64,000 nucleotides of DNA from assembly GCA_951406725.2 (NCBI GenBank), contig OX597819.1, positions 101,184,001 to 101,248,000 on the forward strand, read 5' to 3'. The stretch comes from Octopus vulgaris. Lineage: Eukaryota. The notes beneath the pieces were generated by a model. That model was given only the letters and a program-made list of their open reading frames with translations, was not told the DNA's origin and made no database searches. The position numbers and the translations under genes are program-made. Below are positions 1-64,000 of the stretch, piece by piece; the first letter of the stretch is position 1, and the number at the start of each line of letters is the position of its first letter.

Positions 1-224
1 TTATTAGTCCCTTCAATCATCGACACCCGTGTAGTCTTTGCTTGTTTGTTATGTTTTCATATATATCTTTCTTTCTATTTTTCTTTCCGTGTCAAATACC
101 TGCTCACTACTTCGTATTAGTTTTTTCAATCATTCATTTGCTTTTTCACCATTTGTTCCTTTCTACTAACTTTCCTTCGGTCATTCCCTCATACTTTCTT
201 CTTCTCAATCTCTCATTCTCTGCC

Positions 225-276
<52 letters not shown>

Positions 277-805
277 TCACTCTTTGTGTGTTTCTTTCTC
301 TTATGAGTTCACTTTTATTCCTTCGTTACTTGCCTTGATTTTCTTAATTTTTATTCTTCTCTCTCCATTTTCGTTTTCATCATATCGTCTTTCTAATTAC
401 AATTTTCCAGTTATAAGTGTTTTTTGATTCTTCTCAATCTTTTCGTTCTTTATTTCATTCATTTATTGAAACAAATTATGTTATTGACATTTGAAGTTTT
501 GAAATAATTTTATAAATTACTCGTCATTTCCTTAATTATTTAAAAAAATATTTACAATTTTTTTTTTCTGCTTTCCTCCTTTACTCTTATCACCATTGCC
601 AGTGCTATCACCGTCGCTATATCCTTCGACACCACTGCCGCCATCATCACCACCACTGCAGTAGCAACAGTCACACCCTTTTCCCCTTCACTGTACTTTA
701 ATTTTGTATTTTTTTCTCTAATTATATAAAAAGGAAATACTAATACTACCATCCCTGTACGCGCTACTATTACTATAATCAACATCACTGACAACATCAA
801 CGAAC

Positions 806-807
<2 letters not shown>

Positions 808-865
<58 letters not shown>

Positions 866-890
866 CAACAACAACAACAACACAACAACG
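808..890. repeat. Compound (AAT)n/(AAC)n microsatellite
   Basis: Directly visible tandem trinucleotides. Confidence 0.95.
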
Positions 891-1076
891 GCAACTATAA
901 GTGGATGAAGATTAAATATAGCGGAACAGTGAAGAAAGCCATATTAATGATCACGATTGACACATAAAAAATAATAGAACAAAGAGTGGAGGATAAGAAG
1001 GGGTAGTAGGAAAACTATCATGATGTTGATGATGATGATCGTAAAGAAGAGGAATAAGAGAATAAAAGAAAATTAT

Positions 1077-1107
<31 letters not shown>

Positions 1108-1221
1108 ACTCTGCCTGTCTGTCGTTCTCTGTCAGTCAGTCTGTCTGTCTCTCAGTTACTTTTTCACTTTTCTGTACATATATGCACTCACACATACATA
1201 TATTTAGGGCTTCCACATAGA

Positions 1222-1355
1222 CCCCAATAGTTTCCACAGACCGAATATTATTAACCAGGTATTGATTGGGTCGACCCCATTGTAAAATACGCTTACCTAA
1301 ATAATCACGGACTGAGACCAAACCACAAACCACATGGTTGCAAGACCAGCTTATT
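1222..1355 (-). mobile_element. Highly degenerate 5' half of SINE family A
   Basis: Weak colinear similarity (agtttcc...ggtcgaccc...aaccacatggttgcaag) to copies at 8680-8826 and 57711-57862. Confidence 0.4.
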
Positions 1356-1374
1356 GAAGGGGCATACATATACG

Positions 1375-1680
1375 GACTGATAGTCTGTCAGTTGCAGTGA
1401 CGAGGATTGTAGGTGTCCCTTTCACCGGAACCGTCTGCTTGTGAAATTTACGGGCAAATGGCTCAGGACTCCCGCAGATACACGTAAATTTAATATAGTT
1501 ATCAGGTAGATTCAGCGCGACACAGATTGTGACAAAGCTGACCCTTTAAAATACAGAAACTACTCGTTTCTTGCTAGGTGACTGAGGTGGTGCAACGTGA
1601 AACAAAGTGTCTTGATCAAGGGCAAAATGCGGTGTCTTACGCTCGTCAGCAGAATACTTTAACCACTAAGCGACGTGTAC
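1375..1680 (-). mobile_element. Degenerate tRNA-derived SINE sharing head/core with family C but with a different 3' part
   Basis: gcaacgtgaaacaaagtgtcttgatcaag is the reverse complement of the family C core cttgagcaagacact..tttcacgttgc; ends in aaccactaagcgacg (A-box-like on minus). Confidence 0.55.
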
Positions 1681-1886
1681 ACACACACAATACAAACAAA
1701 GCAAAAACAAAAAACAACAAGAAACATACATACATACAGATGTGTGTATCTGTGTGTGTCTGTAAGTGCAAGTCTATGGCGAGATAAATAAAATTGTAAG
1801 AAAAATTATATAAGTGAATGAACAGGTAAAATATATCCCATTCCATAAATAAATGTATACATATACAATTACACACACACAAACAC

Positions 1887-1950
<64 letters not shown>

Positions 1951-2190
1951 AAATAAATATACAATTATATACATACACACACACACATATATATATATAA
2001 ATATATATATATAAATACACACATATATATATGTATATATATATGGATGTATGAATATGAATGTATTTATGTATACACAAAGATATACATAGAATGTATA
2101 AACAATGAAATGTGTTTCATAGATGTCATCGTTATACAAGCCTAAAACGATGAAAATTATATGATGCAATGTACAGTCATGAATGAACCC

Positions 2191-2269
<79 letters not shown>

Positions 2270-2270
2270 T

Positions 2271-2313
<43 letters not shown>

Positions 2314-2325
2314 CAGCAACAGCAG
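2191..2325. repeat. (TAG)n microsatellite
   Basis: Directly visible. Confidence 0.95.
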
Positions 2326-3479
2326 CCTGTCCGTGAAGTGACAGGAATGTTGAAACATTGCTGTCACTTCCAACAGTGAGAGCCTTTGTTAGTCGAAAGG
2401 GCAGTATATCGGAGGAGATATCCGTGGGTTACAGATCGGTATTAAGTGATAGGTCTCAAGCTAGACTCTTGCTGTACTCAGTGTTGTAGCTGTCGTTGCT
2501 GTTGTTTAGTGTCAGGTCATCCCTCATTGAGTAGATCAATGATGAAATGCGTTGCCGCTGCGATAATGAATATGCTTCTATATCGGCGTCTTACAACGCT
2601 TTGTATCTATCTTTGTTCATATATGACTGGATGAAGCTGATCATGAAGATCTCTTTTAAAAACGGGTTTAGTAACATTCATATCCTAGTGAAAGGATGAT
2701 AGTGTTACGTCCGATTAAGAGATATTGGCACAGAGATACCTCTGCTGTCTGTGACATCGTCAAACAATGAAGGAAAAATAGCGAGAAAAATAGGCTACAC
2801 TCATCTGTCTGATCATATGACAAATCAGAGTAGATATTGCTTGGGAAACAGAGATATTGGTAAACAGAGTATATCAAGAGGAATATATAACATCTGCAGA
2901 AGACTAATAGCAATTAGAAAGAAATAACAATGGTGGTGGGATACTGCTTTAATATTACAATACGTGACTTTAGCTATCGGTTATTTCATTCTGACATCAA
3001 TGACAATAATTTATATGTAAAGTCAGGCGATGAAATGTCAGTTTGTGATTATGGTGGTTGAAATGATGAGGAAGAGAAAGAGGAAGGAAAAAGTGGGAAG
3101 AGAAGAGATGGAATGGATGCGATTCAACCGATATTTGGAGGCCCCTTCAATCTGTTAGAACATCCTCATAAAGGCGGCTGTAGGGTTAGTTCCGGGTATA
3201 TTTCTGTGTACTGTTTTAGGGTCCCAATTCTGATCTAAGTATTTCGGTAGCTTGTTATCAATGTATAAATACTATATTGCAAATTTATCCAAACTCCATA
3301 AAGTTGCTATGCCACGGCTCTTCAGTAACGATAGAAATAAATGGCGATAGTACTAAGGCGATGAAAAATTTCGTTCTTATAGTTATGTATAAGTCTTCTT
3401 TGATTCTATATCGAATCCTATTAACGATAATACAGAGAGTGAGGTGGCAAATTGACAACGTTATTAGCGCGTTAGAAAT

Positions 3480-3850
3480 GATACCGTGACACATCAGTTC
3501 CAACGCTGTTTAGTCTGATTTCAAACCCTGCTGATATTAAATTTGATTTTCCCAACCTTCTTCAAGAAAAGGAACTCTTTGAGTGGGCCAACCCCATAAC
3601 CCATTGACTAACATAAGTGTCAGAATGAAAAATAAAGTAATGGGCCCCAGAGTTTGACTAGTACTTTTTTTTACGGCAGGAAAATGCAAGCAAGACTGGA
3701 TCTGATTTGGAATTAAGTTCCGGACCAATTTCTGCAACATATTTGTCATCCGCTTCTGCCAACCGTACACGAGCCATGTGCAGCACCACTAATCTATATA
3801 AACCAGCCTTAAATTATACACAATATCAGTAGCACATCAGCTGCTGATTC
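3480..3850 (-). pseudogene. Possible decayed PIF/Harbinger-type transposase fragment
   Basis: Minus-strand reading YN(F)K-GLYRLVVL....LAEADDKYVAEIG....KSD loosely resembles the Harbinger nuclease motif YNYKGFFSIVLMA.VDADYKF.YVDIG..G..SD; frameshifts and stops; matched by eye. Confidence 0.35.
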
Positions 3851-5409
3851 ATTCTGGATATCAAACATATTTGGCCTATACATAGTTGTATAGCATACAT
3901 ATTATCCATATTTATGCCATACGTTGTTGTACAAATATATCAACCCTTTGCCTCTCCAAAGCTTTTTCACAAGTTTGTTGTAAACGCGTATATTTCTTTT
4001 CAGGTTTTTAGTTCGCCCTTGTTTCCTACGTTCTGTGAAATATAAAGCTTTCCTTTCATAAGTAGCAAGAAATACTGGTGGCTGAAAAAAAAAATTAAGT
4101 ATCATATGATTCATAGATGCTACAGAACTATGTCCTCTGCTTCACGTTATACAGAATACAGGTAAAGGTTTAATATATCTATGCCATATAGCTAACAAAT
4201 GAAGAGAAAGTGATACGACTCGCGTTATGCAAAATTACGAATAGTCAGTTATAAACTTTATATGTCCTGTCCTCAAACCTAAAATATAAAAATTATTTTT
4301 CCGATTTTCAGTGAAACGAAATGATAATCAGTTAAGCTTAATTACGTATGCAGAGTTGATATACAGCAATCAAATGACCGAAAATTGTAACTAGTGTCTA
4401 CATTTACGCTATAAAAAACATGCGTTTTGTATAGAGAATGCTTAGTCTTGAAACAATAGTAGGGTATTAATATGTAATTTTATGCAGAATGAAAAGATTA
4501 TGCCTCAAAAACTAATGTATAAAATACATCACTGACAGTTTCGCTGGCGCATTAAAAACATTCGGCTTCGTTGGTAAATTGCAAAAATAAAAAGAAAGAA
4601 ACTGTTTGTTTTGCCAAATTATAAAGAAACTGTATTCCTTGGCAGATTTACAAAAGTATTTTTCTATGGCAAATATTAAAAATAAAAGTACTTTCATTGC
4701 CAGATAGTAAAAAAAGAAAGATAAAGTGTGATTTTATTTTTTAGAAAAGAAAACCGAAGCTGTTTTTCTTGAGAGAATTAAGCAGAAGTCATTTTTATTT
4801 AATAATATTTGTATATTTGTTTGATTTTGTCAATACAAACAAAAATCGTTTAGAAATTTTTCTAAAAAATTCCTCGCAGACTAATTCTTTGATTTCACTT
4901 ATCCTTTTTCGTAATTATCCTCGGATATTCTCTCTCTTTCATCACAATCTGTCAGCTTTCCTGCTCTCTTTCCAGCCTTTCTTATATTCTTATATAGTCA
5001 TATAATCTATTATCCTTCCTCAAATTCTGATCCTTATTTCTTTCTTCACCACTTTACATTTAGGTCTTCTGCTATATTCCAAGTTATCTTCTTTGTCTCT
5101 ATTCTGTACATTCAGTGATATTTTCTTCCTCTCTACCACTTCTTTTACTCTTTCTTGGTCATTTTCTACCGGAGGATTTACTGTTTCTTTAGTTTTTTTT
5201 ATATACTTTTATCACATTCATATATTATCTTGAAAGGCAGATGTATGTATGGAAGAATCTACTGTATCCAATAATATTCACCTGGTTATCCAAATATATA
5301 CTGAATTATTTAGTGATAAATAATTCTTATTTATCACTAAAGACGAATTTTGTCAAGTGACAAGTTCACATACAGACATACACACACACACATAGATAAA
5401 CACCCCCCC

Positions 5410-5475
<66 letters not shown>

Positions 5476-5753
5476 ATCCCTTCCCATATTGTGGTTCACC
5501 TATGGCGGTATATCATTTGAGCTTACGTCGATTCCTCTGTTTGTGATTTTTTTTTTATTTATAAAATAAATATACAAATTATAAATATAATTTTAAAAAT
5601 ATACAGTATAGTACTGTTTTTATTTCGCTGATTTTCCCTTCCACGGGTGTAGTGGTGGAACCTAACACGCGATAGTCGACGGATTACTGTGTTTATTTTG
5701 GTTATTTCAGTCATTTGACTGCGACCATTTATATATGTATGTATGTGTGTGAA

Positions 5754-6119
5754 GGCGCATGGCTCAATGATTACAGCGTCGAGCTTACGATCGTGAGGAG
5801 GTTGTGAGTTGGATTCCAGGATCGGGTTGCGTGTTGTGTTCTTGAGCAAGACACTCAATTTCGCGTTGCTCCAGTTCACTAACCTGAAGAAATGAGTTGC
5901 GACGTAACTGATGTCAAGCTGCATCGGTCTTTTCCTTTCTCTTGGATAACATTGGTGGCGTAGAGATTGGACGCTGGTATGTGTGGGCGACTACTGGTCT
6001 TATATTAAAAATCACCCTAGGTTGTGCGTTCGGTGATGAGGCGAATTTCCGTCCAGACTTGTACCCCGGAGGGGAACCTCTTAGGTGCACCTATGGACAT
6101 TCGTGACCGACGGAGTCGA
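5754..6119 (+). mobile_element. tRNA-derived SINE family C, near full length
   Basis: A-box-like tggctcaatgatt, B-box-like gttggattcc, core cttgagcaagacact...gttgctccagttcact; colinear with 53976-54291. Confidence 0.8.
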
Positions 6120-6123
6120 GTCA

Positions 6124-6160
<37 letters not shown>

Positions 6161-6165
<5 letters not shown>

Positions 6166-6387
6166 CTTTACTACCCACAAGGGCTAAACACAGAGGGGAC
6201 AAACAAGGACAGACAAAGGGATTAAGTCGACTACATCGACCCCAGTGCGTAACTGGTACTTAATTTATCGACCCCGAAAGGATGAAAGGCAAAGTCGACC
6301 TCGGCGGAATTTGAACTCGGAACGTAACCACAGACGAAATACGGCTACGAATTTCGCCCGGAGTGCTAACGTTTCTACCAGCTCGCC
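6161..6387 (-). mobile_element. tRNA-derived SINE family B (~230 bp)
   Basis: Near-identical to 23926-24156 and the reverse complement of 34032-34257; B box gagttcaaattcc on minus; flanked by (TA)n. Confidence 0.88.
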
Positions 6388-6410
6388 TTATATATATATA
6401 TATATATATA

Positions 6411-6807
6411 GGCGCAGGAGTGGCTGTGTGGTAAGTAGCTTGCTAACCAGCCACATGGTTCCGGGTTCAGTTCCACTGCGTGGCATCTTGGGCAAGTGTC
6501 TTCTGCTATAGCCCTGGGCCGACCAATGCCTTATGAGTGGATTTGGTAGACGGAAACTGAAAGACGCCTGTCGTATATATGTATATATATGTATGTATGT
6601 ATGTGTGTATGTATGCGTGTCTGTGTTTGTCCCCCTAGCATTGCTTGACAACCGATGCTGGTGTGTTTACGTCCCCGTCACTTAGCGGTTCGGCAAAAGA
6701 GACCTTACAAAGAATAAGTCCCGGGGTCGATTTGCTCGACTAAAGGCGGTGCTCCAGCATGGCCGCAGTCAAAATGACTGAAACAAGTAAAAGAGTAAAA
6801 AGAGTAA

Positions 6808-6808
<1 letters not shown>
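6411..6808 (+). mobile_element. tRNA-derived SINE family A (octopus OK/OR-type, assignment unverified) with internal microsatellite
   Basis: A box tggctgtgtggt, B box ggttcagttcc, internal (TA/TG)n, 3' stem-loop agtca-aaa-tgact and aaagagta-type tail; multiple copies in window. Confidence 0.88.
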
Positions 6809-6855
<47 letters not shown>

Positions 6856-6928
6856 TAGATAGATAAATAGATAGATAGATAAATAGATACGCACATACAT
6901 ACTTATATGCATACATATATGCATATAT

Positions 6929-6974
<46 letters not shown>

Positions 6975-7159
6975 TAGCGATTGTAACGATTATAAGCTCT
7001 CTACAATATTGACCACTGAAAACTTGAAAACTGAAGCAGCCCGTTGCCTGATAAAAACACACTTAATTGCTAATGTGTCCACCCTCCAGTCTAGCATATC
7101 TGAAATTTCCTCGCCCTCCATGTCGACTGATATTTTATTTCATCCGCCACGAAACTCTT

Positions 7160-7282
7160 AAAGGCAAAGTCCACCACGGTAAGATTTGAATTCAGAACGT
7201 AAAAAAAGCCAGGAGAAATAGTGCGGTGTTTTATTTATTTATTTATTTTTAGTCCGGTGCGCTTATATTTCAACGAGTTGTT
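7160..7282 (-). mobile_element. Degenerate 5' part of SINE family B
   Basis: aaggcaaagtccacc..gatttgaattcagaacgt matches 6286-6326. Confidence 0.6.
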
Positions 7283-8050
7283 AGCCATCACCTCTGATAT
7301 GATACGATAAACTAACTGCCTGATCATACAAGCGGTCATTTTGTTTTGTTTTTTGTTTGTTTTTGTTTTTTTTGTTACTAAATCTTTATGTTTCTGTTTA
7401 ATATAAACCGGTATACGTGATGATGTCGATGATAAATGTGATGATGCAAGAGTTGGGTTGCTACTCGGGATTTCATGATGATGTTAATGATGACGATGAC
7501 GACGACGACGACGACGACGACGGCAGCAATTATGATGGTGATGATGATGACGATGATGAATATGCTGAAGGAGTTAATGAGAGATCATATATTGATTTTA
7601 AGGGGAAGGGTACGAAGTGGGCTGGACTACAGCATGAAATATTATTAAATTTCAGAAACAGGCCAGATGTTTTCAGTGACTGGCAATGGAGGATTTTCAA
7701 TGTTAGCATAAGGTTAACAAGGGACAGGGTAGTGGTGGTAGACAACTCTACTGTTTAAGGTCGCCATTTTATTCTATGTCGCTTTACGTTTTTTTTGTTA
7801 TATTGGTTAATGTTCCAAGTTTCATGTCATGATAATTGCAGATGTTGCTGTTGTTGTTATATTTGTAGTTATTGTCTGTAGTGATGATTTCTATATTTCT
7901 TTTATTTTCGATACCGTATTGCTCTTAAGGTCAACACATATTTATACATATTTGTTTCCTTTTCATTTCTATTAGTGAGGATATATTTGTTTTGTACTAT
8001 TATGATAGCATCGAAACACTTGTAAAAAAAATATGCATTCAGCAGCAGCG

Positions 8051-8127
<77 letters not shown>

Positions 8128-8401
8128 TAGTAGTAGTGGTAGTAGTTCATTTAATTTTAATTATTTGTATATATATTATTCAATTTGTCTTGTAAATATT
8201 GCTGTGACGGAAATACACGTTTCAAATTCGCAGTTATGAGTTGTTCAGTACAAATAGTCGATAGATAATCGAATGTATGCGGTTCAATGATGTATACAAA
8301 GGGACTACTTTCTCTCTCGCACTCTTCACTCACTCGCTCCCTTGGACTTTGGGGCAGTCCATCGTGTGTATATGTCTGTGAATGGATGTATGCGTCTGTA
8401 T

Positions 8402-8826
8402 ACTCTCTTTTAATCTTTTACTTGTTTCAGTCATTTGATTGTGACCATACTGGAACAACTCCTTTAGTCAATCGAGCAAATCGAGCTCGAGACTTATTCT
8501 TTGTAAGCCTAGTACTTATTCTATCGGTTGCTTTTACCGAAGTTACGGGGATGTAAACACACCAGCATCGGTTATCAAGCGATGTTGGGGGACAAAACAG
8601 ACACACAAACACACACACACGCACACACACACATATATACATACATCCATCCATACATACATATATACGACGGGCTTCTTTCAGCTTCCGTCTACCAAAT
8701 CCACTCACTAGGCTTTGGTCAACTCGAGGCTATAGAAGAAGACACTTGCCCAAGGTGTCATGCAGTGGGACTGAACCTGGAACCATGTGGTTCTTAAGCA
8801 AGCTACTTACCACACAGCCACTCCTA
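8402..8826 (-). mobile_element. SINE family A, full length
   Basis: Reverse complement of 6411-6808 including head (ttaccacacagccactcct), internal (CA)n and tail. Confidence 0.88.
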
Positions 8827-9010
8827 CGTATGTCATTATTCAGTTTTATTTCAAGATTTCTTGCCAATAGATCCGGTTTCTAAGCTAGCTCCAAGGTTCT
8901 TTCAGTGGAATTTCAACATTAACAACAGGGCATCTATGTATATGTGCAAATTTATATACTTTCTTTTATGCATGTCTCTTCATCCGTATACTTCAATAAC
9001 TACACATGGT

Positions 9011-9625
9011 CATATATACTTAAATGATAAAACTTCCAATGATGGCTTGGATCTGTAGTCCTCCAATTAACTTTCTGATTTAAGAAGCCTAATTTCTTAT
9101 GACTCGTATTTAGGCAGTATGTATGTATGTATGTATGTATGTATGCATGCATGTACGTTTTTCTGCCTTTGTGATTGTGTTTTAACGCCTGCCGCTTGAC
9201 AACTAGTGTTGGTTTGTTAATGTCTCTCGTTCGGTAAAAAGTGTGAAAAAGTATATTTTCATATTTTGGTAGGAAGTTTGCTCACATGATTTATTTCTAT
9301 TCCTTGAAGACTGCTTCCAGGATCTTACGAAAAGATTTTTCATATATACTTAAATGATAAAACTTCTGGAAAGCTTCCAATGATGGCTTGGATCTGTAGT
9401 CCTCCAATTAGCTTTCTCCTTTCTGATTTAAGAAGCCTAATTTCTTATGACTCGTTTTTAGGCAGTATGTATGTATGTATGTATGTATGTATGTATGTAT
9501 GTATGTATGTATGTATGCATGCATGTACGTTTTTCTGCCTTTGTGATCGTGTTTTAACGCCTGTCGCTTGACAACTAGTGTCGGTTTGTTAATGTCTCTC
9601 GTTCGGTAAAAAGTGTGAAAAAGTA
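9011..9625 (+). repeat. Local direct duplication (9011-9253 and 9341-9625)
   Basis: Both copies start catatatacttaaatgataaaacttc and end gtgtgaaaaagta; each contains (TATG)n. Confidence 0.92.
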
Positions 9626-9722
9626 AGTACCGGATTTTGACAAAAATATCGGGGTTCGTTTGTCAGGATAGAGATTGGAAGGCGGTACCCTAATATGGCC
9701 GCAGTTCAATGACGGAAACATA
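9560..9722 (+). mobile_element. 3' half of a degenerate SINE family A
   Basis: gcttgacaac...aaggcggtacc..atggccgcagt..atgacggaaac matches 6643-6784. Confidence 0.65.
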
Positions 9723-10720
9723 AAAATATAAGCATAAAAAATACATATGCATACACACATATGCACACACCCACAAACACCCACACACGCACGCACACGC
9801 GAACACACACACACAAGCAAACAGAAACACGCACACACATAAACACACACACGCGCACACACACAAACACACACACAAGCACACACAAACACACAAACAC
9901 ATGCACACACAAGCACACACAAACACACACATGCGCATACACAAACACACACACACACACACACACAAATATTCATATATTTGTATTTGTACGTGTACAA
10001 GTCTAAACGCAGAATATGCAGTTAAGTACGTTGTAACGCCCTTGTCATAGCGTACCGGAAATATTGTCAACCAGCCGAAAATTAAACACGCAAAAGAAAA
10101 CTAGGAGTTCATGAAAACCATATTAAGTAAGAGAAAAGAGTGAACTCTGTGGATAAGATATTTAATGAAGTTATTGAAGGTGATATAAATCACATCTTTG
10201 GCAACTATGGCGACAACTTAGTGTATGTTTTTGCCTAACTAGACATCACCTGTAGAACATAAATAAAATACAATTACCTGAGAAGAGATTAAATTTAAGA
10301 CTACATAGGTGTGTTTTTTGCCGATTTACTCCTTTTAATAAATTCTCTACGTCAGTGTTGAATTTCGTGTCAACATTTTGTTTCAAATGCCTTGCTCGAA
10401 ATAATGTATGATTATTAATTCGAATTTCTTTTTTTTTTACCTGCTTAGTCAGGTTGAAGAAGCAGTGCCTAACAACTTTGCAGGTATTCTGTTGGTTGTA
10501 TAGATATATTCAACCAGATATTGAATGTGTTGCGAAAACTAATGCTGTTCTCTTGTTTATGCTGAGATTGAAGTGGTTCTCTATTGTTCACGTGATGCTT
10601 GAATTTGTGGTGCCGTGGAGTATGTGTTGTACATACGTTCACATTGTCTATGTAAAAGGTTTAACTGTTTTATCTTCTCTGTATGCGAGCAGTGAAATTA
10701 TTATCAATATTACATTATCA

Positions 10721-11230
10721 ATGTGCGTATGTGTTAGTAAACGCTACAAAACTGCGGTATTCCGAGAAGTGGGGACCCCTTTAAAGACGTATTGCATAGT
10801 AAAGCTCAGCATACCTTACAGATGTGGGGACCGAAATCGCCCCAAAAGTGAAAGAGGGCGAAATATATTGATATTTCGCGGTCATTTCCGCTCTTCCGTG
10901 TCACACACTGCTCCATCTCTGAAACTACTCATACCGGCTAGTTGAAGGTATGCGTATAAATAGCGAAAATTCAATTTCCGGTTGTGCAAAGTTATCGCAC
11001 AAAGAAAGTAAAATTGAAATTTTGTGTTTTAATCTGCTCAATAATGTAAGCATTGACAATGACGTACGTAATGTTTGTATGTTAGTAAATTCTACAAAAC
11101 TGTAGTACTTTGACCGGGGGAGATTTATTCAAAGACACATCGTCTTTAAAAACACAGCAACCCTCAAAGCTGGGCGAAACGAAGTCGCCTCCGAAGCGAA
11201 AGGGAACGACAGTTATCGGTATTTCGCATG
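10721..11230 (+). repeat. Diverged direct repeat of ~160 bp (10721-10880 and 11072-11230)
   Basis: Shared gtatg(tg)ttagtaaa..ctacaaaactg, cgaa.tcgcc and tatttcgc blocks, period about 350 bp. Confidence 0.65.
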
Positions 11231-11881
11231 TATGTCATGTAGTTATGCGTCTCATATAAATTGAAGGGACTTTGACCTTGGAAATACAGTTCTATATTCA
11301 AGAGATGAGGAATTATGTACACTAGTTACATTATTGACATTATTTACATTTGACGGATTTTTGTCCTCATCTTGTTTGTTTTTAACAACGTTTGACCTTG
11401 GAAATTTAATAAATTTCGTGATGTATTTGAAAACTGTGCTAGAGACGTTTTTGTGGTTAAGTATAGTTAGCTGTGTCAGAAAGGTGAAAGTTATTAGTGA
11501 AAGGTATGAGAGAGATTTCGTATGAAAGTGTTCCTTCCATTGAAACATATACGATCTTTTAGTTTGTATTATGTAGTCTCCAAAAGAATAGACCGAAACG
11601 AAGTTGAGATGTCAGACGGACATTTCTCCCATCTCCATGGTTCGTTCGCTATTTGTACTCTCCACTCTTCCTCGTCGATTGTGATATTACTGCTTCGGAC
11701 GAAAGTGTTTAATTTTCATGTAATCCGATGCAAACAGTAAAACATAAATGGTGTTTAAAATTTACAATATTTGTTCCGTAGAATTTTATTTATTTAATGC
11801 AGTCATAAAAGATTATATCTTCAAATATACTCCACCATAATTTTGGATATTCTGGATATTGACAACATTCGTACTTTAATC

Positions 11882-12000
<119 letters not shown>

Positions 12001-12770
12001 GTATGCAGGCATAGATATAAATATATCGACGCAGTTTTATATTCAAGCAGGTATTTAAAACATAACGTGTCATAAATTACATATCTCTTTCCAAGTCCTG
12101 ATATGTTACAGAATTATATTTTCACATTCATAATTATAAATATCTATAAATTGAATACGAATCGTTTCTCCAAAGACTGAACATAAATCTAGCAAAATGT
12201 GAAAACTGAGCGAATTGATACACAAACGCCAATGATTCAAAGAAATTAAGAAAATAAAAATATCAAACAAAAATCATTTGTTCCTTCAGTGTATTTAAAA
12301 AATAAAACTCTTTAAATCACTAAACATTTATAAATTTGAAATTATAAAGGAATTGATGCGGCAGAGTAAGAAACTGCAAATTAAATCTAAAATACGTAAG
12401 AGTTTTAATCAAATTTCCTCCAAAACAATATAAAGAACATACACAACACTGTTAATTCACACAAGGATTACCACGCAGGATCACACATAGATATATATAT
12501 ATATATATATATAGCAACATACATGCAAATACATACGAACACACAAGCACACACATACTTCAATGTATATATGTATATGTGTGTATATATACACTCAGGC
12601 ACATATACATGTATGTGTGTGTCCGTGTGTAAGTATAAGTAATAGATTATAGGATTACTTATTTGAATGTGTATGTATTTGCATGCATATATGCATATAT
12701 ATTTATATATATATATATTCATATATGTATATATATATATATATATATATGCATAGATATAAATATATAA

Positions 12771-12804
<34 letters not shown>

Positions 12805-12913
12805 GCATATATGTATGCATACATACATATAGACATATAAGTAAACATCTATATATTTACATATATTTATATATGTATGTATAAATATATATATACATAT
12901 ATATATGTGTATG

Positions 12914-12987
<74 letters not shown>

Positions 12988-13284
12988 TGTATGTAGGTAT
13001 AATCATATGTACTGTGTATGTAAGGTGGAATCTATATCCCCTGGTATATTCTGGAAACATCGAAACTTCATTCGCTCCCATTACGTAGATTTTCTAAAAT
13101 GTTTGATTTGTTTTTGTATTGTTTTGTTTATTTTTCTTATTATGGAAAAGAGAAAATTAGATTTTTAAATTGAACAAAAACAAAATCACGAAAATTTAAA
13201 CAATTAAAACAAAATAGTTTTCCGAAAAAAAAAACCGAATACAACCCCCAAGAAACAATACAATAGAATACAAGGAAAACGTTA

Positions 13285-13489
13285 ACAACAACAACAACAA
13301 CAACAACAACAGAAGCAATAAAAATTAATAAAACAAACTGAAATGAAATAAATGCTTTTATAATAACAACAACACACCACCAAGTATTTTGGCCTCAGTC
13401 CAGGAATGTTTCAACGTTGAACGATTACGACGATGACGAAGACGAAGACGATGACGACAACAACTGTTATACACCACCACCACCATCAC

Positions 13490-13583
<94 letters not shown>

Positions 13584-13755
13584 GTAATCATCATCATTAT
13601 CATCATCATCATCATTGTAATCATCATCACGTATTATCATGACAGTCAGCATCATCATCAACCTGTTCACCATTAACATTATTATTTTTGTTACTGTCGT
13701 CGACATCATCACCATCGTCGTCATTATCATCATCATCATCAACATCATCATCCTT

Positions 13756-13817
<62 letters not shown>

Positions 13818-14014
13818 TATCATCATCATCACACACAAATCATCATCATCTTTGGTGTCATAGTCGACGTTCTCATCATCGAAATCAACATCATCATTAT
13901 TAGCATCATCATCGTCATGGTTGTCGGTGTCGCCTGTCCTCATCATCCCCTCCTCTTCCTGATGATGATGATGATGATGATGATAATGCTGATGATGATA
14001 ATGATGATGAGGAA

Positions 14015-14047
<33 letters not shown>

Positions 14048-14424
14048 CCTCATCCTCATCATCAATATCATCATCGTGGTCGTCGCCATCTTTCTCGTTG
14101 CCAACGTCATGATCCTCCTCATCATAGTTATGATTGTATTGCTACTACTTGTTATCGTGATGTTGACTATTGTTATGATGATTGTCGTGGTTATCAATAC
14201 CATCAACTTCATCGGCGCCATCTTCGTAAATGCCATCATCATTAGCTTCATCAGTAGCGGCACTGTGTTTAACGTTCTGATTGCGGTCATCATCATTGCC
14301 GTCATCCTCGTTATCGTTAAAATCATCATCATCCTCATCATCATCCTCCTCCTCATCGTAATCAATGTCGTCGCTGTCGTCGCCCTCGTCGTTGTCATCG
14401 GCGTCATCATGATCATCATGAACA

Positions 14425-14458
<34 letters not shown>

Positions 14459-15067
14459 TGTCGTCGCTGTCGTCGCCCTCGTCGTCGTCGTCATCATCAA
14501 CATCATCATCATCATCATCCTCATCATCATCATCATCCTCATCATCATCATCATCATCATCATCTTCATCATCATCATCACCATTGTCGTCGTCCTCGTG
14601 GTCGTCATCGGCGTCATCATCATCATAATCATCATCGCTATCACCTTCATTATCATCCACTTCTTTCTATTGCTTACTTTCTCCACCTCATTCCACTCTC
14701 AACATTATCATTTTCATCGCCTTCCTTCTTCTCTCCCTTCATCATCCTCTTCTCATCGTCACCATCATCATCGTCATCGCCAGTGTTGTTCTCATTTTCG
14801 TCGTTTTCGTCGACAGTTTTTAATGGTCTTCATTAAAAGCATAACCGCTGTCGATCAGCACCACCGTCATCGTAAACACCACCACCACCACCACCACCAC
14901 AACTACCAACACCACCAGCACCACCAGCACCACCAGCACCACTACCACCACCACCACCTCCACCACCACCACCACCACCATCACCACCATCATCATCATC
15001 ATCATCATCATTATCGTCATTTCTACCAATATGACATTCACCACCAGCACCATTCCCAACAGCTGTA

Positions 15068-15099
<32 letters not shown>

Positions 15100-15463
15100 A
15101 ACAACAATAACAGCTTCAATCAACTACAGCACTAGATCTCACCTCGCAGCAGTTATCTCTGTAAATCACAGACAAAATAAGGAGGGGGGGCGAATATTCT
15201 AGAGGCAAAAAAAAATTGTCAACAAAAACAAAAACTAAAAAAAACAGCAAAAAACCAATCCCTCGAAAAATAACTAGTACTATCTACATCATTCACTACC
15301 ACTACCACCACCACTGGCACTCATCCTCCGCCTCCTCCTCCTCTCGTCCGCCTCCTCCTCCTCTCGTCCGCCTCCTCCTCCTCTCGTCCGCCTCCTCCTC
15401 CTCGTCCGCCTCCTCCTCCTCTTCGTCCGCCTCCTCCTCCTCCTCCTCCTCCTCCTCCTCCTC

Positions 15464-15526
<63 letters not shown>

Positions 15527-15758
15527 TCGCTGCCGTATTCTACTACTACTAACAATAATATACTGCGGCTACTACTTCAGCCTTCACCATTACCACTACT
15601 ATTGCTAAGTATTACCAACAGTATGGCCAAGACGATCCCCGTCTCCGCCATACCACCACCAATACCACTTATAATACTACTACTAATATATATATATAGC
15701 ACAATTAACGCCATTATTACTACTACAACTGCAATAATTACTTCCACTGCTACCACTA

Positions 15759-15797
<39 letters not shown>

Positions 15798-15825
15798 TAG
15801 TAGTAGTAGTAGTAGTAGTAGCAGC

Positions 15826-15877
<52 letters not shown>

Positions 15878-16020
15878 TTACTAGTAGTAGTAGTAGTAGT
15901 AATAGTAGTAGTAGTAGTAGTAGTACCACTACAACTACTAGACCAACTATTTTTGTGACAGTAAGGACACCATCACAGACAACAACAACAACAACAGCAA
16001 TAACAACCATAACAACATCA
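13285..16020. repeat. 2.7-kb compound trinucleotide field (CAT, GAT, CGT, CAC, CCT, TAC, TAG)
   Basis: Directly visible; source of many spurious ORFs. Confidence 0.93.
15328..15445 (+). repeat. ~20-bp minisatellite cgcctcctcctcctctcgtc, about 5-6 units
   Basis: Directly visible tandem units built on (CCT)n. Confidence 0.85.
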
Positions 16021-16615
16021 ACGATCAAAGGTGTCACAGTCTGACCATTTGTTACTGTTTCTCTTTCTCCCTCTGATTCGTTTAGCCTTTCACAATCCCT
16101 CTTGCTCGGAGTTTCGATTTATTTTTTAATTTTACCTCTTTAAGTACGTTTCTCCCCTTATTACATGCCTTTCTAGTTCTCTCTATCTTCCCCTTTCTCT
16201 CTCTCTCTCTCTTTCTCCCCTTCCTATCCCTTTCTCTGTCTCTTCCCCTCTCTCTTCCTATCTCTCTATCTGTGCCTCTAGCACTCTCACAAACACTCAC
16301 ATACATACAGAAGCTCTCACACTCTCTCACGCTCTCTCCATATCTTTGACTCTCTTTCTCATTTTCTCTTTCACTCACGCAGTCAAAACGTTCTATCTTC
16401 CCTTTTAATCCTTCTCTCCCTAACACAGACAACTTTGAATCTCTCCCTCCCTCCTCTCTCTCTCTCTATCTCTCTCTCTCTTTCTTTCACATACACAGAC
16501 ATAACACTCTATCTCTCCTCTTCTGTCTTTCATTCTGAAGTACATACACGCATAGTCTCTCTCTCTTTCTCTCTCCTTTTTTTACACACGCACACACATG
16601 GACACACACACACTC

Positions 16616-16666
<51 letters not shown>

Positions 16667-16998
16667 GACACAAATTCACTGGTCTCTAATTCACACACGC
16701 CCAGACGTGCCCGCCCTTTCTCTGTCCTTTCTTTTTTCACACACGCAGACATGTGTTCTCTTTCCATTTTTCTCTATTTATTTCTCTATCAGTCTCTCCT
16801 CTGCGTCCCTCTGTTTTTTCTTTTTGTTTTTAAATTTTGTCTCGATCAATCGCTTTCTCTACTACTGTGTTTTTGATTTCTTTTTCAAACAACAATAAAA
16901 CCATCACTTATTATTCGTTACTTATATATATTTTTGTTTACCTTCCGCCATTTTATTTCTTTTATTTTAGCCTTTCTCTTTCTTGGTTCTTGTATTGC

Positions 16999-17055
<57 letters not shown>

Positions 17056-17109
17056 ACACACACATGCATACACTCTCTGTGTGTACTTTTTCATATATAA
17101 GGAAGCGAT

Positions 17110-17145
<36 letters not shown>

Positions 17146-17228
17146 GAGTATGTATATATATTAATATGCATATGTATATATATATATGTATATATGTATG
17201 TATCTTTGTATGTAAATATATATACATA

Positions 17229-17405
<177 letters not shown>

Positions 17406-18057
17406 TATGTGTGTGTTGTACTCCATGTTATTTTCCACCTTCATTTTCCATCATCTTTCTACTTCATCGTTATTTATTTTGCTCTATTTTCCATCATGTT
17501 ATTTTTTAACGTTTGACACAAAAATTTTTTTTCTTTCTACGGTAATTTTTTTCTTTAAATTTCCCTCACACTTTATTTTTTCTTCTCCATTTTAGTTTAT
17601 TTCTATTTTTCGTATTATTTTATGTAGTTATATTCATTCCCAACTCCCTGCCAACCAACACACCCCTCCTTTTTTTTTGTTTTCTTTATTTAGTGACGGG
17701 GTATGTTCCCTTCTATTTTAGCTACCTTTCCTTTTTATTTTATTATCATTCTTTTAACGTTTGTTCCCTATTTTTACTTGAAATTTCTTTCACTTTATCG
17801 AATTCTTATGTTTTCCTTCATTTCTTTTACAGACATTTTTTTCTTTCCACATTCACGTCTATCTTTTTTCTTCGTTCTGGTCCCTCCTACTTCCCTTTTT
17901 TTCATTCCTCTATTATTTTTCTTTCTCTCATTCACTACAACTAGCCTTTTCTCGCCTCTCTCTCCCTCAACACACACACACAAAAAACATATATACACTT
18001 ATAGACATATATATTATACATGTGTGTGTACATGTATATATGTTGTATGTTTATATA

Positions 18058-18113
<56 letters not shown>

Positions 18114-18138
18114 TATATATATTATGTGTACATTTGTA

Positions 18139-18181
<43 letters not shown>

Positions 18182-18339
18182 ATATGTATTTATGTGTGTG
18201 TGTGTGTGTGTGTGTGTATGTATATAGATCTGTGTATATGTTGCTCATTTTATCTTTGTCTCAATCACGCTAAATTCCCCTTTCTCTCTTCCTCCTGCCA
18301 CGACTACCTCTTTCTATTATCCATTACTATATATTTTCT

Positions 18340-18379
<40 letters not shown>

Positions 18380-18775
18380 CCGTTCTAAGTCTCTCTAATT
18401 TATTTCTTCAAACGCTCGTCCACACCGACTCTCTGTCCGCCATCTCCAATATTAATCCCTCTTTCGGGTAATTACATGAGATTCCAGGTGAATGAGATCG
18501 GTGAAGGTGGCGTAAATTTAAACGAACGAATATTATTGAATGAGTGAGGTGCGAGTGCCAGTGGTGGTGGGGGTAGTGGTGGTGGAGGTGATGGTGGTAG
18601 TGGTGATGCTGTCTGTGGTGCTGGCGGTGCCAGTGGTGTAGGTGGTGCTGGTGGATGTGAGAGGCGTACGAGTTACAGGAATGTCCCGCTGACCTAAGCT
18701 ACTAAAATAAATTAACAAAATTTTTCAAATAGAAATTTGCAGAGATAAATGGCGTTGTCAGTGTGTGTTTATATA

Positions 18776-18821
<46 letters not shown>

Positions 18822-19283
18822 GGTGCGTGTGTTTGTCCGCACGTTTGTGTGCGTCTGTGTGAGTTGCTCTCTGTACGTGTGAACTTACAATCATATGTGT
18901 GTATTAGTGAATGTGTGGATGCAAATGTTTGTGTGTTCATATATATATTAAAACTTTATAGATCTGTGTGTGTCTATGACTTAGGTCTATGTATATGTAT
19001 GTACATCTGCTTACGTTAGCGAATTTAGTGGCACGTGTAAATTAAAGGGACTTAAATTATGGTGGCTGTCTTAGTGCCTGTTATAATATAGGATTATAAA
19101 TGTGTGTGCGTGTGTCTGTGTATGTATTTACAAGGGTGTTAATGCATGTACCTATATGGTGCGTATGTCTATGAAAGTTAGCATTATATAGGCACAAATA
19201 ATGGTCTGTTGGTGCGTGTATATATCTGCATATGTATTTATATGTATGTATCTATGTATGCATATATATATGTAAATGTATAT

Positions 19284-19343
<60 letters not shown>

Positions 19344-19653
19344 GACTCTCCCCAGACACAACAGAATATGCTTCAATACACGAAGTCGTGTAAAGAATCT
19401 TGCAAACCAAATCCAAAAACGATATATGCATATATATATACCATAGTATTAAATACAATTATAATCAAGGGCCGACCAATGCATATAAGACAGAGAATCT
19501 GCTATGCCCTCCTTAATTATGATTATATTATATATTATTATAAATGTCTATATATGAAATTTACCAAAATAATTCTATTTTATATGCTGCCCACTCAAAA
19601 GTTTTAATGATTTTATCCTTTAATTATGTGAAACATATATGATACACACACAC

Positions 19654-19696
<43 letters not shown>

Positions 19697-19979
19697 CACA
19701 CACATATATATATATATGAATATAGGCGTTTGAGTACGTGAACGAGTGTTTTTCGAAATACAAGCATGTATGTACTTGGGCGCGTGTGTATACACAAATG
19801 CCGGTGAAATGTGTGTTCCCATATATGTGTACATGAGTATTATATGAAGCGTCTTTGCTTGCCGGAGTGATTTTTGTTTCTAAATACAATAAGTATTACA
19901 TACACCTAAATAAGTATCTGACTGTATATGAATGAGTTTGCCTCAGTGTGCTTACGTTATGTATATGCACATTTATGTT

Positions 19980-20010
<31 letters not shown>

Positions 20011-20012
<2 letters not shown>

Positions 20013-20474
20013 CAAAGTGAACTTGTAAGGTACCGCACGAGTGGAATTATATATGAAAGAAGGTTTGAAAATGCAATTTTAAAAGATGTTTACTTACTTG
20101 ACCGGTTTCACTTTTTTAGAAAAAGATTTTCAAAAGTAACATGTAAAAGCTTTGTTGTGTTAGGTACTGGTTGCCACAAAATATTACAATACATATATAC
20201 ATTCTTTGATAATAATAAGGACATGCTAAAGACAGTTTACAATATTTTAATGAACTTGTCAATTTTTTTTATATTTCCCAATATTTACCCTTGTAAACTG
20301 TTTTTAACATGTTCTTATTATTATCAAAGAATATATATATGTATTGTAATATTTTGTGACAATCAGTACCTAACACAACAAAGCTTTTACATGTTACCTT
20401 TGACAATCTTTTTATAAAAAAGTGAAACCGGTTAAGTAAATAAGCATCTTTTAAAATTGCATTTTCAAATCTTC

Positions 20475-20485
<11 letters not shown>
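20011..20485. mobile_element. Fold-back element: 195-bp inverted arms (20048-20242 / 20291-20485) with 48-bp spacer, in (TA)n
   Basis: Arms reverse-complementary with about 13 substitutions and no indels by eye; homologous single arm at 30850-31070. Confidence 0.85.
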
Positions 20486-20517
<32 letters not shown>

Positions 20518-20556
20518 CACGCACACATATGTGTGTGTGTTTGTGTGTGTATACCC

Positions 20557-20802
20557 GTTACTGTGCGGTAAGAAACTTGCTTCATCAAACACATGGTACC
20601 GATTTCAAACCCACTGCGTGGTAACTTGGCGCATCAAAGCCTTGTGAGAGGATTTGGTAGACGGAAACTTTAAGAAACCCGTAACTTAGTGTTTCGGTAA
20701 AATTTTATCGATAGAATAATAGGCTGACAAAGGATAAGTCCTGTGGGTCTAATTGTTCGACTAAAGGTGGGGCTCCATCATGACTGCAGTCAAAGACTGA
20801 AA
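20557..20802 (+). mobile_element. SINE family A with internal deletions
   Basis: Head ctgtgcggtaag, ggatttggtagacggaaact, and tail ctaaaggtggggctcca..cagtcaaagactgaaa. Confidence 0.75.
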
Positions 20803-21100
20803 TACATACAATATAGAAGAATATATATATATATTCAAATATATATATGACTCCCAACCTGACACATCCACACTTCTTCTGAACTACACTTCTGGCTGAA
20901 CTTGTTCGCTCCCTCAACTGCTTCTAGTTCGCGGGTGATTTTTACATTTTTCGGGAGAGGCCATTAAAAAAGAATTGACCCCAACTACGCAAACCTGTTC
21001 GTTGGCTATGCTGAAGCCCAAATATTCTCAAGATCCACTGGTCCCCCACACGTACTATATGGTCTTTATATTGACGACTGTAAACATGTGTTTCGTTCGA

Positions 21101-21304
21101 CATCCACAAACAACCCGTATTCAGGGAAATTTTCAGAGAGATGGGCTGCTCACTCAATGAAAATTCTAAGAGGACCCCACCTCTAAGGTAATGCGCTGTT
21201 TATTGTAATGCATGTGACTGGTGTACCCAAATAAGACAGATCGTCACGAAAGGTATATTTCAATCCAGTGTCACTTTGGTGCCATGCAATGAGACCTCAC
21301 TCAA
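21101..21304 (+). mobile_element. Degenerate 3' part of the ~545-bp (TAA)-tailed non-coding element
   Basis: aaacaaccc.tattcaggga...ccagtgtcactttg..ctcactcaa matches 23067-23302; followed by (TAA)n. Confidence 0.7.
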
Positions 21305-21314
21305 CATTAATAAT

Positions 21315-21382
<68 letters not shown>

Positions 21383-21393
21383 CAACAACAACA

Positions 21394-22018
21394 AAAGTGC
21401 AGAATCTGTGGATAAAACGGTGAAACCTTATTACCAGTCAATGTACGCCACTAGCCCAGTAGGAATATAAGAGACGCCAGGACAATATAGCAAGGCTTGT
21501 CCATTGGACACTTTGCAACGATCAAAAAATTGGTACGACCACAAACCAGAAGGCATCATCGAAAATAGAAATGCCAAGATCCTATGGGATTTTATGATTC
21601 AGTGCGACCATGAGATAGAGTATTCGAAGCCAGACAGAGTCATAATTGAGAAAGAAATCAAACTATGCTGGATCATAGATATAATATGCCCAGCTGACAA
21701 GGTAGGCGATAAGGAAGGAAGAAAAGTTGAGAGATATGACTGGTTAACTTGGGAAATTAAGCAGCTGTGTTTGATGAAAAAGGTAGCAGTGATGCCAATG
21801 ACTGTCGGAACCCTGGGAACAGGGAACAAAAATTTCGAAAAGTACGTGGAACAAATAGGGGCTGTAATAAGGGTGGAGCACTTGCAGAAAACAGCACTGC
21901 GTGGAAACTCACGAATACTCCAGAATGTGCTCGAAAAATAATAAGAGGTATTACGTTAGTTCACTGGTAATGAACAGCTGACACTGTAGTATATCTCCAG
22001 GGTTAGAAGCTGTGCAAA

Positions 22019-22020
<2 letters not shown>
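21394..22020 (+). mobile_element. R4/Dong-clade non-LTR retrotransposon 3' fragment (family 1): zinc knuckle plus RLE endonuclease
   Basis: CRICG..ET..C..LAQ.EYKRR.D..ARLVHW; KILWDFMIQCDHEI..KPD..IID..P..K.GRKVERY; QKTAL.G..RIL..VL*; (TAA)n on both flanks. Confidence 0.88.
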
Positions 22021-22085
<65 letters not shown>

Positions 22086-22550
22086 TGAACTAGACAGAAC
22101 AAAAAATCGGTACGGACCCGAAGGCATCATCGAAAATTATAATGCAAAGATCCTATGGGAAACCAGACAGACTAAATTGAGAAAGAAAGCAAGCTATGCT
22201 AGATCATAGATATAGCATGCCCAGCTGACAACAATGTATGCGATAAGGAAGAAAGAAAATTTGATAGATATAACAGGTTAGATTCGTATGTTAAGCAGTT
22301 GTAGTTGATGATAAAGATGGTGCTTGTAGGAATAATTGTCGGAACCCTGGGAACAATGAGTAGAAATCTTGAGAAGTACATGATAAACAGGAGCTGCAAT
22401 AAGGGTGGAGCACTTGCAGAAAAAAGCACAGCTTGGAACCGCTCAAATACTCCGGAAGGTGCTCAAAAAATAAGGCGTGTTACCTTAGTTCAGTGGTAGT
22501 GAACAGCTGACACCATAGTATATCGCCTGCGTTAAAAGCTGTGCAAAGAC
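22086..22550 (+). mobile_element. R4/Dong family 1, shorter 3' fragment with internal deletion
   Basis: Colinear with 21520-22020 including the 3'UTR ending agctgtgcaaag; (TAA)n flanks. Confidence 0.85.
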
Positions 22551-22613
22551 AATAAGGATAATGATAAGAATAATAATGATAATAATAATAATAACAACAA
22601 CAACAACAACGAC

Positions 22614-22645
<32 letters not shown>

Positions 22646-22658
22646 CAACAACAACGAC

Positions 22659-22690
<32 letters not shown>

Positions 22691-22710
22691 TAATATTAAT
22701 AATAATAATG

Positions 22711-22757
<47 letters not shown>

Positions 22758-22758
<1 letters not shown>

Positions 22759-23302
22759 GCCCTGATGCAGTACCAGGCAGTGGCTCTCATGGCTTCTGAT
22801 CTTAACTGATTGGAAGTGTTATCATGTACATTGTTTTGTCTTGGTATAAAAGATGGGCTACAGCAAATATTCTGCTCAATACCACAGATTTGCTTGTCAG
22901 TTGTTTGACCTTAACCAGTTGAGCATGTCCCTTAGTGGCTGACGATATGTGCATCTCTGATCACGAGCAGAAGTAGTGGGGGAGCATCATAGCCATGTGT
23001 TGAGAGGGATTCTTTGGGGTTTGAATAGTTCACCTCTGGAAACATGGGTGGTTCTTTCAACATCCTTAAACAACCCTTATTCAGGGACCGTTTGAGCGGG
23101 ATGGGATACTCAACCTGAAGAAAATTCTAACTGGTTGCAAGGTGTTCTGTTTATCTTGATATGAGATCACCATGTCACGCACATATGGTTGTGATGCATG
23201 TGCCTGGTGTACCTTTATCAGACGGGTAGTCATGATGGGTATATTGGGCTTCGTATATTTTACCCCAGTGTCACTTTGATGGCATGAACTGCTCTCTCAC
23301 TC
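22758..23302 (+). mobile_element. ~545-bp non-coding retroposon-like element embedded in (TAA)n; longest copy
   Basis: Five related copies in window; shared right end ctcactc followed by (AAT)n; no recognisable ORF. Confidence 0.8.
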
Positions 23303-23367
<65 letters not shown>

Positions 23368-23396
23368 TAATAATAATAGTAATACTAATAATAATA

Positions 23397-23630
23397 ATTC
23401 AGGGATCTTTTGAGCGGGATGGGCTACTGAACCTGAAGAAATTTCTAACTAGGCCCCACCTGTAAGGTCATGTGCTGTTTATCTTGATATGAGATCACCA
23501 TGTCGCGCACATATGGTTGTGATGCATGTGCCTGGTGTACCCTTATCAGACGGGTAGTCATGATGGGTATATTGGGCTTCGTATATTTTACCCCAGTGTC
23601 ACTTTGATGGCATGAACTGCTCTTTCACTC
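23397..23630 (+). mobile_element. 5'-truncated copy of the ~545-bp element
   Basis: Near-identical to 23079-23302; (TAA)n flanks. Confidence 0.88.
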
Positions 23631-23669
23631 AATAATAATAATAATAATAATAATGATGATGATGTTAAT

Positions 23670-23882
23670 AAAATTTTCAGTTGAATGTGAATAAATATTC
23701 GAAAACCTTAGAAATATCATACATTCTACGTGTATTGCAGAAGTCGGCATTACTTGGAACAGCACGCATGTTGCTTACAGCACTGTCTGTCTGATGCTCT
23801 TCATGTGACTTGAGAAACAATACAAACTCCTTGTAGACACAATATCTTCAATCAACAACGTCATGATTAGAAGTGTCAACGT
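23670..23882 (+). mobile_element. R4/Dong-type extreme 3' fragment (family 2)
   Basis: 23732-23794 translates VLQKSALLGTARMLLTALSV*; 3'UTR tacaaactcc..atcttcaatcaacaa shared with 25198-25265 (minus). Confidence 0.75.
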
Positions 23883-23888
23883 TTACAG

Positions 23889-24588
23889 GTCTTGCCTTGG
23901 TGTAAAAAATATTCTGCTCAGTACCTATTTCTTTACTACCCACAAGGGGCTAAACACAGAGAGGACAAACTAGGACAGACAAACGGATTAAGTCGATTAT
24001 ATCGACCCCAGTACGTAACTGGTACTTATTTAATCGACCCCGAAAGGATGAAAAGCAAAGTCGACCTCGGCGGAATTTGAACTCAGAACGTAGCGATAGA
24101 CGAAATACGGCTACGCATTTCGCCCGGCGTGCTAACGTTTCTGCCAGCCCACCGCCATTCTGCTCAATACCGCATATTTACTCGTCACTTGTTTGACCGT
24201 AACCAGGTGAGCAAATTTTTTGAGTGGCTGACGATATGTGTATCTCTGATCACGAGCAGAAATAGTACGGAGAATTTTAACAATATGGTGAGAGGGTTCT
24301 TTGGGGTTTAAATAAATCACTTCCAAAAACCTATTTTGCTCATCGTCCTTAAGCAACCAATATTCAGGGACACTTTGAGCAGGATGAGTTACCAGACTTG
24401 AAGAAAATTCCAGCTGGGCTTCAACTGCAAAGTCATGCGCTGTTTATCTTCATATGAGACAACATGTGGTGCACAAAAGGTTGTATTTCATGTTCTCGGT
24501 TACCCTTATCAGAGGAATAATGGGTACATTGGGCTTCATATGTTTGCGCCCCAGGGTTACTTTGACGGTATACTCTGCTTTCTCGCTC
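23889..24588 (+). mobile_element. Older copy of the ~545-bp element, interrupted by SINE-B
   Basis: Colinear with 22835-23302 once 23926-24171 is removed. Confidence 0.78.
23926..24156 (-). mobile_element. SINE family B, full length, with 15-bp target-site duplication
   Basis: TSD attctgctcagtacc (23911-23925) / attctgctcaatacc (24157-24171), 1 mismatch. Confidence 0.92.
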
Positions 24589-24908
24589 AATGTGTTTATG
24601 TTGAGAGCCGTGTTTCAAGAGCTGATTAGTTTGCATCTGATGAATGTCTCATTGGCATTCTCCAATCCCATCCTCATTTTGACGTACTTTCCGAAACTGT
24701 GGACAAGTTTTAGAGGTTCTTGAGCTGCGCATATGAGTACTTCTGTCTCTATCTTCAGGCCACTCACCCTTATCCATAGCCACCTTTCCTATGTATCTGT
24801 CTTTGCGATCACGTCTCTTGTAAACTGACCGCACATTTTTTTCCTTCCCTGCTTTTTCCTTTTTTGTATTCCCTAGTTAAAATATTTCTTTCATTACACA
24901 ATATTCAG

Positions 24909-25050
24909 TTCTTCTTCTTCTTCTTCTTCTTCTTCTTCTTCTTCTTCTTCTTCTTCTTCTTCTTCTTCTTCTTCTTCTTCTTCTTCTTCTTCTTCTTCTT
25001 CTTCTTCTTCTTTTTCTTCTTCTTCTTCTTCTTCTTATTATTATTATTAT

Positions 25051-25085
<35 letters not shown>

Positions 25086-25101
25086 ATAATAATAATAATA
25101 A

Positions 25102-25197
<96 letters not shown>
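24909..25197. repeat. Compound (TTC)n-(TTA)n-(CTA)n-(TAA)n-(CTA)n-(TTA)n microsatellite
   Basis: Directly visible. Confidence 0.95.
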
Positions 25198-25198
<1 letters not shown>

Positions 25199-25860
25199 AC
25201 GTCGCACAGTATACAATATCGTGAAATTGTTGATTGAAGATTTTGTGTTTACCGGGAGTTTGTACTGACAGTACTTTACGGAATATGCGTAAAGCCGACT
25301 TTTGCAATACACTTAGATTCTAGGGTATTTCTAAAATTTCCAGATGTTTTTTTCAGATGGAGTGCTATTGAAACCAATGCTCCGGTGTTGCTGCCATATC
25401 TTAGCGATCCCAATTCTCAGGTCTTTATATTTATCAGCCTTTCGCTCTCTTTCATCATATGTTTATCTCCTGGCAAATAATTTATTAGGCACTCTTGTTT
25501 GACCCTCGTAAAGGTTAATATATTCGACCTTCGGTGCTCTAATACCCTGTCTGTCTGGAAGTTTAAGTCTCAGAGGTTTTTACCTCCCCTTTTTTGTCCA
25601 TTACCTTTCCCGTTGTATGTTGGGACCAAGCGCCCGGAACCTCATATCCATACGTACGGCATAGTAGCCAGAGGTTGTTTTGGGCTAACATGTCGTGTCT
25701 GCACAAAAGTTTCACAAGAACTAACAAGTCTTTCAGAAGCAATAAAATTCTCCAAAAGTGGAGAATTCTACCTAGGGGCCATCATGGAATCCCAAACATA
25801 CTGATGTCTCCACCAGCTACAGACATCTCATGCTGGCATGTCTTTCTTCCACAAATCTCC
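25198..25860 (-). mobile_element. R4/Dong-type 3' fragment (family 2), degenerate
   Basis: Minus-strand remnants RHDMLAQ..LWLLCRTYG, FQTDRVLEHRR, KESEKADKYKDLRIGIAKIWQ, VLQKSAL..RKVLSV; tail abuts (TTA)n. Confidence 0.75.
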
Positions 25861-25912
25861 CGTCTTAGAGGAGTATGCTCAGAGTAGGTTCGGTCACCCA
25901 AATTTTAGTGAG

Positions 25913-26087
25913 AAGCTTGGTTGAAGGCCGAAACATCCAAGTTCTTTCACAGGTCTTTGACAGCCTGAAGGACCACTGCAATCAGTTTGTGAATCTGAGA
26001 AGGGAATATGTTGAATAAAATCATAATTAACTGATTTTCCTGTATTTTCTTTTACCGAAAACCAGGAACTTTTCAGCACCATTCTCG
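25913..26087 (+). mobile_element. Partial mariner-derived MITE (right TIR retained)
   Basis: Matches 51495-51654; gtgaatctgaga.ggg.aatatgttga.taaaatcataatt block and TIR ccaggaacttttcagcacc..ctcg. Confidence 0.75.
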
Positions 26088-26953
26088 TGTATATATTTAC
26101 GTGTGTGTGTCTGTGTGTATTTGTATGCGTGTGTGTGTGTCTGTGAGAGAGAGAGAGAGAGAGAGAGTGTGTGAGTTAGTGTGTATGTGAGCGTGTATGT
26201 GCGTACCTGTATGCAGGCACATTGGTGTGCATGTGTGTGCGTGCGCGTGTGTGTGACTGTGTGTGTCACTGTAGTCTCATCATTATATTTACACGCCACC
26301 AAACTACGGTAATGTCAGACATTGAATATATACATTACACTCAATGTTCGTCTGTATGCTAGAACTCAATTTTCTGGGCACCAATTTACTTGATGCCAAC
26401 TAATGTGGCAACCATTTTCTAAGGTTGCAAGGAATATTTTTCACTCTCCTTTCACTAACACAAGAAGCCATAGTCAGAATATTTGCTTCATTTGTTTAGT
26501 TTTCATTTGTTTTGTATTTCAAGGAACGGTCGCTCATTTTTACCAGGGAGATTTTTGTTTTGACATTTGTTTTTTTTTTTTTTCATTTATACTATTTTTT
26601 TGCCTTTTTCTTGTTGATAATTGTACCTTCTTTTTTCGTTCAGATTTCACGTTGTTTCATTGATATTTTTTCCCCGTTATATCTTCATTTCTTTTTCTCT
26701 ATTTTTGTTGATTTTTGCTGTGGATTTGTTTAAGTATTTTTTCTCCCATTTTATTTCTTTGGTTCATTTCAGCCAGTTTGAGAGTCAAAATGAATTTGGT
26801 GCAACACACACAAACTTATATTCATACACGGACATGCATCTACGGTAAAGAACACATCGATAAATAAACACACATGCACACATATACTAAACCCATTAAC
26901 GTTTTCAATGAAATGCATGTATGTACACCTCTTTTTTAATTGCTGCACAGAAG

Positions 26954-26986
<33 letters not shown>

Positions 26987-27087
26987 TATATATAACTGTA
27001 TATATATATGTGTGTGTGTATGTATATGCATACCTACATATATATAAATATGATTATATATATATGTATATGTATATGCATACCTAC

Positions 27088-27148
<61 letters not shown>

Positions 27149-27539
27149 AACATACATATGTGTGTATCTATATATCTTTAATTATATAAGTGTGTGTGTG
27201 TGTGTGTGTGTTGCGTGTGTGTATATACGCATATGAAAGCCTTGTATACAGTCGATTTACATAAATATTATTTGCGATGTCTAACCACTGTTTCCTTCGT
27301 TACGAATTACCCTACCCTTGTTCACTGTTTAGTATAATTGCTCATTTGTTAAATAGTATGCTGTGACCTATGGGATAATTCCTTAACTCGATGTTGTTTC
27401 GTACCTAAGTATATCATTCCGTTAACGGCATGAGAAAGTGTACAACTTATGCTGGAAGAAATCTATATCAGTTTATCTCTCTAATACCATTCATTATTCT
27501 GCAGCTTAGTGATTAGATATTCCTCCCAATATACATACC

Positions 27540-27885
27540 ACATCATTGATCTTGATTATTCAGACCACCTTAAAACATTACAATTTTATTCACCCCACGT
27601 CGACCGTGAACAGTGCATCATCTGCACAATGCGAATCATATGCTATGAGCATTGCTCAAATGACTTTAACATCAGATTCAGAATTTATCCAAGGATGGAA
27701 ACCCGGGTTATAGTCCTCTTAAACATTTCAGTTCACATCACAGAACCGCATTGCATTACAATTACGTTTCCGCCACAGACTTTGCTCTGTTTAACGTTAT
27801 TTCGAAACAGATCAAAGAAGAAATATATCCCACCACCTTCAAACGATATCTGGATAAATTTCTTTCAGGGATACCACACAAGAAA
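27540..27885 (+). pseudogene. Old relic of the CR1-like LINE C-terminus
   Basis: LDYSDHLKTLQFYS..DREQCIICTM..EHCSNDFNIRFRIYPR and ALFNVISKQIKEE..FKRYLDKFLSGIP align to the C-terminus of ORF 48625-51282; one frameshift. Confidence 0.8.
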
Positions 27886-28992
27886 CGTATAGCTGAAAAC
27901 ATCTCTGGAAAGCGTCTGGCACCATCAAGTTAAATATATCCAAGACTCACCGTTGTTCACAATGACGTCCCTATGATTCTCTCAGGTGCTGAGAAGAGAA
28001 GGAAGGACATTTGGTAATTTACTACACTTCCAAATGGATTTTTAGAAGAAGAGTTTAGAGAACTGCGTATGATATTACATTGCCATCTAGTAAATTTTGT
28101 GTTCAAGGTCTAAGAATTACATACCACTGTTATCATTGATTTGTTCCGGTAGTTTTTAATGTTTCTATTTTCATTGTTGCTTTTCGTTCTTTAGACCAAG
28201 TCACTCCAGATTGAGTCAATCTTTAATCGATGCTTGACTGTCATAGAAAGTTTGGCATTCCTGCATGCATATTTTACATAATGTCTATCTCACAATGTAT
28301 CATTCCTTTATATTAATAAAACAAGCTATATTTTCATGGAGACTTTTTTTTTGGCGTTATTGCTGATTATTTATCCAAGAGAAAACTCCTTCTTTATCTT
28401 CAACTCGCAGCGGAATATATAGCTGGGCTCGGTAAGGTGCTGTCTTACTAAAACTGACTTTCTTAATAACCTCATACTCAGAAAAATATCAGCTGGAATA
28501 AAATATTGAATTTCTGCTCTTGAGAGTAGTTGTGTTGGTGTCATTTCTAGTATATATTTCCAGACAAATTAGACCTTTTCAATTCAGTACATTATTTTCA
28601 TTTGCATTCTACATATAATATGACCTCTAAAAGTTTAATTGCATTTTTTAAATAGTGTCACTACGGTTTCACGTATCATCAGTACATGAGTATATGTCCT
28701 TTCCATTAAAATGCCATTATGTTCGATGTATTCTGATCCCCTTATTTTCACGTGTTTATCCATATAGTGTGTAAAATCTTGTAGTCTAAATACTATTCCT
28801 TACAGTGTGGTGTTGCAATATCTTTCCCTACCCTGCCTAATAATTTTCTTCTATTTCTTAATATCTACATGGCATTGCATATCATCACACCAATCTATCG
28901 ATATATAGATATGAGATGCAAACTATCTATTTGATTTAAATTCGGTATACTCCCCGTATTTACATATCCTCTCTCTCCCTTCTCGCCTCCCC

Positions 28993-29031
<39 letters not shown>

Positions 29032-29689
29032 AGAGGGCAATCTTTGAGCAGACCGACAAACTTCGACATAAACAACATTAGTACCAACTTGACACACCAT
29101 ATTGAGTTCTATATCAAATGTTGAATTTTTGCATGTACCTCCTCACACACACACTCAGAGATAGCCTTAACTGTGGTGATTACGGTGATGTAAAAACTTC
29201 CTATCGCTATCTTAAGTAAGCATTACAATAATTTCACCACACTTCATTCTATGCACCAAGTCTTCTAAACATATAGCTTTAGACCTTTGTACGTTGTGTA
29301 TATATTTCCCGGATTATTGTGAAGCATACTTGCTTACATATAATGCATTCATACATACATACATGCATGTATAAATATGGTGGTGGTGGTGGTGGTGGAG
29401 ATGATGAAGATGATGATGAAGATGATGGCGATGATGACGATGATGATGATGATGATGATGATGACGATGATGATGATGATGATGATGACATAAAGACATT
29501 TTGTTCTCAGTAAATATTACATTAATTTCACATCACCTCAATCGCCACCAAAGCTTTCTAAATGTACAGTTGTAGACCTACCTACGTTATATACACGTAT
29601 ACATACTTCATGTATTCTCTAACTACAATGATACATACATATATATATACATATATATATATATACACAGTGTGTGTGGTATGTATATT

Positions 29690-29737
<48 letters not shown>

Positions 29738-30552
29738 TGTATGTATGGCCCGCACACACGCGTAGACACATGTATGCATGTATATATACACACAAAGACG
29801 CGTGCACCCACACCGTGTGTACGCACACACACAAGCACATACTCAATACCAACACGCACAGGACGCATATACACGCATGCCACACGGATACACCCAACAG
29901 ACATGGACACACATGCGAACAAACACATACACACTAACGCACACGCAACACACTAATAAACATTAACCACACACATACACACACACAAACGGGCACACAT
30001 ATGCACACACCACCCTACCCCAAAAAATTCTTTAAATAACACACATCTATTTACACCACCCTGGAACCAATCAAAAACAGCGCCCACACACACACAAACA
30101 CATATATACATATATATGCACACACACAAGGACACACACACTCACACCAATCTCACCTCCATACAGACACACATATACACACGCAGCACCATGCCAAATG
30201 CCATCCACACACATACATACACACACACACACACAACACCAAGACAACCACACACGCGGTTGACAAACGGACACACCATCCTACCAGATCTTACAGACAC
30301 ACAGACACATCTATTCACACCACATATGCTTGTATGCACGAACACACACAAAGACACACACACTCACCCCATCCTGACCCCAAAATCATTGATGCTTGAA
30401 GGAAAGATAAAAAAGAAAAAGGGTACATTCTTTTCAGTTCGACATTTCTCCTCCTAAAACGGACAGGTCAGTTTTAGCTTCACCACTATTATAATGTAAA
30501 TTTTTTTTGAACTCATAATATTCTGTACGTGTATACTGAACTTTTTTTTTTA

Positions 30553-31070
30553 AATTCCTCCTGGAAATTATCTTGAGATGTATAATATATTTGTTGTAAT
30601 CTTTTGTGCCCATTATTTCAATGAGCTTGTTAAACTTTTTTTATATTCTCAATATGCTCTTGTCACCAAAGAATGTATATTTATATGGATTATAGTACTC
30701 TGTGTCAACCAATATTCTGTGCATGTTTGAATATACTGATACAATATCAATATCAATTCCTTCTGGAAACTATCTTAAGCATGTCCTTGAGAACGATTAT
30801 TTATGTAGTAATCTTTTGTGCCCAATATTTTAAGGAACTTGAACTTTGTTATGTCCTTAGCATGTCCCTGTTACCAAAGACTGTATATATGTAAGGTAGC
30901 AATTTGCAACAACCAATAATTAACGCAACCAAACTTCTACATGTTACTTTTGACAATCTTTTTCCAAAGAGTAAAACCGGTAAATTAAATAAACATATTT
31001 TAAATTGCATTTTCAATCCTTCTTTCGTATATAATTCCACTCGTGCGGTACCCCACAACTCCACTTTGTT
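30553..31070. mobile_element. Second member of the 20011-20485 family: single arm plus internal ~200-bp tandem duplication
   Basis: 30850-31070 is the reverse complement of 20011-20230 including the terminus ccactcgtgcggtacc..cactttgtt; units start aattcc at 30553 and 30755. Confidence 0.75.
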
Positions 31071-32346
31071 ATATATATAAATATATATATATATATATGG
31101 ATGGACGGTTGGATGGATATATATATACATGCAATCATATATACGACTATGTACAAGAAGTGACAGCATGCTTACGTGATAAATATATTTCTTCAATACT
31201 CAAGCATTTGATACAAATACACGCACCTTGACTTTTACCTACACACGTACAATCATATGCAGGCATTGTAATACTCACAAATGCGTTGAAACCGATAAGA
31301 CATGCTTTCCTATCTACGATCGCACAATAACAATAAAAAGGGAATCGCCACAAACGTATCAGAGAAGAGAGCTTCCAAATCTGTTTTCGAAGAGATAACC
31401 ATACGAAAAAGGTGAGAATAATACAAGCGACGGCGATGGTAGTGGTGGTGGTGAATGTGGTAGTGGTGGTGGAAGTGGTGGTGTTGGTGGTGGTTGTGGC
31501 AATGGTTGTGGTGATGGTGGTGGTTGTGGTGGTGGTTGTGGTGGCGGTGGTGTTGTGATGGCTTTGGTGTGTTGATGTTGAGGATGTCGTGGTTGGTGGT
31601 ATGGCGATAGTAATTTCGTTGATTTGGAGGAAAATCAGGTTGCTGCAACTTAAGAAACAATTATCTCAGACATTCTAATTCCGCGATCAAAGGAAATAAC
31701 GATTTTAACAAGATATTGGTTCCACTAGATTCCTTTAGAGATTTAGATATATAAATAAAATAACGCTTAATTAAGGTGCTAATGATAGTGATGCTGATGT
31801 GCGGTGTTGGTGACTCTCATGCTGGGGTACATGATAAATGTAAAAATACATGCAATATAAAGGGAACATGTGTTTATGCATACGTGTGCATAAGTGTGAA
31901 TATTTACGTATTTATATCATAAATCTGCCTATGTACTACTATATGTGATATATAATAATTCGTAGATAAAAGTGAATTGAAGTTCGATTTGCGTTATAGA
32001 GATTATAAGAAAAAACACATGAAAGGCCGTATGGAGTCATACCGAGATTGGAAACTAGAAAAACATCGTATTTCACAAAAGTTCAAGTGTTTCTTAGTGC
32101 GTAGAAATTATAACACAATTTACTGAGCTGTCAGTATTGAGTCTCTCCTACCCTAAATATCTCGTATGTATCATTCATAAATTAACTTCACATCATATAT
32201 CAATAAACACATACACTAGCATATGCAAAAAGATATAGACAAACACCACAGAATCACACAGATATTAATAAAGCAATTAGCACAAAAACAACATGACATG
32301 ATTTAACAGATTTCGTATTATTTCTATGATAAACGACAAGCGAATG

Positions 32347-32386
32347 GCTCTCGACGGTTCGGACGCTAGTCCTTCATCAGTATAAC
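32347..32386 (-). ncRNA. Degenerate minimal type-I hammerhead ribozyme motif (Penelope-like)
   Basis: Minus strand CUGAUGA-A-GGAC-uagc-GUCC-GAAC-CGUC: intact CUGANGA, 4-bp helix II, one change in GAAA; helix I only partly paired. Confidence 0.6.
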
Positions 32387-32512
32387 ACAAAGGTGGTTGG
32401 AAAATATATATGTGCGTGTGTATGTTTGTGAGTGTGTGTGTGTGTATGTGAGTGTGTGTATGTGTATCTCTCTCCGCCCCCTATGTAAATATATACATTT
32501 ATGTATATGTAC

Positions 32513-32566
<54 letters not shown>

Positions 32567-32615
32567 GTATGCATATATATATATATATGTATATGTGTAT
32601 GTATATATGTATATG

Positions 32616-32820
32616 TGACCCCGTGAGCACCGCCAGCAATTTTTTTTCCTCTGTCTTTCCTTCTCGGGATCTTTCCGTGTCCTTTGTTTCCGACGCAGAG
32701 CTCCGCTCGAAAAGTTAAACCCTTCTACTTCCCTTCTTTCCTGAGCGTCCAATAATAATTTATTTGTTCCACGTCCTCGCGTTGCTGTGTTTATTTTGTT
32801 TTCTTGTTTGGATTAACTTT
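32616..32820 (+). mobile_element. Putative Penelope-like terminal fragment with decayed hammerhead at 32686-32720
   Basis: GUUU-CCGACGC-A-GAGC-ucc-GCUC-GAAAAGU-U-AAAC: helices I and II pair, about three changes in core/helix III; flanked by (TA)n. Confidence 0.5.
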
Positions 32821-32866
32821 ATATATATATATATATATATATACATATATGCAAGCATGCATATAA

Positions 32867-33147
32867 AGTTAAATCAATATGGAATTCATGAGGAAATAAG
32901 CTTCACGTTACAGAATTCCACATTACGTTAACACATATATGATATAAATACCATATGTGTGTTTGTACGCTTTTATAATACATTCGGGTGAGTGGCTCCC
33001 TGTTCTAGCAATCTGTAGAATATTTAACCAATATACAAACAGACATCTCACGCATTGCTAAAACGTTGAATTTCATAAAACTTTAACGTAATGTGGAATT
33101 CTGAACCGTGAAGCTTAGTTCCTCATGAATTCCATATTCATTTAACT
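32867..33147. repeat. Fold-back: 65-bp inverted arms (32867-32931 / 33083-33147), 151-bp spacer
   Basis: Arms reverse-complementary with 4 mismatches. Confidence 0.9.
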
Positions 33148-34031
33148 CCACGTAGTATAGAAATTCCGTAAACGAAAGGATGGTGTTAATTCCATCCATT
33201 TATTCATCTGTAGTTAATAATTCACTCCGTCACTAATCCGAATTTCTCGTTTGTGTGAGTTTAGACAAGCAACAAAAATGTGACGGATCTACTTAGGATT
33301 TGTCTGGTGGGCAGTGTCCTCATAATTGTCATTTTCGGCTTTGGTTCTATAACATTTATATGGAAACGAGAGAGCGACTAATCGTGACCAGTGTTGGCTC
33401 AGAGGCTATTTAAATGGGTGTGCATATTTCTGTGAAAATAGTTCATTTTTTTATCTCTTATAAATGTTGTGTTGAATATCGATGCTTCCAAGAAAATTAC
33501 TGTCGTACCGATATATTACTTATGATTTAATAAACTTCGTCATTCCACTAACTAACAGACGAAACATAATTTGCTGACTCCATTGAATTATGTACTCTAT
33601 TGGTCAGTATATACAGCCTTACCAACCTCAACCACAGGAAAGCAAGACATTGTCATCTCTACAATTTAAGGAATGATTTGATAAAGATTTTAAATATATT
33701 TTGCCTATGCTCCTATACAGAAACCTCATTTGATACTGTCTTCACTGCGACTAACTTTTCTTCTACATAACAAATGAAGTTTCGCTTCCTATGACATCTT
33801 TATCGTAGGGAATTAAAAGAATGAGTTCATGAAATAGCTTTCTACTCCTGTCACACTAACCCACATGAAAGTGTTAAAATGAAATAAAACCAAATAGCCT
33901 GCTGGCTTCAGAATGACTTATTCATTAAACACGTATACATGAAGTAAGCATTCAGTAACATACCTGCTCATGTAACTAGCTTCAGTATTAACCCCGAATA
34001 GCTTTATAGCCTTCACTGTACGCAATATACT

Positions 34032-34257
34032 GAGCTGGCAGAACCGTTAACATGCCGGCCGAAATGCGTAGCCGTATTTCGTCTGCCGCTACGTTCTGAG
34101 TTCAAATTCCGTCGAGGTCGACTTTGCCTTTCATCCCTTCGGGGTCGATAAACTAAGTACCAGTTACGCACTGGGGTCGATATAATCGACTTAATTCGTT
34201 TGTCTGTCCTTGTTTGTCCCCTCTGTGTTTAGCCCCTTGTGGGTAATGAAGAAACAA
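34032..34257 (+). mobile_element. SINE family B, near full length
   Basis: A-box-like tggcagaaccgtt, B box gagttcaaattcc, core ggtcgactttgcctttcatcc; reverse complement of 6161-6387. Confidence 0.88.
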
Positions 34258-34677
34258 ATACTTTGATCTATAGTTTACGCGTGATACTTATAATCAATCA
34301 CCTGTTCTTTTAGTAAACGTCTTTGGGCTACAAGACAAAATCTCAGCTTGTCATTTCCTGCTAACTTTATAATCACTGACTTGAATTTTATTTTTATTTT
34401 AATTCCTGTTTTCAATATAAATCTGTCTGCACTCAATTGAGGATTTATCTCAATGAATACACGAGAGGTAATATTAGTTATGCTACATCAGCGTCAATAC
34501 TATTCTGAATGGGATCATACACATACAAACGCACACTCGTTCAAGAAAGGGAATCGTTTTGTACCAAAATAAGTTAAGGCCTCTCACTACACAATTAAGG
34601 GGCATATTTCCATATGGATAAGTCTTTCAACCATTAAGTCCTCCTCCTCCTCCTTTTTCTTCTTCTTCTTCATCATC

Positions 34678-34754
<77 letters not shown>

Positions 34755-34757
<3 letters not shown>

Positions 34758-36143
34758 TAGTTTTATTTTTATAGCGTGCTTTCACTTCACTACCGAGCGC
34801 AGCTCTGTGTGCCTTGGGTATGTGCTGTGATTTGTTGTGATGCTCTGATGGTTATTGTATGGAAAGTGTTCTGCGTAGGATGTGTGCAGTGCCTAGTAGT
34901 GCAATTTTCTGTATGTTATATGTGTTTGTAAGTCCTGGTGTTTTTGTTATGTATTTGTCTGAATATTTTTTATCATGCCTAATGCACCTACTATGATAGG
35001 AATTGTTTCTGTTTTTAGATTCCACATTCTAGTTACCTCTATTTCCAGGTCTTTGTATTTTGAGAGTTTCTCCATTTCTTTTAGAGACACGTTGTCATCA
35101 GCCGGTATTGATACATCAATTAGAAAGCATTTTTTTCTTCGTGATCTCTGACAACTATATCTGGTCTGTTGGCCTTAATTTCTCTATCTGTGTGTATCGG
35201 CATATCCCAGAGTATGGTTGCTTTCTCGTTTTCTGTGACCTTTTCTGGTGTGTGCCTATACCATCTTTTTTCTGTTGTTATTCCATAATGTTGGCATAGC
35301 TTCCAATGTATGTAGGATCCAACTCTGTCATGTCTGTGAATATAATCCTTCTTAGCCAGGACTGGGCAGCTAGAGATAATATGATTTATTGTTTCTTGTC
35401 CATCTCCACATATTCTGCAGTTACTTGTAATATTTCTTTTCATTACATGTTTTTGGTAATTTCTGGTGGGGAGGCTTTGGTCTCGTGCTGCAATTAAAAA
35501 TCCCTCTGTTTCTGCTTTGAGTCCTGAGCTTCTCAACCATTGCTGGGATTTTTCTTTGTCTATTTTTTTGCGTTTAGTTTAGTCCAGTATTTACCATGAA
35601 GGGGCTTTTCTTGCCATCGTTTTATCATGGTTCGTTGCTGTTCTATTTTTAGTTTGGATTTCATTTGTTTTATAGCTTTTGTTGTTTCTTCATCTTCTTC
35701 TTTTTCTTCTTCATGTTTATTAGGTGGTATGATTTCTTGTTTGTATTTGTCAGCTTCCTTAAATACTGAGAACAGTTTTTTGTTTTGCTCGTGTTTTGCC
35801 GCTATCTGGATCAGTTTTCCTTCCTTCTGAAGTAGATATTTTTGCAGTCCTATGGTGGTTATTTTATAGTAGTTTTCCAGCTGTATAAGGCCTCTACCAC
35901 CTTATATACGTTGTATATATAGTCTTTCTATGTCAGATTTTGGGTGATGCATCCTAGATCCTGTCATTATTTTTCTTGTTTTCCTATCTATTTTGGTCAG
36001 TTCATTTCGTGTCCAGTTAAGGATATTGTAGCTGTAACTTATAACTGGGACAGCTAAAGTGTTGATACCTATTATCTTGTTTTTAGCATTGAGCTCTGTG
36101 TTTAGTATTGATCTAACTCGTCTATAATATTCTTTTTTTATTC
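34755..36143 (-). mobile_element. R4/Dong-clade element (family 3), 5'-truncated and young: RT thumb, zinc knuckle, RLE, 3'UTR
   Basis: EYYRRVRSILNTELNAKNKI..INTLAVPV..YS; GGRGL; CRICGDGQETINHIISSC; HRHDRV..IHWKLC; ILWD..RPDIV; QKIALLGTAHILRRTL*; (TTA)n flanks. Confidence 0.92.
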
Positions 36144-36166
36144 TTTTATTATTATTATTATATATC

Positions 36167-36237
<71 letters not shown>

Positions 36238-36239
36238 CA

Positions 36240-36307
<68 letters not shown>

Positions 36308-36319
36308 ATTATTATTATT

Positions 36320-37857
36320 GCCTGTGCACAGTTTCTAACGCTGGAGATGTACAACGTTGTCAGCTGTTCACTACCAGTGAACTAAGGTAACACCTCTTAT
36401 TTTCGTGCAACATCCGGAGTATTCATACGGTTCCAAGCAGGGCTGTTTTAGGCAAGTGCTCCACCCTTATTGCAGCCCCTATTTGTTCCATGTATTTCTC
36501 AAGATTTTTACTCACTGTTCCCAGGGCTCCGAGAATTATTGGTACCACTACAAACTTTTTTAGCGAGAACAACTGATTAACTTCTCAAGCTAACCTGTTA
36601 TATCTATCCACTTTTCTTTCTTCCTTATTACATACCTTGTTTTCAGTTGGGTATGCTATATCTATGATCCAGCATCGTTTGCTTTCTTTCTCAACTAACA
36701 CTATGTCCGGTTTCCTATTCTTCATCTCATGGTCGCACTGAATCATAAAACCCCATAGGATCTTTCCATTATCATTTTCGATGATGCCATCGGGTTTATG
36801 TTTGTACCCACTTTTTTGATCTATCAAATCCATACTCGTTGAAAAATGTCCTTGCTATATTGTCATGACATCTCTTATATTCTTTCTGGACTAGTAGCGT
36901 ACATTGACTGGTTATATGCCATACGGTTTCACCATTTTGTTCACGAATTCTGCACTTACTACTTATTGGTGAGTTGCCTGTTCTGTATTTGATGTAATTG
37001 GTTCTTAATGCTTGCTCTTAGGCAGCACAGATTAGAGACTACGTTTTCGGTTTTAAATCACTTTTAACCATCCATAGCCATCCTCTTTGTCTGTTTTATC
37101 ATAAACATCCCTATGAAATTGTCCATTAATTCTTTTCTTTATCCACCTAATTTAAGTTTCATTCATTTTCAAATGATTGTACAGTACTTTATATTTGCTA
37201 TCTTCCGTCCTACATAAGCCTAACCTTTTTAATTCCATCAGTAGCGGTCTGTGGCATTTTTTACATACCATGCTATGCTGTTTTCTTCTATTCTAATGCT
37301 CTGTTTGCATCCAATCAGTCCATTCCTCCCTCTTTTTCTTAGTCTGTCTGTGTCACGTTTTGGATGGAGTATCCTATATCTAGTGGAGTATCCCATATCT
37401 TCCTTGTCTTTCTGTCTAAACTGTTTCGTTCGTCTACTGTCCATACAATTACTCCTACTCTATATCTAAGGAGTGAAACTGCCCAGATGTTGATAGCGTC
37501 AATCTTATTCCGTCCGTTTAATTTCGACTTAAGTGTCTGTCTCAGTCTTCGCAAGAACTCCACCGTATAGTTTTCTCTCATTTCTTTCTCCATCAATTTA
37601 TCCCTTTCGAAAATCCTCAAGTACTTATAACCCTGTCTCTTCTATTTGTTTCATAACTTCTCCCTACGCTAGCCGTTCATGCATTTGATTTTGCCTCTCT
37701 TCAAGACTAACCCACAACACTTTCTCAGTCCGAAATCCATTCTGATATCAGCACTGAAAGTATAGACCGTATAAACGAGGGAACTGACTTGGGATGAACC
37801 TTTACCATAGAGTTTCAGATTATCCACGAATATCACTTTTTGTTGGCGGATCTTGAA
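36320..37857 (-). mobile_element. R4/Dong family 1, longer degenerate fragment reaching the RT palm
   Basis: FVDNLKLYG (FMDDLKLY-like), MDFGLRKC, KSKLNGRNKIDAINIWAVS, KILWGFMIQCDH..RKPDIV; 3'UTR matches 21942-22020. Confidence 0.88.
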
Positions 37858-38139
37858 GATAAATTAACTACCAGTTACGTACTGGGGTCGATGTAATCGA
37901 CTTAATCCGTTTGTCTGTCCTTGTTAGTCCCTTCTCTGTTTAGCCCCTTGTGGGTAGTAAAGAAATAGGTATTTCGTCTGCCGTTACGCTCTGAGTTCAA
38001 ATTCCGCCGAGGTCGACTTTGCCTTTCGTCTTTTCGGTGTCGATAAATTAAATGACAATCACTCACTGGGGTCGATGTAATCAATTTAATAGCTTGTTGT
38101 CCCCTTTATGTGTAACCCCATGTGGGCAATAAAGAAATA
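37858..38139 (+). mobile_element. Head-to-tail pair of 5'-truncated SINE-B units
   Basis: Unit 1 37858-37967 (3' half); unit 2 37968-38139 starts at internal gtatttcgtctgcc; both end aaagaaata. Confidence 0.85.
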
Positions 38140-38399
38140 ATTAACATAGCTTTCTTCCATTGAGAGGCAAAATTGTTTAGACACTTTTGATTGATTGATT
38201 AAATCCCACATTACTGTAGCATATTTTAACTTTTATTCCTCAAAGAAAATATATTCTCTCTGGTGAGATTGTTTTTGGGTATAGAAACCTTTGCACTATT
38301 CCCAGGATTTAATTACCTCATACTGCTTAGTTTGTATCCTTCTCTAAACTCCCGGCAAATCATCACATTCTGGTAAAAGTAGGGTTTCGTCCCAAACCT

Positions 38400-38936
38400 T
38401 TAAAGGAAAGAAAAAGGTCAATAAATACTTGCCATTACATTTTTAATCAAACAAATATGAACCATTTTGTTGTACAATGCGTCTTCATCTTTCCTTTAAC
38501 TTGAAAATATCCCCTTCCCAGACTGAGGTGGTTTCCTGGCAAAGAATTCATTAAGGTATCTTTTTACGTCATCTAAGGAATTGAAATTTTTACCATTAAA
38601 ACTTTTTCTGCAGAGACATGAATAAGTGGAAATTCAAAGGAGCATTATCTGGTGAATATGGAGCGTGGGGTAACACATTCCAGCCGAGCTGCAGCAATTT
38701 TTGTCTGGTTCTCAAATCATCAAGTGCCAAAAATGAACTTTCTTATCTTCCATTTTAAAGGGTTACAAAATTAACACAGGTTATAGGAACATAAACCTTC
38801 TTCCACGAAAAGATAGCTTAAATTATACTCTAAATGGAAGAGTAGTCAAATCCTATTTTATGGACTCAACCTTGTTCTAAAATAAGTCGAAATGTAAGCT
38901 ACTACAAATCGGCACGAACTTTCCGGACAACCCAAT
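38400..38936 (-). mobile_element. Internally deleted mariner (DD34D) transposon relic
   Basis: TIR attgggttgtccggaaagttcgtgccgattt (38906-38936); ATG at 38753 [12 protein letters not shown] joined to [24 protein letters not shown]...QQNGSYLFD* (stop 38443-38445). Confidence 0.88.
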
Positions 38937-39469
38937 CATTTATAAATAACAATAATAACTGCAGTAACAATGATCCTTGTCATCTCGACAAAGCACAATG
39001 CAGGGAGAGGAGGGCTTACTGGCAGTAGTAACGTACGTTATATCGAATTGAGACAACTAAAGTTTCTGCATATATTTTCCTGCTTTAGCTAGTTTAAACA
39101 ATTGTTTTCAAAATGAAATACAACTGAAGAATTACTAATCCAGCAAGTGATATATTTTAGATTTTATAAGTTTTCCATGCTATAAAATATTGTTCCTTTA
39201 TCTACCTATTTTATTGTTTTTCTTTTTACATTATAAATATTCTTTGTATCATTATTATTGTTATGATTGATATTATTCATTTTGTTGTTACCTTTGTTAA
39301 TATTGCGTCTGTGTGTATATGGGCGTCTTCCTTTATTATCGATATTATTTTTATTACAGTGATTAACAAGAAGTGTACTAGTATAACTATTACGACTATT
39401 TGTCTTACCGTCATCATCATTATAATTATTATTACTAGAATGTTTATCACACTTATTATTTTCATTAAT

Positions 39470-40090
<621 letters not shown>

Positions 40091-40793
40091 AATGGTACTA
40101 ATGCTAAAACTATAATCATTCTTATACTCAAGCTATTTTTCCTTTCACAAGGTAGTTGTTATAGATTTTATTGTTTTAAATTTTTCTCTATATTTTTCTG
40201 TTTAATTTTCTGTCACCTTATCTCTCCTGTTTGTTATCGTCATTTCTACAAGTTTTTGTTCAAGTTTTTTCTTCTCCCCGAATTTTATTTATATGTTTTG
40301 TTTATTCGTTCGGAAGTGGATGATGCGAGGGGTAGGCTGAGGTAAGCTTCTTTGTTTACAGATTCTCCCAAATCAAATTTTATATCAGTTCTTTAACAAA
40401 ACATTTTTACGTGGATTGTTTTATTTTTTTTATACTACTTTTTCTTTTTCGTATTTGTTTTTATTCAACTGCAAAATAAATCACAATGCGATTACTGCAC
40501 ATAAACATACACACGTACACACACGTACACACACTTCCACACACACACACTGATACACAGACACAAGCACACACACAGAGGCACACACGCGTATGCATCC
40601 CAAAAACACAAACAAATAAAGGCTTATACACAAACACAAAAGAATAAATGAATACAGATATGTGCATAAATATGTGCATACACATGTATACATATATATA
40701 TATACGCTTGTAAAAACTATATATACCTATACATACACGCATATATACATATATATATAGGTATGTATATATATATATATATGTGTGTGTGTG

Positions 40794-40824
<31 letters not shown>

Positions 40825-41329
40825 ATGTATATATATATATGTGTCTGTGTATATATATATATGCATGTAAGTGTATAATTGTATATGTATATATACATAT
40901 ATATATATACTTATATATGTATATGTATTTATGTATGTATATGTGTATATATATATATATACGCATATGATATGAATATATTTCTTCTTAACAACTATAA
41001 GCAATTAACTATGTTTACATACAAACTAGTATATGTATCTATAGAAATACACAGAAATATTCTCCTATATATACATATATGTATGTATAAGTGCAAAATA
41101 TGCATATATGTGTGAGAGTGTGTGTGGATGTATGTATACTTTGCGTGTGTAATGTATATGTGAGTGCATATAGGTGCTTCTGTTTCTTTTTATTTGCATG
41201 TAATATACGTTTGTTTATTTTAAAGACATTATTTGGCTAGGTAATCAAATTTGTTTCATTTTCTTATTTAAAGAAAAACGAAAATACTATCCATACATGC
41301 AGTAATGACGTTGGTGATATAACAACAAC

Positions 41330-41399
41330 AACAATAACAATAACAATTATACTAATAATAACATTGAAAATAATAAGGATAATTATAATAATAATAATG

Positions 41400-41484
<85 letters not shown>

Positions 41485-41721
41485 TAATAATAATAATAAT
41501 AATAATAACAATGAAAATAATAATGATAAGTGTGATGATGAAAGCAATAATAGTGCTGTTGGTAAATATATTTAATAATAAGAGTGATAATAACAATACT
41601 ATTTAATAACAATGCAAAAACTAAGGTGATGTCAAATGCGGAAAGAAGAAATGTCAAAAGACCTATAAGAATATCAAAACAAGAACAAGTGTCAGTTGTA
41701 ATGATACTTATATGTGACTTC

Positions 41722-41799
<78 letters not shown>

Positions 41800-41839
41800 G
41801 TCGTCGTCGTCGTCGTCGTCGTTGTCATCATCATCATCA

Positions 41840-41872
<33 letters not shown>

Positions 41873-42210
41873 TCGTCATCATCATCATCATCATCGTCGT
41901 CGTCGTCGTCGTCGTCGTCATCGTCGTCATCACCATCATCACAATTATGATTTTAATTATAATTATTGCTGTTCTTGTTATTATTAATGTTATTGTCCTC
42001 TCATTCTTCGCCCTTGTGGCAAATAAATGAAATCATTCTTGTTCTTCTTCTTCTTCTTCTTCTTCTTATTATTATTATTATTATTGTCATTTTCAACATT
42101 ATTTTTATTGTTATTGTTGTTTTTGTCTTATTTTTGTAATTATTACCATTATTGTTAGTAGCAGCAGCATAGTAATAGTAGTAGTAGTGGTGGTGGTTGT
42201 GGTGGTGGTG

Positions 42211-42274
<64 letters not shown>

Positions 42275-42290
42275 CAGCAGCAGCAGCAGT
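41330..42290. repeat. Compound (AAT)n, (CAT)n/(CGT)n, (TTC)n, (TAG)n field
   Basis: Directly visible. Confidence 0.9.
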
Positions 42291-42419
42291 GTTTTTGTTC
42301 TCTTTATTATTACTGTGATTATTTTTCTAATTTTTTTTCAGTATTAAAAGTTTCACGGTTGAAAAGATAAGACTATTTTGATTGCAGAAGTGGGATACAT
42401 AAACGATTGTGATAAAGCG

Positions 42420-42560
42420 TTATCAAAAAATAGCAATATATAAAGGGAGTAAAATCAAATGGCCTAAGAGTGTGACCCCTTATGCAATACCAGTGATCTT
42501 GCTTAAATTTGTATACTAAAGGCAAGAACTCTCTTTCAAATATCCTTCTTAACCCATTAG
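42420..42560 (-). pseudogene. Possible very old LINE RT remnant
   Basis: KITGIA*GVTLLGHLILLPLYI resembles SGVPQGTLLGPLLFIIYI of the CR1-like ORF. Confidence 0.35.
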
Positions 42561-42919
42561 CAAATGCTTCGTTTTACCTCATTCACCGTGTAATACTCAC
42601 TACCAGTATCACCCTCGCAGCAAATTTTCTGGAATGTAGTTTGTCTTTTTTCAATATTATTTACTTATGTAAATGGGATTTTGTAAATTGTAATACTTGA
42701 TATCGGCCTGGTGAAAGAGGAGAAATATCACTCTCCAAATGTTTGTATGCTGGTCAATATAAAACTTTATACAAAATTCTCACGTAGAAGAAAATTGGTT
42801 GCAGCCCCTTCTAAGGAATGATAGAAGGATGATCCACACGATATAGCACACACTTTGCAGCGTTTATCTTACAACTAAAATCAGCTATACAATGTCCCTC
42901 AATGGCGTCATAATAATAC

Positions 42920-43097
42920 TTTCTAATTTTGGCTTAATGCCAGCAATATTTGAAGAGTCAATTACATCGATCCCAGTTTTCAATTGCTACTTATTTTATC
43001 GACCTTGAAAAGATAAATGACAACGTTGACCATGGTTGATTTTGAGCCCAGAACGTAAAGACGGAAGGAATGCCGATAAGCAATTTGCCTAGCATGC
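42920..43097 (-). mobile_element. Degenerate SINE-B relative with alternative 3' tail
   Basis: tacatcgatcccag..tacttattttatcgacc..gaaa.gat..aa and cagaacgtaaagacg match family B; tail differs. Confidence 0.65.
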
Positions 43098-43098
43098 T

Positions 43099-43344
43099 GG
43101 CAGTAGGTCACATGGCATCTGATCTTAACTGATTGGAAATGTTATCATGTTTTATCTTGGTATAAAAGATATGCTACAGCAAATATTCTGCTCAATACCA
43201 GAGATGTGCTTGTCTGTTGCTTAACCTTCACCATTTGGGCATGTCCCTTGTTGACTGACGATATGTGCATCTCTGATCACGAACAATGGTAGTGGGGGAG
43301 CATCATAGCCATGTGTTGAAAGGACGTCTTCGGGGTTTGAATAA
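43099..43344 (+). mobile_element. 5' half of the ~545-bp element
   Basis: Colinear with 22777-23027. Confidence 0.82.
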
Positions 43345-43744
43345 TAGCACGGAGAAGCTGATGTAGCTGCTTCTTCCTCTGGGGATCTCAGTGGTGCACT
43401 GAGATTTATTCGCGAGGGAATTAAGAACTACAACAGCCGTATGCAGGCAAAATAAATATTCATGCAGTACAGAAGATCGCATGACCGTGCTGCTAGCATA
43501 CTACTGAGACACTTTACTGGCCGTGTTTTAAGAGCAATGTTCAAATCAGTAACTATACGATGTATAACTGGAAGTATAAATGAAACAACTACAATATTAA
43601 TATGAATATAATAAGAATAAGCATTATTGTTAAAAGAAATTACTGTTATTGATATGTCTATCAGCGTTAACATCATCATCATCATCATTATTATTATTAT
43701 TATTATTATTTTATTAATATACTATCTCGTAACCGGGATCATAA

Positions 43745-43903
43745 TGAAGAAGAAGGATGAGGAGGAGGAGGAGGAGGAGGTGGTGGTGGGGATAGGAAGG
43801 AGGAGAAGGAGAAGAAGAAGAAGAAGAAGAAGAAGAAGAAGAAGAAGAAGAAGAAGAAGAAGAAGAAGAAGAAGAAGAAGAAGAGGATGATTAAGAAGAA
43901 GAT

Positions 43904-43934
<31 letters not shown>

Positions 43935-43990
43935 AAGAAGAAGAAGAAGAAGAAGAAGAAGAAGAAGAAGAAGAAGAAGAAGAAGAAGAA
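43745..43990. repeat. (GAA)n/(GAG)n purine tract
   Basis: Directly visible. Confidence 0.95.
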
Positions 43991-44750
43991 TGGTAAGACT
44001 AAATTCATCTACGAAGTTCCTCCAAAGTCATCAGAGATCATATTCTTGAAATGTTCCCGCTTCAGCATCTCTTCAGTATTGGATGTATTATTAATGTAAT
44101 CTTTGTAGTGAAAAAAAGGTGGCTTCACAGCCAGTGTGACATTTACGTCAGAAAGGTGATTTGTAATGATACAAAATGTGAAGAAAGCAAGACCTGTGTG
44201 ATTAAAACTGTGTAAATGTGAAAAAATCAAATGAATATTTTTAAAGGAATCGGAAATACATTTGAAAAATCTTTTACTATTACTCGTATTCTCTCTGCAA
44301 TTGATATCTTTCAGATACCAGTGATAATATTTCTCTACATCATAAACTACTCAACCGTAATCCGAGAAACCAAAGGAAACAATCAATACTAAACATGTTA
44401 TTCCTCAGTGAACGACTAAACAAATCATGTAGATAGTAGTCATTATGAAGCAACTTCAAGAGAGGCTCGGATACTTCTGACTGACGAGGTTCAACATAGC
44501 AAAATACTTCTGCTCCGAAATACCGTGCGCGAATGCACCGTGTTTGTTGAACGTACTGCCGTCGTAAAAGGGAGAGGTTATTTTACGATGACGTACGCTA
44601 CATTATTGTATCACGCAAAGTAAAAACCTGCTAAGCGACCTAGGTGACTGATTTACTATACAGCGTAGCAAATCATTTATATCTCCTCAATAAAATTTTC
44701 TCAAGGAACTAGAATGCATTTAGATCGAATTTTATCGAAATGTAGAGGAG

Positions 44751-44827
<77 letters not shown>

Positions 44828-45085
44828 TTGTGTGTATGTGCGTGTGGTGGGGTGTTTACCGTGTCATTCTTTTTAAATTGGTTGCTATTTCCTAGCATAT
44901 ATCTTTCAACTCAGTCCTGGTTCGTTGTGTGTTTGTGTGAATAATCTCTATTTCTATGTATTTATTACACTTATGCACATTTATGTATATATGTACATAA
45001 ATGCATATATATATGTAAGTATATATATGTATATATAGATATTTATATGTGTATGTGCGTGTGTTTCTGTATGTATATTATTCGA

Positions 45086-45172
<87 letters not shown>

Positions 45173-45349
45173 GCATGCATACATTTATATATGTATATAT
45201 AATACGACAAGTCCTTCTAGGTATGCATAAATCTCTGTTAATGTGTTACTTTCATCGCGCGGAATATGCTGTCACTTATAATGATAAGTAAGTGATAATC
45301 AATGTACACATTTAAACGTGCAAACACACAAATACATTCAATCAAGTGC

Positions 45350-45386
<37 letters not shown>

Positions 45387-45602
45387 CACAAATACCAGGA
45401 TAGTCTTACATACATGGAGATACGTGTATATATACATTATATATTTACACGTCTCTGTATGTGTATGCATATATATATACGTGCATATATGTGTAGATGT
45501 ATATGTAGATGAATAAATATATGTAGTTATACACATATATTTACATACACACACATATATTTACATACATATTCATAAACACATTAACTCTCTTATAAAT
45601 AT

Positions 45603-45700
<98 letters not shown>

Positions 45701-46489
45701 GGATATATATATATGCATGTATATATGTATATATATATGTATATATGTATATTTGTCAACATCAACCACGGTTCCTATCAATTTCCTTACCATTATTAGA
45801 GCTTCTATCGGCCGTTTCTGCTTCTTTCTCTCTTTCATACCGTGATTTATTTTCAACATTGTATGGGTTTTGTTTTTGCTGCTGTTATCTCTTAAGTAGA
45901 GTCCTAATTGTTCTCTTATATTGTTGTTGTTGTTCTTCTTCTCGTCGTCGTTCTTCTTATGCTGTCGTTCATATTGTTCTTTTTTTGTATTTCTTTTTTT
46001 TCAAGCTGCTGCTAGTTATCATTTTTAAGTCTTACACTTCGTTTTAATGCTGTTCCAATATGAATGCCTCACTATGTTGTTTTTTTTTTTTTATGAAGAT
46101 TATGACTTTAGTGATGATACTTACGATGTTGCTGATGCTACTGCTGCTGCAGCTGATGGTATTGGTGTTGGTGTTGGTGGTGGTGCTTGTGATGCTGATG
46201 GTAATCGTTGTGACGATGGTGGTGTTTGTAGCGTTTTTATTGTCGTTGATCCTGTTTCGTTGCTGCTTTTCATTAAATCTTTCGTTTTGTTTCTGTTGTG
46301 ACTCTAGTTATTATAGTATTGTAGTAGATTAGTGATTATAATTTTTCTTCCAGTCACCATCATAGATGTGAAGCTTAGTTTCGCTGATATTTTTTTTTCT
46401 CCTTTTGTCACAGTCACTATCTTCACTATTGTTATTGTTTTGTTTTATATTATTGTTATTGTCATCATTATTATTCGACTTCTCATCGG

Positions 46490-46562
46490 TTTCGTTTATT
46501 ATTATTATTGTTTTCATCATCATCACCATCATCATCATCTTCATCATCATCATCACCACCAC

Positions 46563-46597
<35 letters not shown>

Positions 46598-46852
46598 CCT
46601 GCACCACCACCTTCATCATCATCATCATCATCACCACCATCATCATCATCATCATCATCATCTTCATCATTATCATCATCATTAATATTATTACTATTAT
46701 CATTATTATTATAAATGATAATATTATTATTATTATCATTATCATCATCATTATCATTACTACTATTATTATTAATAATAATAATAATAATGATATTATT
46801 ATTATCATGTTCCTTATCATTATTATTATTATTATTATTATTATTGTTATTA

Positions 46853-46905
<53 letters not shown>

Positions 46906-46945
46906 GTTGTTGTTGTTATTATCATCATCATCATCATCATCATCA

Positions 46946-47013
<68 letters not shown>

Positions 47014-47100
47014 GTTATTATTATTATTATTATTATCCTCCTCATCATCTTCATCATCATCATTATCATTATTGTTATTATTATTGTTTTTATTATTATA
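46490..47100. repeat. Compound (CAT)n/(TAT)n tract
   Basis: Directly visible. Confidence 0.95.
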
Positions 47101-47581
47101 GCTATGTTTCCAAACACAGTTGCCATTCAAAAAGTCGTGTACGTTATATCTCATTGGCCAATACACCGTTATCATTTTTTTCATTGTCATTTCTGATCTT
47201 ACTGCATTTATTGTTGTTGTTAATGTCGTTGTTCTCATGTTTGTTTCCTGATCCAATTCTGATATGTATCTATTTATAATCACTATTTCAGTTGTTGTTG
47301 TGGATATTGTTTTTGTTGCTGTTGTTGTTGTTGTTGTTGTTGTTGTTCTTGTTCTTGTTGTTGTTCTTGTTCTTGTTCTTGTTAAACATTAAACACCAGG
47401 TCGTCTTTCAATTGAACAAAAGCATCCGAGTAGTAGACCAACTTATGTTTTTGATATATGTATGACTTCCTACAGAATGTGTTTATAACGAATAATACCA
47501 CCTCAGACAAAGAGATCTCATAACAACAAATGAATCAGTTCCGGTGTAGCGGGAGAGATGCGTATTCGTGTGTGAGTGTGA

Positions 47582-47622
<41 letters not shown>

Positions 47623-48339
47623 TGTGTGTGTGTGTGTGTGTGTGTATGTGTGTGTGTGTGCGCGTGTGTGTTTCTGTGTGAGAGAGAGAGAGAGAGAATA
47701 ATGATAGTGCACTGCTGAAGTGGTCAATTTTCTTAGCTGTAGTTGAACGGCGTAGGTTCTTGTTGCCACTTGACTTTAACTGCGTCATGGTGAATGGTCA
47801 AGTACTAAATGAAGCTACTATATATATATCCAAGGTCTATCAACAACAAGGCGCCAAAGACTAAATCGTTAATGACATTTTCGTTTGTTATTTACCAAAT
47901 CATTTTTACAAAAATTCGAATTCTAATGACTCAAGCATTTACTGGTTTTATTATATTTTTCTTGGTCAACATGCTACAAATATAAACAAGTTATTAATGT
48001 TCCAATCAGTGAACTGAATTGTTTGTCGCTACATGACATCATCAATCCTCAGCTGAACACTTATCTTTAATTTCACATTTTAACACAATGATGTCGGTTT
48101 CAATTCATTGGTAGTATGTCGCTGTTTGTGACATTTCTTCATTTTGGCAGCTGTAGTGTATGTTATTACAAACAGTTAGAATAACTCAATAAAGGCCGCA
48201 CAAGAGAGGTGGTTAGCAGAATAAAATGACGATCGGAGTAAATGCCATATGATATTGAAAAGTGCTCAATTTATGAGCATACATACACATGCAAACACAC
48301 ATCTACCTATGTATGTATGTATGTATGTATGTATCTATG

Positions 48340-48407
<68 letters not shown>

Positions 48408-48484
48408 ATATCAATACAGTTATATGTGTATTATATGTGTGTATACAGAAACATTTATACACACACACACGCACACACACATAA

Positions 48485-48535
<51 letters not shown>

Positions 48536-48539
<4 letters not shown>

Positions 48540-51371
48540 ATACTTTGATACTTTGATAGGTTTCGGCCATTATTGGCCCAGGCCATGTCTAACTTAATAG
48601 CACCACCTGGTGAAGTCTTTCAAGTCAGAATTTGGGCACTATGGCCCACTCAAGTAGAGAGTTATTGTTTACAGAGACATATCCGGGAGTAGGGGGTTTA
48701 TCCGGGATTTCTTGAAGGAATCTGTCCAAAGACTTCTTGAACCCTATAGGGTCAGTTTCTGTTTTAATGTGTTTTGGTGTAATGTTAAAGAGAGCGGGGC
48801 CAATTGAGGTGAAATAATTGTGCCGTATTGTTGTTATGAGATGAGAGTGCGATTTTTGTTTTGGGTGGATGGCACGGGGCCCAAGCCTTGGATGTACCTT
48901 AAAGGTGATGCCAACATCATTTGGGCAATGCTGATGGAATATTTTCCACATCATGCAGATGATGTAGCGCTCACGACGACGTTGGAGAGAATAAAGTTTT
49001 AGCTTTTCTAGTCGACCCCAATAGTCGAGGCCTGTCATGTCATCTATCTTTTTTGTGATTGCCCTTTGAGGTGCTTCAACTTTTATGATACCTTCTATTG
49101 TGTGGGGAGACCACAGTGGACAACAGTATTCAAGGTGGGGTCGGGCAAAAGTGGAGAAGAGAAGGATAATGGTGTGGATATCTCTCGACTGGAAAGTTCT
49201 GAGAATCCAGGAACACATTCTGCGGGCCATGTCAACTTTGGTGTTTATATGAGTGGTCCAGCTTATGTTGTTGTCCACAATTACTCCCAAGTCTCTGATG
49301 TTGTTGGACGCCGCGAGAGTTTCACCTGAAGGAAGGGAGTATGGGAGTTTCAGGGCATCCTCTTTTCCAAAGTGGATTAACTCAAATTTATCCTCGTTCA
49401 GCAGCATATTGTTTTTTTCTGCCCATTGGATAACATCCAGTAGATCTGACTGAAGGCATGTCCGGTCACTCGCCTCATTTATGACCTTCTGTAGCTTGGA
49501 ATCATCTGCAAAAATTTTTATGTTGCTGTGCTTGATGATGTCATTAATGTCATTAATGTAAATGATGAAAAGAAGTGGGCCCAGCAGAGTGCCTTGCGGA
49601 ACGCCACTACTGACTTTGGCTGGGCTTGATTTTACCCCTTCAACTACAACATGCTGAGATCTGTCTGTCAGGAAACACTTGATCCATTTCAGTAACTTTC
49701 CAGAGACACCAATGTTGGATAGTTTTTTCAATAGGATCTTGTGATCGACCCTGTCGAAGGCCGTACTGAAATCAAGGTAGATGACATCGGTGTTGGAGCC
49801 CTCTCCCAAAGCTCTCAAAATGTCATCAAAGTGATACAGGAGCTGCGTTAGGCAGTCCCTTCCATTACGGAACCCATGTTGGTTGGAGATCAGTCGTCTG
49901 TTGCTTTCCAGAAATTGGGTTATTCGAGATCTCACCACCCTCTCAAATACCTTGATGATATGAGAGGTGAGTGAGATCGGACGGTAGTTCACTGCAAGGG
50001 ACTTGTTTCCCTTTTTGAAAACTGGGACAACAGACTGGGACAGAAGGTTTTTTGGAATATAGCCAGCATCCAGTGAGTTTCTCCACAGATTAGCAAGGGG
50101 AGATGCAAGTTGGTATCGACACACCTTCAGGACACAAGCAGGGAACCTATCGGGGCCTACTGCTGAATTGTGTTTTATTTCGTTTATCGCCGCTAAGACA
50201 TCAGGGGCACTAAACATTATGTCCGATATAGTGTGTTGGGGGTTGACATCACTGATATAGCCCAGATCGGCCATATCAGGATTGCTGAAAACAGAGCAAT
50301 ATTGTTTCTGCAGTATCTCGGCCATGGATTTGGCATTATCTTGGAGAGTGCCAGTTTCATCAATTAGAGGGCCAACAATGGAGACAGTGACCCTGCGTTT
50401 CCTCGCAAATGAAAAGAACACTTTGGGGTTGAGTTTGATTTTTTCAAAGGCCCACTTCTCCTCAGCTGATCTTTGGTTATTGATGAGGGTCTTCATGCAT
50501 TGTTGGAAGTTATATTTTTTTGATTCAAGCAGTGCGATAGCCGTCGAATGTGTGTGTTGCTGTTGGCAGTACTTTAGTTTGTTAATTTTTTTGTTTGTTC
50601 TTTTTATTTTTCTGATAATGGTTTTTCTGTTTTGGGGGATTCTGCACTTTTTGTTCACAGGTCTTGGTGGGGAGTGTTTTGCACATATGTCTGTGACGGT
50701 GTCTACAAAGATCTGCCAAGATGTTTTATGGTTGGTGGAGATGTGTGTATGTGTAAAGGACCAGTCAACATGTGATAGCTCGTTTCTGATTGCATCCCAG
50801 TTGGCATTATGGAGATCCATGTTGTCAAATGGGTGGGCTGGAGGGAGGTCACTAGGATTAGCTTTCGGCTGGTGGAATTTCATGTTACAGAGAACCATGT
50901 CATGGTCTGAAAGAAGGGTTTTTTCCACTGTAACGTTATGTATAGTGTTAGTGTGGTTACTAAAGACTAGGTCCAAGATGTTCTGATGTCTTGTTGGTGC
51001 AAGGACAAGTTGGGACAAGAAAAACTTATTCGTAAAGTCGAAAAGTGACTCTGCTGCTTCTTTGTCAGCGGTTGAGGCGGGAGTGCTTGGTTTCAAACAG
51101 TTTGTAGTCCAGTCAACACAGGGTAGATTGAAGTCTCCCATCATGAGTAGGTTGCTAGAATGGCACTGTTGAATAAAGCACTTAATGCTGTTGAGGCATT
51201 CTTTAAAGCACAGTATGGGTGTTTGGGGCGGCCTATAGAGCCCAATTACTGTCAGGTCATTGGCTTTGTTGTGCACGGTCACTGATTCACAGTAGCCGTT
51301 GGAGAATATACTATTTCCATCTGCCGTAAACGAATCATGCAGGAAAATGGCAGTTCCACCCTTCCTCCTGC

Positions 51372-51373
<2 letters not shown>
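48536..51373 (-). mobile_element. CR1-clade LINE, 5'-truncated, inserted in (TA)n
   Basis: APE+RT ORF; ~90-nt 3'UTR with stem-loop ggcca-ataa-tggcc and 8-mer tail (GTATCAAA) about x3; (TA)n on both sides. Confidence 0.9.
48625..51372 (-). CDS. LINE ORF2 (partial APE endonuclease + reverse transcriptase); frame open up to the truncation point, no native start codon
   Basis: EN motifs RRKGGTAIF, GLYRPP, MGDFN, PTR..NILDLVF, SDH; RT motifs NYRPISLT, QHGFR, YLDFSTAFDRVDH, GVPQGTLLGPLLF, FADD, RDLGV; frame extends 30 codons upstream of the track start at 51282. Confidence 0.93.
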
Positions 51374-51427
<54 letters not shown>

Positions 51428-51453
51428 TATAATCATACATACTTACAAAAATA

Positions 51454-51654
51454 CGAGGGTGTGCAGAAAAGTTACTGACGTGAAGGATATTGCGAAAAGC
51501 CTGGTTAGGATCCCAACATTCCGAGTTCTTTTAAAGTGCTCAGAAATACTGCTGCAATAAGGGTGTGAATCTGAGAGGGGAAATATGTTGAGTAAAATCA
51601 TAATTTACTGTATTTTCTTGTAATCAAAGCAAGGAATTCTTCAGCATTCCCTCG
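51454..51654 (+). mobile_element. Mariner-derived MITE, complete, with TA target-site duplication
   Basis: TA|cgagggtgtgcagaaaagtt ... aattcttcagcattccctcg|TA; retains a transposase C-terminal remnant (VNLRG.YVE*). Confidence 0.85.
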
Positions 51655-51678
51655 TATAATCATTGATATGCCTCACTT

Positions 51679-51729
<51 letters not shown>

Positions 51730-52268
51730 GACCTTCCTTGTTTCTCGCCCTCTCTCCCTCTCTCTACATCTTTTCTTCACCTGTACTATAACTGTTATTC
51801 ATTATCCATCGACATTCTCTTTCGTCCTTTCCGGACCGGTAAATTAAGTCCCCCGAAATTTCAGGCCTCGTGCGTTGTGGCATTTCAGTCCTCGTGCGTT
51901 GTGGCATTTCGTTCGTCATTGTATTCTGAGTTCAACTTCCACTGTGGTCGACTTTGCGATTCAGCAATTTGCCACTGGAAGAATCATACAGTATTTTGCG
52001 AGTGGAATGCGTTTTCATCACTTGCTTGTGATTAACACATGCCGAGGACGGGTAACCAACCAGAAACTCGATTCCAAGTGTATCACTTAAGGCAAGAGAT
52101 GTAAGCGAGGATCTCCCCTCGTAGATACTAATCGGACACAGAATGTGTGTCGTTAGCCTCCTGGCAGAGATGTCTTTCTGGAGCTATAAACGTCAGTATC
52201 ACTGTCCTGTATAGGGGGCCACACTTGGTTGGCAGTTATATGATTTATATATATATATACACACACAC

Positions 52269-52318
<50 letters not shown>

Positions 52319-52387
52319 GTATGTGTGTGTGTGTATGTATATATATATATATGTATGTATGTATGTATGTACATTTCCTCATTTGAT

Positions 52388-52748
52388 TCTTTTAGTCATT
52401 AGAGTGCGATGATGCTAGCGCATCAGCTTTAAGAAATTTTCATCGAACCAATCGACGTTTTTATGCGTATTATTTATTCTGTCGGGCTCCTTTTGCCCAG
52501 TTGCTTGGTTACGTGGACGTCATCACACCAATGCCAGTCGTCGAGTTGTGTGGGGTCAAACACAACTACAAAGAGAGAGACACATACAACACACACACAC
52601 GCACGCACACACACATGTATGATATATACGACGTGCTTCTTTCAGTTTCCGCCTACTAAATCCACTCATAGGTTTTTGGGCTCGAAGATGTGCCATGCGA
52701 CGCTTGCGACTGAACCTTGAAGCATATGGTTTGGATGCAAACTTCTTA
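52388..52748 (-). mobile_element. Degenerate SINE family A
   Basis: cttctttcagtttccgcctactaaatccactca and internal (CA)n, colinear with 8402-8826. Confidence 0.72.
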
Positions 52749-53071
52749 TGTCGATATCTGCACACACACACACACACACAGACGCACACACACACACACA
52801 CACTCACACACACACACACAAACATAGACACAGACACACACACCTACTGATTCGTGGGTGTGTGTAGATGTAACCGGTTGACAATGAAGGAGTAATGCCT
52901 GAAGAAATTTTTATTAACATGAAAACGCTGAACGATCTATTCAAAATTTTCTCATGCCTGCCTTTAAGACAAGGTTTATATACATGTCCATGGTGAAAAG
53001 ATCAAGATAAAATATCTTCCACAAATAGTCGACCGCATTCTTATATGTATATATACCACTTCACATTATAG

Positions 53072-53179
<108 letters not shown>

Positions 53180-53459
53180 TATACATAAAAACACACACAA
53201 CACACATATATGTGTATGCATGTATAAGTTAAATAAGCCTATAGTAATACCAGACACTCGGCTATTATATTATTAATACATAAGTGACGTGTGTTTGTAT
53301 CGTGTCATGATGGATGATCGTAGACTTTATCAATTAATATCTCTATTTCTATTTACAATTATGAAATATATATATCAGAAATATGTGGAAATGTATGTAC
53401 GTATGTTTGTAAGTATGTGTGAGTGCATACATATGTGTGTGAACATATATGTGTATATG

Positions 53460-53515
<56 letters not shown>

Positions 53516-53975
53516 CATATTCATGCACAAATATATTTATATATCTATATATATAATGTGTATATGTGTATATATACTAATATATAAGTACATATATAAG
53601 ATACAAATAGATAGAGAGAGAGAAAGTGAGAGAGAGCAAGGAAATAGGGAGAAATACATATTTGTAATAAATGCGGTTATCTCTAATTTTAAGAGAAAAA
53701 GATTTCCGATAGTAAAGACTTGATTAAATCGTATTTTAAAGTATTTTCACACTCCGTTTCTTTCCCATATGACTTTCTTCTCGTCAAATTTCGTTGTGTG
53801 TAATTTTCTTTTAATATAGTTCCAAGTTTGGGACAATATTTCTGAAATAGTTGTAATAATGTCTTGGTAAAGCTATAAGATTTCACTTCCCTTACAGAAC
53901 AGTCATACGTCGCTAAAATATTTGGCGAGTACATAATTTAGAAAAAACTCGATGGTGTGTAAGCTGAAGAGTAGT

Positions 53976-54291
53976 GGGCTACGGCACAGTGGTTAGAGCG
54001 TCGGGCTTACAAACATGAGGTTGTGAGTTTGATTCCCAGACCACGCTGTGTGTTCTGTTCTTGGATAAGACACTTTATTTCACGTTGTTCCAGTTCGCTC
54101 AGCTCTAGAAATGAATTGCTACGTCACTGATATCAAGCTGTATCGACTTTGCTTTTCCTTTGGATAACATCGGCAGCGTGAAATGGGAAAGCTGGCATGC
54201 ATGGATGACTGCTGGTCTTCAGTAAACAAATTTGTCCCGACTTGTGCCTCGGAGGGGAACTTTGTACATGCAATCCCATGGTTTTTCACGA
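53976..54291 (+). mobile_element. SINE family C
   Basis: A box cggcacagtggtt, B box gtttgattcc, colinear with 5754-6119. Confidence 0.82.
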
Positions 54292-54780
54292 TTAAAGTGG
54301 CTTTTTAAATTTTATAACCTGAAGAAATGGCAGCCTGTAAATCTACGCAGTTACATAAAGTCACCTTGTGAAAATGCGGACTTACATAATGTATTTGTAT
54401 TTGCAATCGGCAAGTTATGGAAACACGTCCTGTAACGCTTTACAAGTGCGTGATACATGTACGATATATAATGAAAAGCTTCGTTGATCGCATTTTTACC
54501 CCAATCTACCACGTGGTAGTTTATTGTGAAATATACAGAAAATGAGAAAATGCATAAAATGTATATATTGTTTGCGAGATAGAATAGTTAAGTATTCAAC
54601 CGGTTTCGCTCTTGCTAATCGCCATTAAGAAATTTCAATTTCAGGGTATCGTAAAAAGATTTTAGTTTTTGTTAGAAGCAGGGAAGCTAGTTTGTAAATA
54701 CGCTCACACATTATACATGTACGTATTCATATATATATGTGTGTGTATATATATGTGTGTATATATAGGTATATAAATGC

Positions 54781-54821
<41 letters not shown>

Positions 54822-54828
54822 CTATATA

Positions 54829-54905
<77 letters not shown>

Positions 54906-55659
54906 GGCCCAGACCCAAATATCAAGGGAAAAACGGTAAAACAAGTGACATTAACGGTATCTTACACATTTTATTGAATCTGTCCCAAAGTTATGAAAAT
55001 CCGTCTTCCTTTAAGTATATAAGCACATTTATGAAGTTTGCCGGTGCTCTTGAAGACGGATATGCAGAAAAGATTCAGAAAAGACATAAGATAATGTATA
55101 AACTATGTTAATTCTGAAGTAACACCGCATAAAACTGATACTGAAATAAAACAGAAAGCTTGAAATTTAATGGGAGAGATCTACTCAGTTGCAGAGATAC
55201 CAGTGCCCGACTAATGCTTATTTCGTCGACCTTAAAAGTACAAAAATGCAAACTCGATTTTGAGCTCAGAAAGTTAAGATAGACGAAATGTCATTTGCAT
55301 TTTGTCTGTTGTGCTAGCGAGCTAGCGATTCTGGTGGACCGCCATCTTCATTGACTCCAAAATAATACTCTACAAGGCTTTGTATAGATGAAAGGTATAT
55401 TATTGAACAGAGACACAGTGCAATGAAGAATCCAGATGACAAAGTTTCCTTATTATCACGATTAAATTGGTGAATGGGCAAACTTTTACTTCAAGCAGTC
55501 CGTAAGAGACGTACGTCATCAGATAGACCACATTACTAAAGAGATTCGATGACTAACCAAATTTATATATATATATTATTTATATTATTACATACATACA
55601 TACATGAACGCATAAGCTGATTCAAAGACTACAGCTGACTAACCAAATTTCTTAAGCTT

Positions 55660-55955
55660 AGTCTGGGGAATGAAACAATATAAGGAACCAAGCCAGCTAA
55701 ACCAAGGTGTGGCTAATAAGAAATGAACGGAAATGCTGTGCAAGAGTTCTACATATCCAGCAGGTGAGATATAATATGGGAGAGATAACAGACAGAAGCC
55801 AGAGTGGACATAAAGAACAATAGCGCAAAATCTATGCATCTGAGAACAATACAGGGAAAGTATAAGAATAGCTAGGCTGTTGTCGATGATAGATCTGGAT
55901 AGGAGCTGTTGGTGTGCACACTTCGAAGCCGCTAACGTCGCATATCTCAGGAGAA
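55660..55955 (+). pseudogene. Possible RTE-clade LINE C-terminal relic
   Basis: Fragments GEI.YGR...QK and AVVDDRSG...AV..HFEA resemble RTE YGEL..G.R..G.QK and A.DR..WR..G...FE; heavily decayed. Confidence 0.35.
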
Positions 55956-56109
55956 TAATGTCTTTGTTGTAGTAGTAGTAGTTGTTGTTGTTGTTGTAGT
56001 TGTAGTAGTAGAAGCAGCAGCAGCAATAGCAGCAGCAGTATCAGCAGTAGTAGTAGTGGATATACATTATCTTTATCCTTCACTTCTCTCTCATTGGACA
56101 CTTAAAAAG

Positions 56110-56408
56110 TTTTTGTGGAGCCAGTCGACTTCAGTATTTGCTGCCTTTTTACGGTTAGTACTTATTCTACCATTCCTTCTTCTGGCTAACTGCTAAGGCT
56201 ACAGGCTACAGGAACGTAAACAAACTAACATCAGTTTTCAAGAACAAGCACAAACACAATGACACACAAATTTCGCACACGTCAGACGCCCACACAGTTT
56301 CTATGTAGCAAATTCACTTACAGAATATTGGTATGCCCAGGTGTTCAAAAACCTTGCTCAAGTGCAGCCCAATGGGACCTAACCCGAAGCCACGTGGTTA
56401 TTAAGTGA
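56110..56408 (-). mobile_element. Very degenerate SINE family A
   Basis: cagtttctatgtagcaaattcact..cttgctcaag..gggacctaaccc..cacgtggtt. Confidence 0.5.
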
Positions 56409-56619
56409 GTGTTTTTTTTTAACTAAATAGCCAAAAGCCTATACCTGGTTGTATTCTTTACTACATAATGTTTACTTTCGTTTGGAATTAAGTTATCTTC
56501 TCTATATGTTAAAGACATACAAGTAGATATTTGTGCACATATGAGTGTAATTGAGCGCGAGTGTTTTCGTGTGTGTTTCTGTTTAAAAGTGTGTATACAG
56601 GTATGAGTATATTTTTTTA

Positions 56620-57498
56620 TATATCGGTCTATTTTTCTACTTATTTTAATCATTACTGTTCAGTAAAAATTTTAATAAATCAATCAATAATATTGTTTCC
56701 TTCACTGTTCACGATTTCTTTCCAGCTTTCCATTAGGTTATGAGTCCCTTGATGATAGATATCAGTGGGTTTTATGTCGAAAAACTCATTGCTTCTCTTA
56801 TTCATCTTCACATCGTTGTTAACCGAAACGTCTGGCAGAGTGCTAGAAAAGTGATAGTGATAATCTGAAGGCACTTTATAAGGAAACTACGCCGGGTGAA
56901 GTAAAACTTCTTTAACGAGCTCTTGAATAGCAATTTTGGTCAAATTATAGACGCGGAGCCACGTGTAGCAGATTTGAATCCGCACATCATATCGCTGGTC
57001 GTTTGGAACTCAGCCATCGAGTGAAGTTGATGAGTGAAAGTATTAGGAGTGCAGCCCATTTGCTGGACAAATTCCTTAGTTGATTGACGCTGACCCATGT
57101 GGATGCGCTCATTTAATCAAACTGCGCAGATTAACTGGGACGCGATGAAACCCTGAGGTCAAATCCATCCTCTTTGATGCGTGGAAAACATTTCTGTACA
57201 GTTCTCACCATAAACAGCACCTACTCCGTTCACAACCAATCTGCCGAGCGGGTTGGAAGCTTTGAAATGTTGATCGAAAGCGCAGGGAAGAATGATTTAA
57301 TGGTACTCCTTCCTTTCTTACTTGGTCTCTAAAGTCATGTCTGAAAAGGGGCAGAATTTTTGTCAAATTTCAGAAATGATAAAAGGAATTGAGCTAAAAA
57401 AAAACATATACAAGAGAATAGGACGATAAAAATATTTTTCGGGCTACTTCAAATATCACTGGAAAAAAAACGACGAACAAATTCGTGACAAACTAACC
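56620..57498 (-). mobile_element. Internally deleted mariner relic (second family)
   Basis: IQELVKEVLLHPA*FP.KVPSDYH...EFFD.KP...Y.QG...L.ESWKEIVNSEGNNIID*; upstream RQSTKE..QQMG HTH-like remnant. Confidence 0.75.
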
Positions 57499-57532
57499 TG
57501 TGGGTTTGTTTATGTATGTATATGCATGTTTG

Positions 57533-57635
<103 letters not shown>

Positions 57636-57658
57636 GTATATGTGTGTGTGTGTGTGTA

Positions 57659-57710
<52 letters not shown>

Positions 57711-57862
57711 CGATGAGTTTCTTTCAGTTTCCGTGTTTCCATCTACCAAATCCACTCACAAGAATTTAGTCGGCCCGAGTGTATAATAGAAGATACTTGC
57801 CCAAAATGTCACGTAGCGGGACTGAACCCGGAACCATGTGTTTGGGAAGCAAGTTTCACGCC
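57711..57862 (-). mobile_element. 5' half of SINE family A
   Basis: ctaccaaatccactcacaag...acttgcccaa...gggactgaacccggaaccatgtg. Confidence 0.85.
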
Positions 57863-58269
57863 AACGCTTATACACTCTCCCAACAACCAAACACACAGAA
57901 AACACGTACGTACGTATGCAGACACACACACACACAACCACAGACATATATAAATTACATGCATATTAAATGTATGTGTATACACAATCATAAATACATA
58001 TATGTATATATATAAATATATATATAAATATATATATATGGGTGTATGTATGTGTGTATATATATATACGTGAGCGCATGTGTGTATATATACGTATACT
58101 TATGTATGTTCGTGCGTATATATTCGTCTACGTTAGAAAGATAAAAAGTGATATTTCAGAAACACATATCGCTCAGAAATCGGTCAATGTGGAATATACA
58201 TTTGTGTTTGTTTGTGTGTCTATTCGTATTCTGTGTAAATATATATGTATAAGTATGTGGCCATCTATC

Positions 58270-58332
<63 letters not shown>

Positions 58333-59899
58333 ATATACATAAGCGGCATTTGTAATAAAAAAAAATAACTAAAAAAAAAGGCGAATAATAAAATCCATTA
58401 ATATAAAGTCTTTATAACAAGAAGAGAATACACCATTGATAATATAAATATGGCAATAAACACGCATGCGTATTTATCATAAGAGGTTTTGTTCGAAATT
58501 AAACATCTGCGTATTAACAAGACTTCTTTCATATGTTGCCGCTTATTGGCGACACCCACAGATCTTGTTATCATGGCAAGCCATCCTGGTTAAAATCAAG
58601 TAAATATTTACATATTTAGTAGCCCCCTATCAGTGTCTGCTGATAATATTTGATGGGTGTAATAGCGGGGAGGATGGTTGCCATATTTTTTCTTGGTGTA
58701 TTTTTTCTATCGTACCGTTTTTATTCATTTTTTCTTTATTTATTTTTCCTTCTTATTCTAAGTTTCTACCTACACCTCTTCTTCTTCTTCTTCTTCTTCT
58801 TCTTCCTCCTCCTCCTCCTCCTCCTCCTCCTCTTTCTCTTCTTTTTCTTCTTCTTCCTCTTCTTCCAGTACTTTTAATTCTCTTCTTACTCTTATACTTT
58901 TCTCTTCTTCGCATCTCCTCTTCCGCCTTCTCGTTTTAATCTTTGTATTCATCTTCTTTCCTGGTTTCTCTTCTTTTTGTCTTACTATTTTTCTTCTCTT
59001 TTTCTTCTCTTTCCTTTTCTTCTCCTCCCCTTCCTCCTTCTTCAGCCTCTTTCTCCGGAGTCATGAAATAATGTGCCACTCTAGAATTGTGGTCGATACT
59101 ATCGTCTAACCTCTCACCGCAAGATTTCTGGCCTTGTGCCTACATTAGAAATCATTATCATTGTTATAGTTGTTGTTGATATGTTGTTGTCACTATTGCT
59201 ATTGCGGCTTCTGTTGTTGTCGTAGTTCTTGTTGTGGTTGTTATTATTAATTTCTTCTGCTGCTGCTTCATTTCCACTTGTTTTTTCTATTTTTTTCCAT
59301 TGCCATCCCTATTATTATTGTCCGTGCCACTACCATTATCATTAGCACCAACGGAAATAGAAATATCAACAACAGCTACAGCCATTCCACCATAACTGTC
59401 TTTATAATCGTTGACAAAATTCTGCACTTTATAAGTTAATCAGGACAGAATCAGTAGACCTTATGAACCTAGCAGTAGTTTCTCTCACTTTGGTGAGATT
59501 GATGCGGTAAAAGTTCAGTCACAAAATTTACACCTCTGTGTACATCAATCGATAAAACATCTGTTTGGATTGAACAATACGTTTGTTCCGAACAGTGCCC
59601 AAAGGAGATTTGGGTGTGTTACACCGGTAAGCATTTTCTATCTTAGTACCCATATTATCATTCTCAACCATAACTCTATTTTTTTTTAATCATCTAATAA
59701 GGATACCCATATTATTTATTCTCTCAAAATAATTTTATACACCGATTTGAAAGCATTAAATGAAAGCTGTTTACCCATAGCTCATTGATTCTTCTGTCAG
59801 AGCTAATCATGGTGCTCCAAATGGTTTCAAGTCACCCGAAACTTCTATGGGAGGATGAGAGCCACTACGCACCCAACAGGTAAATGCTTTCATGTATTT

Positions 59900-60800
59900 A
59901 TTCTGTCAACAGTGTCTCTCGCCTATACTCTATGTTCGCTCCTACTATATATTACATTTTCCATATAACCACAATTGCTTATGCATACGTTGCGATATAT
60001 ACAATAGTTACACGGTCTGGACACCTGCTTCCAGTTAAATGTTGGTATTCATAGCCAGAGAAATTTCAGTAAACGAGTGTACCAACACATTTATAGCTTA
60101 TATATGCATGCACCATTAAGCAGTATAGATAGGCAATAGCTGGAATGTTCTGAGCATCGTCAATGTAATCAAATCTTTGGTCTCACTGTCAATAATTGGA
60201 AGACAGAATTGCATTACAAGAAAATAATTGTTGCGTAAAACCAACTAGTCATTGATATTCGTCGATGAAATTCTGCTAAAAGTAGAATGTTTTTTATTAT
60301 TCTTATTGATACGTTATAAAATGCTTCGACACCTATGGGGATGAGTTAGTGTGTCTCTCGGGAATCAGACAGGATTTTCGTAATCACTGATACCATCTGT
60401 GTCCCAGCTATAATATGTTCACTCACTATGAACATATTGTATGTTCATAATATGTTCACTCAAATTAAGTAGACGCCTGCAAGGTTGTTCCACCCCTGAA
60501 ATGATAAACAGAATACAAGCTTGAATGTATACTTCCTCACACAGTCAACTCACATCCAAGAAATATATCAGACGCTAGAATCGAACCCCGATTTATAATA
60601 TTTGGTATATGTCAATATGTGCCCAAAGCGACATGTTTGGATTTAAGAATATTACAACTCTAAAAACCTTATTGTGAATAGACGATCATTTTGAGAGAAG
60701 CAACAGTATGTTAATGGAAACTCCTAATTAAAGAACATTTCAAATGGATCGGTCATGACAGACTTGAGATTTCTTTCTGGAAGTCCTAATTGTTTCTTAA
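59900..60800 (+). pseudogene. Decayed RTE-clade LINE RT/thumb relic
   Basis: Ordered remnants CLSPILY (~59915), FGLTVNNWKTEL (60176-60211) and FKWIGH (~60740), as in RTE LAP.LF, FGL.I...KTE, LRW.GH. Confidence 0.45.
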
Positions 60801-61654
60801 TTTATAAACCTACCCTTGCTCTACTTCTGGAAGGCTAGAAAAGAAGACTTGATTCACACGCTAATGACATCAAAAATATTGGATATACTTTTCAATCTTA
60901 TGAGATGATTTTTGTTGCAATATATACACAGAGTTTAAGAAATGAATCCAAAATATTCATGGAAATGTAATTCAGGAAAATCTGTCCTTCAGTAAATCCT
61001 TACCTTGTTGTCATATGATCAGTCATACCAAATGCGCTATCCAATCTCCTCTCATGTAGTAGAGTATATTAAGCAATGCGTCCTTCCTTCTATTATGTTG
61101 TAATTTGCGTGACATTTGCTTGTTATTTTTAGTGTGTTGCATGACCGCATAAAGTTTCCCTCATTCTGTGCAAAAATCTATCCTTGTTACTTGCCGAGCG
61201 CGAATTCAAAATCCCGTCTAGAGAGACTCTATAGTGACGCGGCACCTACACAATGGACAAAGGAAGACAAGGATTACGTCGAAAGTCAAAGATTGTGCAA
61301 CCTTATTTAAGTATCCAAACGTGATGATTTTGACGATGATGATGAAGCTTCTTTGTCATAATCACAGCACAAATCTGTATCGCTTGGGTGATTGTGTGAA
61401 CTACTGATTGCACACAGATCGAATTCACTGGCTTTTTGTCAATACGTATTTAAATTGTCCTACACTCTATTAGCAAGTGCTCTAGTTTCTGCCGCATCTA
61501 CGAATAAGTGAATATACCAGCATACATGCATACATGCATACACACAAGCACATATGTACATGTCTGTGTGTGTGTATGTATGTATATATGTGTGCATGCA
61601 TGCATATATGTAGGTATGTATGTATATACATACACACATATACACATGCATATA

Positions 61655-62202
61655 TATATTAGGGGCATTACTATACTTAAATGCTTCACGCTAGAGGGAC
61701 TCTTAAAGTCAAAAACTACCATGATAAACACATTGTTCCGAAAGCGAGTGAATTGAACTCTCGAAGCGACCCTTTTAAAAGAAGATTCAGTTGCAGATCA
61801 TATGATTTCATAATTAGTGCACGTAATGCACTTTTTAAACTTCAGTGCAAGCATAATCAAAATATATAATAATGAGCAAAGCGTTCACATACCAGACGAA
61901 CACCACAAATATCCAGCATAGTACATATAATTACTCACACTTATATATCTCTTAAATAGATACAAGTGTTAATGTTTTGTTCATTTTTATATGTATTGAG
62001 TATGCTTGCACTGAAGATTAAAAAATGCATTATGTGCACTAATTACGAAGTCATATGATCTGCAACTGAATCTGTTTTTAAAAGGCTCGCTTCGAGAGTT
62101 GCATTCCCTCTCGTTCGGGCGGAAGTGTTTATTATGGTGGTTTTTGATTTTAAGAGTCCCTCCTAACGTGAGGCATTTGTGTATAGTAATTTCCTTAATA
62201 TA
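61655..62202. repeat. Fold-back: ~235-bp inverted arms (61655-61889 / 61967-62202), 77-bp spacer
   Basis: For example gagggactcttaaa/tttaagagtccctc and agattcagttgcagatcatatga/tcatatgatctgcaactgaatct. Confidence 0.92.
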
Positions 62203-62298
62203 AATATATTTAAAGGGAATAATTAATAAACTGTTCCCTTATGAGGTTTTTCACGCTAACTACTTAATAAATTCATATAATGATTCTATCCTATTTTA

Positions 62299-62597
62299 GT
62301 GTGGTAAGTAGCTTGCTAACCAACCACATGGTTCCGGGTTCAGTCCCACTGAGTGGCATCTTGGGCAAGTGTCTTCTGCTATAACCCCGGGCCGACCAAT
62401 GCCTTGTGAGTGGTTTTGTTAGACGGAAACTAAAAGAAGCCTGTCGTATATATGTATATATATATATGTATGTGTGTCTGTATTTGTCCCCCTAGCATTG
62501 CTTGACAACCGATGCTGGTGTGTTTACGTCGATTTGCTCGACTATAGGCTGTGCTCCAGCATGGCCGCAATTAAATGACTGAAACAAGTAAAAGAGT
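62299..62597 (+). mobile_element. SINE family A with internal deletion
   Basis: Near-identical to 6427-6795; deletion joins tttacgtc to gatttgctcgac. Confidence 0.88.
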
Positions 62598-63090
62598 TAA
62601 TGAGTATATATATATAAACATATATACATATACACTTATGCATATACACATATATATAAACATATGTATACAAGCATCTACATATATGTATGTTTGTGTA
62701 TCTGTGTGTGGTGTGTGTGTTTATTTGTGTGTGTGTGTCCATGCGTGCTTGCCTGCGTATGTATGTGTTTCCAGGCTTCACATTTATTTGCCCATTCCTC
62801 ACCATTACTCTACTACTCACCATTTCTACCTTGAACTAGTCGCCTATCACGTGGGCGTTCCCGCATCAAGTTCTGTATCAGTACATCAGATGGCAACTGG
62901 CATGGTATGACATTAACGGGTTCTCTGCCTAAACTGAAGAATGTTACATCTATTTCTTCTTTGTTTCCTATCTCTCTGGTACAGAAATGCCAGATTCTTT
63001 AGTTGGTATTGGCAGATGGATGAGTGAAAGGACCTGATATATGTGGCATGTAATAAAATGTTTCTGCGTCAGTGTATATCTGTGAGTATA

Positions 63091-63159
<69 letters not shown>

Positions 63160-63413
63160 ATGTGTGTGTGTGTCTGTGCCAAAGAGTATTGTGACGGCGA
63201 ATAAACAAGGAGACAATATGAGAGTTGCCTGTAGTTTTATATTTATGTATATGTATTTATGTATTTATGCATGTAGGTATATGTGTGTGTATATGTGTGT
63301 GTAGATATAAGTGTGTGTAGATATAAGTGTGTGTGTATATGTATATATATATATACATACATGTACATATACACATACACACGGACAACACATCCACAAA
63401 CACACATATTTTG

Positions 63414-63444
<31 letters not shown>

Positions 63445-63473
63445 GTGTATATATATATGCAGACATACTCATG

Positions 63474-63529
<56 letters not shown>

Positions 63530-63548
63530 CAGACATACTCATGTATGT

Positions 63549-63614
<66 letters not shown>

Positions 63615-64000
63615 TTATATAGAGTGAGATAGAATGAGAGAAAGTGAGGGAAAGAGAGAGAGCGAAAGAGAGAGAGAGAGAAGAGAGAGAGAGAGTGTGT
63701 CAGGCAGACAAAAGCATAGATTTTGTCTTGGAAAGTGATAAAGGTGAGCACGACTTTGACAGCCTCCAATTAGGGGAAATTGCATCTCTCGTTTTGGTGA
63801 GTCACTGTTGCGATGATGGTCGCATCGCTCCGACATATATTCTGTTTTCAACATAACATGCCTATGAAGATAATTTCTTTCGGACAAAATCCACAGCATT
63901 ATTGCTGTCAAAGCTCTATATACCTTTATTATGATACACAGATGGCAAATTCAATTAAATGCCGTTTAATTTGTGTCCATTTAAGTTTTTCACAGCCCGG

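Follow-up and report, generated by a model that had tools for sequence, protein, structure and literature searches.

General features of the locus

The DNA analysed here (the window) is a stretch of 64,000 nucleotides from Octopus vulgaris, which contains a 5′-truncated LINE and copies of a SINE, termed SINE-A, with related 3′ tails (Table 1). The letters A to F used below for LINE families are labels coined in this analysis, the window LINE belonging to family A1.

Table 1. Features of the LINE and of the SINE-A copies in the window
Feature	Position	Strand	Remarks
SINE-A element	6411-6809	+	tRNA-like head, CORE-like stretch, internal microsatellite, tail
SINE-A tRNA-like head	6411-6480	+	A-box-like 6421-6431, B-box-like 6464-6474, by eye
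SINE-A CORE-like central stretch	6486-6540 (end approximate)	+	this copy differs by one change from the CORE motif of PMC5786205
SINE-A internal microsatellite	6573-6615	+	present in other copies too
SINE-A tail hairpin 1	6745-6764	+	4-nt loop, B/E type
SINE-A tail hairpin 2	6766-6780	+
SINE-A conserved 5-nt motif and 8-nt terminal repeats	6780-6809	+	same as in LINE family B
Further SINE-A copy with tail	8401-8828	-
Decayed SINE-A copy with tail	20561-20802	+
Further SINE-A copy with tail	62299-62600	+
5′-truncated LINE, family A1	48536-51373	-	(AT)n tracts on both flanks
ORF2 of young 5′-truncated CR1-group LINE A1	48625-51373	-	endonuclease remnant and reverse transcriptase; open frame, P0001 residues 20-935
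LINE conserved 5-nt motif and three 8-nt terminal repeats, then (AT)n tract	48536-48564	-
LINE tail hairpin 2	48565-48578	-	5-bp stem of the sequence-only reading; sequence, covariation, fold prediction
LINE tail hairpin 1	48579-48609	-	long-loop A type with G.G mismatch; fold prediction, coordinates read off the sequence

The first 19 residues of the frame P0001 correspond to the (AT)n tract at 51374-51431. A domain scan of this protein identified RVT_1 and Exo_endo_phos only, with RNase H absent, and the close relatives listed for P0002 show the same domains in precomputed annotation. The CR1-group combination of an AP endonuclease and a reverse transcriptase (RT) without RNase H is therefore present, as scanned in P0001 and by way of listed relatives for P0002, as are the short 3′ tandem repeats that stand in place of poly(A). 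The RT is 34-35% identical to two stork RT proteins, which served as tree outgroup and as the only clade reference compared, and which we take to be CR1. Family A1 is young: the 30 best genome matches to its 3′ end are 85-100% identical, and its median divergence is 0.6% (n = 31 copies, a sample biased to close matches). Residue 557 of P0001 (window 49760-49770 region) is a private change in a conserved RT motif, lysine being found in 16 of 18 close matches. The window also has an old fragment of a CR1-group ORF2 C-terminus (27579-27712) with 74% DNA identity to the window LINE.

SINE-A is likely a tRNA-headed, CORE-like SINE, judging from its sequence. The head is defined by box-like stretches seen by eye; ARAGORN identified no tRNA in the 64-kb window, and Rfam gave no tRNA match for SINE locus L031. 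Of 157 SINE-A heads, at least 53 have the 7-letter CORE motif named in the passages covered of PMC5786205 behind the B box, and a further 34 have a one-base variant, the comparison being of the motif only. Just upstream of the LINE-derived tail, a perfect 5-bp hairpin was noticed by eye at 6726-6740; an origin of this hairpin from a LINE was rejected, as LINE homology is absent there.

Copy number of SINE-A and related SINEs

Exact SINE-A tails number 85,610 in the genome, with none for the reversed-pattern control. A blind 400 kb sample contained 27 young and 18 old tails, which, if the sample holds, gives approximately 190,000 young and 125,000 old copies. The proposal of an earlier, sequence-only reading of the window that this is the most abundant SINE was borne out over one other tRNA-headed SINE (53 SINE-A-type heads against 13 in the blind 400 kb), the ranking being limited to these two.

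A second tRNA-headed SINE occurs as chimeras (L199:8980-9200, L192:6450-6660, L095:6830-7060), two copies having the SINE-A tail and one the tail of LINE family C, an arrangement whose sequence suggests template switching. There is also a Tx1-tailed SINE (L326, L280, L446, L055 and others) in which the body stretch just before the tail seems, by eye, to be common with SINE-A; a single SINE body may here have exchanged the tail of one LINE clade for that of another. At locus L140, a full SINE-A copy is lodged inside the 3′ end of a LINE-C copy.

Structure of the shared tail

The sequence-only reading had quoted the 3′ ends of the LINE (minus strand, 48612-48536) and of the SINE (6744-6809) correctly, and its observation that SINE-A carries a CR1-group LINE tail with covarying structure stands. 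The three blocks it described as conserved in order are indeed present, the first two now being recognised as the two strands of an additional hairpin that lies upstream and contains an invariant G.G mismatch. Folding predicts two adjacent hairpins in both the LINE and the SINE tail (z -2.9 and -3.3). In the 5-bp stem of hairpin 2, compensatory changes at pairs 1 and 3 (G-C to A-U and C-G to U-A) were verified and are above chance. The stem with its loop, as first drawn, holds for the window copy of SINE-A, in which the loop is one base longer than the family norm (four such copies compared with 32 shorter among 87 motif matches). With the shorter loop that is the norm, closure of the innermost pair is impossible, and the five pairs of the stem lie one position further out.

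Over ten tails, 92.3% of 130 cells are paired, compared with 8-40% in slid controls. Two-sided changes occur in six of 13 pairs of these tails, including all five of hairpin 2, with hairpin 1 being mostly invariant and showing almost none. The ten rows are related and hand-picked, and so they support the fold without providing a probability. SINE-A and family B differ by one two-sided change in hairpin 2, and this pair thus has a stem-loop with a compensatory change. The A1 tail departs further from SINE-A, its first loop being of 6 rather than 4 nt with a bulge, and its hairpin 2 lacking the outer pair. A hammerhead-like reading of hairpin 2 and the 5-nt motif was dropped, there being no Rfam ribozyme match; Rfam searches with four loci returned only microsatellite-driven matches below the gathering score, with the tail unmatched.

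LINE families sharing the tail

A degenerate tail pattern gave 6,966 matches in the genome and none with the reversed-pattern control. Upstream checks identified families A1-A3, B, C, D, E and F, each with its tail behind an ORF2. An entire lineage of CR1-group LINEs has this tail, represented by six or more families of the genome and by one relative from a metagenome. The latter, contig L346, possesses the C-terminus of the lineage, a hairpin 1 that retains the G.G mismatch, and a repeat of similar type, and is the only locus with both the C-terminus and the tail among the best 22 of 80 metagenome loci as ranked by C-terminus.

In two trees, family A lies on a separate deep branch and B-F form one clade with support of 100. 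It should be mentioned that four rows of the second tree are partly non-element flank and that in the protein tree the decayed E and F rows carry frameshift noise, making their placements rough. In the protein tree, the B-F clade takes in an Argonauta hians protein, and seven further database proteins are nearer to B than A is. The closest named relative of the family B ORF2 is likewise from Argonauta hians (63%), while identity between the A and B ORF2 proteins is 43%. B and E are not firmly sisters, with support of 49 in one tree and no sister grouping in the protein tree.

Family B has 471 exact-pattern tails in the genome compared with one in the control, and its tails lie directly behind an ORF2. 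Intact B ORF2s of 1090 (L278) and 1066 (L276) residues, stop-to-stop, were identified, and L095 has an intact ORF2 of family C. A partial frame with cysteine/histidine clusters, possibly an ORF1 remnant, lies upstream of the B ORF2 at L278:3420-3900 and also in L276. Dense clusters of young B and C elements, with nested and head-to-head LINEs, occur at G000:C1:71.4-71.9 Mb and C2:55-60 Mb, and two loci, L119 and L251, have fold-back copies, with an inverted duplicate of the tail behind the tail itself. No LINE-B RNA was found among the sequencing runs listed, and a PDB search found structures only for L1, R2 and group II intron RTs.

Comparison of the SINE-A tail with the LINE families

With a typical SINE-A copy, family B matches at 51 of 57 positions, ungapped, followed by the older family E (47-49/57), C (43-44/58-60) and D (38-42/57-58). 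The three A types have the lowest scores of the nine LINE tail types compared, these being A1 at 40/66 with gaps, A3 at 38/67 and A2 at 35/67. When family majorities are divided into core (39 positions) and end (18 positions), the values are 33 + 18 for B, 30 + 6 for C and 29 + 9 for D; unselected E copies give 32/39 + 15/18 (n = 30), a core value of 34/39 for E coming from eight copies mostly picked by a pattern that selects for the SINE stem. Local scores against SINE-A are 88 for B, 82 for E and 30 for A1. The 15 Tx1-type tails tested score at most 22 and belong to another SINE, and Tx1 was rejected as SINE-A partner on account of this different tail.

The terminal repeat type is common to SINE-A, B and, with one base off, E, and is absent from A, C and D. 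The end of SINE-A, checked in 143 sampled copies, is the same as that of B (18/18), and in both elements the homologous tail stands at the very 3′ end, in B past the ORF2 stop region. Homology begins at hairpin 1, the 70 nt upstream being no better than shuffles for A1, B and E. SINE-A and families B-F have almost the same hairpin 1. B and SINE-A differ at one of four bases in loop 1 and two of four in loop 2. No LINE with the exact SINE-A tail was found among sets of 26, 37 or 30 matches, nor among 30 tested of a further 83, these searches requiring a conserved upstream motif that a family with another C-terminus would escape.

Ages and insertion sites

Family B copies have a median divergence of 0% from their own majority (n = 24), and the B burst is younger than most SINE-A copies. 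As young SINE-A copies diverge by 5.3% (31 blind copies, only two of them at or below 1.5%) and family E by 11.7% (n = 30 copies), the main SINE burst probably depended on an ancestor or sister of present-day B. Old SINE-A copies stand at 21% (n = 24), and SINE-A activity as a whole spans 0-25% divergence, longer than any single LINE family.

Young CR1-group families sit in (AT)n microsatellites, including those of the window (48308-48536 and 51374-51431) and of loci L001-L030 and L148-L177; a single literature search listed no report of CR1 elements in such microsatellites. A long (AT)n tract follows the tail in most copies of A1 (35/37), B (20/25), C (48/63) and E (18/30), but in only 4 of 31 blind and 5 of the 20 youngest SINE-A copies, against a background of 7.5% (Fisher p 4e-7 and 3e-4). 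SINE-A 3′ ends do adjoin short AT motifs (4/15 blind, 19/85 overall, background 3%), for which B and SINE-A are both above background.

This mismatch between LINE and SINE has three conceivable causes: long insertions may be selected against at other sites, targeting may depend on the cargo, or a partner may have gone unseen. A tentative and rather unlikely form of the second is that the lineage seeks (AT)n and its passenger SINE escapes this targeting, the same ORF2 protein serving both and target choice being set by cargo or ORF1p rather than by the endonuclease alone. If true, the LINE would deliver its own RNA into long microsatellites and spread the SINE RNA widely.

Candidate partner of SINE-A

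The data are best explained by a SINE-A tail taken from the B/E branch, with SINE-A likely copied by an ORF2 protein of that branch and not by the window family, a reading to which we assign a probability of about 0.7. The tail would consist of two adjacent predicted hairpins, followed by an invariant 5-nt motif and then short repeats. If the zebrafish L2 elements are taken as a model, the ORF2 protein of the B/E branch would have a general affinity for the stems and obtain its specificity from the loops, with contact to the stems perhaps made through the region between endonuclease and RT, as proposed from L2 work (PMC4176376). A nick in AT-rich DNA would then allow reverse transcription to be primed on the terminal repeats. 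Tail folding in vivo, binding and mobilisation are inferred, the sequences, family split, covariation, copy numbers and ages being observed directly. Under the L2 model, A1 is improbable as a partner, having a different loop and repeat, and the B/E branch is probable; the three loop differences between B and SINE-A leave some doubt on B itself, as loops set specificity in L2.

A less likely, though conceivable, explanation is loose recognition within the lineage, B, C, D, E, F and perhaps A having copied SINE-A at different times through shared stems, without any single partner. The near identity of hairpin 1 in B-F and SINE-A, the span of SINE-A activity beyond that of any one family and the chimeric SINEs with either a C tail or a SINE-A tail are consistent with this. 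However, the families retain distinct loops and terminal repeats, the SINE-A end is purely of the B/E type, and ZfL2-1 and ZfL2-2 show no cross-recognition in the passages covered of PMC4176376.

It is improbable that the CR1-group tail is an ancient relic and that SINE-A is today copied by Tx1, RTE, Nimb or an unseen family with looser target choice. The (AT)n contrast (20/25 B, 4/31 SINE-A) would fit such a history, and bivalve Nimb-type SINE tails share some ten letters with SINE-A by eye. Against it, Tx1-type tails, the ones compared individually among these other clades, score at most 22 compared with 88 for B and are those of another SINE, and both hairpins with the full terminal repeat of B are kept in the 85,610 exact tails (the end being checked in 143 copies).

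That the window family itself, or a close relative, mobilises SINE-A was the proposal of the sequence-only reading, and is now very improbable. The shared blocks and compensatory pairs are above chance, and A1 is both young (median 0.6%) and common, making up about one third of the first 100 of the 6,966 tail-pattern matches as counted by eye. Nevertheless, the A types score lowest of the nine tail types, with a 6-nt bulged first loop, a hairpin 2 without its outer pair and another terminal repeat; family A forms a separate deep branch, its ORF2 is only 43% identical to that of B, and 35 of 37 A1 copies lie in (AT)n. The better tail match in another LINE, which that reading had said would count against it, was found at the family level in B (51/57 ungapped). 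The window LINE has the same fold because all families of the lineage inherited it, and in sequence terms the compensatory pairs record this lineage-wide fold and not a specific partnership. A chance likeness, for which the short and gapped A1-SINE match might speak, has a negligible probability, as the global score of 45 exceeds the maximum of 30 in 1000 shuffles, the local score of 30 (14.0 +/- 3.3 in random windows) is reached by only 14 of 19,320 windows, the reversed-pattern controls gave 0 and B matches at 51/57.

Comparison with known systems

The class of mollusc CORE-SINE/CR1 partnerships is already known, and it is the octopus SINE-A pair that was not found in print. The passages covered describe CORE-SINEs and V-SINEs of bivalves that have a CR1 or CR1-Zenon tail with compensatory changes (PMC4824008, PMC4758252, PMC11481361), examples being BivaCORE-SINE1 and BivaV-SINE2, paired with CR1-14_CGi (PMC4824008), and Amar_SINE-2_CORE, paired with a CR1 (PMC11481361). 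These are mollusc tRNA SINEs with a conserved central domain, as SINE-A probably is, and like it they have a CR1-group tail and a stem-loop with compensatory changes; the 35-61 nt of tail homology given in those passages is counted as a further likeness. They differ in tail sequence (by eye), and the partner lists seen name no cephalopod; the SINE-A system differs also in its two hairpins and at least six coexisting donor-type families. Three SINE-A tail motifs had no match in the eight supplements searched.

UnaL2/UnaSINE and ZfL2-1/ZfL2-2 resemble SINE-A and B in having a 3′ stem-loop and short tandem repeats replacing poly(A), according to passages of PMC4176376 and PMC3747384. In contrast, these pairs belong to the L2 clade, have a single stem-loop and were shown by assay, whereas SINE-A/B is known from sequence. 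For ZfL2-1/2, the passages covered report that stems can be swapped and loops cannot (PMC4176376). Tail recognition has been dissected for L2, and no such assay for a CR1-group element was found in the portions of the literature covered.

In the passages covered of PMC4824008 and PMC4758252, which cite Ohshima and Okada (1994), the octopus elements OR1 and OR2 are classed as CORE-SINEs and no partner is given for them. They are described there as tRNA-derived CORE-SINEs of octopus, which SINE-A probably is too, and by this description SINE-A may well be one of the two. The parts covered of the PMC3747384 review contain no occurrence of OR1, OR2, mollusc or squid. For Octopus vulgaris, PMC13282606 describes CR1 families that are active and an expansion of SINEs and LINEs at a distance of 0.065, the word 'partner' being absent from the text covered. 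No octopus SINE/LINE pair was found in the portions covered of PMC3747384, PMC13282606, PMC9115989, PMC10294476, PMC5786205, PMC3531059 and PMC5804259, a search to which Repbase, Dfam and SINEBase did not belong.

Implications

The partner of a SINE cannot be named from a covarying tail that it has in common with the nearest LINE. The B/E branch provides a likely engine for a SINE whose exact tails number 85,610 or more, and the intact young ORF2 copies allow it to be tested without reconstruction. Should the passenger SINE indeed escape the (AT)n targeting of the lineage, at least five coexisting families with common stems and differing loops and repeats would provide a natural panel for the tail specificity code of CR1-group elements.
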